Source: a virus. From it: 42,414 nt of DNA. The stretch spans positions 1 through 42,414 of the IMG/VR virus record IMGVR_UViG_3300029581_000022, one strand, 5' to 3'. Made by a program: the position numbers and the translations under genes. The notes beneath the pieces are model-generated. The model was not told the origin of the DNA. It searched no databases and saw nothing but the letters and a program-made list of their open reading frames with translations. How positions within the stretch are numbered: the stretch's first letter is position 1; the number at the start of each line of letters is the position of its first letter. This document shows, piece by piece, positions 1-42,414 of the stretch.

Positions 1-99
1 AAATTGAATTTTTAAGTTTAATAAGCTAACGTAAGGCTAACAAACTTTGAATTTTTATCGATAAATGGTAAAATAAAACTGATTTGTAATCAGTGGGTT
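1..99. repeat. Terminal direct repeat, left copy (identical to 42316-42414)
   Basis: Read directly: aaattgaatttttaagtttaataagc...gatttgtaatcagtgggtt occurs at both window ends. Both copies stop exactly at the window edges, as expected for assembly overlap of a circular or terminally redundant molecule. Confidence 0.9.
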
Positions 100-127
100 G
101 CAGGTTCAACTCCTGTCACCAGCTCCA
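78..127 (+). other. att core: 3' half of a tRNA-Thr(UGU), from anticodon arm to CCA, without a matching 5' half
   Basis: Anticodon stem-loop actga-TTTGTAA-tcagt, variable gggtt, T arm gcagg-ttcaact-cctgt, acceptor 3' strand caccagc, discriminator t, then cca. The upstream sequence is AT-rich and cannot form the acceptor or D arms. It lies next to the integrase gene. Confidence 0.75.
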
Positions 128-132
128 AAAAT

Positions 133-178
133 AAACGCACGAACGATTAAAACGAATCGTCCGTGCGTTTTTCTTTTT
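133..178 (+). terminator. Rho-independent terminator following the tRNA-like att core
   Basis: Stem aaacgcacgaacgatt / aatcgtccgtgcgttt with one A/C mismatch and a 6-nt loop, followed by tttttcttttt. Confidence 0.7.
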
Positions 179-238
179 GCTTGAAATGCCTTAAAATCTC
201 CTGAATGAACGTGACAATCTAACAAACAATCTAACAAA

Positions 239-1372
239 TCAATACTTCATCTTCCGCATTTCGCGCAACAGATAATCCGGGTCATTGTGGGAGACGTACT
301 TGTTTGCTGTGGTGGAGAAATTTTTGTGACCCAAGATGGCTTGCACGGCAGTCTTTTCCAGGCCGCACTCCACCATCTTGCTGCTGGCCGTGTGGCGCAG
401 CGTATGCGGATGCACCCCCTCTATATGGCACTCCTGCATCAAGGCCCGAAACTTTGTAGCCACGTTGCGCTTGTCCAGCTTTGTACCGGCTTTGGACGGT
501 ATCAGCCACTCACAGCCGCTGTCAAGCATCCAAAAGGCAATGATTTTATAAATTGGGTCCAAAATAGGGATAATGCGGTTTTTGCCCGCCTCGGTCTTTT
601 CGCCGCCCTGCATATACCGCTCTTTTAGATGCACATCGTCGCAGCGCATGGAGAGCAGCTCATCGATACGCATACCGGTGTAGAGCAGCACCATTGCGAT
701 TTGTGCTGTCTGCCCAAGCTTCGGGTCGTCTTGCCGGCTGCTGATCTGCTCGATCTCTTGAGCGGTCAAGGTTCGCTCTGCCTTGCCTGTAGCCGCCGGG
801 AGCTGCAAGAGCATGGCATAGTTTTTGTTTATGATGTCCTGAGCCATTGCCCACTCGCAGATCTGGCTGAAAAGTGTGCGCTGCTTTTCGCAGGAGCTGC
901 GGGAGAGGCCCTTTTCCACCATCTGGTCAATCACTTGTTGATAGTCTGCGGCTTTTAAGTCTCGGAGCTGTCGGTCATACAGCAGCGAAGCCTTTGCATA
1001 GGCCAGCTCATAACCCTTTTTCATGTCAGTGCCGAGCTTTTCAAATTTGGGCTGCGCTTTCCATTGGGCGTAGGCATCCGCAAAAGTGCATTTCAGACGC
1101 GCTGCGGGGGTGTTCTGGGCGTTGTAAGCGTCCAGTGCTTGTACTGCTTCACCCGGCGTCGCAAACGTCCCCAGAACGTCTCGCTTGGCTGTCAGGGCCA
1201 CATACGGCTTTGACCTCGTCCCGCTCAACTTATATACACTGCCGCTGCCCTTTGGGCGGCGGCGCTTTTTTCTTTGCTGCGGGGCGGCTTCGGGCTGCTT
1301 CTTGCCGCAGTATGGGCAAAAAGATGCATCATCCGGTATTTCCCGACGGCAGCAGGCGCGAATACACCTCAA
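239..1372 (-). CDS. int: Tyrosine recombinase / phage integrase with N-terminal zinc ribbon
   Basis: 377 aa. N-terminus CCRREIPDDASFCPYCGKK. C-terminal catalytic signature HTLRHTASSKMVE...ILGHKNFSTTANKYVSH (R..H-x-x-R..Y type). TTG start preceded by GAGGTGA. Adjacent to the att core. Confidence 0.9.
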   Translation of the reverse strand: MRCIRACCRREIPDDASFCPYCGKKQPEAAPQQRKKRRRPKGSGSVYKLSGTRSKPYVALTAKRDVLGTFATPGEAVQALDAYNAQNTPAARLKCTFADAYAQWKAQPKFEKLGTDMKKGYELAYAKASLLYDRQLRDLKAADYQQVIDQMVEKGLSRSSCEKQRTLFSQICEWAMAQDIINKNYAMLLQLPAATGKAERTLTAQEIEQISSRQDDPKLGQTAQIAMVLLYTGMRIDELLSMRCDDVHLKERYMQGGEKTEAGKNRIIPILDPIYKIIAFWMLDSGCEWLIPSKAGTKLDKRNVATKFRALMQECHIEGVHPHTLRHTASSKMVECGLEKTAVQAILGHKNFSTTANKYVSHNDPDYLLREMRKMKY

Positions 1373-1962
1373 CGCTCTTCACCTCGCTTTGCAGTATAGT
1401 CGGTCTCGCCGCTCTTCGCGGCCTCTTTTCCCGCCTGGTATGCCGACTGCAGAAGACTCACCGGAGGCTGGACTTCCCACGGGATCGGGTCTGTTCCTGT
1501 AGCCACGGCGAACCCGTAATTGTCCAGTATTTGGCCGCAGACGGATACCTTGTTTTGCAAGGGAGTGTGCAGGTTTGCGCACACCTCAGCAAACACCGCC
1601 GGTGGATAGCTGCCATGTCGGCCCAAAAGGATAAACAGCACCATCTCTTTTACAATTCGCGGCGCTGTGCGAAAGTATTCTGTAAGCGCCTCATCCAGCT
1701 CTTCGTCTGATTTGCGCTGTACGGGCTCTTTATAAAGTTCTGGGTGCAGCATTTCTTGCATGGCGGGGAGCGGAGAAGTCCCGCAAGCCTCAAACCAGTC
1801 CATTATCTTGTCAGCTGGTGGGCTGGACGCCCCGCACTCCCAGCTCTGGATCGTAGCCTTTCCCTTGTTGATCCGGCGGGCCATGTCGACTTGGCTCAAG
1901 CCTGCCGCGACTCTGGCCCGCGCCAATGCGACACCAAGCTTTTCCGCAGTAAAGTAGCTCAT
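1369..1962 (-). CDS. XRE-family helix-turn-helix protein (lysogeny-module regulator)
   Basis: N-terminus LARARVAAGLSQVDMARRINKGKATIQSWECG is a classic XRE HTH. Its stop overlaps the int start (translationally coupled). An ATG at 1962 has a GAGG 9 nt upstream. Confidence 0.75.
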   Translation of the reverse strand: MSYFTAEKLGVALARARVAAGLSQVDMARRINKGKATIQSWECGASSPPADKIMDWFEACGTSPLPAMQEMLHPELYKEPVQRKSDEELDEALTEYFRTAPRIVKEMVLFILLGRHGSYPPAVFAEVCANLHTPLQNKVSVCGQILDNYGFAVATGTDPIPWEVQPPVSLLQSAYQAGKEAAKSGETDYTAKRGEER

Positions 1963-2119
1963 CAATTATAACCTCACAAATTTCCATGCCATAAAAACAA
2001 AAAGTGACATGGGAAAAACCCATGCCACTCGACAGAGCGGAAGTCCTTCAAGTTTTCCCATAAAATGGTAAAATCTAAAACAAGTTGGACAAATTGAACA
2101 AAAACAGAGGTGAAATAAA

Positions 2120-2230
2120 ATGGATTTCGAGCAAAGAAACGGCAAAGAAAACGAAATGACCATCATTGACGGGATGCCTGCCACCATTTTGACCGGCACG
2201 GCCCGAACACCTGAACCTTGGGAGGACTAA
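2120..2230 (+). CDS. Small hypothetical ORF (36 aa, MDFEQRNGKENEMTIIDGMPATILTGTARTPEPWED)
   Basis: Not in the track because it is under 60 aa. GAGGTGA lies 6 nt upstream of the ATG. The ORF is divergent from the XRE gene and is followed 3 nt later by the next ORF. Confidence 0.3.
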   Translation: MDFEQRNGKENEMTIIDGMPATILTGTARTPEPWED

Positions 2231-2232
2231 AG

Positions 2233-2442
2233 ATGGACAAGATGAAGCTGTTTTGCACCCACATCCGCGCCGCGCTGGCCTGCTATGAGGATATGCCACC
2301 CGAGGGACAGGCCCGGGCTCGACTTTTCGTGACCCGCAAGGCCGGGGACATCCGGCAGCTCAAGGCCGCAGCAGACGCGCCCGGCGGGGAGCTTGCCGCT
2401 GAACTGTTGCAAAAAATGCAACAACCTTGCAACCACGGATAG
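2233..2442 (+). CDS. Hypothetical protein (69 aa)
   Basis: The internal ATG of track ORF 2218-2442 is preceded by GGGAGG at 8-nt spacing. No recognisable motif. Confidence 0.4.
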   Translation: MDKMKLFCTHIRAALACYEDMPPEGQARARLFVTRKAGDIRQLKAAADAPGGELAAELLQKMQQPCNHG

Positions 2443-2467
2443 CAACGTGCATATTTTGCACGTTGTT

Positions 2468-2595
2468 CGCGCAAAACGCGCGTATTTAGCAAAAAGTCAG
2501 CGTAAATTTCAGCGATTCAGCGCAAATGCTAAATTTTTCGCGCATTTTTGCGCGATTAAACGCGCTTGACGCGTTACAATCAACGGTTGTATAAT
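2468..2595 (+). promoter_or_regulatory. Cluster of CGCG-core hairpins, three TCAGCG direct repeats and a TTGACG-18-TATAAT promoter-like element
   Basis: Inverted repeats: cgcgc/gcgcg (2468-2482), tcgcgca-tttt-tgcgcga (2538-2555), gcgcg-attaaa-cgcgc (2550-2565), ATTTAGCA (2484) / TGCTAAAT (2527). TCAGCG at 2497, 2509 and 2517. TTGACG at 2566-2571 and TATAAT at 2590-2595, pointing into the 3' end of the minus-strand gene 2607-3035. Confidence 0.35.
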
Positions 2596-2606
2596 GTGGT
2601 TGTTAC

Positions 2607-3035
2607 CTACATATCGAGCATCGAAATGTTGGAGTCGAGCTCAGACTTCCCTTTTTCGGTTAAAAAATACTTGCCTTTTTCATTCATCTGGATAAAGCCC
2701 CGTTTTTCCAGCGTCTGAAGATGGTAGCCAACATTTTTTATGCCATACTCAAACCACCAAAGCCCCGGATAACCATATCTCGGGTGCGGATATGTCCCAT
2801 ATGAGCAATATTTCAGCAATGCAATTTCGGTTCGGTACAATCCATTCGCGGTAGAGGATTGATTTTGCATCTGCTCTGCAAACGGAATCACTCGACGCAT
2901 ACCATTCACGGCATCAAGAGCAAAAGACGGAACATAATCCTTATAATAGGATGGTTCTTGATAATACTTTTGTTCTTCTGCCGGAATGGGCGGTTCTTCT
3001 CCATTCATAAACGAAAACGCTGTAAATAAATCCAT
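2607..3035 (-). CDS. Hypothetical protein with probable C-terminal winged-helix; second gene of the AT-rich moron
   Basis: 142 aa. The C-terminus HLQTLEKRGFIQMNEKGKYFLTEKGKSEL resembles a MarR/PadR-type wing. AGAGGTG lies 6 nt before the ATG. It starts 3 nt after the upstream gene's stop. Local GC is about 43 %. Confidence 0.55.
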   Translation of the reverse strand: MDLFTAFSFMNGEEPPIPAEEQKYYQEPSYYKDYVPSFALDAVNGMRRVIPFAEQMQNQSSTANGLYRTEIALLKYCSYGTYPHPRYGYPGLWWFEYGIKNVGYHLQTLEKRGFIQMNEKGKYFLTEKGKSELDSNISMLDM

Positions 3036-3038
3036 TGG

Positions 3039-3938
3039 TTACACCTCTTGCAAAGCGGAGTGTTTCATTTCAAGATACGTTTTAGATCGGAGTGGCATTC
3101 GGTCTAAAAACGGCTCAAAAGATGCATACCATCTTTGCGTAGAGTTTGAGCGGCCACGTTCAGTCTTGAGACCGGAAAGCTTCTGGGCCTGTTTTGCATA
3201 GGCATTATCTATCAGCACATTTACGGTTTCAGCAGTGGTTTCCGGGTCAAGCGCCTGAGCTTTCAAGGCTGGAAGGTCACAGGTGAATTTTATTCCCTTC
3301 TGTTGCAGCTCTATCATGTTGTCGAGACGTTCCAAAGCAAGGTCATACCGAGAGAAAAAAGTATCTGGGTCTGCCGTTTTCTGCATGATATTCAGGGAAT
3401 CTTGAAATTCATCCATGAAAATCTTGGCGTTCATCTGGTCAATTTCTGCTATTGTTTCTTCTGGGGTGATCTTATCAATGCTTTCCATTGCAGGGAAATC
3501 AAAAGCATCTGGAGCAGCTGCGGTGTCTCCTGAATGATAAGAGCGGTATTTGGTTTTGTTATAATCGACAACGCAAAGTGCTGCAACCAAAAAAGGAAAG
3601 GCAAAGAAAGCGACAAACAAAAGGGAAATTTCTGAAATATTGAAAGAAGGCTTCCAGATGCTCAGTATAGGACACAAGCAAATTAAACCAATAGCAAAGC
3701 AACCAGCCCATTGCAAAAGCGTAGGCCTTGCGTCTTTCCATTTTACGGATGCTTGCTTGTACGGCTCTCTTCTCTGAATTGTAGAACTAGAAGGAGCTGG
3801 AGAAAACATAGCTTTTGCTATCGCACGTTGTGTGCGTTTGCTTGGCGTGATTGCCTTCCCGACTTTTTTAAGCCACCGTTTGTTTGCGCGGTCTCGCTGA
3901 GTATAAATAGATACCTTCCTGCGGCCGCCTCGTGCCAT
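3039..3938 (-). CDS. Membrane protein (2 predicted TM segments) with basic N-terminus and soluble C-terminal domain; first gene of the AT-rich moron
   Basis: Hydrophobic stretches LLQWAGCFAIGLICLCPILSIW and ISLLFVAFFAFPFLVAALCVV. The preferred start is ATG 3938 (MARGGRRKV...), which has GAGGTG 7 nt upstream. The track's TTG at 3962 lacks an SD. Confidence 0.6.
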   Translation of the reverse strand: MARGGRRKVSIYTQRDRANKRWLKKVGKAITPSKRTQRAIAKAMFSPAPSSSTIQRREPYKQASVKWKDARPTLLQWAGCFAIGLICLCPILSIWKPSFNISEISLLFVAFFAFPFLVAALCVVDYNKTKYRSYHSGDTAAAPDAFDFPAMESIDKITPEETIAEIDQMNAKIFMDEFQDSLNIMQKTADPDTFFSRYDLALERLDNMIELQQKGIKFTCDLPALKAQALDPETTAETVNVLIDNAYAKQAQKLSGLKTERGRSNSTQRWYASFEPFLDRMPLRSKTYLEMKHSALQEV

Positions 3939-3985
3939 ACCGCAACACCTCACACATAACAATTATATAAGGAGGACAAAGCAAA

Positions 3986-4090
3986 ATGCAGGACACATCT
4001 TTTAGCCCGGACGAAATCAGAAAAATCATCGAAAAGCTTAAGAGTGACCCTGCATTCCGTCAGAAAGTCCTCGATATTCTAAACAGCTAA
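3986..4090 (+). CDS. Small hypothetical ORF (34 aa, MQDTSFSPDEIRKIIEKLKSDPAFRQKVLDILNS)
   Basis: AGGAGG lies 10 nt upstream of the ATG. It fills the gap between two minus-strand genes and is below the track's length cutoff. Confidence 0.3.
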   Translation: MQDTSFSPDEIRKIIEKLKSDPAFRQKVLDILNS

Positions 4091-4091
4091 A

Positions 4092-4427
4092 TCACAGCAA
4101 CGCCCGGATCGCATTCTTTTTTGAGTCCGATGCGGCCATGATTTTTCTTACAAGCTCAGCATCTTCTGGGGACAGCCCACTCAGGCTTACCGTCTCCAGG
4201 GCGCTGGGCTTTTCTTTTTGCTCTTCTCCCATAAGCTCTTCAATGGAAATTTGTAGAAAATCAGACACAAGCAATAGCTTATCTTTCGGCGGATAGCGCT
4301 TTCCATTAGCCCATTTTCCTACTGTTCCGTTGGCGAATTTCAAATCTTTCTCCATTTTTGTAATGGAACTGCCTTGATTTTTACACGATACACGGATGAA
4401 TTTCACTAGTTCGGGCAAAGAACGCAT
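4092..4427 (-). CDS. CI-like repressor (XRE HTH)
   Basis: HTH SITKMEKDLKFANGTVGKWANGKRYP. The start at the 6th track codon (MRSLPEL) has GGAGGAG 6 nt upstream. It is divergent from the Cro-like gene across an operator/promoter region. Confidence 0.8.
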   Translation of the reverse strand: MRSLPELVKFIRVSCKNQGSSITKMEKDLKFANGTVGKWANGKRYPPKDKLLLVSDFLQISIEELMGEEQKEKPSALETVSLSGLSPEDAELVRKIMAASDSKKNAIRALL

Positions 4428-4442
4428 AAAAAACTCCTCCAA

Positions 4443-4480
4443 TAGCCTAATTTTCTATTGACAACTAGAAAATTAGGCTA
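4443..4480. promoter_or_regulatory. Operator: perfect 15-bp inverted repeat bracketing the -35 box
   Basis: tagcctaattttcta (4443-4457) and tagaaaattaggcta (4466-4480) are exact reverse complements. Related half-sites ATTTTCTA / ATTTCTA recur at 4587-4594 and 4621-4627. Confidence 0.7.
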
Positions 4481-4486
4481 TATAAT
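4458..4486 (+). promoter_or_regulatory. Early rightward promoter (consensus sigma-A/70: TTGACA-17-TATAAT)
   Basis: TTGACA at 4458-4463, a 17-bp spacer, and TATAAT at 4481-4486. It points toward the Cro-like gene. Confidence 0.8.
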
Positions 4487-4576
4487 AGAGAGCGTAAGGG
4501 GCAAACAAAACCAAAGCCCCTGACAATATTATATCGGGCAGACGCTAGATTTTATTCACTTTGTACCTCGCAACTA

Positions 4577-4605
4577 CATAGTAGCATATTTTCTAGTGAT
4601 TTTCA
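4577..4605 (-). promoter_or_regulatory. Candidate leftward (repressor-maintenance) promoter TTGAAA-17-TACTAT
   Basis: On the minus strand, TTGAAA is the complement of 4600-4605, the spacer is 17 bp, and TACTAT is the complement of 4577-4582. It would fire toward the CI-like gene, face-to-face with the 4458 promoter. Confidence 0.4.
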
Positions 4606-4627
4606 AGCCCGGAAAGGAGAATTTCTA

Positions 4628-4855
4628 GTGAATGTTTCAAAAATCGACCAGTTTTGCAAGCTGCACGGGCTGAGCCGCACCGATCTGGAGGCGGCGGCAG
4701 GCCTGAGCAACGGCGCAATCGGAAAGTGGGAGCGCTCGATTTACGGCCCCAGTATCTCGCAGCTGCTCAAGCTCGCAAAGTATTTCAAGGTCACACTGAA
4801 CGAGCTTGTGGTCTACGATGAGGAAGGAAAAAGAAAGGAGAATACAAGTGCCTGA
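4628..4855 (+). CDS. Cro-like XRE HTH protein
   Basis: 75 aa. HTH LSRTDLEAAAGLSNGAIGKWERSIYGPS. GTG start with AAGGAG 8 nt upstream. Confidence 0.8.
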   Translation: MNVSKIDQFCKLHGLSRTDLEAAAGLSNGAIGKWERSIYGPSISQLLKLAKYFKVTLNELVVYDEEGKRKENTSA

Positions 4856-5045
4856 TTTTGAAACCTTTTTGCTTGCGCTTGCATCGATTGCGCTCATTGT
4901 CGTTGCTTTTGGCTTTTCGTGGGCAATTATATCTGGCCTCTGGTGGCTCATTTGTCACTTTGTCGGATGGCAGTTCACCTTCGGTGTGGCCACCGCAATC
5001 TGGATTGTGGCGATGCTCCTGAAATGGGTGACAAGCCATGATTAA
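4848..5045 (+). CDS. Small membrane protein (2 TM)
   Basis: The preferred GTG at 4848 has AAGGAG 7 nt upstream. Hydrophobic stretches FLLALASIALIVVAFGFSWAII and FTFGVATAIWIVAMLL. Confidence 0.55.
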   Translation: MPDFETFLLALASIALIVVAFGFSWAIISGLWWLICHFVGWQFTFGVATAIWIVAMLLKWVTSHD

Positions 5046-5247
5046 GCCTGAACCGTGGACTGGCCGTCTGATTGGCCGAATGCACAACAACCAGATTACA
5101 GTAGACGACGTAGCAAAGCATCTTGGATTTTCGAGAAGCTACTGTTCACTGATTTTGAACAGCAAGCGCAACCCTCCCGGCATTCGGGAAAAGATGGAAA
5201 CTGCCGTCAGCGAGATCATCAAGGAAAAGGAGGACAAAACGGCATGA
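5038..5247 (+). CDS. Small putative DNA-binding protein
   Basis: 69 aa. ITVDDVAKHLGFSRSYCSLILNSKR looks like an HTH. The ORF overlaps both neighbours by a few nt. Confidence 0.5.
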   Translation: MIKPEPWTGRLIGRMHNNQITVDDVAKHLGFSRSYCSLILNSKRNPPGIREKMETAVSEIIKEKEDKTA

Positions 5248-6068
5248 GCGAATTAAACAATCTCATCCCCGTTAGCTACGAAAACCCGGAGCGCCCCACG
5301 GTGAGTGGCCGGGAGCTGCACGAGTTTTTGCAGGTCAAGACGGCCTATAAGGACTGGTTTCCCCGCATGGTGGAGTACGGCTTCACCGAGGGTGAGGATT
5401 TCAACCCGCTCAAAATTGAGCGGGTTCAGGACGAGGGCGGGCGCAAAGTCAGCCGAACACTCGATGACCACCAACTCACCATCCCAATGGCCAAAGAGCT
5501 CTGCATGATCCAGCGCAACGAGCGTGGCAAGCAGGCCCGGCAGTATTTCTTGGCCGTGGAGGCGCAGTGGAACAGCCCGGAAGCGGTCATGCGCCGTGCG
5601 GTGCTTATTGCAGACCGCAAAGTGAAAGAGCTGCAAAGCGTGAACCGCAGCCTGCTGGCCGAGAACAACGACCTGAAGCCGGATGCAGAGTATGCCCGGG
5701 CGGTGTGCGTGGGCAAGAACTGCCGCACCACTACCACCCTTGCCAAGGATTACGGCCTGAGCGCCGAGAAACTCAACAGAATCCTTCACGGCCTGAAGAT
5801 CCAGTACAAGACCAGCGACGGCCAGTGGGTGCTATACGCCAAGTATTGCGGCAAGGGCTACACCCAAAACCGAAAATCCACGCCGTTCCAGCACAAGAGC
5901 ACCGGCGAGTGGGACACCAAGAACACCACCGTATGGACGGAAGCGGGTCAGCGGTTCATTTATGAGCAGCTCAAGGCCGTGGGAATGCTGCCCAGCGTGG
6001 AGCGCAGGCAGAGCGTGGAGCAGATGGAGCTTGCCTCCCGGCAGCACAACCAGGACGGCGTGGCGTAA
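5244..6068 (+). CDS. Phage antirepressor (AntA-like N-terminal domain plus KilAC-like C-terminal domain)
   Basis: Start MSELNNLIPV at the ATG in an ATGA overlap. N-terminal part: VSGRELHEFLQVKTAYKDWFPRMVEYGFTEGEDFNP. C-terminal part: TTLAKDYGLSAEKLNRILHGLKIQYK..GQWVLYAKYCGKGYT. The track's upstream extension has no SD. Confidence 0.75.
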   Translation: MSELNNLIPVSYENPERPTVSGRELHEFLQVKTAYKDWFPRMVEYGFTEGEDFNPLKIERVQDEGGRKVSRTLDDHQLTIPMAKELCMIQRNERGKQARQYFLAVEAQWNSPEAVMRRAVLIADRKVKELQSVNRSLLAENNDLKPDAEYARAVCVGKNCRTTTTLAKDYGLSAEKLNRILHGLKIQYKTSDGQWVLYAKYCGKGYTQNRKSTPFQHKSTGEWDTKNTTVWTEAGQRFIYEQLKAVGMLPSVERRQSVEQMELASRQHNQDGVA

Positions 6069-6093
6069 ACAATATATTTTGGAGGTTACTATT

Positions 6094-6726
6094 ATGAAAA
6101 AGCTGCATGTGAAAGCTACGTTTATTGAGCCGGTGCTGGGCACATGGCCCGCAAACCCCAATATTGCCCGGGAGTTCATCGCCAGCAAGTCGCCGGATGC
6201 TGCAACCATCGAGGATGAAGTGGAGGCTCTTGGCCCTGATGCGGTAGCCGACAAGGGCATGACCGTTTTTCCGCGTGACCCGGACGGCAATCCGATTTTT
6301 TACGATTACCAAATCAAAGGCATGTTTAAGGATGCTTGCGGCATGCTTTCCCGCATCGGCGGTAAGACCGAGACCGGCAAGAAGAAGGCCGTGAACGAAA
6401 GCGGCAAGCTGACTGCTTACAAGAAGGTCATTGACGGCCTGATCTTCGTTTCACCCCGGATGATTCCCATTGACATAAACGGAACGATTGGCGAATGCCA
6501 GCGCCCGCTCCGCGCACAGACCGCACAGGGCGAGCGCGTGAGCCTTGCCAACAGTGAGGAAATCCCGGCGGGTAGCACCTGCGAGTTTGACGTAACCCTC
6601 CTTGACGACAGCCACGAAAAGGTTGTGCGTGAGTGGCTGGATTATGGCATCCTGCGCGGCATCGGCCAGTGGCGCAACAGCGGAAAGGGCCGCTTTACCT
6701 ACACCGCTTATGAGGTGAAGGACTGA
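6094..6726 (+). CDS. Hypothetical early protein (211 aa)
   Basis: GGAGG lies 8 nt before ATG 6094 (MKKLHVKATF...). The C-terminus has a glycine-rich loop, LRGIGQWRNSGKGRFTY. No family was recognised with confidence. Confidence 0.6.
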   Translation: MKKLHVKATFIEPVLGTWPANPNIAREFIASKSPDAATIEDEVEALGPDAVADKGMTVFPRDPDGNPIFYDYQIKGMFKDACGMLSRIGGKTETGKKKAVNESGKLTAYKKVIDGLIFVSPRMIPIDINGTIGECQRPLRAQTAQGERVSLANSEEIPAGSTCEFDVTLLDDSHEKVVREWLDYGILRGIGQWRNSGKGRFTYTAYEVKD

Positions 6727-7250
6727 GCGCAACGGCATGGCATTGACGGCCCTGATTCGCGGAGGCAAGGCTGAGGTTCGATTGGCCGTGCGTCGCGATG
6801 CACGGCAAAGGCGAAGCATGGCAAAGCGAAGCAATGGCATAGCGTCGTGAGGTAAAGAGAGGCAGAGCAAAGGCAGAGCGAGGCCGAGAGGCGCATGGCA
6901 ACGGCTATGAGGTGAACTGCTGTGCAGTGGCAGAGCACGGCTGAGCAGCGGCACTGAGAAGCACAGACAGGCAAGGCGAAGGAAAAGCGGAGAAAAGCAG
7001 AGCGAGGGCATGGTACGGCGCCGTAGAGAATGGTAGAGCAAAGGAATGGCAGAGAAAAGCGCTGATGTGATTTGCGAAGGAAAAGCGGTGCACCGTGACG
7101 ATTCGCTGTGGAAAGGTTTTGCTTCGGATGCATTGGCATGGCAGAGAGAAGAAATGCCGTGATTTGCGCAGCGATGGCATGGCAAAGAGCGGTCAGGCGT
7201 TGCGTTGCGATGGCACAGCAAAGAGAAGACATTTTATTAAAAGGAGTGAA
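6727..7250 (+). repeat. Purine-rich non-coding region made of degenerate ATGGCA-containing repeats (36-bp register near its 3' end)
   Basis: At least 10 copies of (A/G)TGGCA-N-AG(A/C)G-like words. 36-bp units start at 7046, 7138, 7174 and 7210, sharing ATGGCA and GTGATTTGCG / GCGTTGCG. A sampled 60-nt stretch is about 75 % G+A. The only long ORFs here are low-complexity shadow ORFs on the minus strand. Confidence 0.6.
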
Positions 7251-7263
7251 CGATTTGAACGAA

Positions 7264-8019
7264 TTACAGATTTTCAACAACCCCGAGTTCGGGGACATTC
7301 GCACGGTAGACCAGAACGGTGAACCCTGGTTCGTGGGCAAGGACGTGGCCGCAGCGCTGGGGTACAGCAACCCTCAGAAGGCGATTCGTGATCATGTTGA
7401 TGAACAGGACAGAGGGGTGAACGAAATGGACACCCCCGGTGGCAAACAGCCGATTGCAACCATCAACGAATCCGGCGTGTACAGCCTGATTTTTGGCAGC
7501 AAGCTGGAAGGTGCGGTGCGGTTTAAGCGCTGGGTGACAAGCGAAGTATTACCCGCCCTGCGCAAGACCGGCAGCTACATGATGCCCAAGCTCAGCAAGG
7601 AGATGCAGGCGCTGTTTATGCTGGACAACCGCACCCAGCGGCAGGAAGAGCGGCTCACCGCGTTGGAGAACACCATGACGGTGGATTACAACCAGCAGCG
7701 TGTGCTGCGCAAGGCCATCAGCCGGGCCGTCATTGGGGCGCTGGGCGGCGAGGACACCTCGGCCTACATCGACAACCACGTGCGCAGCAAGGTGTACAGC
7801 GAGTGCAACCACGATGTGCAGGACTGGTTCAGGGTAAACAGCGTGGGCAACATCCCCCGCAAGCGCTTCGATGAAGCCGTGGAGTATATCCAGCGCTGGA
7901 AGCCCAGCACCAACACCGTGATGCTGATCCAGCAGACCAACGGCCAGACCAGTTTGTTTGCCGCAGCTGCTGCCCAGAGGAACACCACCACCTCCGGGAA
8001 GTTTGTTAAAGAGGTATAA
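7264..8019 (+). CDS. BRO-N / ORF6C-type antirepressor
   Basis: The TTG start has AAAGGAG 8 nt upstream. N-terminal part: FGDIRTVDQNGEPWFVGKDVAAALGYSNPQKAIRDHV (Bro-N). C-terminal part: RLTALENTMTVDYNQQRVLRKAISRAV...RKRFDEAVEYIQRW (ORF6C-like). Confidence 0.8.
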   Translation, partial: LQIFNNPEFGDIRTVDQNGEPWFVGKDVAAALGYSNPQKAIRDHVDEQDRGVNEMDTPGGKQPIATINESGVYSLIFGSKLEGAVRFKRWVTSEVLPALRKTGSYMMPKLSKEMQALFMLDNRTQRQEERLTALENTMTVDYNQQRVLRKAISRAVIGALGGEDTSAYIDNHVRSKVYSECNHDVQDWFRVNSVGNIPRKRFDEAVEYIQRWKPSTNTVMLIQQTNGQTSLFAAAAAQRNTTTSGKFVKEV

Positions 8020-8021
8020 GC

Positions 8022-8264
8022 ATGAAAAAAGTTATTGTAGGCGTAGTGTCCGTATTGGCAAGCGCTTTGCTGATGGCAGGATGCAATAAGCAGGTTATTG
8101 ACCTGACCTATGAATACAGCTGGGCACAGCTGAAAATGCCTGATGGAACGATTGTCGAGGGGAAATTGAACAGTTGGGACGATTACGAGGGCGACCAGCT
8201 GCAAGTGAAGATTGACGGCGTGACCTATCTGGTTCATTCGTCCAATGTTGTGCTGAGACATTGA
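8022..8264 (+). CDS. Lipoprotein (candidate superinfection-exclusion factor)
   Basis: Signal peptide with lipobox: MKKVIVGVVSVLASALLMAGC. Confidence 0.65.
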   Translation: MKKVIVGVVSVLASALLMAGCNKQVIDLTYEYSWAQLKMPDGTIVEGKLNSWDDYEGDQLQVKIDGVTYLVHSSNVVLRH

Positions 8265-8280
8265 CAGAAAGGAGGACGCC

Positions 8281-8520
8281 ATGCAGAAGCCGAGTCTTAC
8301 GATAGGCGAATGCGTCCAGATCCTTCGGGACAACAACATCTCAAAGACCGAAAAGGTCTTGGGAGCACAGATCCAGGCGGGGCTGTTTACCAGCTGGGCG
8401 ATTCCTTCCGTAGGAACAAAAGAGCCCTGCCCGGACATCTCCCGCGCCGGTTTTATGGCGTGGGTGAAGGACTTTTACAAACTCGAAAAGGTTTATACAA
8501 AGGAGGAACCAAGAGAATGA
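8281..8520 (+). CDS. Hypothetical protein
   Basis: 79 aa, with AAAGGAGGA upstream. No motif recognised. Confidence 0.5.
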   Translation: MQKPSLTIGECVQILRDNNISKTEKVLGAQIQAGLFTSWAIPSVGTKEPCPDISRAGFMAWVKDFYKLEKVYTKEEPRE

Positions 8521-8822
8521 GACTCAAATCGTTCGCCGCCGCCGGCACGGTAGGTCTGCTGGCTATTATCGGCGCGGTGCAGGCGGTGCGTTGGGCCTGC
8601 TCCTGGCTGGCCGTTGCACTGGTTTGCTGGGGCGGCTGGGACATCGCCGAGGCTGCGTATGCCGCGCCTTGGATTATTGTTGCATCTACTGCCGGGCTGG
8701 CGATGTCGTTTTATGGGATGTATGAGGACAACAAACGGTATAAGCGCAGCGGTTACAGCAAAATCGTCCGCAACCATGCCCGGAACCCGGAGTATCCGCA
8801 GGATGAGGAGAAGGGCGCATGA
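8517..8822 (+). CDS. Membrane protein (about 3 TM)
   Basis: The ATG lies in an ATGA overlap with AGGAGG 10 nt upstream. Sequence MRLKSFAAAGTVGLLAIIGAV..WLAVALVCWGGW..PWIIVASTAGLAMSFYG. Confidence 0.55.
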   Translation: MRLKSFAAAGTVGLLAIIGAVQAVRWACSWLAVALVCWGGWDIAEAAYAAPWIIVASTAGLAMSFYGMYEDNKRYKRSGYSKIVRNHARNPEYPQDEEKGA

Positions 8823-9013
8823 AGCTGGAAGAGTTGATTCGGCAGCAGGCCGAAGAGCACCTGAAAACAGCCACACGGCTTGCAACGGAGTCCGCGCTCA
8901 CGGGAGACATCTGGCTGCGGGTCATCTGCCGGGAAAAATCAGAGGTCTATAGCGCGGCGGCAGATGGGCTGCTCACAGCCCTCCACGATGCGGAGGACGT
9001 CGCACATGGCTGA
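8819..9013 (+). CDS. Hypothetical protein
   Basis: 64 aa, ATGA overlap with the upstream gene. Confidence 0.45.
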   Translation: MKLEELIRQQAEEHLKTATRLATESALTGDIWLRVICREKSEVYSAAADGLLTALHDAEDVAHG

Positions 9014-9284
9014 TTACATCCACTATGTCACATGGTACACCGTGTACAGCGCCAAGACCGGTGAGGTGGTGGCAGCGGGAACGTCCGCCATGTGCGCTGC
9101 GAAGCTTGGATACAAGACCGCCAACAGCTTTGCGTCTGTCGTTGGACACCGACGCCATGAAAAAAAGAATCCGCACAAGTACATTTTTGAGCAGGAGCGC
9201 ATTGATCGTGCGGAGGTCGACTGCCTCCCCCCACTTCGCCGTTACTGCAAAAAGACGAAAAGGGAACAGGAATATGAACGGTAG
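9006..9284 (+). CDS. Hypothetical protein
   Basis: Internal ATG (MADYIHYVTWYTVYS...) of track ORF 8880-9284. It fits the gene-to-gene overlap pattern. Confidence 0.45.
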   Translation: MADYIHYVTWYTVYSAKTGEVVAAGTSAMCAAKLGYKTANSFASVVGHRRHEKKNPHKYIFEQERIDRAEVDCLPPLRRYCKKTKREQEYER

Positions 9285-9534
9285 ATATATGCGAGCCGCA
9301 GAGATTCGCTGGCATAATCGTCAGCCGGAGCGGCTGCGGCACATCCACCAGAAGAAGGAGAAGAAAAAGGTGAGCACGGTACAGATCTTTGACGCGGATT
9401 TGCGTTTTGTCAACGAAATCCCCATGCCGAACACGTTGGCTGGCATCCAGTACGCCGACCAGCTGGCAGCAGAAAAGCCGGGCCGTCTGTACGTCGTTAT
9501 GGACGAGCACCGGCAGAAGGTTTACCAGAGGTGA
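9274..9534 (+). CDS. Hypothetical protein
   Basis: Internal ATG (MNGRYMRAAEIRW...) of track ORF 9025-9534. Confidence 0.45.
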   Translation: MNGRYMRAAEIRWHNRQPERLRHIHQKKEKKKVSTVQIFDADLRFVNEIPMPNTLAGIQYADQLAAEKPGRLYVVMDEHRQKVYQR

Positions 9535-9539
9535 CGTAC

Positions 9540-9986
9540 ATGACTTTAGAGCAAAAGGAACGCCGCAAAGCGGTTCTGCGGTATGCAGTCAGCGTCCCTG
9601 AATGGAATCTTGCGCTCAAGCATCGGGCGGCAACAGAGCTTACGAAATGCGCAAGCCTTTTGATGAGCGTAAGCCAGATGATGCTTGCGACCGACGCGGA
9701 AGACCGTTTTTATCCGGACAGATTAGATTATGGGATGTCTCCGACGGGATATGCAAAAGCCATTTCGGATGCAGAGTACAGCCTCGGCGCAGCCGCTTCG
9801 GCGCTGGAAACCGTAGTTGCTTTGGCAGATGAGTCAAACGCCTTCCCGCTTATCAGCTCCACCCAGACCGGCGGGTTAGATGACGCGATGGGCAACATTG
9901 AGGCGGCCTACAATTCTGGTCTTGGATGGCTGGCAGATCTGTGCCGGGTACACGGGATGGATGAGGTGACATACGATCATGGATAA
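9540..9986 (+). CDS. Hypothetical protein
   Basis: ATG 9540 has AGAGG 8 nt upstream. The track's GTG at 9531 sits directly on the SD. Confidence 0.5.
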   Translation: MTLEQKERRKAVLRYAVSVPEWNLALKHRAATELTKCASLLMSVSQMMLATDAEDRFYPDRLDYGMSPTGYAKAISDAEYSLGAAASALETVVALADESNAFPLISSTQTGGLDDAMGNIEAAYNSGLGWLADLCRVHGMDEVTYDHG

Positions 9987-10605
9987 AATGACCATTTACG
10001 AGCAGTGCCGGGAAGTCCCCCAAGACGCCCAGAAGCCTATCGCAGCGGGTCGCCTGAAGGGCAAGACCGACATTAACCCCATGTGGCGCATCAAGAAGCT
10101 GACTGAGCTTTTTGGCCCGGCTGGTATGGGCTGGAAGTTCGACCCGCCGGTGTTCGAGGAAAAGACCGGAGCAAAGGGCGAAGTTGTCGTGCAGTGCTTT
10201 ACGAATTTGTACGTCAGGCAGGATGATGGGGAAGCGTGGAGCGCCCCCATCCCCGGAGTGGGCGGCTCTATGCTGATTGTGCTGGAGTCAACGGGGCTCC
10301 GAACGGATGATGACGCTTACAAAAAAGCGTACACGGATGCCCAGAGCGTGGCCTGCAAGGCGCTTGGAATCGGCGCGAATGTGTACTGGAAAGATGAATC
10401 CACCAAGTGCACCCCGCTTCCGGCCACTCCCGCCCCGGTGTGCGCCTGCTGCGGAAAGAAAATCATCGGCATCAAAACCAAGGACGGGAAAAAGATGACT
10501 GCTGAGCAGGCGGCAGAACGAAGCAAGGCAAAATATGGGCGTATACTCTGCGTAGAATGCGCAAAGAAACAGCCGAAAGAAGATGGAGGAATGTCTCATG
10601 CTTAA
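9979..10605 (+). CDS. Rad52/Sak-like single-strand annealing protein with C-terminal zinc ribbon
   Basis: TDINPMWRIKKLTELFGPAGMGWKF ... AYTDAQSVACKALGIGANVYW resembles phage Rad52-fold annealases. C-terminus CACCGKK...CVECAKK. Followed directly by SSB. Confidence 0.6.
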   Translation: MDKMTIYEQCREVPQDAQKPIAAGRLKGKTDINPMWRIKKLTELFGPAGMGWKFDPPVFEEKTGAKGEVVVQCFTNLYVRQDDGEAWSAPIPGVGGSMLIVLESTGLRTDDDAYKKAYTDAQSVACKALGIGANVYWKDESTKCTPLPATPAPVCACCGKKIIGIKTKDGKKMTAEQAAERSKAKYGRILCVECAKKQPKEDGGMSHA

Positions 10606-11086
10606 CCTCGTAGCATTGATGGGCCGCCTGGTCTACGACCCGGAGCTCAAGACCACCCAGAACGGCACCAACGTGTGCAGCTTCCGCATCGCGGTTGACC
10701 GCAGCTTTGCCCGGCAGGGCGAAGAGCGCAAGGCCGATTTTATCGACGTCACCGCATGGCGGCAGACCGCCGAGTTCGTCTGTAAGTATTTCCAGAAGGG
10801 CAGCATGATCGCAGTCGAAGGCAGCTTGCAGACCCGTCAGTACCAGGACAAGAACGGCAACAACCGCACGGCTACCGAGGTTCTTGCGTCGCAGGTGAGC
10901 TTTTGCGGCGGAAAGGCCGCAGAGAAGCCCGCTGTGCGCGATTTCGACCAGCAGACGGAAAATCATGTGCGCGAAGCAAACGCCGCTTACAGCACATCGC
11001 AGAAGCCTCAGAGCGTACCGGAGTATTCGCAGGGCAGCGCAGACGACTTTTCAGTCATCGACGACTCGGAGGACTTGCCGTTCTAA
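10598..11086 (+). CDS. ssb: Single-stranded DNA-binding protein
   Basis: MLNLVALMGRLVYDPELKTTQNGTNVCSFRIAVDR...IAVEGSLQTRQYQDKNG is an OB fold. The acidic tail ends DDSEDLPF. GGAGG lies 8 nt before ATG 10598. Confidence 0.9.
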   Translation: MLNLVALMGRLVYDPELKTTQNGTNVCSFRIAVDRSFARQGEERKADFIDVTAWRQTAEFVCKYFQKGSMIAVEGSLQTRQYQDKNGNNRTATEVLASQVSFCGGKAAEKPAVRDFDQQTENHVREANAAYSTSQKPQSVPEYSQGSADDFSVIDDSEDLPF

Positions 11087-11136
11087 GCCGAGAGCTGCGC
11101 TATCGGGCTATACGGGCGCGCAAAGGAGGTGATTGA

Positions 11137-11871
11137 GTGGCACAGGACGATAAAAAGTCATTTGTGGCGTATCTGAGCTGGTTCGATGCGCTGGAAGAAT
11201 ACTCCGACGCAGAGGTTGGGCAGTTGATGCGAGCTCTTGCACGGTATGCCAAAACCGGAGAAGAGCCTGAATTTTCAGACCGTGGGATGCGGGGCAACTG
11301 GAAATTTATGTGCAGCGACGTAAAACGGGCGTCTGAAAAATGGGATGAAACCCGCAAGAAACGCAGCAACGCCGGAAAACGCGGTATGGCAAAGCGCTGG
11401 GGAAAGCCTGACGACATAACAAAAATAACAAACGATAACAATGTTAATGACGACATAACAAAAATAACTGTAGATGTAGATGTAAATGGAGATGTAGATG
11501 TAGATGGGGATGTAGATGTTGTAAAGCGCGATAACACCGCCGCCGTTGATATGGAGTTATCAAAAATCGTCCAGCATTACCAACGTGCTATCGGCGACTT
11601 CCCGCGTTCGGCGCTGGAAAAACTGCAAAAATGGCGGCAGGAGTACAGCACGGAAATGATTTTGCTGGCGATCGACAAGGCCGCAGAAGCTGGCAAGCGG
11701 TCGTGGAACTACATCAACGGCATCCTGTCTGGCTGGCAGCGGGACGGGATACGCACCCCGGGGGACGTGGCAGCGAATGAGCAGCGCCGACAAGAGCAGC
11801 CTCGCGGGAAACAAGCCACAGAAAGCACCGCAGAAGCATACGCAAATATTTTCAAGGGGGTGAAACTGTGA
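11137..11871 (+). CDS. DnaD-domain replication initiation/organiser protein
   Basis: C-terminus ILLAIDKAAEAGKRSWNYINGILSGWQRDGIRT is typical of the DnaD/phage replisome-organiser domain. GTG start with AAGGAGG upstream. Confidence 0.7.
   Translation: MAQDDKKSFVAYLSWFDALEEYSDAEVGQLMRALARYAKTGEEPEFSDRGMRGNWKFMCSDVKRASEKWDETRKKRSNAGKRGMAKRWGKPDDITKITNDNNVNDDITKITVDVDVNGDVDVDGDVDVVKRDNTAAVDMELSKIVQHYQRAIGDFPRSALEKLQKWRQEYSTEMILLAIDKAAEAGKRSWNYINGILSGWQRDGIRTPGDVAANEQRRQEQPRGKQATESTAEAYANIFKGVKL
11410..11523 (+). repeat. Intragenic direct repeats in the DnaD-domain gene linker
   Basis: The 20-bp gacgacataacaaaaataac occurs at 11410 and 11449. It is followed by about 7 GATGTA-type hexamer repeats encoding VDVDVNGDVDVDGDVDVV. 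Confidence 0.8.
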
Positions 11872-12206
11872 CAGTGGAGATGATGACAAAGCTCCTTGCG
11901 GACGCTGAGGCCTATTTTGGACGGCCTCAGACCGCAGAGAACCGCGCAAGCATCGCGGAGATTTGGGCGAACTCATCGCTCAAGGATGTGCCGAATGAGA
12001 TGGCCTACAAGACATTCCACGAGGTGATTTTGGAGTGCAGCTGGCAGAGCCAGCTTCTCCCGGCGTGGAAAAAGGCTGTCGAAAAGGCCCAGGGTGAGCA
12101 GATGCTGGCGAAGCACTGCCTTGCTGCCCGCACCCGGATGCTCAAGTCCAGAGCTGAAAGAAAGCTTCTTGGGCAGGCAAACCAGAACGGAGGACAAAAT
12201 GCCTAG
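11868..12206 (+). CDS. Hypothetical replication-module protein
   Basis: 112 aa, GTG start with AAGGGGG 7 nt upstream. No confident motif. Confidence 0.5.
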   Translation: MTVEMMTKLLADAEAYFGRPQTAENRASIAEIWANSSLKDVPNEMAYKTFHEVILECSWQSQLLPAWKKAVEKAQGEQMLAKHCLAARTRMLKSRAERKLLGQANQNGGQNA

Positions 12207-12381
12207 ATACAAAGTCATCGTAGAGTGCAGCGGCCCGCACGGGAACGCGGCGCTTACATACCGCATCAACGCCGCGAGTCAGTTTGCGGCAGAGTTCAGG
12301 GCCTGCCAGCTGGCGGGCGATCATTACCCCGAGTATCGGGACATCAAGCCGGTGAGGACGGAGGTGCTGAAAAATGGATGA
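12199..12381 (+). CDS. Hypothetical protein (60 aa)
   Basis: The internal ATG (MPRYKVIVECSG...) has GGAGGA upstream. Confidence 0.45.
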   Translation: MPRYKVIVECSGPHGNAALTYRINAASQFAAEFRACQLAGDHYPEYRDIKPVRTEVLKNG

Positions 12382-12691
12382 AGTAAGATTGATTGACGCG
12401 AACGCTTTGCACAAGCGCATTGAAATGAACCTTCGCGCCAGCAATCCGGTCACTATTGAAGAATGCTGCTATAAGGATGCCCTGAACAGCGTGGACGAGG
12501 CTACCACCATTGACCCGGAGAACTTGCGACCGACGGCAAAGTGGATTATTGTGCGGCGCATGGCAGATGGTGCGGAGTGCAAGTGCGGGGGCTGCGGACG
12601 CAAAGAGGTTTTTACAACATTCGACCGGCACACGGAACATGCCTATTGCTGCCGCTGCGGGTGCAAAATGGAGGGCTTTTATAATGACTGA
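12374..12691 (+). CDS. Cys-rich (zinc-ribbon-like) hypothetical protein
   Basis: ECKCGGCGRK...YCCRCGCKM. Confidence 0.5.
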   Translation: MDEVRLIDANALHKRIEMNLRASNPVTIEECCYKDALNSVDEATTIDPENLRPTAKWIIVRRMADGAECKCGGCGRKEVFTTFDRHTEHAYCCRCGCKMEGFYND

Positions 12692-13163
12692 ATACATCCG
12701 GCGCGAGGCTGTGTTAAAGAGCCTGGAATATACCACGATATGTGAGGCAGGAGCAGAGAATATTATCTCGCTTACCCTCCGTGCGGCACGAGAAAAGGTT
12801 GAAAAACTTCCTGTTTTGCGGGGAAAAAACCTCTTTCCCGCATGGCGCGACCCTGAAAAGGACCCTCCGGAAGTCGAAACCGAAGTGCTGGTTTTGTACC
12901 GGTGTAATGACTATCTGGGCATTACAACGGCGCACTATGAAAACGGCAATGTTTTCTCCGAGGACAGCGAATGGAATTGGGAAGATCTCTCTGATTGGGG
13001 AACATACGACGAGGAAAGGGACGACTACCTAATCCCGGAAGGCTGGTGGGAATACCGCCACTTCAACCCGGACAACGTTTACAACAACAAGATAGACTGC
13101 CCCGTGGTGGGCTGGATGCCGATGCCGCCGAAGGTGCTGAAAAATGACGATGACACCGTGTAA
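12684..13163 (+). CDS. DUF551-like phage protein
   Basis: The C-terminal half, PAWRDPEKDPPEVETEVLVLYR...VVGWMPMP, resembles the DUF551 pattern. The start is the internal ATG MTEYIRREAV. Confidence 0.45.
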   Translation: MTEYIRREAVLKSLEYTTICEAGAENIISLTLRAAREKVEKLPVLRGKNLFPAWRDPEKDPPEVETEVLVLYRCNDYLGITTAHYENGNVFSEDSEWNWEDLSDWGTYDEERDDYLIPEGWWEYRHFNPDNVYNNKIDCPVVGWMPMPPKVLKNDDDTV

Positions 13164-13362
13164 AGACTGCCCCACTCGTCACCCGGTATGCCACGACACA
13201 TGCCCCAAGTACGCCGAGTTCAAGCGCCAGCATATCGCAGAGCTTGCTTACACAAAGCAGATGACCGACCGGGGCGTTGTATACCGCTACGACCACGAGG
13301 ACCGTCACCGGGAGCGGGGCCGTAAGAAGTATATGGGAGCGAACGGAGGAGCGGACAGATGA
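13144..13362 (+). CDS. Small Cys-rich protein
   Basis: CKDCPTRHPVCHDTCPKY. Confidence 0.45.
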   Translation: MTMTPCKDCPTRHPVCHDTCPKYAEFKRQHIAELAYTKQMTDRGVVYRYDHEDRHRERGRKKYMGANGGADR

Positions 13363-14006
13363 AAGTGCTTATCGCCTGCGAAGAATCGCAGGAAGTTTGC
13401 AAGGCATTTCGGGCAAAAGGCCACGAAGCCTACTCTTGTGATATTCAGGAGCCGTCCGGCGGGCATCCCGAGTGGCATATTCTTGGAGATGCGCTCAAGG
13501 CTCTGGAGGGGGGGCAAGTCGTGACAATGGACGGCGTAACGCATGACGTTGGCAAGTGGGACTTGCTCATTGCACACCCGCCGTGCACATATCTGTCAAA
13601 TGCCGGCGCAGCGAGACTATACAAAAAAATCGACGGAAAAAGCTTTGTTAATCTTGAGCGATTGAACAAAGGCTTGGATGCAAAGGATTTTTTCTTAAAG
13701 TTCTTCAAAAGCGGCGTTCCTAGAGTCGCCGTTGAAAACCCTGTGCCTTCTGGCGTTTACCGTCTCCCGAAATACACACAAATCATACATCCCTGGCAGT
13801 TCGGCCACCCCTACCACAAAAAGACTTGTTTGTGGTTAAAAAATCTCCCGCCGTTGGAAGCCACAGAAATCGTCACCCCAACAGCATACTGGGTGCAAGG
13901 GCAAGGCCCACGAGGAAAAGGTCACCAGGGAGGCCACAGATCGCAAAAAGAGCGAAGCAAGACCTTTCCAGGAATTGCAAAAGCAATGGCCGAACAGTGG
14001 GGGTAA
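13359..14006 (+). CDS. Cytosine-5 DNA methyltransferase-like protein (short phage type)
   Basis: LLIAHPPCTYLSNAG is a PPC catalytic motif-IV-like segment, and RVAVENPVPSG is ENV motif-VI-like. No canonical FxGxG motif I was seen. Confidence 0.5.
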   Translation: MKVLIACEESQEVCKAFRAKGHEAYSCDIQEPSGGHPEWHILGDALKALEGGQVVTMDGVTHDVGKWDLLIAHPPCTYLSNAGAARLYKKIDGKSFVNLERLNKGLDAKDFFLKFFKSGVPRVAVENPVPSGVYRLPKYTQIIHPWQFGHPYHKKTCLWLKNLPPLEATEIVTPTAYWVQGQGPRGKGHQGGHRSQKERSKTFPGIAKAMAEQWG

Positions 14007-14010
14007 GCAG

Positions 14011-14382
14011 ATGAAATTAACCATTTACGGCGACCCGCGCACCAAGAAAAACTCTGCCCGCATCCTCCGCACACGCTCCGGGACCCCATTCGTGGCCCCT
14101 AGCAAGGCATACGTGGACTATGAGACGGACTGCCTGCGGCAAATCAAAAGGTCGCGCAGCCCCATCTCTGCCCGCGTGAACGTGAGGTGCGTGTACTACA
14201 TGAAGACCGCCCGCCGGGTCGATCTGGCAAACCTCATCGAGGCCACCACGGACATTCTGGTAAAAGCCCGCGTGCTGGAGGACGACAACAGCAAAATTGT
14301 TGCCGCCCACGATGGCAGCCGGGTGGACTGCGACAAGAAAAACCCCAGAGTGGAGATCTGGATCGAGGAAATGGAGGGATGA
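14011..14382 (+). CDS. rusA: RusA-family Holliday junction resolvase
   Basis: MKLTIYGDPRTKKNSARI...VDLANLIEATTDILVKARVLEDDNSKIV is the typical RusA pattern. Confidence 0.75.
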   Translation: MKLTIYGDPRTKKNSARILRTRSGTPFVAPSKAYVDYETDCLRQIKRSRSPISARVNVRCVYYMKTARRVDLANLIEATTDILVKARVLEDDNSKIVAAHDGSRVDCDKKNPRVEIWIEEMEG

Positions 14383-14383
14383 T

Positions 14384-14947
14384 ATGGACTTGCCAAACAA
14401 AAAGTACTCCGTCATATACGCAGATCCACCGTGGAACTATCTGCAAAAAGGAGCGGCTGGTAAAAAACAAAGGTACGCAGCCCAGCATTACAAAACTATG
14501 ACCACCGATGATATTCGAGCTCTGCCTGTCCAACAGCTTGCAGGGGGCGGATGCCTATTATTCATGTGGGCAACATTTCCCACACTCCCGGATGCACTTC
14601 TAGTTATGGATGCTTGGGGGTTCACTTACAAAACCGCCGCTTTTGTTTGGGTGAAAAAATACAAATGTGGAAAAAACTTCGTTGGGATGGGTGCGTACAC
14701 CAGAGCAAACGCAGAAATTTGTCTGTTGGGTGTGTCGCATGACTTTTGCGCAAAAAAGCAGATAAAAAGCCACTCCGTGCGGCAGGTTATTGAGGAACTT
14801 ATCCAAGCGCACAGCGTAAAACCAGAAGAAACACGGCGGCGCATTGTTGATTTGCTGGGGGATGTGCCGCGCATTGAACTTTTTGCTCGTCAACGTGTGC
14901 CTGGTTGGGGTGCGTGGGGGGATGAGGTTGGAGAAATGGAGGAGTAA
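14384..14947 (+). CDS. MT-A70-family N6-adenine DNA methyltransferase
   Basis: SVIYADPPWNY (DPPW catalytic motif) and LLFMWATFPTLPDALLVMDAWGFTYKT. Confidence 0.85.
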   Translation: MDLPNKKYSVIYADPPWNYLQKGAAGKKQRYAAQHYKTMTTDDIRALPVQQLAGGGCLLFMWATFPTLPDALLVMDAWGFTYKTAAFVWVKKYKCGKNFVGMGAYTRANAEICLLGVSHDFCAKKQIKSHSVRQVIEELIQAHSVKPEETRRRIVDLLGDVPRIELFARQRVPGWGAWGDEVGEMEE

Positions 14948-14948
14948 A

Positions 14949-15341
14949 ATGAACCAAATTTTTCTTGTCATCGGCGCAACGCTTTGCTACGTCGGCGGAT
15001 TCGGCATCATGATTTATCTTTTGGGCGTCCTAACCGAACTGTGCATCGAAATCTGGGACAGTAATTTTAGACAGATTTGTGTTCGATTCCAAATCGCGCC
15101 GGGCGATGTTTCATACTTTGCCCAGAATAAAAAAGACATTGAAGCAGCACTTGAGAAACAACGCATTCGGTGGCCGAACACGGACGATGCATCTTTCGGG
15201 TGGTGGAACTGCCCAAGATGCAGCGCGCCGAACCGATACGTCAGCGAAAGCAAATCAGTTGCATATTGCCGCTGCTGCGGGCAAGCTGTCGATATGGATT
15301 ACTACAGGAGGCATGCCAATGATTCGCAGATGGACACCTGA
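14949..15341 (+). CDS. Membrane-anchored zinc-ribbon protein
   Basis: N-terminal TM IFLVIGATLCYVGGFGIMIYLLGVL. C-terminus CPRCSAPN...CRCCGQ. Confidence 0.5.
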   Translation: MNQIFLVIGATLCYVGGFGIMIYLLGVLTELCIEIWDSNFRQICVRFQIAPGDVSYFAQNKKDIEAALEKQRIRWPNTDDASFGWWNCPRCSAPNRYVSESKSVAYCRCCGQAVDMDYYRRHANDSQMDT

Positions 15342-15840
15342 CACCGACACACCAAAGCCTGACAGCGGCGTGGATTACCGCACCGTCAAGGCGTGGTTCC
15401 AGCAGTGCCGCGACCTTGCGGCAGCTATCGAAGTCCAAAAGCAAAAAATACAGCGCATCCGGGACGTGGCCGAAAAATGCACCCAGAGCCTGAGCGGGAT
15501 GCCTGCAGGTGGTGGCAATGGGGACAAGGTGGGCTTTGCTGTAGAGCAGCTGGACACCGAGCGCCGACAGCTTCAGAGGATGGAGACGGACCTGTGTAAT
15601 TTGCGTGTCGAGGCCACCAGGCGGGCATACTGCCTGATAGCCGAGCCGGAATGCGCTGAAGCAATTTGCGAGCACTATGTCATAGGAAAATCTCACAAGG
15701 AAATCGCAAAAGAAGTCGGCGTGTGCGGGGCAGAAGTGGTCTATCGGCGAATCAAACGCGGATGCATGGCCCTGGCCGAGATATGGGACGAGTTTTCTGA
15801 CGTGCAAAGTGTACAACATGCACAAGAAAACACAGCGTGA
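15319..15840 (+). CDS. Sigma-70 region-4-like / DUF1492-like transcriptional regulator (candidate late activator)
   Basis: C-terminal HTH ICEHYVIGKSHKEIAKEVGVCGAEVVYRRIKRGCMAL. ATG 15319 lies 7 nt after AGGAGG. It is the last gene before the packaging module. Confidence 0.55.
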   Translation: MIRRWTPDTDTPKPDSGVDYRTVKAWFQQCRDLAAAIEVQKQKIQRIRDVAEKCTQSLSGMPAGGGNGDKVGFAVEQLDTERRQLQRMETDLCNLRVEATRRAYCLIAEPECAEAICEHYVIGKSHKEIAKEVGVCGAEVVYRRIKRGCMALAEIWDEFSDVQSVQHAQENTA

Positions 15841-16012
15841 TTTTGGAAGGGGTCAGCTCTTTTCAAGTCTGCAAGCTTGGATGTAAAATTCTAATAAGCG
15901 GTTCAGCGCTAAGCGGTAGCCGCTTGCCACGCAGCCCCCAGAACGGTTCCTTCCTTGTGACAGGTTTTCATGCTTTCCTGTTCTCCTTCACCGTTTTGCG
16001 GGCTGCTTCTAT

Positions 16013-16080
16013 GCGAGGTTTGGGAAGCCACATAACAGGGATGGCAGTTTTGTGGAACGGTTCGACTCCGTAACCTCGCA
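16013..16080 (+). ncRNA. Minimal tRNA-like element (perfect acceptor stem plus T arm; no D arm)
   Basis: gcgaggt ... acctcgc forms a 7-bp acceptor stem. T loop ttcgact has a 4-bp stem. Discriminator a is followed by cc. Only 68 nt in all. The central arm is gcca(c)-ataacag-g(a)tggc with a bulge. It is not a canonical tRNA. Confidence 0.3.
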
Positions 16081-16199
16081 CCGTATGACGCATGGACTCA
16101 TCCCCCACAAAGCTGCACGCTTAACCTCCCGTGCCACAAGAGAAAGCTTTGAATCCCTGAGGGTGTGGGTAGACTTCCCGACGGGATGTGCGTCAAACA

Positions 16200-16230
16200 A
16201 CAGCCCTGGCGGAGAACCAGGGCTGTTTTA
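16200..16230 (+). terminator. Rho-independent terminator
   Basis: acagccctgg-cggagaa-ccagggctgt (10-bp stem) followed by tttta. Confidence 0.7.
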
Positions 16231-16234
16231 TATG

Positions 16235-16304
16235 GCCGCCTGAGCGCAGTTTGGAGCGCGTGTCAGCTGAGATATTGCTGGCTGGTTCGAGTCCAAGGGC
16301 GGTG
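16235..16304 (+). ncRNA. Degenerate tRNA-like element / pseudo-tRNA
   Basis: Acceptor gccgcct/gggcggt (2 GU pairs). D arm gcgc-agtttgga-gcgc. T loop ttcgagt with only a 3-bp stem. The best anticodon arm has a 9-nt loop (tgagatatt). Confidence 0.25.
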
Positions 16305-16310
16305 TTTTAT

Positions 16311-16383
16311 ACTCCGGTAGCTCAAGTGGTAGAGCAGCGGTCTCCAAAACCGCATGTTGCAGGTTCGAGTCCTGCCGGGAGTG
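16311..16383 (+). tRNA. tRNA-Trp (anticodon CCA)
   Basis: 73 nt: actccgg-ta-gctc-aagtggta-gagc-a-gcggt-CTCCAAA-accgc-atgtt-gcagg-ttcgagt-cctgc-cgggagt-g. One G:G mismatch in the acceptor stem. CCA is not encoded. Confidence 0.75.
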
Positions 16384-16507
16384 CTTGCATGATCTGACGA
16401 GAGCGGGGAGTGCAATAGCGGGGCATCCAGCCGCGAAAGTTCTGGACGCAGCAGCACCCACCGTTTACGCCTGTCCGTCAAACTGAATGCACGGGTGCTG
16501 CTTATAT

Positions 16508-16643
16508 GCCGTCATAGCTCAACTGGCAGAGCGCCGCCCATTTAAGGCGGGACAACATTGGTGATACCACGGGAACATCACTGCACAGCCAACCACTGCG
16601 CACATCCATTCCGTGGGTGCTGGTTCGAATCCGGCTGGCGGCA
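16508..16643 (+). tRNA. tRNA-like gene with a 68-nt insertion at the variable-loop position; anticodon loop CAUUUAA (UUU, Lys-type, but A at position 33)
   Basis: Acceptor gccgtca/tggcggc (1 GU). D arm gctc-aactggca-gagc. Anticodon arm ccgcc-CATTTAA-ggcgg. T arm gctgg-ttcgaat-ccggc. Discriminator a. Nt 16551-16618 lie between the anticodon and T arms and contain an 8-bp stem (16567-16574 / 16609-16616). Confidence 0.5.
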
Positions 16644-16657
16644 CATTCGATATTCTG

Positions 16658-16690
16658 ACCGTTCGGATTTTCCGGGCGGTTTTTCTTTTG
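16658..16690 (+). terminator. Rho-independent terminator after the tRNA island
   Basis: accgttcgg-atttt-ccgggcggt (2 GU pairs) followed by tttttctttt. Confidence 0.65.
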
Positions 16691-16714
16691 TCTGAGTTTA
16701 GAGAGGTGGTGGCG

Positions 16715-17182
16715 GTGGGCGCACGGCGGCTGACAGATAAGCAAAAAAAGAAGATCGTTGCGGACTATGTGCAGCTCCAAAGCTACCGCGCAGCCGCAAA
16801 GCTGAACGATGTTTCGGACGCGACCGTCAAGAAAGTCGTAAAGGAAGACCCGGAGAGTGCGCGCTTGTGCGCACAAAAAAAGCGGGAAAACTCGAAGGAC
16901 ATGCTTTCTTACATGGAGAGCAAGCAAGGAGAAGCACAAGAGCTTCTCGGGCTGTACCTGAAAGCGATGGCTGACCCAGACAAGATCGCGGAAGCAACAC
17001 TGCCACAGCTGTCCACGGCGTTCGGCACCATCGTGGACAAGTTTGCTATGCTGGGAGACCAGAGCGGCATAGAAGTCCCGGACGATGGCCTGCTTGAGGC
17101 CCTGAACGCTGCCGCAGACATCAGCCCGCCGGACGACGTGGATATGCTGCCAGAGGAAGAGGACGACAATGCGGAAAAGTAA
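16715..17182 (+). CDS. terS: Terminase small subunit
   Basis: RRLTDKQKKKIVADYVQLQSYRAAAKLNDVSDATVKKV is an HTH. The C-terminus is acidic. It lies immediately upstream of, and overlaps, terL. The start is uncertain (GTG at 16706, 16709 or 16715 after GAGAGG). The track's start at 16613 would overlap the tRNA-like gene. Confidence 0.65.
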   Translation: MGARRLTDKQKKKIVADYVQLQSYRAAAKLNDVSDATVKKVVKEDPESARLCAQKKRENSKDMLSYMESKQGEAQELLGLYLKAMADPDKIAEATLPQLSTAFGTIVDKFAMLGDQSGIEVPDDGLLEALNAAADISPPDDVDMLPEEEDDNAEK

Positions 17183-18416
17183 CGGTTTTCGCTGGAAAGC
17201 CCTCAGCCAGCGGCAAAAGCAGGTCCTGAGCTGGTGGACGCCGCAGAGCGCATACAGCGGCTACAACGGCATCATTGCAGATGGCGCTATTCGCTCGGGC
17301 AAGACCTTTGCCATGAGCTTTTCGTTCGTACAGTGGGCCATGACCTGCTACAGCGGCCAGCAGTTTGCCATGTGCGGCAAGACCATTGCCAGCTTCCGGC
17401 GCAATGTGCTGGGAACGCTCAAGCAGCAGCTTTCAGCCCGTGGCTACAACGTCAAGGAGCGCCGGGCAGAAAACTGCATGACCATCAGCAAGGGCGGCAG
17501 AATCAACGAGTTTTACTTTTTCGGCGGCAAGGACGAGAGCAGCCAAGACCTGATCCAGGGCATCACGCTGGCCGGGGCATTCTTTGACGAGGTGGCCCTG
17601 ATGCCGCAGAGCTTTGTCAACCAGGCCACGGCCCGTTGCTCTGTCACCGGGTCGAAGTTCTGGTTCAACTGCAACCCGGGCAGCCCGCAGCACTGGTTTT
17701 ATCTGGAGTGGGTGCGGAAATGCCGTTCCCGCAAGATGATGTATCTCCATTTCACGATGGACGACAACCTGTCACTTTCCGAGGACATCAAGGCCAGATA
17801 CCGCAGCCAGTACAGCGGCGTTTTCTATCAGCGCTACATTCTGGGCCTGTGGACCGTGGCAGAGGGCCTTGTGTATGACATGTTCGACCGCAAGAAGCAC
17901 GTCGTTGATGTGCTGCCGGAGCTGTCTCAGAAAAGCGCCTATGTGGCGTGCGACTTTGGCACCCAGAACGCAACGGTGTTCCTGCTGCTCCAGAAGCAGG
18001 CAGATGCAGACTGCTGGATCGTCACCCGGGAGTACTACTACAGTGGCCGCGAACAGAAGCGGCAAAAGACCGTGGGCGAGTACGTTACAGACCTCAAGGC
18101 GTGGTTGGGCGGTCTCAAGCCGGAAAGGATCATCGTTGACCCCTCTGCCCTGCCCCTGATTACGGAGCTGCGCAAGAACGGCTTTACCCAGACGCCCGCA
18201 AACAACGACGTTCTGAGCGGCATTCTGGACGTGCAGACCATGCTGCAGACCGGGAGGATGAAGATCTACAAAGACTGCAAGCACACGCTGGAAGAGTTCG
18301 GCGTGTACGCTTGGGATCCAGATAAAGACGACACCGTGCTGAAGGTCAACGACCACTGCATGGACGCTATCCGCTACTTCGTGCGCACAAAGCGCCTTGT
18401 GAAACTGAGGGATTGA
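17169..18416 (+). CDS. terL: Terminase large subunit (PBSX/Terminase_3-like)
   Basis: Walker A DGAIRSGKT. 415 aa. Positioned between terS and portal. Confidence 0.9.
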   Translation: MRKSNGFRWKALSQRQKQVLSWWTPQSAYSGYNGIIADGAIRSGKTFAMSFSFVQWAMTCYSGQQFAMCGKTIASFRRNVLGTLKQQLSARGYNVKERRAENCMTISKGGRINEFYFFGGKDESSQDLIQGITLAGAFFDEVALMPQSFVNQATARCSVTGSKFWFNCNPGSPQHWFYLEWVRKCRSRKMMYLHFTMDDNLSLSEDIKARYRSQYSGVFYQRYILGLWTVAEGLVYDMFDRKKHVVDVLPELSQKSAYVACDFGTQNATVFLLLQKQADADCWIVTREYYYSGREQKRQKTVGEYVTDLKAWLGGLKPERIIVDPSALPLITELRKNGFTQTPANNDVLSGILDVQTMLQTGRMKIYKDCKHTLEEFGVYAWDPDKDDTVLKVNDHCMDAIRYFVRTKRLVKLRD

Positions 18417-19801
18417 TTTTGAGCACTGTATACACATTCCAGACCTTCCAGCAGGCGCAAGCCGCCGGGGAACAGTCTGATTTTATCCGGCGGTTCGTGC
18501 AGCAGCACTGCAGTTCCGGACCCTACAAGATGGCGCTGGATGCCGACCTGTACAACGCACAGAAAAACCCGGGAGCTGAACGCTTCGCGCAGGCTTACGC
18601 TTTGATGCTGAAACGCCTATCCAAAAACACCAAGCAGGACACCCCACACCCCGATATGGTCAAGAGCAATCTTTTCCGGCGGCTCAACAAGCAGCGGGCG
18701 ACCTACTCCCTCGGAAACGGCGTGGTCTTTGCGGACGATGGCGTGGACAAGGGCAAGCTTGGGCAGAACTTTGACGAGCAGATCCAGAAGGCCGGGTATT
18801 TCGCCCTGATCCACGGCGAGAGCTTCGGATTCTGGAACAACGACCATCTGGTGGTTTTCAAGCTGACCGAGTTCGCTCCCCTGTACGATGAAAAGACAGG
18901 CTTTTTGCAGGCAGGCGTGCGCTTCTGGCGGCTGAACCCTGACACGGATATGCACTATATTCTGTACGAGCTGGACGGCTTTACTGAGTACACGGAAAGC
19001 AAAATCGGAAATGTGATGCAGGAGACAACGCCGAAGCAGGCGTACAAGAGCGTTACCGTCACCACGCCCGGCGGCGGGCTGGAAAGCGTGGAGGGCGAAA
19101 ACTACAGTGCTCTTCCCATTGTGCCGCTGTGGGGCTCCGACCTGCACCAGAGCACCCTTGTTGGGCTGAAAGCCTACATTGACAACACCGATCTGGTGAT
19201 GTCCGGCTTCTGCAATGACCTGCATGACTTTTCGGAGATCTACTGGCTGTGCGAGAACTTCAACGGCATGACCGATGACGAGCTGCAGGAGTTCCTTGTC
19301 AAGCTGAATCTGTACCACATTGCAGGCGCAGACACCAGCCAGGGCGGCAAGATCACCCCCTACACCACCGAGATTCCTGTAGCGGCCCGGGATACTCTGC
19401 TGGAGCTGCTCCACGCCCGGGTGTATGAGGACTTCGGAGGTCTGGATGTGCACTGCGTCAGCGCGGACAGCACCAACGACCATCTGGATGCAGCCTATGA
19501 ACCTCTGAACCAGAACGCGGACGACTTCGAGGCGCAGGTCAAGCCGTTCATTCGGCAGGTCTGCGCATTGGCTGGCTTTGACAACGCTATGCCGGCATTC
19601 AACCGCAGCAAGATCACCAACACAGCCGAGCAGGTCAGCATGGTCATTTCCGAGGCCGCCATCATCGGGCAGGACATGGCCATTGACCTGCTGCCCAACC
19701 TGACCCCGGAACAAAAGGAGCAGGCCAAGGCCGCGCTGATGGCTGAGAGCGCAACACGGGAGACCGTGGACGAGAAAGAAGGGGCAAAAAATGAGACATG
19801 A
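18413..19801 (+). CDS. Portal protein (SPP1 gp6-like)
   Basis: 462 aa, directly after terL. TTG start at 18413, or more likely TTG 18419, which lies 8 nt after GAGGGA. Confidence 0.85.
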   Translation: MILSTVYTFQTFQQAQAAGEQSDFIRRFVQQHCSSGPYKMALDADLYNAQKNPGAERFAQAYALMLKRLSKNTKQDTPHPDMVKSNLFRRLNKQRATYSLGNGVVFADDGVDKGKLGQNFDEQIQKAGYFALIHGESFGFWNNDHLVVFKLTEFAPLYDEKTGFLQAGVRFWRLNPDTDMHYILYELDGFTEYTESKIGNVMQETTPKQAYKSVTVTTPGGGLESVEGENYSALPIVPLWGSDLHQSTLVGLKAYIDNTDLVMSGFCNDLHDFSEIYWLCENFNGMTDDELQEFLVKLNLYHIAGADTSQGGKITPYTTEIPVAARDTLLELLHARVYEDFGGLDVHCVSADSTNDHLDAAYEPLNQNADDFEAQVKPFIRQVCALAGFDNAMPAFNRSKITNTAEQVSMVISEAAIIGQDMAIDLLPNLTPEQKEQAKAALMAESATRETVDEKEGAKNET

Positions 19802-19811
19802 CCCAGATAGA

Positions 19812-19895
19812 ATGGTCGATGCAATCCTTTTTGTTGCTGACATTGCGATTGTTGCCGGGCTGTTTCTGGCTGTTGCGCAGGCGATTGGCTTATGA
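19812..19895 (+). CDS. Tiny hydrophobic ORF (27 aa, MVDAILFVADIAIVAGLFLAVAQAIGL)
   Basis: Fills the portal-MuF gap, and its stop overlaps the MuF ATG (ATGA). No clear SD. Confidence 0.2.
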   Translation: MVDAILFVADIAIVAGLFLAVAQAIGL

Positions 19896-20923
19896 CCGAC
19901 CGCGACCGCATCTCTACCCGCCAGCTGAACCGCCTGCGCCGCCGTATCCTCCGGGTGTACGGCACTGCCCGCCGGGAGATGCAGGAGCAGCTGACCGAGT
20001 TTCTGGCCAAGTACAAAGCACTGGATGAGCGCAAGCGGGCGCAGATGGCTGCAGGCGAGATCACCGAGGACGATTACCGCATCTGGCTGCAAAACCAGGT
20101 CTTTCAGTCCGATTTGATGCGGGCAAAGCTGGACGGCATCACCCAAACTTGCACCACAGCCCAAGAGACGGCCTACAAGCTGGCCCGGGACGAGCAATAC
20201 AACATCTTTTCCTTTGGCGCAAACTGGGCGTTCTACGAGCTGGAACAGGCCGCAGGCGTGACGTTCGGGCTTACCCTGTACAACACCGAAGCGGTCAAAC
20301 TCCTTCTGAAGGAGAACCCCCGCATGGTGCCAAACAAGCGCATCAAGAGCGAAAGCAACCGCACCTATGACGCCCGAGTGTTCAACCGCTACGTCATGCA
20401 GGGCATCGTGCAGGGCAAAAGCGTCCACGACATCGCTGTGCAGGCCGTAAACGGTATGGCTGATACAGAGATCCACTGGGCCATGAACAACGCCATCACG
20501 GCACTCACAGGCGCTCAGAACGCCGGGGCATTGCAGCAGATGCGCAACGCCCAGGCCCTGGGAATCGAGGTCAAAAAGCGGTGGAACTCCACCCACGACT
20601 ACCGCACCCGTGAAATGCACCGCCTGCTTGACCAGCAGACAGCAGAGCTTGACGAGCCGTTCAAGGTCATGGGATACGAGATTCAGCGCCCCGGAGACCC
20701 CAACGCAGCGCCGGAGATGGTTTACCACTGCCGCTGTGTGCTGTCCTCTGCACTGGGCAAGTATCCTCGGCAGAACGCTATGCAGCGGGACAACGTGACA
20801 AAAGAGGTCGCGCCTGTCATGGATTACACCGAGTGGTACAAAGCCAAGGGCGGCAAAGAGAAAGAACAGATGTGGTGGGCGGAAGAGCGAAAGCGCAGAA
20901 AGGAGAGTTCCAAAAATGAGTAA
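19892..20923 (+). CDS. Head morphogenesis / minor capsid protein (SPP1 gp7, Mu F-like)
   Basis: C-terminal MuF signature FKVMGYEIQRPGDPNAAPEMVYHCRCVL. Positioned after portal. Confidence 0.85.
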   Translation: MTDRDRISTRQLNRLRRRILRVYGTARREMQEQLTEFLAKYKALDERKRAQMAAGEITEDDYRIWLQNQVFQSDLMRAKLDGITQTCTTAQETAYKLARDEQYNIFSFGANWAFYELEQAAGVTFGLTLYNTEAVKLLLKENPRMVPNKRIKSESNRTYDARVFNRYVMQGIVQGKSVHDIAVQAVNGMADTEIHWAMNNAITALTGAQNAGALQQMRNAQALGIEVKKRWNSTHDYRTREMHRLLDQQTAELDEPFKVMGYEIQRPGDPNAAPEMVYHCRCVLSSALGKYPRQNAMQRDNVTKEVAPVMDYTEWYKAKGGKEKEQMWWAEERKRRKESSKNE

Positions 20924-21308
20924 ACGAGGCTCTGGTAGTTCTACAAGGGCGAGCAGCGAGAAGACTACGCTTGATGAATTTCTCGCAAAACGTGGCTTAA
21001 GTTCGCCCATCAGCGATTACATGGACGATAAGATGCGCATTCCTCACGGCCTGACACGCCGCCAAACGGAAAAAATGCAAAGGGAAGCCCACGAGGCCGC
21101 TGCACAGTATTCCGCAAGGCGAGAGTCTGCTATTGCAGAATACAAAGCGGGCGTTGCGTCTGGCACAATCAGAGAAAAGAGCCGTGTTGAAGTTTTGATG
21201 GGCAAAGCGAAAGGGCATCCTGACAATCCTTCCACACAGGCAGCACGCCGTGCGCTGGAAAAACGTGGTTACAACTGGAAAACAGGAAAAAAGCTCAAGA
21301 AAAAGTAA
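20916..21308 (+). CDS. Basic hypothetical protein with MSKRGSGSS N-terminus and poly-Lys C-terminus
   Basis: 130 aa. Starts MSKRGSGSSTRA and ends GKKLKKK. It shares both termini with ORF 21943-22362. Confidence 0.6.
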   Translation: MSKRGSGSSTRASSEKTTLDEFLAKRGLSSPISDYMDDKMRIPHGLTRRQTEKMQREAHEAAAQYSARRESAIAEYKAGVASGTIREKSRVEVLMGKAKGHPDNPSTQAARRALEKRGYNWKTGKKLKKK

Positions 21309-21326
21309 GGTTTGGAGGGATGAGCC

Positions 21327-21950
21327 GTGATTCTGCCGATGGAAAACACCGAGAGGATGATATTTCCCGGTGTGGGTAAGTACGGCATCCCTGCTATCAA
21401 GCCGGAAACGGACATCCGCATTGACAAGCTGGAATGGATCCCGGTCAATTATGCGCTGACAGCCAAAGACAAGGCCACAAAAGGCGTGCATTTTTACAAG
21501 GACGATTACCAGTTTGAACGGTTCTGGAACAACCCCGACAAATACATTTCCCTTTTGCAACAGTTCGGGGCGGTGTGTTCGCCGGATTTTTCGCTTTACA
21601 GCGATATGCCGCTTGCGGTGCAGCTTTTCATGCACTACAAAAAGCACTGGCTGGCTGCATACTGGCAGGCGCACGGCATCCACGTCATTCCAACGCTCTG
21701 CTGGTGCGGCGAGCAAAGTTATGACTGGTGTTTTGACGGTGAGCCCAGAAACGCCATCGTGAGCATTTCGAGCCACGGCACACAATCTGACCCATACGAA
21801 GCAGAGTGCTTTGCCAAACACTGCCGCAAAGCTCTGGAAGTACTACGGCCGAGCAGCGTTTTGTGGTACGGCAAGTGCCCAGCAGAATTTGACTGGAACG
21901 TGACAAAAATCAAACCATTTCAATACGAGAGGAGGCATTACCGTGAGTAA
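21327..21950 (+). CDS. DUF4417-like protein
   Basis: HFYKDDYQFERFWNNPDKYISLLQQFGAVCSPDFSLYSDMP...GIHVIPTLCW matches my recollection of the DUF4417 pattern. GTG start 7 nt after GGAGGG. Confidence 0.5.
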   Translation: MILPMENTERMIFPGVGKYGIPAIKPETDIRIDKLEWIPVNYALTAKDKATKGVHFYKDDYQFERFWNNPDKYISLLQQFGAVCSPDFSLYSDMPLAVQLFMHYKKHWLAAYWQAHGIHVIPTLCWCGEQSYDWCFDGEPRNAIVSISSHGTQSDPYEAECFAKHCRKALEVLRPSSVLWYGKCPAEFDWNVTKIKPFQYERRHYRE

Positions 21951-22362
21951 AAGAGGTTCGGGCAGCTCTGCGAGAGCGGGCGGCGGAAGCGCTGATGAGC
22001 ACAAGTTTGAATCATTTGTAAATGGCCGCTGGATAACAGACGACAGAAAAGTTGAAGCAGAACGGCAAAGAAAGCTTGCGACTATTGTTGACAATTCGAG
22101 ATATAAGAAATCACACAACGAAACCATTGACTTTGTGAAAAAGCAAGTTGGCGTTGACCTTAACAAATACAGAACTGGTGATGGTTCTGAACCTTACATG
22201 ACAACATTTTGGGAAAAAGGCCCAAAAGTTGCATTTGATTTCAAAGGAATGTCTCGCGGCGACTGGGACAAGTTAATGCAGCTAACAACAAAGCCGTATG
22301 GCGTTACTTTTGAACAGGGCAATGCGTGGATTGGTTACATCTCCAGAAAGAAGAAAAAGTGA
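21943..22362 (+). CDS. Basic hypothetical protein with MSKRGSGSS N-terminus and poly-Lys C-terminus (paralogous ends to 20916-21308)
   Basis: 139 aa. GTG start, begins (M)SKRGSGSSARA and ends ISRKKKK. Confidence 0.6.
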   Translation: MSKRGSGSSARAGGGSADEHKFESFVNGRWITDDRKVEAERQRKLATIVDNSRYKKSHNETIDFVKKQVGVDLNKYRTGDGSEPYMTTFWEKGPKVAFDFKGMSRGDWDKLMQLTTKPYGVTFEQGNAWIGYISRKKKK

Positions 22363-22365
22363 GCC

Positions 22366-22818
22366 GTGAAATTTGAATACGACATCAAATTCACCGACAA
22401 CACCCCGCAGCTGCACGAAGCACTGGAAACGTGGGTGGAGCGGGTGCTTACCATCTGGGGCATGAAAGTGCAGGACTACGCTCAGCTGCTTGTGCCTACT
22501 GGCACGGCAGACAGTACGGGCATTGAGGGCTACGTGGGCGGCGCGCTCAAGCAAAGCCTGACTTTTGCCGTAGACCTTGCAAAAAAGACCGTGACCATCG
22601 GCAGCAACCTGTTTTACAGCGTCTATGTGGAGCTGGGAACGGGTATCTTTGCCGAGAAGGACAACGGACGCAAAACGCCGTGGGTCTGGAAGGACTTTAA
22701 CGGAAAGTGGCACTTTACCCGGGGCATGAAAGCCCGCCCATTCCTCCGACCGGCGGTGGAAGATCACATTGACGAGCTGCGAGAAATCGCGGTGGAAGAA
22801 GGAAACAAGGAGGTATAA
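22366..22818 (+). CDS. HK97 gp10-family protein (tail/neck component)
   Basis: GALKQSLTFAVD..VTIGSNLFYSVYVELGTG...KARPFLRPAVEDH is the gp10-family pattern. It sits unusually upstream of scaffold and MCP. Confidence 0.55.
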   Translation: MKFEYDIKFTDNTPQLHEALETWVERVLTIWGMKVQDYAQLLVPTGTADSTGIEGYVGGALKQSLTFAVDLAKKTVTIGSNLFYSVYVELGTGIFAEKDNGRKTPWVWKDFNGKWHFTRGMKARPFLRPAVEDHIDELREIAVEEGNKEV

Positions 22819-22820
22819 GG

Positions 22821-23138
22821 ATGACAGAACTTGAAAGCTTGAGCGCACAGCTTGAAGCTGCTGTGAAAATGCAGGAAAACGCAGAAAGACTTTATCATAA
22901 GTCTGCCGAAAGAATTGAAGAAATCAAAAAGCAGATGCTTGAGGTGAAGGAAAAGAACAGGCCCAAGGCTGCAAAAGTCGAAGAGTTGTTTGCGGCTGGT
23001 GTTCAGGCACGCAAAGCGCTTCAGGAGATGTGTGATAACGCATACGGCGAGGGTAAAGCCAAAATTTCTGTTTTGGTCTATGTTCCGTCCGAAGCGCAGG
23101 ACTATCCGACGGACACAGACTGTGAATTTTCACTCTAA
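22821..23138 (+). CDS. Coiled-coil hypothetical protein
   Basis: 105 aa, AAGGAGG upstream. Confidence 0.5.
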   Translation: MTELESLSAQLEAAVKMQENAERLYHKSAERIEEIKKQMLEVKEKNRPKAAKVEELFAAGVQARKALQEMCDNAYGEGKAKISVLVYVPSEAQDYPTDTDCEFSL

Positions 23139-23150
23139 AACTGAATACTC

Positions 23151-23182
23151 AGCGGTTGGCGCACAGCGTCAGCCGCTTTTTT
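23151..23182 (+). terminator. Rho-independent terminator inside the morphogenesis region
   Basis: 11-bp stem agcggttggcg / cgtcagccgct with loop cacag, followed by tttttt. Confidence 0.7.
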
Positions 23183-23184
23183 AT

Positions 23185-23261
23185 GCCGCTTTAGCTCAGG
23201 TTGGCAGAGCGCCGGATTTGTAATCCGGGGGGCGTGGGTTCAAGCCCCACAGGCGGCACCA
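23185..23261 (+). tRNA. tRNA-Thr (anticodon UGU), CCA encoded
   Basis: gccgctt-ta-gctc-aggttggca-gagc-g-ccgga-TTTGTAA-tccgg-ggggc-gtggg-ttcaagc-cccac-aggcggc-a-cca. All arms are canonical. Confidence 0.9.
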
Positions 23262-23337
23262 CACCGGCAGCACGTCCGGCAAATTAAACCTTATTGCCAA
23301 GCATGGCAGCCCGAGCAAGGGCGGAAAGGACTATCAC

Positions 23338-23931
23338 ATGGCACTCGAACGCAAGACTCTCCGGGCGATTCTGGAAGATGAAACGACCGACACCAGCGGC
23401 AAGCTCAAGAAAATTCTGGACGTGCTGCATGAGGAAACGGACACTTTGCAGAACCAGCTCGATGAGAAGAACGCAGCCCTCGCCAAAGCCGAAAAGGACC
23501 GCGACGAGGCCAACGGCGGCAAGCAGGCCGCAGAAAAGGCTTTGACTGACTACAAGGCCCAGCAGACCCAGAAGGACACCCACGCAGCCAAGGAAGCCAA
23601 ATTCCGGGAGCTGCTGAAGACCGCCGGGGTGCTGGACAAGTACGCAGACCGCGTTGTGCGGCTGTCCGGCGAGGACATCGACAAGCTGGAGCTGGACGAA
23701 AAGGGCAACGTCAAGGACGCCAAGAAGCACACCGACAGCCTGAAAGCTGATTGGGGCGACTTTGTGGCTACGACCACGATCACCGGCGCGAAGGTGGACA
23801 ACCCGCCCACCAACACCGGCTCCAAAATGACCAAAGACCAAATTTTTGCAATCAAGGATTCTACCGAACGGCAGGCCGCGATTGCAGCAAATATCGACCT
23901 GTTCAATGGGACAGGCGATGGAAAGGACTAA
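23338..23931 (+). CDS. Scaffolding protein (GP20-like)
   Basis: 197 aa, highly charged coiled coil, immediately upstream of the capsid gene. Confidence 0.75.
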   Translation: MALERKTLRAILEDETTDTSGKLKKILDVLHEETDTLQNQLDEKNAALAKAEKDRDEANGGKQAAEKALTDYKAQQTQKDTHAAKEAKFRELLKTAGVLDKYADRVVRLSGEDIDKLELDEKGNVKDAKKHTDSLKADWGDFVATTTITGAKVDNPPTNTGSKMTKDQIFAIKDSTERQAAIAANIDLFNGTGDGKD

Positions 23932-23934
23932 CTT

Positions 23935-24834
23935 ATGCCTGCAAAAACTAATACTGTGATGGCCGCTGACATTCAGACCACTGCACGCGAGATCGACTTC
24001 GTGACCCGCTTCGGCCGCAACTGGGAACATCTGCGCGACATTATGGGCGTATCCCGCAAGATTGAGATGCTTCCCAACACGGTGCTGAAGAGCAAGTATG
24101 CACAGGGTACCCTGCAGGACGGAAAAGTTGGCGAGGGCGAGGAGATCCCCTACAGCAAGTATACCGTCAAGACCAAGGACTATGAGAAAATCACCCTCGA
24201 AAAGTGGGCCAAGGGTACGACCGCAGAAGCCATCCTTGAGGATGGTTACGAGAACGCTGTTCAGATGACCGATGAGGAGATGCTGAACGACCTGACCGCC
24301 GATGTGGCCGGACGTTTCTACAAGTACCTCAATACCGGCACACTGAAGGGCACTTCCAAGACCTTTCAGGAAGCAATGGCAATGGCAAAAGGCCGCGTCC
24401 TGAACAAGTTCAAGACCATGCACCGTACTGCTACCGACGTTGTGGCGTTCGTGAATGTTTTGGACGTGTACGAGTACCTGGGAACCAGTGCTGTCATCAA
24501 CGAGCAGAGTGAGTTCGGTTTCAATTACATCAAAAACTTCATGGGGTATAAGACCGTTTTCCTGCTGGCAGAAACCGAGATTGCACGCGGTAAGGTGATC
24601 GCAACTCCTGCGGACAATATCGTTCTGTATTACGTCAATCCTACCAACTCCGACTGGGCTCGTGCTGGCTTCCGCCTTACCACGGACAGCAACACCGGCA
24701 TCGTGGGCGTGAACACCCGCCCCGACTATGGCACCTTTGTCACTGTCATCACTGCGGTCATGGGCATGACCCTGTTTGCCGAATACATCGACGGCATCGC
24801 GGTCGAGACCATTACCCCGGGCGAATCGGTCTGA
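23935..24834 (+). CDS. Major capsid protein
   Basis: 299 aa. Called from its position after the scaffold gene and its strong SD. Confidence 0.8.
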   Translation: MPAKTNTVMAADIQTTAREIDFVTRFGRNWEHLRDIMGVSRKIEMLPNTVLKSKYAQGTLQDGKVGEGEEIPYSKYTVKTKDYEKITLEKWAKGTTAEAILEDGYENAVQMTDEEMLNDLTADVAGRFYKYLNTGTLKGTSKTFQEAMAMAKGRVLNKFKTMHRTATDVVAFVNVLDVYEYLGTSAVINEQSEFGFNYIKNFMGYKTVFLLAETEIARGKVIATPADNIVLYYVNPTNSDWARAGFRLTTDSNTGIVGVNTRPDYGTFVTVITAVMGMTLFAEYIDGIAVETITPGESV

Positions 24835-24855
24835 TCTGCAAGGGGGTGACTTTGT

Positions 24856-25266
24856 ATGACCGTCCCTGAGCTGTGCGTTTACACGCACAATTTTTTTGAC
24901 CGGGCGGACGACCCCATTGCCGGGGAGTTTGCCTTTGAGCCGGACACCGTGCCCGCCGGGGTAGTCCCGGGGCAGTACTTCCTTGTGTGCGGCTCCATCT
25001 TCAACGATGGCGTGCACAAGGCCGGGGACGGCGATATGACCGCCGAGACGTTCGCCGGGACGGTGCAGCCCATGCGGGTGCCGCCTGCCTTTGTGGCGCT
25101 GGCTGAAAAAATCGACGCATACGATAAGGCGCTGCCGTCCGGCGGAGTGTATGTGTCCCAGTCCTTTGCCGGGTGGTCCGGCACGATGGCTACAGGCGCG
25201 GACGGGCTGCCCGCTGACGGTAAGGCCCGCTACAAATCCGAGATCAACCAGTGGAGGAAGATGTGA
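24856..25266 (+). CDS. Head-tail connector / DNA-packaging adaptor (gp6-like position)
   Basis: 136 aa, first gene after MCP. Assigned by synteny only. Confidence 0.4.
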   Translation: MTVPELCVYTHNFFDRADDPIAGEFAFEPDTVPAGVVPGQYFLVCGSIFNDGVHKAGDGDMTAETFAGTVQPMRVPPAFVALAEKIDAYDKALPSGGVYVSQSFAGWSGTMATGADGLPADGKARYKSEINQWRKM

Positions 25267-25267
25267 C

Positions 25268-25636
25268 ATGGTCAATCCGTTCACTGCATCCACCGTGATG
25301 CAGAGCTTTACCAAAAAATTCTGCTTCCAGACCCGCAGCTATGAGCCGGATGGCGTCGGCGGCTTTGTGTCCGGCTGGACGGACGGCCCGGAATTTGAGG
25401 CCGTAGAGCGCCACGACACCACCGTGGAGGCTCAGGTTGCAGAGCAGGCGGCTACAGCGTCCACCTATACGCTGCTGGTCAACACCGGTGTGCCTCTGGC
25501 TTTCCCGGACTACATCAAGCGGGTGAGCGACGGGCAGACCTTTCAGGTGACGAGTGCAGCCGATGAGGGCAACGCCCCGGCAGAATCCGGCATGGGCCTG
25601 CGGGCCGTGAAGTGCAAAAAGGCGGTGCTGCCGTGA
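25268..25636 (+). CDS. Head closure / head-tail adaptor protein
   Basis: 122 aa from the internal ATG (MVNPFTAST...). Assigned by synteny and size. Confidence 0.45.
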   Translation: MVNPFTASTVMQSFTKKFCFQTRSYEPDGVGGFVSGWTDGPEFEAVERHDTTVEAQVAEQAATASTYTLLVNTGVPLAFPDYIKRVSDGQTFQVTSAADEGNAPAESGMGLRAVKCKKAVLP

Positions 25637-26013
25637 TGGGGCCGTCTGAGAGCATCAACCGGGCGCTGAACACGTTTTTCAACGGGTTTGGCATCCCGGG
25701 CTATCTGGAAGACAACATTCCACCCAGCGCAACACTGCCGTATCTGACCTATCAGCCGACAATTCCCGGAGGCTGGAATGAGTCCGGCACCTTCCACGCC
25801 CGGCTTTGGTACCCGAGTGCCAAAGGCCGGACGCCTATTTTACAGACCGAAGACAAGATAAGCGCAGCCCTTGCAGATAGCTTGACCATCGAATGCGAGG
25901 GCGGCGCTATTCTTTTGCGCACAGGCAGCCCGTGGGCGCAGCCGCTCGACAACCCGCCCGAGGGCTATCTGTGCGAATACCTCAACTTTGAGCTTACACG
26001 GCTTATCCCGTGA
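25636..26013 (+). CDS. Tail completion / neck protein
   Basis: 125 aa (MGPSESINRAL...), ATGA-type overlap. Assigned by synteny only. Confidence 0.4.
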   Translation: MGPSESINRALNTFFNGFGIPGYLEDNIPPSATLPYLTYQPTIPGGWNESGTFHARLWYPSAKGRTPILQTEDKISAALADSLTIECEGGAILLRTGSPWAQPLDNPPEGYLCEYLNFELTRLIP

Positions 26014-26026
26014 GAAAGGATCCTTT

Positions 26027-26623
26027 ATGCCTGAAACTCTGGCAAAAAAGTTCGCGGTCAATGTGCTGACCCCGGATGCGTTCAAGAGCATCCCGAAAGG
26101 CTCCGGCAATCTGCTTTCCACATTTGATCTTTCCGCTCCCAAAATCGACAGCACCAATGTCGCATGTGCCACGCAGGGCGGCGTGACCATCTCCTACAGC
26201 AACAGCATGGAGGATACGCTGGCCGACATCGACAACGCACCCACAAACACCAAGCAGGGCAATGAGGTCACCGGAACCACCGCCACCATCGCCTTTACCA
26301 CCCCCAACGCAAGCCCCGACGTGCTCAAGCTGGCTATCGGCACGGCTGACATCGATGCAGACGACCCCACCCATGTGGTCCCCCGCATCGAGGCTGCCCT
26401 GAAGGACTACAGGGAGCTGTACTGGGTTGGCCCTATGATCGGCGGCGGCTTTCTGGTTTGCAAAATTTTCAACGCCCTTTCTTCCGGCGGCCTGAGCCTC
26501 AAGACAGCTCACCGCGGCGGCGGCTCCATGCAGATCACTCTCACCGGCTACGCCGACCTGGAAAATCCCACTCAGGCCCCCATGGAATTTTACTCGATCG
26601 TCAAGGCCCCGACCGGGGACTAA
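26027..26623 (+). CDS. Major tail protein
   Basis: 198 aa, Thr/Ser/Gly-rich and beta-rich. It lies immediately upstream of the chaperone pair and the tape measure gene. Confidence 0.65.
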   Translation: MPETLAKKFAVNVLTPDAFKSIPKGSGNLLSTFDLSAPKIDSTNVACATQGGVTISYSNSMEDTLADIDNAPTNTKQGNEVTGTTATIAFTTPNASPDVLKLAIGTADIDADDPTHVVPRIEAALKDYRELYWVGPMIGGGFLVCKIFNALSSGGLSLKTAHRGGGSMQITLTGYADLENPTQAPMEFYSIVKAPTGD

Positions 26624-26632
26624 GGAGGACAT

Positions 26633-26998
26633 ATGCGCAATATCATCGATCTCGACGGCACCGAATACCTCAAGCGCACCTATGAGTGTGCGCAGGCTTA
26701 TAAAAAGTACGTGGCAGACTCCGGCGTGATGGACATTCTGGGCCGCGAGCCGGAGCTGACCGGCACAGAGACGGACGCAGAGCGGCTGGAAAAGCGCCGG
26801 GCGCAGGCTAACAAAAACGCCGTGGACATGACCAAGCTGCTTTACACGGACAAGGCAGACCTCACCCTCGGCATCCTGCCCCTGTTCGTGGTGCTGGACA
26901 AAGACGAGGAGCAGCCGCCTACCCGGGTGCTGGCCTCTGCCATGAGCCGGGCGCTCCGGGACGTGGATTTCATGGATTTTTTTCAGTCCTTGATGTGA
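26633..26998 (+). CDS. Tail assembly chaperone (G-like)
   Basis: 121 aa, acidic, upstream of TMP. It ends just after a T7 slippery run. Confidence 0.7.
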   Translation: MRNIIDLDGTEYLKRTYECAQAYKKYVADSGVMDILGREPELTGTETDAERLEKRRAQANKNAVDMTKLLYTDKADLTLGILPLFVVLDKDEEQPPTRVLASAMSRALRDVDFMDFFQSLM

Positions 26999-27306
26999 TC
27001 GGCGCGGACGGCTACCGGCGGCTGGTATCCACCATCCGGCTGGATATGCTCCGGCTGCTGGGCAAGCCGTACATCATGGAGCATATCCGCGCCGAGGCGC
27101 GCAGGCATCAGGAGGCGCAGCTTTTCCGGGACTATGTGGCCGACGCCATCGGGCAGTATCTCGGCATCCAGCCCCTTTACTCCGGGCTTGCATCCAAGCA
27201 TTTCCCCCTGCTGCACACCAAAGAAGACACCCGCACGGCGGAGCAGATCACCGCCGAAAACGCAAAGGCCCTTGCAGAGCTGTGCGGAGGAGGTGAAACG
27301 CCCTGA
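26633..27306 (+). CDS. Tail assembly chaperone G-T fusion via -1 programmed frameshift
   Basis: Slippery T TTT TTT at 26977-26983. The -1 frame is open from there into track ORF 26995-27306, which ends just before TMP. Confidence 0.6.
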
Positions 27307-27371
27307 ATATCTTTAATCTGGAGGCGACTCTGTCGCTGGATGATTCCGCTTACCGGCAGAGCATCCAAAGC

Positions 27372-30245
27372 GTGCAGAACAGCACCAAAAAAGCTGTCAC
27401 GGAGCTGGGCTCCGAGTACAGCAAGGCAGCGCAGAAAGTCGCCGAACTGACAAAGCGGTACAACGAATCGGCTGAAAAGACCGGGCACACCTCTGTGCAG
27501 ACCAAGGAGCTGAAAGCTGCTCTGGCCTCTGCCCGGGCTGAACTGAAAGAGACCACCTCCGCCCTGAAATCCGCAAACAACGGCATGGAGAGCTTTGCCA
27601 ACTCCACGGATAAGGCATCCGGTAAGTCTCTGGCCGGTGCTATTGCACAAGGCACGGTCATGGCGGGCGTTTTCTCGAAGCTTTACTCCGCTGCACTCAG
27701 TGCCGCAGAGGGGCTCATCTCTTCCGGTATCCAGTATAACGCCCAGCTGGAAAGCTACACCACCGGCTTTACCAACATGCTGGGCAGCGCTGAGGCGGCC
27801 AAAGCGGCCATGGACGCCATTCAGGAGGACGCCGCCCGCACCCCCTTTGATGTGGCGAGCTTGACACAGGCCAATCAGCTGCTCATCAGCGCCGGTGAAA
27901 ATGCAGGTTACTCCCGCAAGGTCATCATGGCGCTGGGCGACGCTGTTTCGGCTACAGGTGGCGGCAATGCAGAGCTGTCCCGCATGTCGGCAAACCTGCA
28001 GCAGATCGCCAACGTGGGCAAGGCGTCCGCCATCGACATCAAGCAGTTTGCCTATGCAGGTATCAACGTCTATCAGGTCCTGGCCGACTACACCGGAAAA
28101 TCGGTGCAGGAAGTCCAGAAGATGACCATCAGCTATGATACTCTGTCTCAGGCCCTTATCGCGGCCAGCGAAGAGGGCGGACGATATTACAACGCCATGG
28201 ACACCCAAAGCCAGACCATGAATGGCCGGGTATCCACGTTGAAAGATAACGTGAGCCAGCTGGCGGGTCTTATGACCGGCAATTTGTCTGAGGCTGTCAG
28301 TACGGTCATATCAAAGCTCAATGACATGACCGTTGCCGCTATTGAAGCCTATAAGCAAGATGGCTGGTGGGGAATGGCCGGAGCAGCACTTTCTGTTATC
28401 GAGCCGATCAATGAAGTGGGGCAAGCACTTGACGGCGTAAAAGAAAAAGCCAACGCTGCACTTACGCATATTACCTATCTAATCAATTCCTTGACCGTCC
28501 CCAACTTTGCGTATAGCAGCGAAGAAGAGTATGCCGCAGCGTTGGAAACCAACGAACGCCGAAGCGAAGGAAGCCGAGAAACCGAGAGGGAACGCAGGCT
28601 ATACCTTCACAATCAGCGAGTGGCTCAAGCTCAGGCAGCTGCTGCCGCTGCGGCAAGCTCTATCACTGGAGGCGGCAGCGGTGGGAGCTCTTCCGGTGGA
28701 AAGTCTGGCTCAAGGTCCACCACCGAAACGGTCATTTCGTCTATCTCAAGAACGGCTACAACTACCGCTCAGAACGCCCTCGGCACCGTGACCACCAGCA
28801 TCCAGACTCTGAGCGAAAAGGTCAAGGACAGCGCGGGCAGCATCAAAGACCGCATCACCGAGACCACCACCGAGACCGGCAAGGAGATGGTCAACGGCAT
28901 CGAGACCACCTATAAACAGGTGGAGACCAAGGTCAACGGCGTGGTGACTAAAACCACAAAGACGTACGACGATATGTCGAAAACGCTGGCAGCCACCCTG
29001 ACCCGCACCACCAGCAAGGTAGAGGGCGGCGTGACAACGGCGATCCAGGAGGTCACCAAAAAATACGCCGACGGCTCCGAGCACATCGAAAAGACTGAGA
29101 CCATCACCGAAGAAAACATCGTCGATGGAGTGGCCCAGACCACTAAAACCATCAACACCTATATCGACGGTGTGCTCCAGAATACCAAGGTTGACACCGA
29201 AGAGGCTGAAAAAAGCATCCAGGCTGCGCTTTCCCGCACCGAAAAGTATATCTCCGAGATTCAGGGGCAGTCTGACAAAGGCATTTTCGGGCTGGTGAAG
29301 TCTCTCTTTACTGACATCAAAAACAAAGACGGCAAGGCCATCGCCGGGGATGTGGTAAAGGTCATTTTCGGACAGGTGACGCAAGAGCAGCGAAACACCA
29401 TTCTGAAATGGGCAGACGATGCAATGACCGCCATCAATGAGCACTACGCGCAGGGCGGCATTCAGGGGGCGCTGCAGAGCATTGCAGGCCTTTTCAGCAA
29501 CGGCATCACCCCAGCGGTCAACGGCTCCACCAAAGAAGTGCAGAGCTTTGCCGCCGCCATGAAGGGCCTTTCCGGCACCGGAGGCTCTGGCGGCATCGTC
29601 AGCAGCATCCTCAAGCTGTTCGGCGGCGGTACAAAGGCTGCGGCGGCTGCCGGTGAAGCCGGGGCCGGGCAGGCCATCGCGTCCGCAGCGGGCGGAGCAG
29701 CATCTTTCTTCCCGGAGTGCCTTGCTGTGCTGGCCGTCATCGCAGAGGGCGTTGTGGGCTTCAAGATGGGCCAGAACGCCCGCGCCCGCGAGGATTCTGG
29801 CGAAGAGCGCTCTCTGGGAAGCAAGCTCCTCTCCGGCGCACTTCTGGCGGCCACCGGCCCTGTCGGCTGGCTCAGCTACTTCTTCGGTAAAAAGTTTGGC
29901 AAAAAGTCCTCGTCCTCGTCTGCTGCAGCAGAAAGCGCCCCGTCTGGCGCCATGAGCTATCTGGACATTCAGGACGCCTACTGGTACGGCAACGAGCGGG
30001 CTTTTGCGGGCTACGACTACCGCAGCGACCCCTTTACCTACAACCCCAACAACAATTCCGTTCCCAAATATCAGGCGGAGATACAGGCCCAGCTTGCAAA
30101 GCTGAGCACCGTAGTGGAGCAGTATCTGCCCGACGTGGCAAATCAGCAGATCGTGCTGGATGACGGCACCATTGTGGGTGCTCTCGCCCCCGGCATGAAC
30201 GACCAGCTGGGCCATATCCAGATGCTTGCAGAAAGGGGAAACTGA
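27372..30245 (+). CDS. Tape measure protein
   Basis: 957 aa, with long helical and Gly-rich hydrophobic segments. The frame is open from 27297. GGAGGAGGTGA (27286-27296) sits 6 nt before a CTG at 27303, so the true start may lie upstream of the GTG at 27372. Confidence 0.85.
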   Translation: MQNSTKKAVTELGSEYSKAAQKVAELTKRYNESAEKTGHTSVQTKELKAALASARAELKETTSALKSANNGMESFANSTDKASGKSLAGAIAQGTVMAGVFSKLYSAALSAAEGLISSGIQYNAQLESYTTGFTNMLGSAEAAKAAMDAIQEDAARTPFDVASLTQANQLLISAGENAGYSRKVIMALGDAVSATGGGNAELSRMSANLQQIANVGKASAIDIKQFAYAGINVYQVLADYTGKSVQEVQKMTISYDTLSQALIAASEEGGRYYNAMDTQSQTMNGRVSTLKDNVSQLAGLMTGNLSEAVSTVISKLNDMTVAAIEAYKQDGWWGMAGAALSVIEPINEVGQALDGVKEKANAALTHITYLINSLTVPNFAYSSEEEYAAALETNERRSEGSRETERERRLYLHNQRVAQAQAAAAAAASSITGGGSGGSSSGGKSGSRSTTETVISSISRTATTTAQNALGTVTTSIQTLSEKVKDSAGSIKDRITETTTETGKEMVNGIETTYKQVETKVNGVVTKTTKTYDDMSKTLAATLTRTTSKVEGGVTTAIQEVTKKYADGSEHIEKTETITEENIVDGVAQTTKTINTYIDGVLQNTKVDTEEAEKSIQAALSRTEKYISEIQGQSDKGIFGLVKSLFTDIKNKDGKAIAGDVVKVIFGQVTQEQRNTILKWADDAMTAINEHYAQGGIQGALQSIAGLFSNGITPAVNGSTKEVQSFAAAMKGLSGTGGSGGIVSSILKLFGGGTKAAAAAGEAGAGQAIASAAGGAASFFPECLAVLAVIAEGVVGFKMGQNARAREDSGEERSLGSKLLSGALLAATGPVGWLSYFFGKKFGKKSSSSSAAAESAPSGAMSYLDIQDAYWYGNERAFAGYDYRSDPFTYNPNNNSVPKYQAEIQAQLAKLSTVVEQYLPDVANQQIVLDDGTIVGALAPGMNDQLGHIQMLAERGN

Positions 30246-30246
30246 G

Positions 30247-32061
30247 ATGTACGAGATTTTTGCGTATCCCTACGGTGACCCCGAAAACAAGCTGATCGTC
30301 TATCAGCCGGGCAACCGGCAGGCTGTGGTGCTGTCGCCCAAGCTTACCCGCGAGGTGAGCAAGGGCGGCAGCCTTACTTTTACCATGCTGCGCACCCACC
30401 CCTGCTACGAATCCATGCAGAAGATGTCCACCGCTGTGGCGGTGCATCAGGACGGCAAGGAGATATGGCGTGGACGGGTGCTCAGCCACGAAGCCGACTG
30501 GCTCAACCGCCGGGTCATCTACTGCGAGGGGGCTCTCAGCTATTTCAATGATAGTTGCATCACTCCCTTCAACTACGAGGGCAAGCTGAAGGATTTTTTG
30601 GAATACCTCATCAAAGCCCACAACTCCCAGATTTCCGGCGGCAATGGCTACGAGGAGCAGACCAGCTACGACAAGATGAAAAAGTTTGAGCTGGGCAGGG
30701 TGACTGCCGCCCTCGGCGACCTTGTGGTGAGCTACGGTGACCGCAACCAGTACGGCGTGGGTGAGGACTACGGAAGCACCTGGGACATCATCAGCAAAAT
30801 GGTGCTCAAGACCTACGGCGGCTACGCTTACTGCACCTATAACTCCACCACCGGCATGAACGTGCTCAACTACTGTGACCAGGCATACGAGGCTGACCGG
30901 CAGACCGCCCAGAACATCGAATATGGCGTGAATCTGCTGGATTTCACCGAAAAGACCGACACCAACGACCTTTTTACCCGCATCTGGCCGATGGGCAACA
31001 AGCACACCGTCGAAGAGACCAAAACCCAGTGGAAATACAAGTTCCTGTGGTTTAAGTGGGGCTCGACTACCGTGACGACCGGCACCCACGAAGAGCGCTA
31101 CGGCATCAACGGCACGAGCCAGAGCGCCGTTGATAAGTACCTCCCGAAAAAAGGCTACAGCTGGAATCGGGAGTACGGGTGGATCCAGAACGACGAGGCC
31201 GTAAAAAAGTTTGGCGTGGTCTCCAAAATCAGGGAGTTTGACACGGACAGCAGCGACGCCACCTTTGCCGCTGCGGTGCAGGACCTGGAAAAAAACGACC
31301 TCATGACCATGAGCTATGAGGTCAAGGCTGTTGACCTTGTGGATGCGGGCTATGATACCGAGCGGCTGACCTTTGCCAGCTTTGCCCATATCATCAGCAA
31401 GCCCCACAGCATCGACGTTATCATGCTCTGCACCAAGCTTGTGGAGCCGCTCGACCACCCGGAAAAGAAGGAGTACACCTTTGGCATGACCCGGCGCACC
31501 CTCACTGACCGGGCCGTGGCAAATCTGGGCGTGACCAACGAGCTCTCCGAAAAGACGGCATCCACCAGCAGGTATGCAGGTACAACGCAGATAGACACCA
31601 CGCAGGCGGGCAAAACTGCCAGCGATTTTATCGACTACGCCCCCGCCTCCGGTATGACAGTGGGCCACGCCAGCATCACGGCCAACATCCATTTCGGGAC
31701 GGACGGTCTGACCTTCTCCGGCGTAAAAAACGGCACCGAGCTGCAAAGCTGGTCGGGCTCCACCTTTGCGGCCCAGACCACGAGCACAGACCTCTCCGGC
31801 TATGCGGCGGTGCTGCTCACCTACGACGGAGACGCCGCAGCGTGGGCTTCCGCCGGGGGCAGTGGCCGAGCCTTTGCAGTGCTGCCGGTGAACGGCAAGA
31901 CCTACTCCATCCTCTTCCCCGGCGCTCTGGCCCAGCGGCGGGACGTCACGGCGTCCAAAAGCGGCGTGACCTTTGGCAGCGGATACCGACAGACGGCGGC
32001 AGGCGCATGGGTGCAGGATGATACTGCCTGCCGCCCTGAGGCGCTGCAGGGCTTTATGTAA
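30247..32061 (+). CDS. Tail-tip protein (Tal / prophage-tail N-terminal-region-like)
   Basis: N-terminus MYEIFAYPYG...KLTREVSKGGSLTFTM...GKEIWRGRVL and STWDIISKMV..YGGY resemble the phage minor structural protein N-terminal region. Confidence 0.55.
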   Translation: MYEIFAYPYGDPENKLIVYQPGNRQAVVLSPKLTREVSKGGSLTFTMLRTHPCYESMQKMSTAVAVHQDGKEIWRGRVLSHEADWLNRRVIYCEGALSYFNDSCITPFNYEGKLKDFLEYLIKAHNSQISGGNGYEEQTSYDKMKKFELGRVTAALGDLVVSYGDRNQYGVGEDYGSTWDIISKMVLKTYGGYAYCTYNSTTGMNVLNYCDQAYEADRQTAQNIEYGVNLLDFTEKTDTNDLFTRIWPMGNKHTVEETKTQWKYKFLWFKWGSTTVTTGTHEERYGINGTSQSAVDKYLPKKGYSWNREYGWIQNDEAVKKFGVVSKIREFDTDSSDATFAAAVQDLEKNDLMTMSYEVKAVDLVDAGYDTERLTFASFAHIISKPHSIDVIMLCTKLVEPLDHPEKKEYTFGMTRRTLTDRAVANLGVTNELSEKTASTSRYAGTTQIDTTQAGKTASDFIDYAPASGMTVGHASITANIHFGTDGLTFSGVKNGTELQSWSGSTFAAQTTSTDLSGYAAVLLTYDGDAAAWASAGGSGRAFAVLPVNGKTYSILFPGALAQRRDVTASKSGVTFGSGYRQTAAGAWVQDDTACRPEALQGFM

Positions 32062-32076
32062 AGGAGCGTGATTTTT

Positions 32077-32580
32077 ATGGGCAAGCTCATGGGGGCAAAA
32101 ATCGGCTCTCTGCACACCTTGGACGACCTCGGCCTTTACCTGTTGGTTGGCAGCCCGCTCATCTCCGGGGCTGAGCCGGACAAAAAGCTTGTGCAAGTGC
32201 CGGGCGGCGATTTCTTGCTCGACCTCACCCGGGCTGTGGACGGCAAGGTACACTACCTCCAGCGCACTATTCGGCTTGACCTTAAATGTAAGGCTCCGTC
32301 AGATGAGCGCCGCAAGGTGCAGAGCATCCTCGAAAACGCCTTGCAGGGGCAGTGGCTGCGCTGCGTACTGGACGAGGACCCGGCCAACTTCTGGGTGGGC
32401 CTGTGGACAGTGTCGCCCCAGAGCAGAGACCGGCATACCGGCACATTTTCCATCACCGGCACCTGCAATCCCTACAAGTACAATGCCACCGCCTACGCGG
32501 GCGCAGACTGGCTGTGGGACGATTTTTATTTTGATGAGGACGTCATCTATGACGAGCCTACGGAGGTAAAGAGCCTGTGA
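32077..32580 (+). CDS. Distal tail protein (Dit / Sipho_tail-like)
   Basis: SLHTLDDLGLYLL..VQVPGGDFLLD..YLQRTIRLDLKC...FSITGTCNPYKY fits the Dit pattern. ATG 32077 lies 10 nt after AAGGAG. Confidence 0.45.
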   Translation: MGKLMGAKIGSLHTLDDLGLYLLVGSPLISGAEPDKKLVQVPGGDFLLDLTRAVDGKVHYLQRTIRLDLKCKAPSDERRKVQSILENALQGQWLRCVLDEDPANFWVGLWTVSPQSRDRHTGTFSITGTCNPYKYNATAYAGADWLWDDFYFDEDVIYDEPTEVKSL

Positions 32581-34526
32581 ACAAAACTTTTGAAGAAAAC
32601 ATCAACGACATCCGCAAGGCAAAGCGGGGCGTCGAGGTGCGGGAGGCGATGGCCGAGAGCCTTGAGTATGTGGAGGGCTTTGCCTCCACCGCTACCCAAA
32701 AGGCAGAGGAGGCCGCATCCAGCGCCAAAACTGCCGCCGAGGCCAAGGAAGCCGCCGCCGCCTCTGCTCAGGCTGCGGAACAGCAGGCAGGCATTGCCAC
32801 GCAGCAGGCCGAGACTGCCACGCAGCAGGCCGAGGCCGCTGAAAGCTCCAAAGCTGCCGCTGCGGAGTCTGCCAAGCGGGCAGAGGCGGCTGCCAAGGAG
32901 ACCGAGGGCCGCGTCACCACCGACCCCACCCTCACCATCTCGGGCGCACCCGCAGACGCCAAAGCCACCGGCGACCGCATCAACGCTATCAAAATCGAGA
33001 CCGACAAGACCCTCACCATCTCCGGCGCTGCTGCGGACGCTGCGGCTGTAGGCAGCATCGTACTGCCCCGGGTGGTGGTGCAGACGGAAGCGGGAAGCAC
33101 CGTCACCGCAGTCAGCGGGGACAAAAAGGTAACTGGCACGGCCACCGACGGCAGCTTTTCTGCGGCCCTGCCCCACGACGGCGAGTGGGAGGTCACCGCC
33201 ACGCTCGGCACCGGCGTGGCCACGGAGACAATGCAGGCGGAGTATTGCCGCACCAAGACCCTTACCCTGACCTACTACACCCTGACCGTCACGGTTAAGG
33301 CGGGCAGCACCGTCACCGCCCAGTGCGGGGACAAGACCGTCTCCGGCACGGTGCCGGAGAGCGGCAGCATCAAGCTGTATCTGCCCATCGCTGGCACGTG
33401 GACGGTAACGGCCACGTTGGGCGACGAGACCGCCGAGGGCAGCTTGGAGGTGAGCGAGTACAAGGACTATCCCCTTGAACTTGCATACACCCACATCTAC
33501 GGCGCAAGCTGGGACGGCACCAGCACCACCAAGTGGAGCCGCACCGACGAGGCGGCAGACTTTACCGACCCGGTGCCTTACGTCGCGGGCGCAAGCAGCT
33601 ATGGCAGTCCCTTTGACAACTTACAGCCCTGGGCGGGCATGGTAAAGAGCGAGCGCACCGGCGGCACGATGGTCAGCATCCCGAAATTTTGGTACAAGCT
33701 GACCCAAAACGGCAGGGGCATGAGCATTCAGATCGCCGACCGCGCGGTGGAGGGCTACAGCGTCAGCCCCGCCCACATGGACAGAGGCGACGGTCACGGT
33801 GAGCGGGACGTGGTGTACATCGGCAGATACCACTGCAACGACAGCTATAAGAGCGGCATCGGCAGCCCCAGGGCGAACATGACCCGCTCCTCTGCCCGGG
33901 CGAACATCCACGGCCTCGGCTCTGCCATCTGGCAGTGCGATTTTGCTATGAGGTTTACGCTCTGGCTGCTGTATATCGTCGAGTTTGCCGATTGGAACAG
34001 TCAGGCAAAAATCGGCTATGGATGCGGCAACAACAGCTCTCCGCAGTCGATGGGCTACACCGACAGTATGCCGTACCACACCGGTACGACCCAGAGCAGC
34101 CGCACCGCCTATGGCTACGGGACGCAGTACCGCAACATCGAGGGCCTGTGGGATAACGTGTTGGACTGGTGCGATGGCTGCTACAACAACAGCGACGGCC
34201 TGAACATCATCCTGAACCCCTCCAAGTTCAGCGACAGCAGCGGCGGCACGGCGGTGGGCGTCCCTTCCAATGGCTATCCGTCCGCTTTTGCGGTCAAGGC
34301 GACCGGCGGGTATCCGCTCTTTATCCCGACTGCCGCAAACGGCCGCGCCGAGACCTACTCGTGCGATTTCTGGGGCTTCGGCTCGTCGTACCCCTGCCTC
34401 TCCGTTGGCGGTAGCTATGGCCAGAGCGCCAACCGCGGTCTGTTCTACGTCAACTACTCCTCGGTTTCGAACACTTACGGGGACATCGGCTGTCGTCTCC
34501 AAGAACTCCCCAACGGGGGAGTCTGA
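32577..34526 (+). CDS. Tail fibre / receptor-binding protein; DGR target with C-terminal C-type-lectin/FGE-like variable domain
   Basis: 649 aa. N-terminal Ala/Gln/Glu coiled coil, duplicated TLTISGA.AD motifs and two beta-sandwich repeats. The C-terminus ...YSCDFWGFGSSYPCLSVGGSYGQSANRGLFYVNYSSVSNTYGDIGCRLQ contains the VR. Confidence 0.85.
   Translation: MNKTFEENINDIRKAKRGVEVREAMAESLEYVEGFASTATQKAEEAASSAKTAAEAKEAAAASAQAAEQQAGIATQQAETATQQAEAAESSKAAAAESAKRAEAAAKETEGRVTTDPTLTISGAPADAKATGDRINAIKIETDKTLTISGAAADAAAVGSIVLPRVVVQTEAGSTVTAVSGDKKVTGTATDGSFSAALPHDGEWEVTATLGTGVATETMQAEYCRTKTLTLTYYTLTVTVKAGSTVTAQCGDKTVSGTVPESGSIKLYLPIAGTWTVTATLGDETAEGSLEVSEYKDYPLELAYTHIYGASWDGTSTTKWSRTDEAADFTDPVPYVAGASSYGSPFDNLQPWAGMVKSERTGGTMVSIPKFWYKLTQNGRGMSIQIADRAVEGYSVSPAHMDRGDGHGERDVVYIGRYHCNDSYKSGIGSPRANMTRSSARANIHGLGSAIWQCDFAMRFTLWLLYIVEFADWNSQAKIGYGCGNNSSPQSMGYTDSMPYHTGTTQSSRTAYGYGTQYRNIEGLWDNVLDWCDGCYNNSDGLNIILNPSKFSDSSGGTAVGVPSNGYPSAFAVKATGGYPLFIPTAANGRAETYSCDFWGFGSSYPCLSVGGSYGQSANRGLFYVNYSSVSNTYGDIGCRLQELPNGGV
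34358..34500 (+). repeat. DGR variable region (VR)
   Basis: 143 bp aligned without gaps to 34618-34760 (offset 260). There are 17 mismatches, 14 opposite TR adenines. Confidence 0.9.
34505..34522 (+). promoter_or_regulatory. GC-rich hairpin 4 nt downstream of the VR (DGR target-recognition-type element)
   Basis: actcccc-aacg-ggggagt: 7-bp stem, 4-nt loop. It ends just before the fibre stop codon (34524-34526). Confidence 0.6.
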
Positions 34527-34617
34527 GGGGGCCGCAGCCCACTCAGATAATTGCGCCGTAAGGCGCTGAACTTTTTTGGGACTGTCTGTGCATTGCCGGT
34601 GTTTTTTGTTCTCAGAC

Positions 34618-34760
34618 CTCGTGCGATAACTGGAACTTCGACTCGTCGAACCCCTGCCTCTCCGTTGGCGGTAACTATGACCAGAACGCCAACCACGGTC
34701 TGTTCTACGTCAACTACAACTCGGTTTCGAACGCGAACGGGAACATCGGCTGTCGTTTCC
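34618..34760 (+). repeat. DGR template repeat (TR)
   Basis: It contains 11 AAC codons when read in the VR frame, and lies 139 nt upstream of the RT gene. Track ORF 34551-34820 over it is judged non-coding. Confidence 0.9.
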
Positions 34761-34899
34761 TTTTTGATTTTATCCAACCTCACATTTTTACGGCACAGGC
34801 AGCCGCACACCTCACGGTGAAGATAGGCATTTTGGGAGCAGGCTAGTACACTCCGCAGGGGGCGATGGAAAGCCTGTACAGCTAAAAGGAGGTATCCCA

Positions 34900-36096
34900 A
34901 TGAAGAGAGCTGGAAAGCTCTTTGATACGTTAATCTCAGATGATAATTTGTTGCGAGCCATCGACGAAGTGAACCGCACCCACCACTGGAATCGAGGCCA
35001 CAAGCCCAACACCTGTACGGCGTGGGTGGAGGAGACCAAGGCGCAGCGGGTGGAAGACCTGCGGCGAATACTCGTCGGCGGTTTTGAGCCGAAAAAGCCC
35101 CATGTCAGCCAGCGATGGGACGCCAATGCCCGGAAATGGCGCACCATCAGCGAACCGGCGCAGTGGCCGGACCAGTATGTGCATCACGCCCTCATTCAGG
35201 CGCTGCAGCCGAAGATGATGCGGGGAATGGATTTTTACTGCTGCGGCTCCATCCGGGAGCGCGGGCCGCACCGGGAAAAGAACGCCATCCAGCGATGGAT
35301 GAAGTACGACCGCAAGGGGATGAAGTACGAGTTTTGTGGCGACATCCGCCACTTCTACGACAGTCTGACCCCGGAAGTCGTCATGGCCCGGATGCGGCAG
35401 CTCTACAAGGACTGCCGTGTCCTCGACCTCATCCGGCGCATCATCCGGGACGGCGTAAAGCTGGGGACGTACACTTCCCAGTGGTTCGCCAACGCCGTCT
35501 TACAGCCCCTTGACCGGCTCATCCGGGAGAGCGGCTATTGCAAACACTACGCCCGGTACATGGACAACATGACGGCATTCGGTCCCAACAAACGCAAGCT
35601 GCGGAAGCTCCGCTTACTGGTCGAAGACTGGCTTGACGCCCACGGCCTGCAGCTCAAGGGCGACTGGCAGGTGTTCCCGGTGGCAAAACCGCAGCGCAAA
35701 GAGCCGCTGCTCCCGCCCCGGCGTGGCTATGAGCGCACCAAAGGCCGCCTGCCGGATGCCGTAGGCTATCGCTACGGCAGAGGGTACACCATTCCCCGCA
35801 AGCGGAATCTGCTGCACATCAAGCGGGCGCTGGCGCGGTATCGCAAGCGCAGGCGGCAGGGGAGGCCCATCACGCCCAGAGCGGCAGCAAGTCTGCTCTC
35901 GCGCCTCGGACAGCTCCGGCACTGCAACAATTATCATCTCTATCAATGGCTGTTTCGGGGAGAGCGGGTCGTCCGCGACCTGAAGCACGTCGTCCGAGAG
36001 CATCGGAGAAAGGAGAACCTGACGTGGACTATGTTTTTGGCACAGAGGGCGGCGCTGAAGTCCTCAAGACCATCGGCGACGCTCACACCGGTCTGA
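34900..36096 (+). CDS. DGR-type reverse transcriptase (motif C reads YMDN instead of YxDD)
   Basis: RT motifs: GDIRHFYDSL (A), GVKLGTYTSQWFANAVLQPLD (the DGR-typical SQ motif) and YARYMDNMTAF (C; AAC codon at 35566-35568). AAAGGAGG lies 7 nt before the ATG. Confidence 0.85.
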   Translation: MKRAGKLFDTLISDDNLLRAIDEVNRTHHWNRGHKPNTCTAWVEETKAQRVEDLRRILVGGFEPKKPHVSQRWDANARKWRTISEPAQWPDQYVHHALIQALQPKMMRGMDFYCCGSIRERGPHREKNAIQRWMKYDRKGMKYEFCGDIRHFYDSLTPEVVMARMRQLYKDCRVLDLIRRIIRDGVKLGTYTSQWFANAVLQPLDRLIRESGYCKHYARYMDNMTAFGPNKRKLRKLRLLVEDWLDAHGLQLKGDWQVFPVAKPQRKEPLLPPRRGYERTKGRLPDAVGYRYGRGYTIPRKRNLLHIKRALARYRKRRRQGRPITPRAAASLLSRLGQLRHCNNYHLYQWLFRGERVVRDLKHVVREHRRKENLTWTMFLAQRAALKSSRPSATLTPV

Positions 36097-36386
36097 CCGG
36101 CTACCACCAGCTTGAGCGGGAGTATCCCGACCAGACCATCACCGACAGTTTCCGGGTCATCCGCAAGCTGCGCAGCGCGGAGGACGCGGAGGGGCGCTGC
36201 TATGACTGGTACGAGATCGACCGCCACTACCGGATGACCGACAAGACCGGACCCGTGGCGGAGCAGCTGGCAAAGACTGCCGCAGAGATGGAGGACGCCC
36301 TGTGTGAGCAGGACATGGAATCACAGGAGCGGCTGGCGACTATCGAGGACTCGCTGTGCGAGCTGGACGCCGCCGTCAACAAGTAA
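36024..36386 (+). CDS. XkdW-position hypothetical protein
   Basis: The GTG start lies 7 nt after AAGGAGA. 120 aa. It overlaps the RT 3' end by 73 nt and precedes the XkdX-like gene. Confidence 0.5.
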   Translation: MDYVFGTEGGAEVLKTIGDAHTGLTGYHQLEREYPDQTITDSFRVIRKLRSAEDAEGRCYDWYEIDRHYRMTDKTGPVAEQLAKTAAEMEDALCEQDMESQERLATIEDSLCELDAAVNK

Positions 36387-36399
36387 GGAGGATTTCAAA

Positions 36400-36570
36400 A
36401 TGGACAAGATCTGGGCAAACAGGTTGGTCGCCGGCACAAAAACATGGGCAGAGATGCCTGCAAGCCGCCGCCCCGGGGTCAAGCGGGAGCTGGCAAAGCG
36501 AATAGCCAACGGCGAGATCAGTGAAGAACAGTATAAGGAGATCACGGGGGAGGACTACTACAATGGATAA
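36400..36570 (+). CDS. XkdX-family small protein
   Basis: 56 aa ending ANGEISEEQYKEITGEDY, matching the XkdX I(T/S)xEEYxxITG signature. AAGGAGG upstream. Confidence 0.65.
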   Translation: MDKIWANRLVAGTKTWAEMPASRRPGVKRELAKRIANGEISEEQYKEITGEDYYNG

Positions 36571-37363
36571 ACTGCTGGAGCTGCTGGAAAAGCTGGTGCG
36601 GGCTCTCTTTGGCCCGGGGGACAAGCAGGATGCCGGGGAGGTAAAGCCCGCACCGGAACCTCACGAACCCCCCGGGGCAGAGGCTGTGACCGGCTGGCAG
36701 GACGGGCCGCCCTATCGCTTTGTGGATGTGAGCCGGTATCAGGGCCTTATCGACTGGGCGCAGGTGGCGGCGGCGGGCTACAAGGGAGCAATGCTCAAGA
36801 CGGTGAGCACCAACCGCAGGCTCTCCAAGCGGGCAGACGGCCTGTACATCGACCCCGCCTTTGAGACCAACTACCGCAATGCCCGGGCTGCCGGGCTGGA
36901 CGTGGGCGTCTACTACTACACCTACGCCACCAGCGAGGCGATGGCTGATGCAGAGCTGGCCCTTGTGCGGGAAGCGGTACGCGGCAAAGAGCTCACCATG
37001 CCGGTGGCGTTGGACATGGAAGACGAAACGCTTGCCGTGCTGAAGCCGAACGACCTGACCAACCTCGCGGCCTACCACCTCGAGCAGATCGAGAAGATGG
37101 GGTTCTTCGCCCAGCTCTACACCTACACGAGCTACGCCAACGTCCATCTGGATATGGCAAGGCTGGCCGGCCGGTGGGGCATCTGGCTGGCGGACTACAC
37201 GGGCAAGACGCCCAACGTGACGTTTAACTACAACGCCCACCAGCACACCAGCAAGGGCAGCGTGCCGGGTATCACGGGCAACGTGGACCTCAACGTGACC
37301 ACCATCAACTACCCGAAAATCATCCGCAAGAAGGGCCTGACCCGTCTTCGGGAGGGTGCATGA
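36563..37363 (+). CDS. Endolysin, GH25 muramidase
   Basis: FVDVSRYQGLIDWAQVAAAGYKGAMLK...GLDVGVYYYTYATS...SVPGITGNVDLNV is the typical GH25 lysozyme pattern. Confidence 0.85.
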   Translation: MDKLLELLEKLVRALFGPGDKQDAGEVKPAPEPHEPPGAEAVTGWQDGPPYRFVDVSRYQGLIDWAQVAAAGYKGAMLKTVSTNRRLSKRADGLYIDPAFETNYRNARAAGLDVGVYYYTYATSEAMADAELALVREAVRGKELTMPVALDMEDETLAVLKPNDLTNLAAYHLEQIEKMGFFAQLYTYTSYANVHLDMARLAGRWGIWLADYTGKTPNVTFNYNAHQHTSKGSVPGITGNVDLNVTTINYPKIIRKKGLTRLREGA

Positions 37364-37617
37364 GCGAAGCAATCATCGTAGCCATTATCACCGGCGGTCT
37401 GAGCCTGATCGGCGCGATCGTTTCCAACAACCGCACCGCCCAGAGCATGGACGCCAAGCTAGACAAGCGGCAGGCGGTGACCGAAACCAAGCTGGAAGAG
37501 CTGACCCGGGAAGTCCGGACGCACAACAATTTCGCCCAGCGCGTCCCGGTGCTTGAAGAACAGATAAAGGTGGCAAACCACCGCATTGCAGACCTCGAAA
37601 AAGAGAGAGGAGAGTAA
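37360..37617 (+). CDS. XhlA-like membrane/coiled-coil lysis accessory protein
   Basis: N-terminal TM IIVAIITGGLSLIGAIV, then the coiled coil RVPVLEEQIKVANHRIADLEKE. Confidence 0.6.
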   Translation: MSEAIIVAIITGGLSLIGAIVSNNRTAQSMDAKLDKRQAVTETKLEELTREVRTHNNFAQRVPVLEEQIKVANHRIADLEKERGE

Positions 37618-37620
37618 TAC

Positions 37621-37959
37621 ATGGCAACGATCAATAACATTTTGGGCGTCATTCCCGCCCCGGTGGCGGCTGTGCTGATGCTGGGCGGCTTTATTTTCTA
37701 CGCCCTCGGCTGCATCCGGCTGGGCTATGGCGCAGCGGTAAAGCCTCTGGTGCTTGACCTCATCGAGCGGGCCGAGCACGAGATACAGGGTACAAAGCGG
37801 GGCGCAGAGCGCAAGGCGTGGGTCGTCAAGATGCTCCGGGCCGCTCTGAGCGCCAGCAAATACGGCAGGCTCATCAGCTGGGCCATCACTGATGAGACCA
37901 TCGGACGGGTGATCCAGTTTTTCTTTGACCGTGCAAAGGCGGCACTGAGTAAGGAGTAA
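37621..37959 (+). CDS. Holin (LL-H-like)
   Basis: N-terminal TM VIPAPVAAVLMLGGFIFYALG followed by GTKRGAERKAWVVKML. Adjacent to the endolysin. Confidence 0.6.
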   Translation: MATINNILGVIPAPVAAVLMLGGFIFYALGCIRLGYGAAVKPLVLDLIERAEHEIQGTKRGAERKAWVVKMLRAALSASKYGRLISWAITDETIGRVIQFFFDRAKAALSKE

Positions 37960-37963
37960 GACC

Positions 37964-38372
37964 ATGAGCAGCACTATATTCGAGCAAACACCGCGCTATT
38001 ATTATGATCAGCGTGCGTACCCGATTTTGTGGCCCGCAGTGTGTGACCATTTTGCCAACGGCGGCAAAATGGGGCATCTCCGTGCCGTGACCGCTCGAGT
38101 GCGCAACGCCGGACAGCTGCCGCAGCCTTTTTGGCTCGGTGCTACCTGTGGCGGCGGCTCGTGTAGTGCTGCCCGCTGCGCTGCAAGGACTTGACCGACA
38201 GCAGATGACCGCCGCCATCAAAAGCGCACCGCTTGGGAGGGTAGACCGTAAGATAGCCTTACTGCGGTACGTTGAGCGGCTCCCGCTGCCGGACATTGCA
38301 GCACAGACGCATTACAGCCGGACGGCGGTAGGCTACCGGCTGAAAGGTATTGAAAAAATGCTGGATATGTGA
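37964..38372 (+). pseudogene. Sigma-70 region-4 / ArpU-like regulator split into two frames at a T5 run (frameshift, sequencing error or +1 recoding)
   Basis: ORF 37964-38194 and ORF 38139-38372 overlap. The second has no ATG or SD but carries the HTH RKIALLRYVERLPLPDIAAQTHYSRTAVGYRLKGIEKML. Removing one T at 38128-38132 gives a single 135-aa protein. Confidence 0.5.
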
Positions 38373-38378
38373 TATAAT
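38350..38378 (+). promoter_or_regulatory. Near-consensus promoter TTGAAA-17-(TGa)TATAAT
   Basis: TTGAAA at 38350-38355, extended -10 tgaTATAAT at 38370-38378. It overlaps the stop codon of the upstream gene. Confidence 0.7.
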
Positions 38379-38384
38379 ATAAAT

Positions 38385-38496
38385 ATGCTAAGTGCCTTTA
38401 GAATTATATCTTACTTAGAGGTTTAGTTCTATATGGCTCAGTCTACAGCGTAATCTTGATGGGTTCCAGCCATAATGGTTACGCTGTTTTCTTTTT
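38385..38496 (+). ncRNA. Candidate small RNA 1 (about 110 nt), promoter-to-terminator unit
   Basis: Bounded by the 38350 promoter and the terminator acagcgtaa (38445-38453) / ttacgctgt (38479-38487) plus tttctttttgt. atggct (38433-38438) can pair with agccat (38468-38473) inside the terminator loop, giving pseudoknot potential. No SD or ORF. Confidence 0.45.
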
Positions 38497-38506
38497 GTAC
38501 GATTTG

Positions 38507-38515
38507 TGGTATAAT
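38507..38515 (+). promoter_or_regulatory. Extended -10 promoter (TGgTATAAT)
   Basis: tggtataat lies directly after the sRNA-1 terminator. There is no good -35 box at 17 bp. Confidence 0.5.
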
Positions 38516-38521
38516 ATACCC

Positions 38522-38756
38522 AATAGAACCCGCCGAGCCTCTTAACAATGCATATCATGGCGGGTCATTCAAGAGCCAACTCCGTGCTCAACGGAGAATT
38601 AAAAAAGCAGTCGCCAGATTCGGCGCCGACCAGTCTCCCGCTCGCCTACTTATAGTGCGTACCATGCGGGAGACGCAATTTTGCCACTTCGGTGGCAGGG
38701 CGATTACTCGCTCACTTATAATCCATCAGCTTTTAGGCCGGTGGATTTTGTTTTAT
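38522..38756 (+). ncRNA. Candidate structured RNA 2 (about 235 nt)
   Basis: Helices: acccgcc/ggcgggt (38528/38559), ctccgt/acggag (38580/38591), gtctcccgc/gcgggagac (38633/38666), tgccac-UUCG-gtggca (38682-38697). Terminator aatccatc/ggtggatt (38720-38747) plus ttttgtttt. Track ORF 38475-38765 crosses a terminator and a promoter and lacks an SD. Confidence 0.5.
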
Positions 38757-38843
38757 TCTCACTAGTTCTGTCGAAACTCTTGTCTTGCAAGTCAAAACGT
38801 GATATTTTATTTTTGCTTCCAATGTGAGGCCCTTAACAGTTAA

Positions 38844-38885
38844 GCGCTCATGCGGATTTTTCCGTGTGGGCGCTTTTCTTTTTTG
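38844..38885 (+). terminator. Strong rho-independent terminator (third in a row) upstream of the accessory operon
   Basis: gcgctcatgcgga-tttt-tccgtgtgggcgc (13-bp stem, 3 GU pairs) followed by ttttctttttt. Confidence 0.7.
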
Positions 38886-38959
38886 CCCTTCGTTATGCGT
38901 TCGTTGTCTCTTAACTCTCCTTAAAAAGGTAAACTGAGCGCAAAGGGAGGTAAGCGCCA

Positions 38960-39337
38960 ATGTGGAACAAGTTCAGCCCGAACCCTCACGGGGGCAGCGT
39001 GGGTGATTGCGCCGTGCGCGCGGTAGCAGCAGCCACTGGGCAGAGCTGGGAGCAGGCCTACATTGGATTGGCGCTGATCGGCTTTGCTCTCGGCGATATG
39101 CCCAGCGCCAACCGCACATGGGGCGCATACCTCCAAAAGCACGGATTCAAGCGCCGCCTTGTCGAGGCAGACTGCACCACCTGTTACACCGTGGCAGATT
39201 TTGCCCGGGAGTATCCGCACGGCGTGTATGTGCTGGGGTGTTCCGGCCACGTTCTGGCCGTCATCGATGGCAAGTGGTGGGACAGCTGGGACAGTGGCGC
39301 GGAATGCCCGATCTACTACTGGTACAAGGAGGACTAA
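38960..39337 (+). CDS. Hypothetical protein with papain-like Cys/His signature
   Basis: 125 aa. GGSVGDCAVRAVAAATG (candidate nucleophile Cys) and GCSGHVLAVIDGKWWDSWD (candidate His). AAAGGGAGG lies 9 nt upstream. Confidence 0.6.
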   Translation: MWNKFSPNPHGGSVGDCAVRAVAAATGQSWEQAYIGLALIGFALGDMPSANRTWGAYLQKHGFKRRLVEADCTTCYTVADFAREYPHGVYVLGCSGHVLAVIDGKWWDSWDSGAECPIYYWYKED

Positions 39338-39340
39338 ACG

Positions 39341-39790
39341 ATGCCGTACAATCCATATGGCTATCAAATGCCAAACTACTACGGGCAGCCTATGCCTGAC
39401 CAGCTCACGCAGCTTCGGCAGAATGCCGGGTATCAGCCGCCCATGATGAGCCAACCGACAGGGCAAAGCTCCCCATCTACGCCTCCGATCATCTGGGTGC
39501 AGGGCGAAGAGGGCGCAAAAGCCTACATGGTAGCCGCCGGGAACAGCGTGCTCTTGATGGATAGCGAGAACAGCGCCTTTTACATCAAGAGCACGGACGC
39601 AAGCGGAATGCCGCTGCCGCTCAGGGCCTTTTATTACAAAGAGCGCACCACGGCAGCTAAGATGCCCGCTCAGGCCGTCCAACAACCCGGCGGGGAGTTT
39701 GTCACCAGGGCAGAGTTTGACGCCCTGGCAGCCCGCTGTGCAGCGCTGGAAAAGCAAGAACCCACAAAACCTGAAACGGAGGTCAAGTGA
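39341..39790 (+). CDS. Hypothetical protein: P/Q/Y-rich N-terminus plus beta-rich core
   Basis: MPYNPYGYQMPNYYGQPMPDQ..., then IIWVQGEEGAKAYMVAAGNSVLLMDSENSAFYIKSTD. AAGGAGG upstream. Confidence 0.6.
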   Translation: MPYNPYGYQMPNYYGQPMPDQLTQLRQNAGYQPPMMSQPTGQSSPSTPPIIWVQGEEGAKAYMVAAGNSVLLMDSENSAFYIKSTDASGMPLPLRAFYYKERTTAAKMPAQAVQQPGGEFVTRAEFDALAARCAALEKQEPTKPETEVK

Positions 39791-39792
39791 TC

Positions 39793-40020
39793 ATGGCAAA
39801 TCCTCTTTTTAATGCACTGGGCGGCGGCAAAGCATCTTCCACGGCCGGCCCTATGGGCCAGTTCGGCCAGATGATGCAGCAGTTCCAGCAGTTCAAGGCT
39901 AATTTTCAGGGCGATCCAAAGCAGGAGGTGCAAAAGCTCCTTCAATCCGGGCGGATGAGCCAAGACCAGCTCAACCAGCTTCAGGCAATGGCTCAGCAGT
40001 TCCAGCAGTTTTTACACTAA
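39793..40020 (+). CDS. Small Gln-rich protein
   Basis: MANPLFNALGGG...QMMQQFQQFKANFQG...QLNQLQAMAQQFQQFLH. ATG 39793 lies 10 nt after GGAGG. Confidence 0.55.
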   Translation: MANPLFNALGGGKASSTAGPMGQFGQMMQQFQQFKANFQGDPKQEVQKLLQSGRMSQDQLNQLQAMAQQFQQFLH

Positions 40021-40081
40021 GTCGTAACCGTGGCCACGGTCGAGATACACTTTTTATCAAAAATTTCGAAAGGAGTACAAA

Positions 40082-40858
40082 ATGTCTCTTTCTTCTGACA
40101 ACATCGGCTTGACTATGCCGGTGCAGCCCGCCAATACCAACAACGGCAACGGCTTTGGCTTTGGCGGCGATGGTTCGTGGTGGATCATCGTGCTCTTCCT
40201 TTTCATCTTCTGCGGCTGGGGCGGTAACTGGGGCGGCAATCGCGCCGGTGCCGGCACCGGCGTCGTAGATGGCTACATCCTGACCAGCGACTTCGCCAAC
40301 ATCGAACGCAAGATCGATGGCGTAAACAACGGTATGTGTGACGGTTTTTACCAGCAGGCACAGCTCATCAACGGCGTCCAGCAGAACATGAGTAACGGAT
40401 TCATGTCCGCCGAAATCAGCCGTGCAAATCAGCAGGCCGCTTTCATGCAGCAGCTGTTTGCTATGCAGATGCAGGCACAGGATTGCTGCTGCGAGACCCG
40501 GTCTGCTATCCAGGGCGTCAATTATAATCTGGCTACCCAGTCCTGCGAGACCCGGAACACTGTGCAGAACGCGACCCGGGACATCGTAGACAACCAGAAC
40601 CAGAACGCCCGGGCTATCCTGGACGCTCTCACAGCTCAGCGCATCGAGGCAAAGGACGCCAAGATCGCGGAGCAGAGCCAGCAGCTGTTCGCAGCACAGC
40701 TTGCGGCATCTCAGGCAGCCCAGAACGAAACGCTCAAGGCCTACATGAGCGGTCAGCTGGCCTACTACAACCCGCGTCCCGTTCCTGCCTTCCCGGTTCC
40801 TGCTCCGTACCAGTACGGTAATTGTGGCACCGGATGCGGCTGTAACGGCTGCGCATAA
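40082..40858 (+). CDS. Membrane-anchored Gly/Gln/Asn/Cys-rich protein
   Basis: GNGFGFGGDGSWWIIVLFLFIFCGWGGNWGGN is a Gly-flanked TM segment reminiscent of YjcZ-type sporulation peptides. CETR is repeated (DCCCETRSAIQ..SCETRNTVQ). Q/N-rich coiled segment. C-terminus GNCGTGCGCNGCA. Confidence 0.6.
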   Translation: MSLSSDNIGLTMPVQPANTNNGNGFGFGGDGSWWIIVLFLFIFCGWGGNWGGNRAGAGTGVVDGYILTSDFANIERKIDGVNNGMCDGFYQQAQLINGVQQNMSNGFMSAEISRANQQAAFMQQLFAMQMQAQDCCCETRSAIQGVNYNLATQSCETRNTVQNATRDIVDNQNQNARAILDALTAQRIEAKDAKIAEQSQQLFAAQLAASQAAQNETLKAYMSGQLAYYNPRPVPAFPVPAPYQYGNCGTGCGCNGCA

Positions 40859-40925
40859 CCAAATAACGGCAACTGACTACAATTTGTAGCCTGTTCAGCC
40901 CCTGAGCTGATTTTGCAAACCAGAG

Positions 40926-40953
40926 CGCCGGGGCAAAAGTCCCGGCGTTTTTT
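40926..40953 (+). terminator. Rho-independent terminator within the accessory operon
   Basis: cgccggg-gcaaaagt-cccggcg followed by tttttt. Confidence 0.7.
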
Positions 40954-40973
40954 CTATGAAAGGAGCCGATAAA

Positions 40974-41396
40974 ATGGCTGAATTTAGCAACTCCAACACC
41001 GTCACGGTGGCGGCGGGTGAAAACCTTCCCCTGACCGAGACCGCCGTGAAAGCCCCCGCCTGCATCATGCACCGTGAGGGCAGCGGCCTCGTGACCCTGC
41101 GCGGCCTGACAAACCAGTGCAAAGCCCGCTTCAAGGTGAGTTTTGGCGGCAATATTGCCGTTCCCACCGGCGGCACTGTGGGACCCATTTCCGTGGCGCT
41201 GGCTGTCGGCGGTGAGTCGCTGACCAGCGCGACCGCGATTGTCACCCCGGCGGCAGTCGAAAATTACTTCAATGTTTTCGTGGCTGCGTTCATCGAGGTG
41301 CCGCGTGGCTGCTGCGTGACCGTGGCGGTTAAAAACACCAGTACGCAGGCAGTCAGCATTGCAAACAGCAATCTGATTGTTGAGCGGGTAGCATAA
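40974..41396 (+). CDS. All-beta protein resembling BclA-C-terminal/TNF-like or Ena(DUF3992)-like jelly-roll subunits
   Basis: 140 aa. Alternating beta pattern NTVTVAAGENLPL...FKVSFGGNIAVPTGGTVGPISVALAVGGESL...CCVTVAVKNTSTQAVSIANSNLIVERV. AAAGGAG lies 8 nt before ATG 40974. The assignment rests on pattern memory only. Confidence 0.55.
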   Translation: MAEFSNSNTVTVAAGENLPLTETAVKAPACIMHREGSGLVTLRGLTNQCKARFKVSFGGNIAVPTGGTVGPISVALAVGGESLTSATAIVTPAAVENYFNVFVAAFIEVPRGCCVTVAVKNTSTQAVSIANSNLIVERVA

Positions 41397-41412
41397 GAAA
41401 GGAGATAAAGTC

Positions 41413-41814
41413 ATGCTGGATAAACTGAATCATCTGAAGGATGAGATGTGCGACGAGCTCATGGAGCTGACCGACAAAAAGAACCGCTCTCCGGGCGATG
41501 TTGAGATGATCGGCGAGATCGTGGACATCATTTTGGACATTCACCGCATCGAGGATTACTGCGAGGGCGGCGAGTACAGCCGTACAGGCGAGTGGGAAGC
41601 CGACATGCGCGGATCCTTCAACCGCGACGCCGGAAACGGTTACAACCGGGGCAACAGCTACGCCAACCGTGGCCGTCACTATGTGCGCGGACACTACTCC
41701 CGCACGGATGGCCGTGATCGCATGATCTCTGACATTGAGGACATGATGCAGGACGCCACCGGCGCAGAGCGAGACGCTTACAAACGCGCGGCAGACATTC
41801 TGCGCAACGCATAA
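41413..41814 (+). CDS. Hypothetical acidic/Arg-Tyr-Gly-rich protein
   Basis: 133 aa with a central GNGYNRGNSYANRGRHYVRGHYSRTDGRD. AAAGGAG upstream. Confidence 0.6.
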   Translation: MLDKLNHLKDEMCDELMELTDKKNRSPGDVEMIGEIVDIILDIHRIEDYCEGGEYSRTGEWEADMRGSFNRDAGNGYNRGNSYANRGRHYVRGHYSRTDGRDRMISDIEDMMQDATGAERDAYKRAADILRNA

Positions 41815-41832
41815 GGGAGGAGGGCGGCAAGT

Positions 41833-42165
41833 ATGGACATCGACGAGATCAACACCCATATCCACAAGCTGAAATGCGGATCGACGGACTGGCAGAGCGT
41901 GGAAAAACTTGCCGCCCTCTGCACCGTGAGGAATGAGCTGGAAGAAAAGCAGGCACCGGCAGAAATGCAGACTCAAGCGCTGCCTCCCGCGTCGTACCCG
42001 GCGGCATGCTCCACAAAAGCAAATCCGCAAAGCGAGTTCGTGGAAGCGGCCAGCGCCGCGCCCTTTGGAGGCTTGATGGAAGTGCTTGATGAGCACATGA
42101 GCGCCATAAAGCTTGCATACCCGAAAGAGTATGAGTTGGTCATGCGGAAGATAACCGCATTGTAA
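41833..42165 (+). CDS. Hypothetical protein
   Basis: 110 aa, GGGAGGAGGG upstream. Last gene before the att-arm repeats. Confidence 0.55.
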   Translation: MDIDEINTHIHKLKCGSTDWQSVEKLAALCTVRNELEEKQAPAEMQTQALPPASYPAACSTKANPQSEFVEAASAAPFGGLMEVLDEHMSAIKLAYPKEYELVMRKITAL

Positions 42166-42168
42166 AAC

Positions 42169-42189
42169 AACACAAAATGTGTTATTTTT
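42169..42189 (+). terminator. Weak AT-rich terminator hairpin
   Basis: aacaca-aaa-tgtgtt followed by attttt. Confidence 0.4.
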
Positions 42190-42400
42190 ACATACAGCCA
42201 AAACTTGAAAAATTGAATTTTTAAGTTTAATAAGCTAACGTAAGGCTAACAAACTTTGAATTTTTATCGATAAATGGTAAAATAAAACTGATTTTACATA
42301 CAGCCAAAACTTGAAAAATTGAATTTTTAAGTTTAATAAGCTAACGTAAGGCTAACAAACTTTGAATTTTTATCGATAAATGGTAAAATAAAACTGATTT
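42186..42400. repeat. Perfect 106-bp tandem duplication (2.03 copies) abutting the att core
   Basis: 42186-42291 equals 42292-42397. Copy 1 continues ...ctgatttt-acatacag. Copy 2 continues ...ctgattt-gtaatcagtgggtt, which is the tRNA-Thr anticodon arm. Confidence 0.9.
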
Positions 42401-42414
42401 GTAATCAGTGGGTT
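42316..42414. repeat. Terminal direct repeat, right copy (identical to 1-99)
   Basis: Exact identity, read directly. Confidence 0.9.

Follow-up and report, generated by a model that had tools for sequence, protein, structure and literature searches.

A phage-encoded, tRNA-derived RNA with a structured variable-region domain and a non-canonical anticodon loop, possibly a bait for tRNA-targeting host defences

The window analysed here is a 42,414-nt stretch of viral DNA (positions 1 to 42,414 of IMG/VR record IMGVR_UViG_3300029581_000022), in which a tRNA-like element occupies positions 16508-16643 of the plus strand. It sits in the lambdoid accessory slot, with the late regulator on one side and the terminase genes on the other, and the features found there are the following:

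16311-16384, + strand: canonical tRNA-Trp(CCA), the constant companion in the element's cluster
16498-16507, + strand: conserved 5' leader CTGCTTATAT, which marks the slot in all relatives
16508-16514, + strand: 5' strand of the acceptor stem, GCCGUCA, pairing with 16636-16642 (7 bp, one U.G)
16517-16532, + strand: D arm, GCUC-AACUGGCA-GAGC
16534-16550, + strand: anticodon arm, CCGCC-CAUUUAA-GGCGG, with the loop at 16539-16545, A33 at 16540 and UUU at 16541-16543
16551-16566, + strand: 16-nt linker GACAACAUUGGUGAUA, in which UGGU (16559-16562) is the proposed 5' strand of a pseudoknot
16567-16574, + strand: 5' strand of the basal stem, CCACGGGA, pairing with 16609-16616 (8 bp, one G.U)
16582-16602, + strand: inner hairpin, UGCACAG-CCAACCA-CUGCGCA, in which ACCA (16592-16595) is the proposed 3' strand of the pseudoknot
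16609-16616, + strand: 3' strand of the basal stem, UUCCGUGG
16617-16618, + strand: GU junction, equivalent to variable-loop positions 47/48
16619-16635, + strand: T arm, GCUGG-UUCGAAU-CCGGC, 100% paired
16636-16643, + strand: 3' strand of the acceptor stem, UGGCGGC, and the discriminator A73 (16643)
16657-16691, + strand: intrinsic terminator with an 11-bp stem and a U run, right after the element and ahead of the small terminase gene

The conserved leader at 16498-16507 is presumed to be an RNase P leader. The decamer CTGCTT[A/C]TAT lies, in different relatives, upstream of the element, of a normal tRNA-Thr(UGU) and of a tRNA with an 8-nt anticodon loop. The same slot holds a plain tRNA-Thr(UGU) in the sister phages L008 and L009 and, in five relatives, the tRNA with the 8-nt loop C-U-A-UUG-A-A. 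Relatives that share this arrangement have kept the terminator. The 123-nt spacer 16385-16507 contains a hammerhead-like string (CUGACGAG...CGAAA), which was set aside as its stems misfit when drawn by hand, position 17 would be a G and Rfam gave no match. A role of the element at the DNA level, as an attP or pac site, was also rejected because the compensatory changes keep RNA pairing and the integrase sits 15 kb off. The relatives of the terminase, together with a G+C content of 55.6%, suggest a Bacillota gut bacterium as the host. An exact-protein lookup with the terminase returned metagenome contigs only; the single matching GenBank phage record carries no annotation.

As the original prediction for this DNA had proposed, the acceptor, D, anticodon and T arms are all present, and their coordinates were confirmed from the sequence and by the Rfam tRNA model. 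In a search of the whole window, RF00005 matched exactly 16508-16643 with 45.4 bits (gathering score 29, E = 1.2e-6), placing the 68 nt in an insertion that follows model position 44, and the full cloverleaf has the 7-bp acceptor, 4-bp D, 5-bp anticodon and 5-bp T stems of that family. The relatives score 41-48 bits with the same model, whichever insert type they carry. The 68 nt between the anticodon and T arms (16551-16618) and the loop C-A-UUU-A-A with A33, both of which had been predicted, could be read directly from the sequence. The minimum-free-energy fold of the 136 nt is a cloverleaf with a long extra arm (z = -2.1), and no CCA is encoded after the discriminator. A check with ARAGORN, also proposed at the outset, missed the native sequence; its intron mode returned a tRNA-Val(tac) with an anticodon-loop intron, which is implausible and was dismissed as an artefact. 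Once the insert was removed, the program called a tRNA-Lys(ttt) at every junction tried.

Our analysis uncovered 155 distinct versions of the element in 281 occurrences among human-gut phage and metagenome contigs, which fall into five insert types (A to E). Within type A, 99.5% of the cells are paired, compared with 31-46% in slid controls, and across types the value is 95.8%, compared with 27-43%. Double changes are seen in 20 of the 35 pairs across types, a count matched by none of 500 shuffles, and compensatory changes occur in every helix, both insert helices included. The four cloverleaf stems are 99-100% paired with such changes. The acceptor stem, 100% paired, varies at positions 5 (U.G/C-G/U-A), 6 (C-G/U-A) and 7 (A-U/G-C); compensated versions exist for the D stem (GUUC/GAAC in relative L203), the anticodon stem (CAGCC/GGCUG, CCGAC/GUCGG and CCUCC/GGAGG) and the T stem (GCUGG/CCAGC, GCCGG/CCGGC, GAUGG/CCAUC and GGCGG/CCGCC). 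Judged by this covariation, the element is a genuine gene under selection, and its product is a structured RNA derived from a tRNA. Degenerate singletons occur now and then (a deletion in L144 and mismatches in L170).

The anticodon loop, the body and the insert are reshuffled as modules between phages, and the element is spread over mosaic phage backgrounds, being also found beside divergent terminases and present in about half of the close relatives. An origin of the two halves from two unrelated tRNA fragments had been named as a finding that would refute the prediction. It does not hold, as both ends match one Thr-type tRNA of the sister-phage slot and covary with each other. By this comparison, the slot's tRNA-Thr(UGU) is the source of the acceptor and D arm, and the anticodon stem is of the Lys/Asn type. 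A scan of bacterial genomes for the element gave nine matches, eight of them chance matches in coding DNA; the ninth lies on a contig that looks like a phage, in a gut MAG binned as Oxalobacter, and establishes no host. A literature search found no published description of such an element.

The domain in place of the variable loop is ~64-85 nt long and comprises a conserved 16-nt linker, a basal stem and an apical hairpin. This is neither the 4-5-nt variable region of class I tRNAs nor the simple stem-loop of up to ~20 nt of class II. The distance between the anticodon and T arms ranges over 53-87 nt in the relatives, counting the 16-nt linker, a 35-69-nt arm and the 2-nt junction. The five insert types are mutually unrelated in sequence and follow one common layout, with interiors that differ nearly completely between types and a linker consensus, G-W-CAAC-R-Y-UG-R-UGA-Y-A, that is common to all five. 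The 8-bp stem of the insert (16567-16574/16609-16616), which had been predicted along with a search of relatives for compensatory changes, is part of the predicted minimum-free-energy fold; it is conserved in the 155 distinct sequences, with 6 of its 8 pairs doubly changed across types and outer four pairs that read, by type, CCAC/GUGG, CAUC/GAUG or CACG/CGUG. In the inner hairpin, five of the six stem pairs are doubly changed across types. Positions 9-12 of the linker are the sole 4-nt window with a complement in the apical loop of every type, the complement being found in 148 of the 155 distinct sequences, and UGGU:ACCA of types A, B and C covaries with UGAU:AUCA of types D and E. On the basis of this one covarying position and the conservation, the apical loop probably pairs with the linker, making the insert pseudoknotted. 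Two other linker pairings, GUUGG:CCAAC and GUGA:UCAC, were dropped since they are not conserved across types. Pairing of the linker UGGU with the NCCA 3' end of a tRNA, as in T-box riboswitches, was rejected, given that UGAU:AUCA takes the place of UGGU:ACCA in types D and E and that no covariation ties N73 to the linker. The GU that precedes the T stem is invariant in nearly all members, and we infer that its U48 can form a Levitt pair with A15.

The anticodon loop is the only invariant loop of type A, with 0 of 7 positions variable in 74 sequences, compared with a D loop, a T loop and an N73 that do vary. The elbow of a canonical tRNA calls for G18/G19 in the D loop and UUCRANY in the T loop. 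In type A, G18, G19 and the T loop were scored as invariant, with free variation at D-loop positions 16, 17 and 20; the D loops of types D and E and of relative L190 are 5-6 nt long and do not have this GG. None of the 155 distinct sequences has a canonical 7-nt anticodon loop (U33, purine at 37). A33 is present in every CAUUUAA, GAGUUAA and AAUUUAA member and the rest have a 6-nt (U/G)UUGCA loop, so that the family presents A33 with UUU, A33 with GUU, or a 6-nt UGC loop (Ala-like, in some type-E members). The change in the loop affects position 33 or, for the short-loop class, position 38. Neither a U33 version with the insert nor an A33 version without it was found. U33 enforces the U-turn required for ribosome binding (PMC13276492).

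In the known identity sets, Lys combines UUU with A73, Asn combines GUU with G73, and Thr combines G1-C72 and C2-G71 with G35 and U36; U35 is the main LysRS determinant (PMC9976931). Among the 155 distinct sequences the discriminator is U in 88, A in 65, G in one and C in one, and the GUU forms are all U73. Judging from these counts, the discriminator is free of Lys or Asn identity constraint. The acceptor is Thr-type and the anticodon Lys-, Asn- or Ala-type, which together do not form a coherent identity set.

The original prediction raised the idea of counter-defence, either as a decoy or as a resistant replacement tRNA. Circumstantial support for this comes from the occupants of the slot and from the non-canonical loops. 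The tRNAs cut by the PARIS nuclease AriB are exactly these three, Lys(UUU), Thr(UGU) and Asn(GUU), for each of which phage T5 brings a resistant variant (PMC12409363); the slot studied here alternates between the element with a UUU or GUU loop and a plain tRNA-Thr(UGU). Other phage tRNAs bear anticodon-loop mutations predicted to evade tRNases (PMC10264068). The swappable insert types, the 6-nt Ala-like loop and the unconstrained discriminator favour a non-decoding mimic over a replacement. Our preferred reading, which we put forward tentatively and as something short of probable, is that the element may not be a decoding tRNA at all and may act as a tRNA mimic, probably as a bait or inhibitor for tRNA-targeting host defences.

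In this scheme the RNA would be co-transcribed with tRNA-Trp as far as the terminator at 16657-16691 and, because its acceptor/T half is intact, would mature along the tRNA route, through RNase P, RNase Z and the CCA-adding enzyme. Pairing of the apical loop with the linker would fold the insert into a compact pseudoknotted knob beside the junction of the anticodon stem and D arm. The element would then act as a tRNA mimic in which the bulky variable domain, along with A33 or the shortened loop, blocks normal cleavage and ribosomal use, and it would titrate or block a host factor, with real tRNAs being protected as a result. The Ala-like loop class speaks against a decoy since it falls outside the Lys/Thr/Asn set, and a stoichiometric decoy would have to be abundant. 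The strong conservation of the variable domain also suggests a specific partner of its own, one that the decoy model leaves unnamed. A bolder form of the model, which we consider doubtful, would see here a modular family of RNA-only immune antagonists, each joining a decoding-dead anticodon bait (Lys-, Asn- or Ala-type) to a pseudoknotted knob that traps or jams a host tRNA-targeting nuclease or toxin, with baits and knobs being swapped in an arms race.

A different division of labor between the two parts is conceivable, although we find it unlikely: the pseudoknotted domain would be the effector, a protein- or ligand-binding aptamer or a regulatory RNA, and the tRNA body would serve only for RNase P/Z processing and to shield the RNA from nucleases, in the manner of engineered tRNA-scaffold RNAs. 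A layout of linker and domain kept over five sequence-unrelated types with covarying helices would fit such a role, as would the retention of the domain where the anticodon loop is swapped or cut to 6 nt and the loss of G18/G19 from the D loops of types D and E. However, a passive scaffold would not be expected to have the anticodon loop as its most conserved loop within types, always with an anticodon-like triplet, and insert interiors that nearly all differ between types make a single shared ligand not obvious. Ribozymes, riboswitches and sRNAs were looked for with Rfam in 16200-16800 at E<=10, which returned only the tRNA and sub-threshold noise (such as Hrs13, terminator-driven, at 24 bits with a cutoff of 52), with no hammerhead, twister, pistol, hatchet, HDV-like, group I intron or aptamer match. 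Nor was an antisense target of the insert or anticodon loop found in the phage, where no match exceeds 11 nt and TTAAATG is about as frequent as chance predicts.

That the element is instead a nuclease-resistant replacement tRNA, charged and decoding AAA/AAG (or AAU/AAC), with A33 and the domain only blocking a host anticodon nuclease, appears improbable. One has to consider that a tRNA with the Spinach aptamer in its V-loop is aminoacylated and supports translation in vivo (PMC5397188); an insertion far larger is thus still compatible with the ribosome and the insert alone is no proof of lost decoding. The call of tRNA-Lys(UUU) for the insert-deleted sequence, the weight of U35 in LysRS recognition (PMC9976931) and the evasion of PARIS by T5 through variant Lys, Thr and Asn tRNAs (PMC12409363) point the same way. 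However, A33 removes the U-turn nucleotide (PMC13276492), the members with 6-nt loops cannot decode, and the G18/G19 elbow contacts are missing in types D and E. The discriminator shifts between A and U, with U73 rather than the expected G73 in the GUU forms (PMC9976931), and charging would risk Lys-to-Thr mistranslation, given the Thr-type acceptor stem.

We regard as very improbable an interrupted tRNA gene, in which a 64-68-nt intervening sequence would be removed by self-cleavage or by host or phage RNases and a ligase to give a 72-nt tRNA. The insert does sit at the very point where a variable loop of 4-5 nt would turn the gene back into a class I tRNA, and the A33 loop and insert always occur together. 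However, the product would keep A33 or the 6-nt loop after splicing. A bacterial group I intron requires at least 200 nt, a P1-P9 core and a site in the anticodon loop; the insert, at 64-68 nt in the variable region, is in the wrong place, as had been argued earlier, and also of the wrong size, and no group I intron or ribozyme matched at E<=10. An archaeal-type intron was rejected by inspection, the consensus structure (a 16-nt single strand, an 8-bp stem and a 2-nt junction) having no 3-4-3 bulge-helix-bulge. No RNA ligase or splicing endonuclease was matched among the window proteins scanned, which cover part of the genome.

Hardly more plausible is a recoding tRNA whose A 5' of the anticodon (A-UUU, A-GUU) would pair with a fourth base or alter frame maintenance, leading to programmed frameshifts at AAA-U or AAC-U. 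In favour of this reading, Lys and Asn tRNAs are well known for shifty decoding. The 8-nt loop of the slot tRNA in five relatives has the architecture that quadruplet decoding requires, but quadruplet decoders needed this 8-nt loop and kept U33 (PMC4764823), whereas the element's loop has 7 nt without U33, and the 6-nt-loop members do not fit. Short of a systematic search, no frameshift-dependent gene came to light. Scarcely credible, lastly, is the fallback of a degenerate pseudo-tRNA, a tRNA gene struck by an insertion and drifting: although ARAGORN makes no call and singletons such as L144 and L170 are degenerate, the reading is effectively refuted by covariation of all stems, with 155 distinct sequences holding 96-99.5% of base pairs through compensatory changes, an anticodon loop invariant in type A, and five insert types of one architecture spread over mosaic phages.

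Phage tRNAs have recently been recognised as a counter to tRNA-cleaving immunity, and the element departs from that set, being an abundant and well-conserved natural tRNA with a structured variable-region domain of ~64-85 nt and a systematically non-canonical anticodon loop. To our knowledge, counter-defence tRNAs of phages are all ordinary decoders with point changes. Were the preferred reading of a non-decoding decoy correct, the element would be the first RNA-only inhibitor of anticodon nucleases and would offer a handle for finding the matching defences in poorly studied gut Bacillota. It also reveals an annotation gap, since standard annotation misses it.

The T5 tRNAs are among the closest known systems. 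They are likewise phage-encoded RNAs of tRNA type in an accessory slot with changes in the anticodon arm near tRNase sites, and the T5/PARIS set involves the three identities also seen at this locus, where UUU and GUU loops alternate with a tRNA-Thr(UGU). However, T5 encodes canonical decoders of 76 nt that carry point substitutions at 39/41 and 16, whereas the element has A33 or a 6-nt loop, a structured variable domain of 64-85 nt and no coherent aminoacylation identity. The PARIS precedent is from E. coli, and AriB cuts at 40|41 in U36AAUC|A41, a sequence that is absent from the element.

In structure, class II tRNAs (Leu, Ser, bacterial Tyr and Sec) and long-arm allo-tRNAs (PMC5389517) also have an extra helix between the anticodon and T arms in an otherwise complete cloverleaf. 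Natural class II arms are simple stem-loops of up to ~20 nt that start at position 44/45 and accompany Leu, Ser, Tyr or Sec anticodons. The element was not assigned to this class as a 16-nt unpaired linker precedes its 8-bp stem, which is followed by an internal loop and a second hairpin stacked on the first helix, with probable pseudoknot pairing of loop and linker, the whole spanning 68-87 nt, and its anticodons are UUU, GUU and UGC. tmRNA and YrlA, the latter type also found in phages beside tRNA genes, share with the element a tRNA-like acceptor/T module and extra structured or pseudoknotted domains. In both, these domains replace the normal anticodon arm, in YrlA with a Ro-binding helix, whereas the element retains that arm. 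An ARAGORN search of the window for tmRNA was negative and the element is without a tag reading frame; the only YrlA (RF02553) match reached 17.8 bits (cutoff 69) at 16257-16361, over tRNA-Trp and outside the element. There is also a structural likeness with the engineered V-Spinach tRNA (PMC5397188) and the tRNA-scaffold RNAs, where a large folded domain is grafted in the variable loop and the product is processed and stabilised as a tRNA. Those constructs are man-made with a canonical anticodon loop, and V-Spinach decodes, whereas the element is natural, evolutionarily maintained and non-canonical in its loop. Evolution has here used the variable loop as an insertion platform, which formerly only engineers had done.

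The element at 16508-16643 reads from its sequence as follows:

Acceptor stem: GCCGUCA / UGGCGGC, 7 bp including one U.G pair
D arm: GCUC-AACUGGCA-GAGC
Anticodon arm: CCGCC-CAUUUAA-GGCGG, with A33 at 16540
Insert: 16551-16618, 68 nt
T arm: GCUGG-UUCGAAU-CCGGC
Discriminator: A; CCA not encoded

The Rfam tRNA model matched exactly this span at 45.4 bits (gathering score 29), treating the extra nucleotides as a single insertion following model position 44. The minimum-free-energy fold of the 136-nt element is a cloverleaf with a long arm, whose basal stem (16567-16574 / 16609-16616) is the insert stem described in the original prediction; sequence, Rfam match and fold thus fully bear out the structural observation. 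ARAGORN, a check suggested at that stage, called only tRNA-Trp (16311-16384) and tRNA-Thr(UGU) (23185-23261) in the window and missed the native element, but with the insert removed it called tRNA-Lys(ttt) at every junction tried.

The window is a temperate phage genome of siphophage type (42.4 kb, 55.6% G+C), with an RNA cluster between the late regulator and the terminase genes:

239-1372, minus strand: integrase, then repressors and anti-repressors
Between the repressor region and the late regulator: replication module, two DNA methyltransferases and RusA
15079-15840: late regulator
16235-16304: 70-nt mini tRNA-like RNA
16311-16384: tRNA-Trp
16385-16507: 123-nt spacer
16508-16643: the element
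16657-16691: intrinsic terminator
About 16700-17182: gene that matched no family, which we take, by position only, to be a putative small terminase
17169-18416: large terminase
18413-19801: portal
Further downstream: reverse transcriptase preceded by an Rfam RT-18 RNA

The cluster site is the accessory "moron"/tRNA slot of lambdoid phages. The nearest cultured terminases (52-58% identity) come from Streptococcus, Clostridium and Lactobacillus phages, which makes a gut Bacillota host probable.

Several other features were observed. In the mini RNA, directly 5' of tRNA-Trp, the acceptor stem is 7 bp long (GCCGCCU/GGGCGGU), the D arm contains GG, the T stem has 3 bp and a UUCGAGU loop, and a variable loop is lacking. 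The "anticodon" arm of this RNA is wholly different among relatives, with some pairs compensated; neither ARAGORN nor Rfam called it a tRNA, and at many loci it scores 15-23 bits with the element-family covariance model. Just 5' of the cluster, a 9-bp G+C-rich hairpin followed by UUUU was seen by eye at 16201-16229 (CAGCCCUGG...CCAGGGCUG); absent from the terminator scan output, it looks like the terminators that stand upstream of antitermination-controlled late operons. A hammerhead in the spacer (string CUGACGAG...CGAAA) was rejected, as its core was unsatisfied by hand and Rfam gave no match. The canonical tRNA-Thr(UGU) at 23185-23261 lies within the structural gene module; relatives carry tRNA-Met at a comparable place (L063:8782-8857), and the site looks like another tRNA slot of these phages. 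Large tail or fibre-like ORFs are followed by the RT-18 RNA (34808-34891; 63.7 bits, cutoff 41.3) and, immediately 3' of it, the reverse-transcriptase gene (34900-36096), whose match to RVT_1 is weak at 27.6 bits (cutoff 29.6). This is probably a diversity-generating retroelement, and no link between it and the element was found.

Recruitment by the terminase gave 510 IMG/VR contigs, the closest 80 of which (96-98% identity) were examined. Among these best 80 of 510 relatives, about half carry the element and 27 only tRNA-Trp; the slot after the conserved 5' leader decamer holds a normal tRNA-Thr(UGU) in two (L008 and L009) and, in five, a tRNA whose anticodon loop has 8 nt. Viral and metagenome collections were scanned with sequence patterns, and every real hit among the matches listed came from human-gut samples. 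The family as collected in total comprises at least 281 occurrences, with at least 155 distinct sequences. A covariance model of type A, the insert type of the window element, gave 75-173 bits for all family members versus at most 45 bits for ordinary tRNAs. In GenBank, one record, the unannotated fecal phage contig MT839005, shares the element at 97%. The element also adjoins terminases of merely 20-60% identity and thus moves between mosaic phage backgrounds. The only match in the bacterial genome collection (L203:6768-6919, CAVEID010000025.1) lies in a gut MAG that bears the label Oxalobacter sp., on a 24-kb contig with tRNA-Gly(CCC), a type-C element and tRNA-Trp; this contig is probably phage or prophage, and its host label is unreliable since the MAG binning may be wrong. 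Individual variants included a replaced 3' internal strand making the extra arm a near-perfect ~17-bp hairpin (L012:3341-3476), and a loss of 15 nt between short direct repeats, apical ACCA loop included (L144:1259-1379).

The 74 distinct type-A sequences have a mean identity of 97%; standard pairs fill 99.5% of their pair cells, against 31-46% in controls with partners slid by 1-3 columns, and none of 500 shuffles reached the observed covariation. When 34 sequences spanning the types were aligned to the model, 95.8% of cells were paired against 27-43% in slid controls. With this alignment fitted to the model, 20 of 35 pairs had changed on both sides (acceptor stem 3, D stem 1, anticodon stem 2, T stem 3, basal insert stem 6, inner hairpin 5), a result matched by 0/500 shuffles; for the tRNA body, an independent position-by-position count agrees. 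The structure of the element is under selection. The compensatory changes sought in the insert stem were found, and these double changes and pairing frequencies refute the "degenerate pseudo-tRNA" reading that the original prediction had kept as an alternative.

The five insert types (A-E) are essentially unalignable in sequence and share one plan:

Conserved 16-nt linker, G-W-CAAC-R-Y-UG-R-UGA-Y-A
Basal stem differing by type (CCAC/GUGG, CAUC/GAUG, CACG/CGUG)
Internal loops
Apical hairpin
GU preceding the T stem

Among the linker's 13 windows of 4 nt, only the one at positions 9-12 finds its exact complement in the apical loops of all five types: types A-C have UGGU:ACCA, types D and E have UGAU:AUCA (complement present in 148/155 distinct sequences). 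Because this complement recurs and covaries, we propose that 16559-16562 and 16592-16595 form an H-type pseudoknot, which would compact the insert domain, a model supported but not proven, as covariation is limited to one position.

In type A, the anticodon loop alone is without variation (0/7 positions, 74 sequences), while D-loop positions 16, 17 and 20, two T-loop positions and the discriminator vary freely. The great majority of the family has C-A-UUU-A-A; other versions are G-A-GUU-A-A, A-A-UUU-A-A (one sequence) and a 6-nt (U/G)-U-UGC-A. A canonical 7-nt loop with U33 occurs in none of the 155 distinct sequences, and exact-pattern scans with the anticodon-stem sequence fixed found neither a U33 version with the insert nor an A33 version without it. 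Body, loop and insert behave as exchangeable modules: type-B inserts pair with CAUUUAA or GAGUUAA, type-E inserts with CAUUUAA or the 6-nt loop, in L190 a type-C insert sits in a body whose D loop is short, and L286 carries two copies ~600 nt apart with D-like and A inserts (9503-9638 and 10126-10261). L342, too, has two pattern matches.

The normal tRNA-Thr(UGU) found in the slot of L008 and L009 is matched by the element's first 25 nt and 3' acceptor strand, so the two halves do not come from unrelated fragments, a refutation allowed for in the original prediction. The best full-length matches of the insert-deleted element in annotated phages are tRNA-Thr and its anticodon arm matches phage tRNA-Lys and tRNA-Asn; both halves are thus parts of a single Thr-type tRNA that gained a Lys-type anticodon arm. 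Lys identity requires A73 and Asn identity G73, N73 not being a strong Thr determinant (PMC9976931). As the discriminator is split (A 65, U 88, G 1, C 1 in 155 distinct sequences) and all GUU forms carry U73, the family appears free of a Lys or Asn charging constraint.

The element has the structure of a tRNA, but its anticodon loop is non-canonical, its variable region is of the wrong size and its identity elements do not cohere. It belongs neither to class II tRNAs nor to intron-containing tRNAs, tmRNAs or YrlA RNAs; Rfam 15 has no specific family for it, and full-text literature searches found no published description. We place it among tRNA-derived non-coding RNAs or phage accessory tRNAs, with an architecture that is distinctive and so far unreported.

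U33 enforces the U-turn needed for ribosome binding (PMC13276492). Taken together, A33, the shortened 6-nt loops, the lack of G18/G19 in types D and E and an identity set that does not cohere argue that these RNAs are not ordinary decoders. Several observations point to a mimic whose anticodon arm, tRNA-like in form, is offered to a factor that recognises tRNAs: the anticodon-like loop is strictly conserved, its lesions adjoin the anticodon, the element alternates with tRNA-Thr(UGU) in an accessory slot, and its distribution is patchy and mobile. Anticodon-loop changes predicted to evade tRNases are general in phage tRNAs (PMC10264068), and our tentative best explanation is a non-decoding decoy or inhibitor of tRNA-targeting defence. 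A tRNA-scaffolded effector domain is a possible but weaker candidate. A nuclease-resistant decoder is unlikely for the same reasons that speak against ordinary decoding; the insert by itself, however, is no proof of non-decoding, since a tRNA whose V-loop carries a Spinach aptamer is still charged in vivo and works on ribosomes there (PMC5397188). That the insert is an excised intron is very doubtful, with no ribozyme or intron model match in Rfam and no ligase or endonuclease among the window proteins scanned. A recoding tRNA is just as improbable, as quadruplet decoders require an 8-nt loop and retain U33 (PMC4764823), and a non-functional relic is scarcely credible.

The link of the decoy reading to defence is circumstantial. 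Its precedent is from E. coli, with the Lys(UUU), Thr(UGU) and Asn(GUU) tRNAs cut by AriB of PARIS and supplied as variants by phage T5 (PMC12409363); the element does not share the AriB recognition sequence, and the Ala-like loop falls outside this trio. The slot's 77-nt 8-nt-loop tRNA (L017:1932-2008, L054:1577-1653, L078:2912-2988, L079:2871-2947 and L081:2525-2601, after CTGCTTCTAT) has a Trp-like body with encoded CCA and an A.A mismatch in the anticodon stem. Its loop, C-U-A-UUG-A-A, labelled "tRNA-?(Asn|Gln)(attg)" by ARAGORN, has the same architecture as those of +1 frameshift/quadruplet-decoding tRNAs, with an extra nucleotide 33.5 and U33 kept.

Follow-up and report, generated by a model that had tools for sequence, protein, structure and literature searches.

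A phage tail-fibre gene followed by an imperfect copy of its own 3' end and by a reverse transcriptase (RT) gene raises the question of whether the fibre is diversified by a diversity-generating retroelement (DGR), of what kind such an element would be and whether it works. The sequence analysed is the IMG/VR record IMGVR_UViG_3300029581_000022, positions 1 to 42,414, and this whole stretch of 42,414 nucleotides is hereafter referred to as the window. A preliminary description had proposed a DGR diversifying the C-terminal tip of the fibre, and this proposal is supported by the statistics of the template repeat (TR) and the variable repeat (VR), the placement of the RT, the fold of the target and the variation of the VR. 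The element is very probably a working or very recently working accessory-less target-TR-RT DGR, carried by a temperate siphovirus of the gut with prophage relatives in the Clostridia.

Repeat anatomy and adenine specificity

The VR and the TR were recovered by a repeat finder and by direct comparison as a single 143-nt direct repeat with 88% identity, ungapped and at a constant offset of 260, exactly where the preliminary description had placed them (Table 1). BLAST with the TR as query detected no copies in the window besides these two, and the TR lies 91 nt from the fibre stop codon. The simple TR/VR alignment suggested earlier as a check was performed and confirms the 17 mismatches, 14 of them at TR adenines; the mismatch rate is 14/31 at adenines versus 3/112 at other bases (p = 1.4e-8, Fisher one-sided). 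The adenine substitutions from TR to VR comprise eight A to G, five A to T and one A to C, and all 14 affect the first or second codon position in the reading frame of the fibre, while the other three mismatches are located at 34473 (TR G, VR A), 34475 (G, T) and 34497 (TR T, VR C). The AAC codon count and the TR- and VR-encoded peptides given previously were also reproduced. The 20 variable codons of the TR allow 2.3e18 possible peptides, and none of the TR codons is able to mutate to a stop.

Table 1. Positions of the DGR-associated features in the window
Feature	Position	Strand	Remarks
Tail fibre / receptor-binding protein (DGR target), 649 aa	32577..34526	+	C-terminal C-type-lectin (FGE-like) domain
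VR	34358..34500	+	codons 594-641 of fibre; ungapped 143-nt repeat of TR
IMH-like G+C-rich VR 3' end CGGCTGTCGTCTCC	34487..34500	+	putative role, by analogy with BPP-1 IMH/IMH*
Hairpin 1, ACTCCCC-AACG-GGGGAGT	34505..34522	+	7-bp stem, 4-nt loop; 5 nt after VR
Hairpin 2, GGGGGC-CGCA-GCCCAC	34527..34542	+	one mispair in the window copy
Terminator-like hairpin GCGCC-GTAA-GGCGC and T-run	34553..34576	+	consensus scan; putative fibre-transcript end before TR
TR, non-coding in place	34618..34760	+	31 adenines, 11 AAC codons in VR frame
TR counterpart of IMH-like end CGGCTGTCGTTTCC	34747-34760		one base apart: 34497 C / 34757 T
RT-18 RNA motif (Rfam RF03021)	34808..34891	+	63.7 bits vs gathering score 41.3, E 3.9e-9, full-length
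DGR RT, 398 aa	34900..36096	+	phrog_1423 RT 1.2e-64; 8ub7_A best PDB match

The same specificity is observed across the phage population, the relatives being prophages of Oscillospiraceae and other Clostridia. Fourteen IMG/VR phage loci have the same TR but at least 11 different VRs, which vary at 31 of the 34 TR adenine positions and at 4 of the 109 others (p = 1e-23). In a pool of 59 loci, 682 of 1913 adenine sites differ compared to 128 of 6524 non-adenine sites, 57 of these 128 differences being contributed by a single IMH position. One locus harbours two VR copies, each adenine-mutagenised differently from one TR, and the isolate genomes of Butyricicoccus pullicaecorum DSM 23266 and of a Lawsonibacter show 17 and 14 adenine mismatches, respectively, and no others. 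Nearly all such RTs for which upstream DNA is available are accompanied by a paired TR/VR of 130-145 nt with 8-24 adenine mismatches and 0-2 others, and the adenine bias recurs in more than 100 independent loci. The search was repeated with tolerance for C, G or T in place of A, and the adenine specificity is not a product of the scoring. The exact TR allele of the window was absent from IMG/VR and from JGI metagenome contigs, and the current activity of the window copy, which the variation among the relatives suggests, is therefore read from them.

The fibre target and the reverse transcriptase

The target gene lies downstream of the tape-measure (27372-30245) and Prophage_tail (30226-32061) genes, and its product matches phrog_5302 'tail protein' (1.6e-31) and phrog_3279 'tail fiber'. 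Searches by sequence in Pfam and PDB returned no match for the fibre, the FGE-sulfatase and DUF1566 families of Pfam included for its C-terminal domain. In the AF2 model of residues 341-649 (pLDDT 92.2), these C-terminal 309 residues have TaqVP (5vf4; E 1.6e-8, probability 1.00, TM 0.57) as the top Foldseek match in PDB; TvpA (2y3c; probability 0.99, TM 0.44) was also matched, followed by FGEs and Mtd. The domain is thus confidently predicted to adopt the CLec/FGE-type fold of DGR variable proteins, in agreement with the scaffold proposed in the preliminary description.

The RT open reading frame begins 139 nt downstream of the TR and contains the GTYTSQWFAN segment, both as described earlier, the latter within LGTYTSQWFAN, which corresponds to the [I/L/V]GxxxSQ signature (motif 4). 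The best PDB match by sequence is 8ub7_A, the DGR RT of phage BPP-1 (E 7.5e-13), which is also the best fold match of the AF2 model (pLDDT 82; E 4e-14, TM 0.80), group II intron RTs ranking behind it. L188 and R81 align to I181 and R74 of bRT, the two residues that have been shown to promote adenine mutagenesis, and the C-terminus carries about 50 extra basic residues. The NCBIfam models for group II intron, retron and DRT RTs score 20-66 bits, far short of their curated cut-offs (200-450), PADLOC reports generic RT-domain similarity only, and Pfam RVT_1 falls just below its gathering threshold (27.6 vs 29.6). The sequence and model comparisons support the assignment of the enzyme to the DGR RTs, the relationships seen already pointing to that clade.

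The catalytic motif C of the enzyme reads YMDN rather than YxDD, a feature overlooked in the preliminary description, and this motif, with its Asn at N223 (35566-35568), aligns to the YMDD of bRT. To our knowledge, YxDD is present in every biochemically characterised DGR RT, and the same Asp to Asn substitution is reported to inactivate retroviral RTs. No paper naming a YMDN motif in any RT was found within the searchable library. RYMDN is conserved in 118 of 120 close homologues and the Asn is kept in relatives with identities as low as about 40%, the distant relatives that carry it still having adenine-specific TR/VR pairs. In the wider lineage, motif C takes the form Y/N/C/Q-M-D-N, and in one sub-branch the signature SQ is replaced by SA or SS. 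The RT family has 113 invariant columns.

Structured elements, proposed mechanism and alternative explanations

The RT-18 motif occupies the TR-RT spacer and its 3' end includes the ribosome-binding site of the RT gene. It was found in the same position at 14 of the 16 related loci tested, with compensatory changes in its inner stem, AC[T/C]CC-GCAR-GG[A/G]G. RT-18 has been described just as 'near RT genes', with no function assigned (Weinberg et al. 2017, PMC5737381), and the full-length match immediately upstream of the RT gene conforms to that description.

The homology between TR and VR stops directly after the G+C-rich 14-mer, and repeat position 140 is T in the TR and C in the VR in 57 of 59 related loci. 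By analogy, the VR end may be taken as IMH-like and the TR end as its IMH* counterpart. Hairpin 1, which overlaps the final fibre codons, shows no variation among the 53 distinct sequences found downstream of the VR at the 66 loci that have a TR/VR pair, and more distant relatives possess a small hairpin equivalent to it. Hairpin 2 is perfect in close relatives, as GGGGGC-CGCA-GCCCCC or, with a compensatory change, GGGGGT-CGCA-ACCCCC; distant relatives have different but fully compensated G+C stems of 6-11 bp with a mostly CGCA loop. Hairpin 2 is likely to be the counterpart of the BPP-1 hairpin/cruciform (PMC3240598). Thus, the window has the asymmetric repeat ends and the downstream G+C hairpins looked for in a DGR, with functions suggested by analogy. 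The terminator-like hairpin is also conserved in relatives, and the consensus scan identified no promoter-like site upstream of the TR.

By analogy with phage BPP-1, an RNA comprising the TR and the structured spacer, RT-18 included, would be transcribed, and the RT, perhaps primed within or near RT-18 and probably acting independently of Avd, would copy the TR into cDNA faithfully except for misincorporation opposite template adenines. The net changes by frequency are A to G, then A to T and rarely A to C. The cDNA would then replace the VR, with direction and targeting presumably provided by the IMH-like end, one base off the TR, and by the G+C hairpins downstream. As a result, the ligand-binding face of the CLec-fold fibre tip would have 20 codons re-randomised without a stop codon ever arising, and the receptor specificity of the phage could change.

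A duplication that diverged by ordinary mutation and selection, without reverse transcription, could be considered, since diversifying selection acts on fibre tips and three of the mismatches lie off adenines. However, positions with A in the non-coding copy make up 22% of the repeat yet account for 14 of the 17 changes (p = 1.4e-8), and such divergence would neither yield the same bias at over 100 independent loci nor retain TR codons immune to stop; this explanation is effectively refuted by the adenine statistics and has a negligible probability. Scarcely any probability attaches either to an RT that belongs to a retroelement of a different type or to a defence system (group II intron, retron or Abi/DRT) and happens to adjoin a duplicated fibre segment. 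The weak matches to the corresponding models and the group II intron RTs next in the structural search are in its favour, but the scores lie far below the cut-offs, the BPP-1 DGR RT is the best match by both sequence and fold, the SQ signature is present, Rfam identifies RT-18 and no group II intron RNA or retron ncRNA in the window, and a plain duplication does not explain adenine-specific differences.

A fossil DGR, with an RT rendered inactive by YMDN, differences that are historical and present diversity derived from recombination between phages, is improbable. The Asn in place of the second Asp, the RVT_1 score under threshold and the degraded TRs of some relatives, with as few as 5 adenines left, are consistent with it. 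It is contradicted by the conservation of that Asn among close and distant homologues, by an intact 398-aa frame with its invariant columns, which a dead gene would not retain, by the adenine-biased TR/VR found with nearly every such RT, and by the loci with an identical TR, whose 11 or more VRs require repeated recent mutagenic events in the lineage. A working or very recently working DGR therefore remains the preferred reading, with several features counting against it: the RT is without the second catalytic aspartate and without Avd, RVT_1 is under threshold, 3 of 17 mismatches are off adenines, the AACG and CGCA loops deviate from the GRNA consensus, hairpin 2 has a mispair and a promoter-like site was not detected by the scan. 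It is conceivable, though doubtful, that the element represents a large lineage of gut-phage DGRs mechanistically unlike BPP-1, with no need for Avd, RT-18 as a cis-acting scaffold or primer and an RT that works with Asn. If so, and if the Asn makes catalysis less efficient or alters metal use, the residue itself may contribute to the adenine-specific infidelity or, alternatively, make the RT self-sufficient. The YMDN motif and the link of RT-18 to a DGR are modest but real points.

Comparison with known systems

Of the 136 window ORFs with a length of 75-190 aa, not one matches the Avd family PF05635 (E <= 0.01). Avd is essential in BPP-1, where avd lies between the VR and the TR (mtd-VR-avd-TR-brt), and the target-VR-TR-RT order, previously regarded as matching BPP-1, is thus a different one. 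The core order target-TR-RT without an accessory gene is that of Architecture A1 (Wu et al. 2018, PMC5758913). The window resembles BPP-1 in several respects: the target is a phage tail fibre whose C-terminal part has the CLec fold, the target gene carries its VR at the 3' end, the TR has AAC codons and differs from the VR in an adenine-specific way, the G+C-rich IMH-like end is followed by G+C hairpins, and the RT, whose closest solved structure is that of BPP-1, shares with it the [I/L/V]GxxxSQ motif and a counterpart of R74. However, the RT identity is only about 22%, and the window RT exceeds that of BPP-1 by 70 aa, has a basic helix at its C-terminus and reads YMDN where BPP-1 has YMDD; the spacer RNA is RT-18 as against RT-10, and the hairpin loops are AACG and CGCA in contrast to the GRNA consensus of BPP-type phage DGRs. 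A BPP-1-type (Avd-dependent, Architecture B) DGR is ruled out by the absent avd, YMDN, RT-18 and the non-GRNA loops.

TaqVP and TvpA are the best fold matches of the fibre C-terminus, but with sequence identities of just 11-14%, and in the window the domain is attached to the shaft of a phage fibre, which has an Ala/Glu-rich N-terminus and contains two internal repeats.

Among cultured phages, the closest RTs (30-32% identity) belong to Faecalibacterium phage FP_Epona, Butyrivibrio phage Arawn and Lactobacillus phage LBR48, all with Firmicutes hosts and with no avd annotated nearby. FP_Epona has the target, the RT, small ORFs/XkdX and lysis genes in the same order as the window, and Arawn and LBR48 have the RT upstream of lysis genes, indicating a conserved module position; that the cassette had been inserted at a tail-to-lysis junction, as formerly suggested, cannot be shown, the fibre-TR-RT-small ORFs/XkdX-lysis layout being annotated in FP_Epona as well. 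Of the two neighbours named in the preliminary description, XkdX is retained (PF09693, 24.9 bits vs cut-off 23.5) and XkdW is not, no Pfam match having been obtained for the ORF that follows the RT (probable start 36024); a PADLOC match is likewise lacking. LBR48 also has RT-18 upstream of its RT, whereas FP_Epona has RT-4 and Arawn no Rfam match. The fibre proteins of the three phages are not close homologues of the window fibre, and their RTs keep the second aspartate (YMDD in Arawn and FP_Epona, NIDD in LBR48). Thus, the element in the window is of a known kind, the accessory-less target-TR-RT DGR, and what is unusual in it is the YMDN motif.

Adenine-specific variation of the repeats

The region carries one long direct repeat of 143 nt, the two copies of which align without gaps at an offset of 260 nt and are 88% identical. 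The upstream copy, the variable repeat (VR), is located within the last ~50 codons of the 649-aa fibre ORF and the downstream copy serves as the template repeat (TR). Fourteen of the 17 mismatches between them fall at an A of the downstream copy, so that 14 of the 31 TR adenines are mismatched as against 3 of the 112 other bases (Fisher p = 1.4e-8). The changes at the adenines (A to G in eight, A to T in five and A to C in one) all affect the first or second codon position in the fibre ORF. Read in the VR frame, the TR has 11 AAC codons and a total of 20 adenine-bearing codons, which allow 2.3e18 possible peptides, a stop codon being reachable from none of them. The TR has no further match in the window beyond the VR and the target is therefore single. 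The preliminary description had proposed a diversity-generating retroelement (DGR) that diversifies the tail-fibre tip; its peptides, coordinates and counts were all found to be correct on comparison of the repeats in the window, and the interpretation itself is supported by the adenine-specific TR/VR differences, the placement of the reverse transcriptase (RT), the fold of the target and the related loci.

Two of the three non-adenine mismatches share one codon, GCG in the TR and ACT in the VR, and the same codon is polymorphic (TAT, TAC, GCC and GCG) across the TRs of the relatives. The probable explanation is a change in the TR subsequent to the most recent homing.

Features of the window discussed in the text
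Feature	Position	Strand	Remarks
Tyrosine integrase	239-1372	minus	
tRNA-Trp	16311-16384		
Third Rfam tRNA match	16508-16643		136-nt span, 45.4 bits
tRNA-Thr	23185-23261		
Tape-measure protein	27372-30245		
Prophage_tail protein	30226-32061		
Fibre (target ORF)	32577-34526	plus	649 aa
Shaft repeat pair	32919-32959 / 33000-33040		
Shaft repeat pair	33090-33141 / 33300-33351		
VR	34358-34500	plus	
Codon with two non-adenine mismatches	34473-34475 (VR) / 34733-34735 (TR)		
Hairpin 1	34505-34522		5 nt after VR; 7-bp stem, 4-nt loop; invariant
Hairpin 2	34527-34542		G+C
Terminator-like hairpin and T-run	34553-34576		between fibre gene and TR
TR	34618-34760	plus	
RT-18 RNA motif	34808-34891		Rfam
RT	34900-36096	plus	398 aa
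Motif C of RT	35557-35568		residues 220-223
ORF after RT	35946-36386		overlaps RT 3' end

Related loci numbering more than 100 were assembled, some of them from isolate genomes such as that of Butyricicoccus pullicaecorum DSM 23266. A search of IMG/VR identified 71 loci with an RT 83-99% identical to that of the window, and both repeats were present in 66 loci (the window and the GenBank record MT838586 counted), representing 62 different VRs. In most of these loci, all the TR/VR mismatches lie at TR adenines with the exception of repeat position 140 (T in the TR, C in the VR). The VRs of 14 loci with an identical TR vary at 31 of the 34 TR-A positions as compared with 4 of the 109 others (p = 1e-23). 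On pooling 59 loci, 682 of 1913 A sites and 128 of 6524 non-A sites were found to differ, position 140 accounting for 57 of the latter. MT838586, a human faecal virome clone and the nearest GenBank record (86% identity), has four A-mismatches and the position-140 difference. In another related locus (L061, 5197-5863), a 262-nt VR unit occurs in tandem duplicate, and the two VRs, each with the G+C-rich repeat 3' end (IMH) and a downstream hairpin, carry different sets of adenine substitutions relative to the single TR. Taken together, these results show that the fibre tip has been repeatedly, recently and adenine-specifically rewritten in this phage lineage. The closest relatives of the window copy have clearly been diversifying, and all the required parts are intact in the window copy itself: the RT is full-length and the TR rich in adenines, and RT-18, hairpin 1 and the IMH difference are present. 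Exact-match searches of IMG/VR and the JGI metagenomes for the TR allele of the window gave no match, and a shorter TR pattern was observed in distant relatives only.

The pooled changes at TR adenines are to G in 406 cases, T in 243 and C in 33 (60%, 36% and 5%, respectively), a strong skew which may reflect either a preference of the enzyme or selection on the fibre. Eroded TRs, located ~140 nt upstream of the RT and retaining 5-17 of ~34 adenines, are present in some relatives (L049, L031, L013, L021, L054 and L057), and the adenine losses over 36 unique TRs (G 137, T 68, C 13) have the G>T>>C spectrum of VR mutagenesis. This shared spectrum suggests that the TR was occasionally the target of self-homing or was converted by the VR, with misassembly as a possible alternative. 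The relatives may illustrate slipping of DGR directionality, with adenines lost from the TR and the VR target duplicated in one locus. In L003-L006 and L068, the RT is 99% identical to that of the window and the TR only 82-90%, with differences at non-adenine scaffold positions also; evolution or recombination of the template is much faster than that of the enzyme.

Placement of the reverse transcriptase and its YMDN motif

The RT ORF is preceded by a good ribosome-binding site and its product matches the phage RT family phrog_1423 (1.2e-64). Among solved structures, the closest in sequence is 8ub7_A, the 328-aa RT from the DGR RNP of the Bordetella phage (E 7.5e-13), followed by a group II intron RT (3e-7), and the AlphaFold model (pLDDT 82) again has 8ub7_A as its top match (E 4e-14, target-normalised TM 0.80), with group II RTs, DRT9, retron RTs and Abi-P2 ranking below. 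The DGR signature [I/L/V]GxxxSQ is present as LGTYTSQ, and L188 and R81 align with I181 and R74 of the Bordetella phage BPP-1 enzyme (bRT), which have been experimentally shown to promote adenine mutagenesis (PMC7826257). The NCBIfam models for group II intron, retron and DRT RTs yielded 19-40 bits where the cut-offs lie at 200-450, Rfam detected neither an intron nor a retron RNA in the window, and PADLOC reported similarity to a generic RT domain only. Based on these results and the first rank of 8ub7_A, the RT does not fall among the group II intron, retron or Abi RTs, the placement named in the preliminary description as speaking against a DGR.

Motif C of the RT reads YMDN in place of YxDD and is aligned to the YMDD of bRT. 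It is not an error of the window, since RYMDN is found in 118 of 120 close homologues and N223 is among the 113 invariant columns of the RT homologue alignment. A scan of 1.8 billion representatives identified Y[MILAT]DN in relatives at 44-87% identity and YxDD in most of those that are more distant; the Asn is kept in relatives down to ~40% identity. All of the 80 loci found with a 49%-identical homologue have Y[MI]DN, with one exception (CMDN), and nearly all of those with upstream DNA have TR/VR repeats of 130-145 nt with 8-24 A-mismatches and 0-2 others. Prophages in GTDB show the same TR/VR pattern, with motif variants that include NMDN and QMDN, the latter accompanied by SA or SS in place of SQ. 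The NMDN, CMDN and QMDN enzymes are still paired with adenine-specific repeats, and controls in which another base (C, G or T) was tolerated confirmed that the adenine bias is real. The YMDN active site is conserved in a lineage that is evidently functional, and in the related loci clear adenine-specific diversification persists alongside an RT without the second catalytic Asp.

No acidic residue compensating for D223N was identified, the co-varying columns being T225, A287 and R335. In a quick NJ tree of 103 RT sequences (27 ending motif C in xxDN and 76 in xxDD), the xxDN sequences are not monophyletic and lie scattered among the xxDD sequences; hence, either the D-to-N change is recurrent or the tree is poorly resolved, and a single origin is not claimed. 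In the literature library searched, 'YMDN' was not found together with reverse transcriptase or DGR in any paper, which is absence of evidence only, and YMDN sequences are surely present in the published DGR catalogues. As a large natural test set, these loci have a bearing on the mechanism of selective infidelity in DGR RTs and on the engineering of compact Avd-free DGR mutagenesis tools.

Cis elements, spacer RNA and the fibre target

The repeats end in a G+C-rich stretch of 14 nt, CGGCTGTCGTCTCC in the VR and CGGCTGTCGTTTCC in the TR; with its single conserved C/T difference and the loss of homology after it, this stretch is the obvious candidate analogue of IMH/IMH*. Hairpin 2 has sequence-divergent but fully compensated stems of 6-11 bp in the relatives, with a loop that is mostly CGCA. 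A hairpin/cruciform 4-34 bp from the VR is required in BPP-1 and the loop consensus of phage DGRs is GRNA (PMC3240598), which the loops of the window hairpins do not resemble. A sigma-70 promoter scan upstream of the TR gave no match. [quoted passage not shown] For RT-1 to RT-19, Weinberg et al. gave no description beyond their location near RT genes; RT-10 was noted to fill the TR-brt spacer of BPP-1, and the other RT motifs were guessed to serve other DGRs (PMC5737381). By analogy, we infer that RT-18 may be an RT-binding and/or priming element; this orphan Rfam motif gains a likely function as a TR-proximal RNA element of Avd-less DGRs.

Searches of the fibre sequence against Pfam, NCBIfam and the PDB (phmmer and profile) recovered no relevant domain, and its PHROG matches are to the phage families 'tail protein' and 'tail fiber'. 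Residues 341-649, modelled with confidence from 65 homologues (pLDDT 92.2, pTM 0.93), have the DGR variable proteins TaqVP (5vf4; E 1.6e-8, probability 1.00) and TvpA (2y3c) as their top PDB folds, followed by formylglycine-generating enzymes and then BPP-1 Mtd. The CLec/FGE scaffold suggested earlier for the fibre tip is therefore supported as a predicted fold (structure prediction and Foldseek) and not by sequence. The gene follows those for the tape measure, the Prophage_tail protein and a small Dit-like ORF, a position which fits a receptor-binding fibre. The diverged direct-repeat pairs of the fibre shaft (77-80% identity) indicate that modules of the shaft have been duplicated. The N-terminal part varies among the homologues of the CLec tip and includes Big_2 or Big_3 domains in some of them.

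Phage context and comparison with known DGRs

The window is a complete-looking temperate siphovirus of 55.6% G+C, encoding, in addition to the integrase, antirepressors, SSB, RusA, terminase, an SPP1-type portal, a MuF-like protein, the tape measure, the DGR, an XkdX-like ORF, a GH25 endolysin and two or three tRNAs. The third tRNA match, which adjoins tRNA-Trp and was not called by ARAGORN, could be an interrupted or intron-containing tRNA. A close-relative scan of the GTDB genomes gave no match; a profile scan identified prophage relatives in Oscillospiraceae and other Clostridia, with hosts including Butyricicoccus, Dysosmobacter, Oscillibacter and Lawsonibacter. In a Logan contig with a 94% identical RT (L002, SRR11412714, 8923-10797), ParA and Rep_3 are encoded downstream of the lysis module; set beside the tyrosine integrase of the window, this suggests that the phage backbone may exist in plasmid-like and integrative forms.

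The likeliest start of the ORF after the RT is GTG 36024, behind the ribosome-binding site AAAGGAGAA, with a probable 73-nt overlap with the RT, and the overlapping arrangement is kept in MT838586. This ORF has no Pfam or PADLOC match and its earlier naming as 'XkdW-like' is thus unsupported. The impression of a cassette inserted at this junction could not be upheld either, as no sign of insertion is visible and the position of the RT before the lysis genes is common to FP_Epona, Arawn and LBR48. FP_Epona has the same cassette layout, adjoining lysis genes, and in Arawn and LBR48 the RT is also upstream of lysis genes; the position of the cassette is therefore conserved.

No match to the Avd family was obtained among the 136 window ORFs of 75-190 aa and the VR-TR gap is too small for avd, unlike the BPP-1 DGR, which has this gene. 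Avd is a four-helix bundle; the C-terminal extension of the RT was considered as its mimic and rejected, the model having an ordinary thumb and one long basic helix (357-387). According to Wu et al., 29% of DGRs are without accessory genes (Architecture A), for which Avd-independent homing has been proposed (PMC5758913), and the window cassette belongs to the accessory-less phage DGRs. A tail-fibre DGR is in itself ordinary, gut phages having many such elements, and the layout without accessory genes has been catalogued before. The RTs of the cultured phages retain the second Asp (YMDD in Arawn and FP_Epona, NIDD in LBR48), and it is the conserved YMDN active site, together with the RT-18 association, that is of specialist interest in the present cassette.

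Follow-up and report, generated by a model that had tools for sequence, protein, structure and literature searches.

The analysed stretch, hereafter the window, covers positions 1 to 42,414 of the IMG/VR virus record IMGVR_UViG_3300029581_000022 and carries a DGR cassette, all parts of which lie on the plus strand. The target gene (32577-34526) encodes a 649-aa phage tail protein (PHROGs phrog_5302 'tail protein', E 1.6e-31), and its C-terminal 48 codons form the VR (34358-34500, 143 nt), which is 88% identical to the TR. The TR (34618-34760, 143 nt, 31 adenines) is non-coding and adjoins the gene for a 398-aa DGR reverse transcriptase (RT; 34900-36096; Pfam RVT_1; PHROGs RT, E 1.2e-64), so that the cassette has the DGR layout of a target ORF with the VR at its 3′ end, next to a TR-RT unit. 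The 139-nt spacer between TR and RT (34761-34899) contains the RT ribosome-binding site; from its position, it is taken to form the template RNA's 3′ part and to correspond to the Bordetella 'Sp'. A six-frame HMM scan of the window gave a single RT match. The interval between VR and RT holds no ORF, and so no Avd, HRDC, MSL or CH1 gene. The neighbouring ORFs, searched against Pfam and PHROGs, matched tail proteins, an uncharacterised phage family, XkdX and GH25, and none matched Avd. When the target protein was searched for a C-type lectin or Ig-like fold, Pfam gave no match and PHROGs gave 'tail protein' only.

Aligned without gaps at an offset of 260 nt, the TR and the VR match at 126 of 143 positions. 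Of the 17 sites that differ, 14 are TR adenines; the other three, G34733>A, G34735>T and T34757>C, are the non-adenine sites that the first-pass annotation of this DNA had listed. The probability of at least 14 of 17 falling on the 31 adenines among 143 positions is 1.7e-7. All 31 TR adenines occupy codon positions 1 or 2, and 11 in-frame AAC codons are present. The three non-adenine mismatches had been taken as a sign of drift, a reading that did not hold up. Two of them lie in one codon, which is GCG in the TR (34733-34735, with G34733 and G34735) and ACT in the VR (34473-34475, with A34473 and T34475). The ACT allele is confined to the window and two related loci (L072 and L076), while GCG is retained in the four other complete VR alleles paired with this TR; since these match the TR at both G sites, the change took place in one VR allele and not in the TR. 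Counting non-A substitutions in related TR/VR pairs, a check that had been proposed, placed the two G mismatches within the family background, because two events in 111 non-A sites against a family rate of 0.72% per site give P=0.19. We searched the other 66 related TR/VR pairs for an ACT donor and found that none carries ACT, so recombination as the source of this codon is unsupported. When viral contigs were scanned for exact patterns of the TR/VR scaffold specific to the window, nothing was found; contigs with the same element came from a look-up of the exact RT protein. The third mismatch, T34757 in the TR and C34497 in the VR, sits at the 3′ edge of the homology in 64 of 66 related TR/VR pairs, the exceptions being the VRs of L015 and L071, which carry the TR's T. 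Judging from this conservation, the T/C pair is a fixed TR-versus-VR boundary marker, analogous to IMH*/IMH, with T34757 on the IMH*-like side. In a published survey, non-A TR/VR differences were seen in 23% of DGRs (PMC5758913).

A GC-rich hairpin or cruciform, ACTCCCC-AACG-GGGGAGT, with a 7-bp stem and a 4-nt loop, occupies 34505-34522; it starts 5 nt beyond the end of the homology and overlaps the end of the target ORF. We found that its sequence is invariant after the VR in 66/66 related loci and is absent after the TR, and folding it together with the next hairpin gave -16.5 kcal/mol (z = -3.95). The cassette thus combines a non-identity of the IMH/IMH* type with an inverted repeat of high GC content that follows only the VR. 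Phage DGR hairpin loops follow a 5′-GRNA consensus (PMC3240598), and the AACG loop falls outside it. A second GC-rich inverted repeat (34523-34546), conserved in related loci with variation, overlaps the stop codon and might serve as a terminator or belong to the target signal. We also looked for a template-primer duplex like the Bordetella TR:Sp pairing. Complementarity of TR CGGCTGTC with spacer GGCAGCCG recurs across loci, as does the pairing CGGCTG(C/T)C : GG(C/T)AG(C/T)CG, yet it did not rise above shuffled controls, and the longest duplexes were no better than those of shuffled spacers.

In textbook RT chemistry both aspartates of the YxDD box are indispensable, and replacing YMDD by SMAA is the standard DGR knockout. 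In the window RT, motif C reads tac atg gac aac (35557-35568), that is Y220, M221, D222 and N223, with the AAC codon at 35566-35568. This motif, pointed out by the first-pass annotation, was borne out by the sequence and by alignment with the Bordetella phage RT (bRT) 8ub7_A, the best PDB match both by sequence (HMMER, E 7.5e-13) and by fold (E 1.8e-12, TM 0.54/0.64). Because ARYMDNMTAFG aligns on ARYMDDIVVLG of bRT, N223 corresponds to D216, D222 to D215 and D148 to D138 (bRT numbering from 10.1101/2023.10.23.563531). Thus two of the three catalytic carboxylates are present and the third is Asn, a departure from the DGR Y-x-D-D box that is conserved throughout the clade and does not look like a lesion. 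The Asp of motif A, the first Asp of motif C and the DGR-type [I/L]GxxxSQ motif are all present (LGTYTSQWFAN aligned on IGSLTSQLFAN of 8ub7_A), and the fingers residues K79 and R81 are conserved. An AlphaFold model of moderate confidence (pLDDT 70.9) placed the strands of the motif C hairpin at residues 216-220 and 223-228. We searched the columns that discriminate DN RTs for a compensating acidic residue and found none; only T225, A287, R335, C342 and R366 emerged. In the bRT cryo-EM structure, Mg2+ was observed 2.2-2.3 Å from D138 and D215 only (10.1101/2023.10.23.563531). Mutation of either YXDD Asp inactivates the HIV-1 and MoMLV RTs (summarised in PMC554778), and both Asp residues were 100% conserved in the 155 DGR RTs of a 2012 survey (PMC3521204).

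Alignment of the RT with its homologs, which had likewise been proposed as a check, showed that the Asn is conserved. YMDN was found in 119/120 of the closest homologs (63-94% identity) and HMDN in the remaining one, so that Asn is present in 120/120. Similarly, all 63 full-length RT genes among 71 related IMG/VR loci encode RYMDN, with synonymous variation at the Y, D and N codons of the motif; the Asn codon is AAC in 62 of these genes and AAT in one. The suggestion that Asn reflects a fresh G>A change away from YMDD therefore fails, Asn being the conserved state of the whole clade. The median dN/dS of the RT is approximately 0.16, and values between the window and its nearest relatives are 0.055-0.07, indicating that the RT is under purifying selection.

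The Asn motif extends well beyond the closest relatives. Among the closest clusters at 50% identity, 128 show a motif C, and at least 36 of these have xxDN; the Asn is usually paired with a Thr two residues on, giving DNxT instead of DDxV. In bacterial genomes, each xxDN RT whose upstream flank is long enough is accompanied by a TR/VR pair showing 8-21 mismatches, of which 80-100% are at A; these RTs share 39-71% identity with the window RT and carry YMDN, YIDN, NMDN or QMDN. One of them belongs to an isolate, Butyricicoccus pullicaecorum DSM 23266, in which 17/17 TR/VR mismatches are at A; its YMDN DGR lies in a prophage (NZ_FUXW01000002.1, ~141.6-152.8 kb), and Lawsonibacter sp. LCP25S3_E2 likewise has a prophage with a YMDN DGR. 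In a YVDN group at ~30% identity, a pair was found at 21 of the 28 loci, and these pairs are adenine-biased as well (72-100% at A). Since distant xxDN RTs (YIDN, YVDN, QMDN and HMDN; ~30-70% identity) adjoin adenine-biased TR/VR pairs, these elements make up, on comparative grounds, a broad clade of DGRs that lack accessory genes, are carried by phages of Oscillospiraceae and other Clostridia, and appear to work with Asp-Asp-Asn and not with Asp-Asp-Asp. In a rough NJ tree, one YMDD sequence (P0126) nested within the DN clade, and DN also turned up in one or more further branches. Searches of viral contigs gave only matches of at most 48% identity for P0126, and no relatives for P0191, an HMDN sequence of the second DN group. 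The substitution spectrum also distinguishes the DN group, in which A>C makes up 4% of the changes vs 21% in the DD relatives (Fisher P = 4e-10). In this family, the TR was also seen to mutagenise itself frequently. In the literature we searched for YxDN-type RTs, none was described for DGRs, and only the belpaoviruses were found.

Evidence of activity came from population comparisons of metagenome assemblies, in which TR/VR repeats can be assembled as chimeras (L078 has a mosaic TR). Seven contigs that encode exactly the window's RT hold a full-length TR copy, which is identical in all of them, and together with the window these contigs display at least five VR alleles with the same RT protein and TR. 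Outside the VR, the window shows 0 differences from L074 over 6373 nt, from L077 over 4293 nt and from L080 over 1685 nt, and inside the VR it shows 8, 20 and 16 differences, respectively. Pairs of VRs with the same TR differ at 6-16 adenine sites vs 2-4 non-A sites per pair. L074 equals the window in the 5′ half of the VR and differs in the 3′ half only, as expected for a partial homing event. At the family level, 153/163 variable VR columns in groups with identical TRs are at TR adenines, and pairs with 100% identity over the 600 nt upstream still differ at 9-19 VR sites. In L059, an orphan copy combines a 5′ flank of the TR type with a 3′ flank of the VR type and is mutagenised at adenines. 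Altogether, the VR turns over while the TR stays constant, a pattern that by comparison points to ongoing mutagenic retrohoming, and we consider it very probable that the window carries a functional, currently diversifying, accessory-free 'target-VR / TR / RT' DGR, borne by a tailed phage of ~42 kb whose hosts are gut Oscillospiraceae or related Clostridia.

The first-pass annotation had left two alternatives for YMDN, a recently inactivated DGR drifting as a fossil or an RT that tolerates Asn, and the data favoured the latter. Under the former, a recent GAC>AAC change killed the RT, the TR and VR are drifting and the receptor specificity is frozen. Such a history would agree with the need for the second Asp in characterised retroviral RTs (PMC554778), with the absolute conservation of both Asp residues in the 155 surveyed DGR RTs (PMC3521204) and with the three TR/VR mismatches outside adenines. 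However, Asn is fixed across the clade down to ~30% identity, the RT evolves at a dN/dS of 0.16, T34757/C34497 is conserved family-wide, and the same RT and TR accompany at least five VR alleles that differ at adenines between identical flanks. The identity of the TR in the seven contigs also means that it has not drifted. Moreover, related YMDN RTs are associated, by comparative inference, with ongoing adenine mutagenesis, which the annotation itself had named as the observation that would speak against a fossil. We rejected recent inactivation on the clade-wide Asn, the purifying selection and the adenine-site VR turnover, and regard it as extremely unlikely; that the RT tolerates Asn is strongly supported by the comparative conservation and the VR turnover. 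A consensus or sequencing error at 35566 hiding a true GAC codon has a practically negligible chance: YMDD is one transition away, but the identical RT protein is on record in 13 contigs, the 10 listed coming from 10 different samples, Asn is encoded by AAC or AAT at the related loci, and it is present in all 120 homologs. These contigs and homologs refute the error.

Two further explanations accept the VR diversity and assign it elsewhere. The YMDN protein might be catalytically dead and kept for RNA binding or targeting, with another polymerase supplying the cDNA, be it an RT of the host, the RT of a co-resident DGR or a DNA polymerase. The absence of Avd, by which the mechanism is already off the paradigm, lends this some credit. 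On the other hand, this is the sole RT of the phage genome, its motif A Asp, first motif C Asp, K79/R81 and TSQ are conserved as expected of an active enzyme, and DN RTs from many different hosts go together with adenine-specific mutagenesis. The A>C share peculiar to the DN group further speaks for cDNA synthesis by the clade's own enzyme, and we find a dead RT unlikely. Alternatively, recombination or gene conversion between related phages could have spread VR diversity among samples without RT mutagenesis. Mosaic TR alleles do exist (L078), and the RT and TR phylogenies conflict, RTs 99% identical to that of the window being found with different TR scaffolds. Yet the differences between VRs of the same TR are confined to TR-adenine columns (153/163) and the flanks are identical, whereas exchange would also move non-adenine scaffold polymorphisms. 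Recombination as the source is thus very unlikely.

For a DGR that is active with Asn at motif C, we propose a mechanism by analogy with the Bordetella system. The TR and spacer would be transcribed, and the RT would copy the TR into cDNA with misincorporation opposite adenines, giving on the sense strand ~60% A>G, 35% A>T and 5% A>C. The cDNA would then replace the whole VR or its 3′ part at the end of the tail-protein gene. The recipient would be marked by its 3′ flank, namely C34497 and the invariant hairpin at 34505-34522, both missing from the TR, and the third non-A difference would accordingly serve as a fixed donor/recipient marker. The two other non-A changes would have arisen, or been erased, along with changes at adenine sites in the VR's 3′ half. 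The RT is a member of a large and old clade that has Asn in place of the third catalytic carboxylate (bRT D216, HIV-1 D186). Since D148 and D222, the homologs of the bRT Mg2+ ligands, are retained, catalysis is expected to run through an Asp-Asp-Asn site, in which Asn223 might ligate or position metal A or the primer 3′-OH via its carbonyl or amide group. Avd is essential in Bordetella and absent here, so part of the mechanism must differ; the way the cDNA is primed and the independence from Avd are, like the chemistry at Asn223, presumed.

The wider suggestion, which we put forward tentatively as possible rather than probable, is that a broad prokaryotic RT clade, the DGR RTs found in phages that infect gut Oscillospiraceae and other Clostridia, naturally runs on Asp-Asp-Asn without Avd, and that the swap perhaps tunes metal use and the misincorporation spectrum and is perhaps linked to TR self-mutagenesis. 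If true, this would provide the first natural system for studying what the third RT carboxylate does, using an enzyme that has evolved in its absence. The clade is abundant in phages of the human and animal gut and combines YxDN with every population-genetic sign of ongoing adenine mutagenesis, so annotation pipelines and curators that score YxDD as the mark of a functional RT would wrongly call its elements dead. For enzymology and for DGR-based directed-evolution tools, it offers a natural Asp>Asn variant with a covarying Thr, apparently no need for Avd and a distinct substitution spectrum. Cultured hosts exist for the clade, for example B. pullicaecorum DSM 23266.

Among known systems, the DGR of Bordetella phage BPP-1 (mtd-VR / avd / TR / brt; 8ub7-8ubf) provides the best RT match by sequence and fold. 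The window cassette resembles it in having the TR adjoining the RT, the VR at the 3′ end of a phage tail or receptor-binding gene, adenine-specific TR/VR differences, a non-identical, IMH/IMH*-like 3′ end and a GC-rich hairpin with a 4-nt loop after the VR only. It differs in carrying YMDN in place of the bRT YMDD (N223 vs D216), in lacking an avd gene, in an RT longer by 70 aa, with an insertion at ~264-299 and a C-terminal helical extension, in a donor/recipient distinction within the repeat that consists of a single T/C, and in a hairpin loop of AACG instead of GRNA. In its target-TR-RT order and absence of an accessory gene, the cassette is like Architecture A1 and the avd-less 'Lineage 3' of Wu et al. 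(2018, PMC5758913), where this architecture accounts for ~29% of 372 surveyed DGRs and the main text does not mention the catalytic motif. The L polymerases of Mononegavirales, with their 'GDN' motif (measles virus D773/N774), form an active palm-domain polymerase family with Asn, not Asp, as the second residue of motif C (PMC7935272), although they are RNA-dependent RNA polymerases and the likeness is one of analogy only. The nematode Belpaoviridae LTR retroelements (Cer7-13 and Atlas virus; YVDN) likewise have Asp replaced by Asn at the last Y-x-D-D position throughout a natural RT lineage (PMC554778, PMC9094657), although theirs are RTs of eukaryotic LTR retroelements and are not homologous to the window RT at the clade level. 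For the DGR clade of the window, the comparative data give evidence that reverse transcription is ongoing.

The window encodes a single reverse transcriptase (RT), a 398-aa protein of a diversity-generating retroelement (DGR) on the plus strand at 34900-36096, which matched Pfam RVT_1 and the PHROGs RT family (E 1.2e-64). Its motif C, at 35557-35568 (+), reads tac-atg-gac-aac (Y220-M-D-N223) as the first-pass annotation described, and thus ends in Asp-Asn (DN) instead of the canonical Asp-Asp (DD). A HMMER search of all PDB chains returned the Bordetella phage DGR RT (bRT; 8ub7_A, E 7.5e-13) as the best chain, and bRT was also the top structural match of the AlphaFold model, in which the motif-C hairpin strands comprise residues 216-220 and 223-228 (pLDDT 70.9). 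In the HMMER alignment, ARYMDNMTAFG of the window lay over ARYMDDIVVLG of bRT, indicating that N223 corresponds to D216, D222 to D215 and D148 to D138. These are the three catalytic aspartates of bRT in the cryo-EM study, where the visible Mg2+ is 2.2-2.3 A from D138 and D215 (10.1101/2023.10.23.563531).

The first-pass annotation took this Asn as a sign of either a recently inactivated, drifting cassette or an RT that tolerates the substitution. When the RT was aligned with its homologs, Asn was kept in all 120 best database matches (63-94% identity), with YMDN in 119, HMDN in one and YMDD in none. Similarly, RYMDN was present in 63/63 full-length RT genes from 71 IMG/VR loci, whose RTs are 83-99% identical to that of the window. 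The Tyr, Asp and Asn codons vary synonymously among these genes (Asn is AAC in 62 and AAT in one), and pairwise dN/dS of the RT had a median of 0.16, with 0.055-0.07 between the window and its closest relatives. By these sequence comparisons, YMDN is no lesion of the RT. A consensus error at the Asn codon was refuted by the 13 contigs on record that encode exactly the window RT protein, from at least 10 separate samples, and by the AAC and AAT codons of the related loci.

The template repeat (TR, 34618-34760) aligned gap-free to the only variable repeat in the window (VR, 34358-34500), at the C-terminus of a 649-aa tail protein, with 126 of 143 positions identical. Fourteen of the 17 mismatches are at TR adenines (P = 1.7e-7 for the bias), and the other three, G34733>A, G34735>T and T34757>C, are those already listed in the first-pass annotation. 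Every one of the 31 TR adenines occupies a first or second codon position, and 11 codons are AAC. By eye, the homology may reach 6 nt further 5′ if a 3-nt gap is allowed (34351-34366 versus 34614-34626; VR AGACCT-ACT-CGTGCG, TR AGACCT-CGTGCG); this stretch could be fortuitous or mark a codon-sized indel at the 5′ boundary. Furthermore, TR 34747-34754 (CGGCTGTC) is complementary to the spacer at about 34806-34813 (GGCAGCCG), and distant DN loci have the equivalent pairing (TR CGGCTGCC, spacer GGTAGTCG). It might play the part of the Bordetella TR:Sp template-primer duplex, but shuffled spacers paired no worse.

Mismatches were mostly at adenines in 66 related TR/VR pairs, and within groups having an identical TR, 153/163 variable VR columns were at TR adenines. 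Loci 100% identical over 600 nt upstream of the VR differed at 9-19 VR positions. For the window element itself, 7 contigs encoding the same RT protein also hold the whole TR unchanged, with its GCG at 34733-35, and these 7 contigs and the window carry at least 5 VR alleles. Contigs L074, L077 and L080 showed 0 differences from the window over 6373, 4293 and 1685 nt outside the VR, and 8, 20 and 16 inside it, with 6-16 at adenine columns versus 2-4 elsewhere, two of the latter always being the window's own odd codon. In L074, only the 3′ half of the VR differed and the 5′ half was the same, the pattern expected of a partial homing event starting at the 3′ end. The comparisons show adenine-restricted VR turnover with constant RT and TR, which on comparative grounds points to activity and is the kind of finding (ongoing adenine mutagenesis by related YMDN RTs) that the first-pass annotation held would overturn inactivation. 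Another contig with the identical RT protein, L078, carries a mosaic TR (1-117, equal to window 34644-34760), whose 5′ half is the family-consensus allele and 3′ half the window allele, through either recombination between co-circulating phages or assembly chimerism. Different TR scaffolds also accompany RTs 99% identical to the window's (L001-L004). The near-identical contigs L072 and L076, from other samples, are 42373 and 42328 nt long, which suggests that the window, at 42414 nt, spans all or nearly all of a phage genome.

The three non-adenine mismatches had also been offered as a possible sign of drift, and this did not hold. The T34757 (TR)/C34497 (VR) difference, 4 nt from the homology end, is present in 64/66 related pairs (the VRs of L015 and L071 have the TR's T) and is thus a fixed mark of donor versus recipient, resembling IMH*/IMH, the TR-side and VR-side 3′ boundaries in Bordetella; nearly every DGR is predicted to have such imperfectly matching repeat ends (PMC5758913). 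Both G mismatches share one codon (TR GCG, VR ACT), and since GCG is kept in the 4 further complete VR alleles that accompany this TR, the change is private to one VR allele (window, L072 and L076) and is not TR drift. ACT was absent from all other related TRs and VRs; its origin is misincorporation by the RT at G or a subsequent point mutation. Across the family, 0.72% of non-A sites are mismatched, against which two among 111 are unremarkable (P = 0.19), and non-A differences occur in 23% of DGRs (Wu et al., PMC5758913). Just 3′ of the VR, a hairpin (ACTCCCC-AACG-GGGGAGT, 34505-34522) is invariant in related loci, and folding it together with a second GC-rich repeat gave z = -3.95, whereas no hairpin was found on the TR flank. 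It parallels the hairpin/cruciform requirement in Bordetella (PMC3240598), although the loop here is not GRNA. In locus L059 (3197-3863), a 262-nt unit occurs three times in tandem, first as the genuine VR that closes the target ORF, then as an orphan copy and last as the TR. The orphan in the middle is flanked 5′ as a TR is, but on its 3′ side it carries the C marker and hairpin of a VR, and 11 of its adenine sites are mutagenised in a pattern that differs from that of the genuine VR. As a natural experiment, this locus suggests that a recipient is defined by its 3′ flank alone, and the sequences show recipients marked by that flank.

The substitution spectrum of DN elements was A>G 60%, A>T 36% and A>C 4%, compared with 40/39/21% in DD relatives; A>C accounted for 24/631 (4%) versus 29/140 (21%) in related DD-type DGRs (Fisher P = 4e-10, L082-L152 pairs). 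The difference could reflect misincorporation preference of the RT or codon selection. Moreover, adenine-depleted TRs lie beside the RT in 9/66 related loci (L049 3719-3861, L047 3720-3862, L029 2684-2826, L011, L019, L033, L052, L055 and L010), with 6-34 of about 33 adenines gone, none left in L049, and non-adenine positions unharmed. The replacing bases (G 67%, T 31%, C 2%) match those of the VR (G 60%, T 35%, C 5%), and the VR often has the same new base (12/17 sites in L055). From their sequences, this looks like irreversible template self-mutagenesis, not an assembly swap. A>G reached 26/27 in L047 and 30/34 in L049, above the spectrum prediction (P = 3e-4 and 4e-3).

Taken together, a fossil cassette, with its RT killed by mutation and its repeats drifting, is refuted by the conserved motif, the purifying dN/dS and the VR alleles that share one RT and TR. 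A dead YMDN RT with another polymerase making the cDNA would also leave an active VR, but this is unlikely, given that the phage has no other RT, that all other catalytic and DGR-specific motifs are kept, and that DN elements have a spectrum of their own, to which codon selection could contribute. Recombination could likewise diversify a VR, but is contradicted by the restriction of VR differences to adenine columns.

To see how far DN extends, motifs were read in the aligned best matches of a HMMER scan over 50%-identity cluster representatives. These comprised 36 DN and 92 DD RTs, with xxDN forms (YMDN, YIDN, YLDN, YADN, YVDN, QMDN, HMDN) reaching down to about 30% identity. In a rough NJ tree, most DN RTs and the query formed one clade with one YMDD (P0126) nested within, and a second DN group and a singleton fell elsewhere. 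Among bacterial genomes representing their species, a TR/VR pair accompanies every xxDN RT for which enough upstream sequence is present, and the two repeats differ at 8-21 sites, 80-100% of them adenines. Most of the hosts belong to the Oscillospiraceae or other Clostridia (Dysosmobacter, Oscillibacter, Lawsonibacter), and they include the isolate Butyricicoccus pullicaecorum DSM 23266 (17/17 at A). In the YVDN group, a pair was found in 21 of 28 loci, all adenine-biased (72-100% at A). The columns best separating DN from DD were N223, T225 (DD: V/I/L), A287 (DD: F/Y) and R335 (DD: Y), among which there was no compensating acidic residue specific to DN RTs. A QMDN subclade (genome contigs L124-L133 and L150; P0131, P0152, P0153) is without both the motif-C Tyr and the DGR hallmark SQ motif (IGAFFSAWFLH), yet in its TR/VR pairs 12-20 mismatches are at adenines, making up 80-100% of the total.

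Of the usual DGR parts, the cassette lacks only the accessory protein Avd and the second Asp, and its architecture is that of an ordinary phage DGR; without Avd, it would belong to Architecture A1 of Wu et al., the accessory-free type that accounts for about 29% of DGRs (PMC5758913). A 120-aa acidic ORF at 36024-36386 (+), uncalled in public records, shares 73 nt with the 3′ end of the RT gene, and genes for an XkdX-like protein and a GH25 lysin come after it. Its C-terminus matches phrog_29248 (function unassigned there, E 4e-8), and the ORF was not Avd-like. What is unusual is the conserved, evidently working YxDN catalytic box, as judged from sequence, in a large clade. The DiGReF survey of 2012 found both aspartates 100% conserved (PMC3521204), the main text of the 2018 survey leaves the motif undiscussed (PMC5758913), and our literature search, incomplete in coverage, returned no paper tying YMDN or YxDN to DGRs or bacterial RTs, so that earlier mention elsewhere is possible. 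During polymerisation by the RT, D148 and D222 would bind the metal, and N223 would probably assist in place of a carboxylate. Natural precedents for DN are the YVDN of nematode belpaoviruses (PMC554778, PMC9094657) and the GDN of mononegavirus L proteins (PMC7935272).

What the first reader, a model, noticed from the sequence alone, without database searches (positions are those of the whole stretch)
38350..38890. Island of promoter/terminator-bounded structured small RNAs between the lysis module and the accessory operon
A near-perfect promoter (TTGAAA-17-TGaTATAAT, 38350-38378) is followed about 110 nt later by a terminator whose loop can pseudoknot with upstream sequence (38433-38438 with 38468-38473). 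Directly after it, an extended -10 promoter (TGgTATAAT) precedes a ~235-nt segment. That segment has at least four strong helices, including a UUCG-capped hairpin, and its own terminator (38720-38756). A third strong terminator (38844-38885) follows. None of the units has an SD-led ORF. The region is AT-rich relative to the genome. I cannot assign either RNA to a known family from memory. They could be regulatory sRNAs, antitoxin-type or decoy RNAs, or cis-acting attenuators controlling read-through into the 38960-42165 operon.
Basis: seen in the sequence. Interest (0 to 1): 0.65.

Follow-up and report, generated by a model that had tools for sequence, protein, structure and literature searches.

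The report
Phage-borne AbiF antitoxin-like RNA, no toxin
The second small RNA in this gut-phage intergenic island carries two hairpins of the "abiF" type, which normally neutralise the AbiF abortive-infection RNase, yet the phage has no abiF gene, so the RNA is most likely an orphan antitoxin that the phage may use as a decoy against AbiF defence.

Summary
The sequence features are real. There are two promoters, three strong intrinsic terminators and several stable hairpins, and no conserved ORF.

The ~235-nt unit (38521-38757) belongs to a known family after all. Its 5' hairpin (38528-38565) is an abiF-motif RNA (Rfam RF03085, 34.7 bits against a gathering score of 37). A model I built only from hairpins lying directly upstream of Abi_2/AbiF genes scores it at 37.5 bits, E 6e-8. 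A second hairpin (38633-38674) is a diverged paralogue. A model built without the first hairpin type picks out genuine AbiF-adjacent motifs as its top hits.

In the normal arrangement this hairpin sits 15-30 nt upstream of a ~300-aa AbiF toxin gene. Here no AbiF homologue exists in the whole 42-kb phage or in 90 related loci.

The island is a hypervariable mosaic of RNA cassettes in a phage family with more than 567 members. Relatives carry abiF-type hairpins in one to three types, DUF3800-VIII RNA, or a tRNA-like element.

My best reading is a stand-alone orphan type III antitoxin-like RNA, probably neutralising AbiF encoded elsewhere. That function is inferred, not shown. Unit 1 and the downstream terminator remain unassigned.

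The parts
38139..38372 (+). Sigma-70 region-4-like small ORF. Its 3' end carries promoter 1. It served as the conserved left anchor of the island.
   Evidence: Pfam Sigma70_r4_2, E 2e-4, below the curated cutoff. More than 567 relatives in IMG/VR at 92-97% aa identity.
38350..38378 (+). Promoter 1: TTGAAA, 17-nt spacer, TG-n-TATAAT.
   Evidence: Matches 11 of 12 positions plus the TG. The -10 element is largely conserved in relatives.
38385..38500 (+). Unit 1 (cassette A1): an AT-rich hairpin plus an intrinsic terminator (stem 38445-38487, then U-tract). Function unassigned. It could be a small RNA or simply the 3' end and terminator of the lysis/sigma operon.
   Evidence: Fold z = -4.1. No Rfam match. 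Present in only 4 of the relatives; cassettes A2 and A3 replace it elsewhere.
38507..38515 (+). Promoter 2: extended -10 element TGgTATAAT, with no good -35.
   Evidence: Read from the sequence. Conserved as TTGTGGTATAAT in at least 51 of 84 loci. It resembles the promoter TGTGGTTATAT that precedes a canonical abiF motif and gene in Clostridia locus L168.
38521..38757 (+). Unit 2: a predicted ~235-nt non-coding RNA. The transcription start is inferred at about 7 nt after the -10 element.
   Evidence: Fold z = -5.1. No conserved ORF. No gene is called here in near-identical contigs.
38528..38565 (+). Hairpin alpha: an abiF-motif RNA with a 7-bp outer stem, a GC/GC inner helix, the apical loop CUCUUAACAAU and a 3' bulge. 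It is preceded by the conserved flank UAGAAC.
   Evidence: Rfam RF03085 at 34.7 bits (gathering score 37), E 2.3e-4, full-length match. Model R1, built from AbiF-adjacent hairpins, gives 37.5 bits, E 6e-8, and this is the only significant hit in the window. Model R2, built without any alpha sequence, gives 23.1 bits, E 3e-5.
38580..38628 (+). Cassette C: two small hairpins (38580-38596 and 38608-38628) separated by an A-run.
   Evidence: RNAalifold on 10 variants predicts 12 pairs, of which 4 are kept through changes on both sides. The reverse strand reads as a terminator-like site at 38625-38612.
38633..38674 (+). Hairpin beta: a diverged abiF-type hairpin with a 9-bp stem (GUCUCCCGC / GCGGGAGAC). 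It is found in 51 of 85 loci, second to gamma (60 of 85), which the window lacks.
   Evidence: It aligns without gaps to alpha and gamma and shares GCCU, GC, A30 and A33 with them. The common stem is 94.5% paired, with 4 of 7 pairs changed on both sides. The beta+gamma model R2 finds genuine AbiF-adjacent motifs as its top hits. The Rfam model itself does not score beta.
38682..38757 (+). Cassette E: a UUCG-capped hairpin (38682-38697), a second hairpin (38698-38713) and the terminator of unit 2 (38720-38747 plus U-tract to 38757).
   Evidence: Folds. The cassette follows beta in about 25 relatives at 96-98% identity. In other relatives this position holds DUF3800-VIII RNA.
38758..38841 (+). 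Cassette F: a conserved spacer with a weak promoter-like site (TTGTCT, 17-nt spacer, TGaTATTTT, 38780-38808). The promoter assignment is inference only.
   Evidence: Conserved at 86-98% in many relatives. The promoter scan does not call it.
38842..38885 (+). Third intrinsic terminator (15-bp stem plus U-tract), inside the conserved leader (cassette G, 38842-38959) of the downstream operon. It is a possible attenuator.
   Evidence: Terminator scan. Conserved in most relatives whatever lies upstream of it.
38960..42165 (+). Downstream accessory operon of seven ORFs with no Pfam family. It is not AbiF and is not demonstrably linked to the RNAs.
   Evidence: ORFs. No Pfam matches. The same gene order occurs in 42-43-kb contigs.

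Best explanation
Unit 2 (about 38521-38757) is a stand-alone non-coding RNA gene. It has its own extended -10 promoter and its own intrinsic terminator. Its functional core is two abiF-type hairpins, alpha (38528-38565) and beta (38633-38674).

These hairpins are homologues of the RNA antitoxin of the AbiF type III toxin-antitoxin / abortive-infection system (AbiFr of Prevotellaceae, RCd22 of C. difficile prophage phi027). In that system one hairpin binds each monomer of the AbiF HEPN-RNase dimer and blocks its active site.

The toxin gene that normally follows the hairpin within 15-30 nt is absent here. It is missing from the whole phage and from all examined relatives, so the RNA is an orphan antitoxin.

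The mechanism I think most likely is this. The phage, or the prophage, makes this RNA in quantity. The RNA binds AbiF-family RNases encoded in trans by the host chromosome, by an integrative element or by a rival prophage. The toxin therefore stays neutralised when infection would otherwise release it. This would be antitoxin mimicry, as pseudo-ToxI of phage phiTE does against ToxN.

Shown here: homology of the hairpins to AbiF-linked motifs, the structure, the promoter and terminator, the non-coding nature, the absence of abiF, and conservation and mobility of the module. Inferred: that the RNA is expressed, that it binds AbiF, and that this benefits the phage.

The confidence given (0.5) is for the whole statement including the inferred trans-acting function. 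Taken separately, I put alpha being an abiF-motif homologue at about 0.9, beta being a diverged homologue at about 0.8, and the absence of abiF in cis at about 0.95.

Unit 1 and the third terminator are separate cassettes of the same mosaic island. Their roles are not resolved.
For: (1) Family assignment. The Rfam abiF model gives a full-length hit at 38529-38565, 34.7 bits, E 2.3e-4.

(2) The core is a real AbiF-linked motif. The alpha core AGCCTCTYAACRATGCNNANNNNGG matched in more than 120 stretches across many phyla. My own estimate from its information content was about 17 chance matches in 596 Gb. Of the 120 loci fetched, 65 have a same-strand AbiF ORF of about 300 aa starting about 15-30 nt after the hairpin and its U-tract. 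Three of these ORFs were confirmed as Pfam Abi_2 with E 1e-48 to 1e-54.

(3) Model tests. Model R1 was built only from AbiF-adjacent hairpins plus the two RCd22 motifs. It scores alpha at 37.5 bits, E 6e-8, the only significant hit in the window. The reciprocal model R2 was built only from beta and gamma hairpins. Its top hits in 98 kb are exactly the AbiF-adjacent motifs of Clostridia (L168 at 32.3 bits, L195 at 29.1) and Actinomycetota (L135 at 30.6, L170 at 23.5). It also scores the motif in front of the abundant AbiF P0073 at 38.7 bits, E 1e-10. That motif differs from gamma by three compensatory stem pairs and three loop bases.

(4) Structure. The common 7-bp stem is 94.5% paired across 44 distinct alpha, beta and gamma sequences. 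Four pairs change on both sides, and sliding the partners drops pairing to 33-53%.

(5) Shared layout. Alpha keeps the conserved 5' flank UAGAAC. It also keeps a promoter-to-hairpin layout like the canonical Clostridial locus L168 and like RCd22.

(6) No toxin. A 140-sequence AbiF HMM finds nothing better than E 3 in six-frame translations of the window plus 90 related loci (704 kb). Positive controls score E 1e-98 to 1e-122 (earlier version). Pfam and PADLOC scans of the 50 largest window ORFs show no Abi_2. Contigs of 42.4-43.0 kb with the same layout suggest the window is essentially the whole phage genome.

(7) Maintained, not decaying. At least one abiF-type hairpin is present in 70 of 85 loci. 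Three paralogous types occur in arrays of one to three types. The alpha-C-beta module also occurs, with its own promoter, next to an integrase in a Faecalibacterium MAG in a different context.

(8) Location. Position just after the lysis module matches where prophage abiF systems sit (PMC12373285).

(9) Possible targets exist. AbiF genes with gamma/alpha-like or beta/alpha-like motifs occur in gut Clostridia. One is in a roughly 10-kb integrative element whose DnaB_2 replication protein is 61% identical over 77 aa to the window's. Another lies next to a GH25 endolysin in an Ethanoligenens MAG.

(10) Precedents. RCd22 neutralises AbiF in trans (PMC12373285). [quoted passage not shown] Pseudo-ToxI mimicry is documented (PMC3475682).
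Against: - No expression or binding data exist.
- The alpha score is below Rfam's curated gathering score (34.7 against 37).
- The Rfam model does not recognise beta at all.
- My model R1 was trained on sequences selected with a pattern that alpha matches by construction, so its score is partly circular. The non-circular part is that this pattern is AbiF-linked in genomes.
- Alpha lacks the U-tract that follows canonical motifs. Its 3' bulge (AUAUCAU) differs from the commonest UCAAAUC, and the bulge is said to carry the inhibitory nucleotides (PMC12737573).
- The host of this phage is not identified, and no AbiF was shown in that host.
- About 30 of 106 genomic motif instances with enough downstream sequence also lack AbiF. 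Orphan copies are therefore common and could equally be debris or serve another partner.
- In some relatives small cargo ORFs follow beta directly. This fits a cis-acting leader role as well.
Confidence: 0.5

Rival explanations
1. Cis-acting expression platform for swappable cargo. Promoter 2 plus the 5' hairpins would form a conserved leader giving mRNA stabilisation, SD sequestration or attenuation. Variable 'moron' genes are inserted behind it. The window would then hold an empty cassette that ends at its terminator.
For: In L002, L003 and L078, small ORFs start about 10 nt after beta, whose 3' arm GGGAGAC could act as a sequestered SD. The distance between the two anchors ranges from 124 to 3093 nt, with many different inserts. 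RCd22 also acts in cis through its terminator (PMC12373285).
Against: The most common layouts have no ORF between the hairpins and a terminator (g-b-E, a-C-b-E). Larger cargo genes are mostly on the opposite strand. This reading does not explain why loop nucleotides shared with AbiF-bound motifs across phyla are conserved. The module also occurs alone next to an integrase in L140.
Confidence: 0.17
2. Evolutionary remnant. An ancestral prophage abiF system lost its toxin gene, and the promoter and RNA persist without function or serve only as homology patches for cassette recombination.
For: The position after the lysis module is where prophage abiF systems sit. About 30 orphan motifs occur in cellular genomes. 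Cassette boundaries coincide with the conserved hairpins.
Against: The hairpins are retained in 70 of 85 loci with a conserved strong promoter. They have diversified into three paralogues with compensatory stem changes. They moved independently into another element. Not even a fragment of abiF is detectable in 704 kb.
Confidence: 0.1
3. Antitoxin or partner RNA of an unrecognised phage-encoded protein. That protein would be a non-Abi_2 toxin or effector, for example one of the unannotated products of 38960-42165 or of the cargo genes. The system would then be complete but have a novel protein component.
For: Several genomic abiF hairpins are followed by ORFs of about 282 aa that my AbiF HMM does not recognise (L150, L152, L163, L189). 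The downstream operon has no Pfam family.
Against: There is no consistent co-occurrence between hairpin content and the downstream operon type, whether the 125-aa gene or the 'SYY' gene. Two strong terminators separate the RNA from the operon. None of the operon ORFs shows an Rx4-6H HEPN signature on inspection.
Confidence: 0.08
4. Base-pairing regulatory small RNAs, or processive-antitermination (put-like) RNAs, that control phage or host genes, including read-through of the downstream terminators.
For: The layout is promoter, then hairpins, then terminators, then operon. The third terminator lies in a conserved leader.
Against: No complementarity longer than 11 nt to any part of the phage. 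No Rfam antitermination or sRNA family matches. The specific similarity to a protein-binding motif is left unexplained.
Confidence: 0.07

Closest known systems
abiF RNA motif (Rfam RF03085; Weinberg et al. 2017), also called AbiFr, the ncRNA antitoxin of AbiF (Zilberzwige-Tal et al. 2025, PDB 8VZ6, as cited in PMC12373285 and PMC12737573)
   Same: Hairpin alpha has the same architecture: outer stem, a one-base gap, a short inner helix, an 11-nt apical loop and a 6-nt 3' bulge. Its apical sequence AGCCUCUUAACAAUGC is the same, its 5' flank UAGAAC is the same, and it has its own promoter.
   Different: No abiF/Abi_2 gene follows it or exists anywhere in the phage. There is no U-tract directly after the hairpin. 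The 3' bulge sequence is a Clostridia-like variant. The Rfam score is 2.3 bits under the gathering score. It is embedded in a longer multi-hairpin RNA.
RCd22 of C. difficile prophage phi027/phiC2 (Saunier et al. 2025, PMC12373285)
   Same: It is prophage-encoded and lies at the lysis module. It has a SigA-type promoter, one RNA carrying two abiF-type hairpins, and a Rho-independent terminator. It is shown to work in trans.
   Different: RCd22 is about 100-130 nt long, its motifs are 19 nt apart, and abiF follows it directly. Here the RNA is about 235 nt, the motifs are 67 nt apart with two extra hairpins between them, further hairpins follow, and there is no toxin gene.
Pseudo-ToxI of phage phiTE (Blower et al. 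2012, PMC3475682): a phage-encoded mimic of a type III antitoxin RNA
   Same: A phage carries an antitoxin-like RNA without the toxin. This is the functional model proposed here.
   Different: The RNA and toxin families differ (ToxI repeats and ToxN, not abiF hairpins and a HEPN AbiF). Escape was shown experimentally for phiTE, whereas nothing has been tested here.
DUF3800-VIII RNA (RF03075) and other Weinberg 2017 terminator-ended motifs
   Same: In relatives it occupies the same slot of the island, immediately after beta or cassette delta, at 66-82 bits. It ends in a terminator with a tail homologous to the window's.
   Different: The window itself has no DUF3800-VIII match. The function of that motif is unknown (PMC5737381).

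Membership tests
abiF RNA motif (RF03085) | Reaches the curated Rfam gathering score (37 bits). | tested here: not met
   Alpha scores 34.7 bits, E 2.3e-4 in an 851-nt search. A relative's alpha scores 28.6 bits. Beta and gamma are not reported at E <= 10.
abiF RNA motif (RF03085) | Consensus secondary structure and conserved loop nucleotides. | tested here: met
   Full-length alignment to model positions 1-37, with one non-canonical inner pair. Model R1 from AbiF-adjacent hairpins gives 37.5 bits, E 6e-8. The stem shows covariation across alpha, beta and gamma.
abiF RNA motif (RF03085) | Lies immediately upstream of an abiF (Abi_2, PF07751) gene. | tested here: not met
   No AbiF in six frames of the window plus 90 loci (best E 3.1; controls 1e-98 or better). 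No Abi_2 among the 50 largest window ORFs.
abiF RNA motif (RF03085) | Beta is homologous to AbiF-linked motifs. | tested here: met
   Model R2 (beta and gamma only) ranks AbiF-adjacent motifs first: L168 at 32.3 bits, L135 at 30.6, L195 at 29.1, L214 at 38.7. It also detects alpha at 23.1 bits. This supports homology, not Rfam membership.
Type III toxin-antitoxin system AbiF/AbiFr (RCd22-type) | A HEPN RNase toxin encoded in the same operon. | tested here: not met
Type III toxin-antitoxin system AbiF/AbiFr (RCd22-type) | An antitoxin RNA with its own SigA-type promoter, one or more abiF hairpins and a Rho-independent terminator. | tested here: met
   Extended -10 at 38507-38515, hairpins alpha and beta, terminator at 38720-38757. 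For the RCd22 layout.
Type III toxin-antitoxin system AbiF/AbiFr (RCd22-type) | The RNA binds AbiF directly and neutralises it. | not testable with these tools
   This needs co-expression rescue, EMSA or co-purification.
Phage-encoded antitoxin RNA mimic (pseudo-ToxI type) | The phage carries an antitoxin homologue without the toxin. | tested here: met
Phage-encoded antitoxin RNA mimic (pseudo-ToxI type) | The phage's host encodes the cognate toxin. | tested here: inconclusive
   AbiF genes with gamma/alpha-like and beta/alpha-like motifs exist in gut Clostridia elements (L214-L216, L219-L222). The phage's host is only guessed as Faecalibacterium from L140. The hosts of those elements could not be named.
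Phage-encoded antitoxin RNA mimic (pseudo-ToxI type) | Confers escape from abortive infection. | not testable with these tools
   This needs plaque assays with and without the RNA on AbiF-positive hosts.
DUF3800-VIII RNA (RF03075) | Match to the covariance model in the window. | tested here: not met
   No hit in the window at E <= 5. Hits of 66-82 bits occur in relatives L002, L003, L004, L006, L022 and L065.

The most novel reading that the evidence does not exclude
The island would be an RNA-only counter-defence locus. A widespread family of temperate gut phages would keep a hypervariable array of small protein-sequestering decoy RNAs and shuffle them as cassettes to neutralise RNA-guarded toxin or defence systems. 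The cassettes would be up to three paralogous AbiF-antitoxin hairpins, DUF3800-VIII RNA and a tRNA-like element with an aberrant anticodon loop. If true, this would be the first natural case of antitoxin mimicry against AbiF, the proposed ancestor of Cas13. It would also give a functional clue for the orphan DUF3800 RNA motifs.
Probability: 0.25. Interest if true: 0.85.

Novelty: new variant of a known kind. Interest (0 to 1): 0.64.

Why it matters
AbiF with its RNA was recognised only in 2025 as a type III toxin-antitoxin defence and as the proposed ancestor of Cas13.

In the papers I could search, the known ways phages escape the AbiD/F group are protein mutations and a cos-site hairpin of phage sk1. 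I found no report of phage-encoded abiF-motif RNAs that lack the toxin.

An abundant gut-phage family keeps such orphan hairpins under a strong promoter, in three paralogous types. This gives a directly testable candidate for RNA-based anti-AbiF mimicry. It also gives a natural panel of hairpin variants for studying AbiF-RNA specificity.

The same slot holds DUF3800-VIII RNA and a tRNA-like gene in relatives. This hints that other 'orphan' structured RNAs from comparative screens may be phage counter-defence cargo.

If the RNA proves inert, the locus is still a clear example of cassette-wise mosaicism of non-coding genes in phages.

Tried and rejected
- The whole-window Rfam scan at gathering thresholds found nothing in the island. 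Only the permissive local scan exposed the abiF hit.
- The weak ctRNA_pGA1, ctRNA_p42d and trpB matches at 38786-38888 (17.9-22.9 bits against gathering scores of 45-59) are terminator look-alikes and were dismissed.
- The 307-aa ORF at 3039-3962 in a low-GC patch was tested as a candidate hidden AbiF. It has no Pfam or PADLOC match and no HMM hit.
- The ORF 38475-38765 was rejected as coding.
- An antisense-target search within the phage found nothing above chance.
- The single-sequence MFE of unit 2 pairs the alpha 5' arm with the far 3' end. I set this aside in favour of the local hairpins supported by the models and by covariation.
- The search for related loci with the L168 AbiF on viral contigs found no relative.
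- Two attempts to name the hosts of the AbiF-bearing elements returned no organism names: cluster-member names and homologues of a flanking trigger factor.
- Cassette E's terminator shares its tail with the DUF3800-VIII cassette, but I could not show homology of the stem, so I make no claim.
- I considered ssDNA hairpins acting as attC-like recombination sites. I did not pursue this because the loop sequence conservation matches an RNA that is bound by a protein.
Full report
OBSERVATION

- Promoter 1 is TTGAAA, a 17-nt spacer, then TG-n-TATAAT, at 38350-38378. It matches 11 of 12 consensus positions and overlaps the stop codon of a small sigma-r4-like ORF.
- Unit 1 (38385-38500) folds into a hairpin plus a long-stem terminator, with z = -4.1.
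- An extended -10 promoter (TGgTATAAT, 38507-38515) precedes unit 2. Unit 2 folds with z = -5.1 and ends in a terminator at 38720-38757.
- A 15-bp terminator follows at 38842-38885.
- The region is AT-rich: GC is 0.48 against 0.556 for the window.
- The 96-codon ORF 38475-38765 has no SD sequence. It is cut by a stop codon in relatives that share the RNA at 92-98% identity. Gene callers left this stretch empty in near-identical contigs.
- The proposed pseudoknot is only marginally unusual, with p about 0.04 against shuffles.

CONTEXT

The window is a temperate siphophage-like genome. It encodes an integrase, SSB, DnaB_2, MT-A70, a terminase, an SPP1-type portal, a tape measure, an RT preceded by an RT-18 RNA, a GH25 endolysin and holin-like ORFs. 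Contigs of 42.4-43.0 kb with the same right-end layout suggest that the window is essentially the whole phage.

The sigma-like ORF to the left of the island has more than 567 relatives in IMG/VR. I kept 80 of them, plus three human-gut phage scaffolds from GenBank.

THE ISLAND IS A MOSAIC OF RNA CASSETTES

The distance between the conserved end of the sigma-like gene and the conserved third terminator ranges from 124 to 3093 nt. When the window is cut into cassettes and mapped on all loci, the cassettes combine almost freely, and the window's order (A1-alpha-C-beta-E-F-G) is unique among 85 loci.

- Unit 1 (A1) is one of at least three alternatives at its position.
- The slot after the hairpins holds cassette E (as in the window), a DUF3800-VIII RNA (RF03075, 66-82 bits), a plain terminator, small ORFs, or kilobases of mostly opposite-strand cargo.
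- In some relatives a tRNA-like gene lies between the hairpins. Rfam's tRNA model scores it at 43-44 bits, but ARAGORN finds no normal anticodon.

IDENTITY OF UNIT 2

A permissive Rfam scan of 38200-39050 gave a full-length match of 38529-38565 to the abiF motif (RF03085): 34.7 bits against a gathering score of 37, E 2.3e-4.

The literature shows what this motif is. It is the RNA antitoxin of AbiF (Abi_2, a HEPN RNase), a type III toxin-antitoxin and abortive-infection system and the proposed ancestor of Cas13. In C. difficile prophage phi027 the RNA RCd22 has a SigA promoter, two abiF motifs and a terminator. It lies in the lysis module just upstream of abiF, binds AbiF, and neutralises it in cis and in trans (PMC12373285; PMC12737573).

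I tested the link independently. The alpha core pattern matched in more than 120 stretches across many phyla. My own estimate from its information content was about 17 chance matches in 596 Gb.

- In 65 of the 120 loci fetched, an AbiF ORF of about 300 aa starts about 15-30 nt after the hairpin and its U-tract. Three of these were confirmed as Pfam Abi_2 with E 1e-48 to 1e-54.
- Stems covary freely among these loci, for example CCCCC/GGGGG, CCUGCC/GGCAGG and CCCUCC/GGAGGG.
- A covariance model built only from these AbiF-adjacent hairpins plus the two RCd22 motifs scores the window hairpin at 37.5 bits, E 6e-8. This is the only significant hit in the window.
- That score is partly circular, because the training set was chosen with a pattern that alpha fits. 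The AbiF linkage of the pattern is not circular.
- Alpha also keeps the conserved 5' flank UAGAAC. Its promoter-to-hairpin spacing resembles a canonical Clostridial abiF locus (L168) and RCd22.

A SECOND, DIVERGED ABIF-TYPE HAIRPIN

Across the family there are three hairpin types.

- Alpha occurs in 23 of 85 loci.
- Beta occurs in 51 of 85. In the window it is 38633-38674.
- Gamma occurs in 60 of 85 and is absent from the window.
- At least one type is present in 70 of 85 loci, and arrays contain one to three types.

The three types align without gaps. They share GCCU, the GC/GC inner pairs and two adenines, while their stems differ. The common 7-bp stem is 94.5% paired, four pairs change on both sides, and pairing falls to 33-53% when the partners are slid.

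Rfam's model does not score beta or gamma. A model built from beta and gamma alone gives the reciprocal result:

- Its top hits in 98 kb are exactly the AbiF-adjacent motifs of Clostridia (32.3 and 29.1 bits) and Actinomycetota (30.6 and 23.5 bits).
- It scores the motif in front of the abundant AbiF P0073 at 38.7 bits, E 1e-10.
- It scores alpha in the window at 23.1 bits, with no other site in the window.

The P0073 motif differs from gamma by three compensatory stem pairs and three loop bases. The spacer cassette C forms two hairpins, with 4 of 12 pairs kept through double changes.

NO TOXIN GENE

Pfam and PADLOC scans of the 50 largest window ORFs show no Abi_2 or DUF3800. A 140-sequence AbiF HMM run with filters off finds nothing better than E 3 in six-frame translations of the window and 90 related loci (704 kb). 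Positive controls score E 1e-98 to 1e-122 (earlier version). The abiF-type RNA is therefore an orphan here.

THE MODULE IS MAINTAINED AND MOBILE

Promoter 2 is conserved. The alpha-C-beta module, followed by DUF3800-VIII, also lies next to and divergent from an integrase in a Faecalibacterium MAG, in an unrelated context. This is also the only hint to the host.

Orphan abiF hairpins occur elsewhere too. One sits between a holin-like ORF and a lysozyme in a Lachnospiraceae MAG.

CANDIDATE TARGETS EXIST

- AbiF P0073/P0123 belongs to a cluster of 1015 member sequences. It sits behind a gamma/alpha-like motif in a roughly 10-kb integrative element with an integrase, HTH regulators, a DnaB_C helicase and DUF6291/DnaB_2. 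The element is inserted in a gut Clostridia-like chromosome of 54% GC. Its DnaB_2 protein is 61% identical over 77 aa to the window's.
- An Ethanoligenens MAG has AbiF with a beta/alpha-like motif next to a GH25 endolysin.
- I could not name the hosts.

MECHANISM

The supported part is this. Unit 2 is a non-coding RNA gene with its own promoter and terminator, and it carries two homologues of the AbiF antitoxin hairpin. This matches RCd22's two-motif design for an AbiF dimer.

The inferred part is that the RNA binds AbiF-family RNases made in trans and keeps them inactive during infection or lysogeny. That is antitoxin mimicry, as with pseudo-ToxI (PMC3475682). [quoted passage not shown]

The rival readings are a cis-acting leader for swappable cargo, a toxin-less remnant, a partner of an unrecognised phage protein, and base-pairing or antitermination RNAs. 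They are weighed in their own section.

Unit 1 remains unassigned. The third terminator lies in a conserved leader of the 38960 operon and may be an attenuator, but nothing here tests that.

NOVELTY AND VERDICT

The motif and the AbiF system are known. Three things are new here: the orphan state of the RNA in a large phage family, its diversification into three paralogues, and its place in a cassette island of structured RNAs.

I found no report of phage-encoded abiF-motif RNAs without abiF in the searchable literature. The original 2025 Cell paper was not readable.

I rate the finding as a new variant of a known kind. Interest is moderately high because the hypothesis is specific and easy to test.

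Noticed in passing
window 34808-34891 (+) and 34900-36096 (+): An RT-18 RNA (RF03021, 63.7 bits against a gathering score of 41.3) lies directly upstream of a 398-aa reverse transcriptase (Pfam RVT_1; PADLOC RT models). This is probably a diversity-generating retroelement next to the tail genes. The same RNA occurs in relatives L013 and L075.
   Followed up: partly
window 16508-16643 (+): A tRNA-like match (45.4 bits) with a roughly 65-nt insertion after the anticodon arm. ARAGORN does not call it. It lies 125 nt downstream of tRNA-Trp (16311-16384). It could be an intron-containing or disrupted tRNA.
   Followed up: no
window 60-116 (+), next to integrase 239-1372 (-): A partial tRNA match (27.1 bits, model positions 10-63) at the left end beside the integrase. 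It is probably the tRNA-derived attachment site of the prophage.
   Followed up: no
window 37964-38194 and 38139-38372 (+): Two overlapping ORFs of about 76 aa in different frames precede the island. The second resembles sigma-70 region 4. Together they may be one regulator gene read through a frameshift, or a split gene. The arrangement is also called as two genes in near-identical contigs.
   Followed up: no
L002 3293-3356, L003 3294-3357, L004 4780-4843, L006 4483-4546, L065 2813-2876, L022 4395-4458 (-): DUF3800-VIII RNA (RF03075, 66-82 bits) occupies the slot that holds cassette E in the window. In L022 it is inverted. No DUF3800 protein was found in the window phage. The function of this motif is unknown.
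   Followed up: partly
L057 4458-4528, L042 4451-4521, L065 2365-2435, L076 4391-4463: A tRNA-like gene (Rfam tRNA model, 43-44 bits) is embedded between the abiF-type hairpins of the same transcription unit. ARAGORN calls nothing in three of the four loci and only an unassigned 'tRNA-???' (anticodon 'ac') in L076. By my reading of the sequence the anticodon loop is about 12 nt long. It could be a decoy or a replacement for a tRNA-targeting nuclease, but that is pure speculation.
   Followed up: partly
L002 3053-3225; L003 3048-3228; L078: Small cargo ORFs start about 10 nt after hairpin beta, whose 3' arm GGGAGAC could be a sequestered SD. One encodes a 56-aa, strongly hydrophobic peptide (MANKIYHFLSRVLFALIIFGATSSVLK...), which looks like a toxin or holin.
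   Followed up: no
L094 6753-6777 (-), L103 7293-7317 (-), and about 30 further loci among L084-L203: Well-formed abiF hairpins with no AbiF within 8 kb are common in cellular genomes (41 of 106 loci with room, of which about 7 are coding-sequence chance hits in archaea). One lies between a holin-like ORF and a GH24-like lysozyme in a Lachnospiraceae MAG. Several Bacteroides loci (L150, L152, L163, L189) have a different ORF of about 282 aa right after the hairpin.
   Followed up: partly
L160 7427-7721 (-): Three tandem abiF hairpins with a 135-nt period precede one abiF gene in an Ignavibacteriales MAG. This is a natural array of antitoxin hairpins.
   Followed up: no
L220 6227-16203; L221 7368-17356; L222: The abundant AbiF P0073/P0123 lies in a roughly 10-kb integrative element with a 476-aa integrase, HTH regulators, a DnaB_C helicase, DUF6291/DnaB_2 and small ORFs. 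It is inserted between housekeeping genes and looks like a phage satellite carrying a defence gene.
   Followed up: partly
window 38960-42165 (+): A conserved seven-gene operon at the right end has no Pfam family. It includes a 258-aa Gly/Asn/Gln-rich protein with a hydrophobic segment and a Cys-rich tail, and a 133-aa Arg/Gly/Tyr-rich protein. Relatives carry an alternative first gene (MSYYQTPGAPYVPQ...).
   Followed up: no
window 2501-4500, ORF 3039-3962 (-): A low-GC patch (0.42-0.44) near the integrase holds a 307-aa ORF with no Pfam or PADLOC match, next to two HTH proteins. It could be lysogeny-module cargo.
   Followed up: partly
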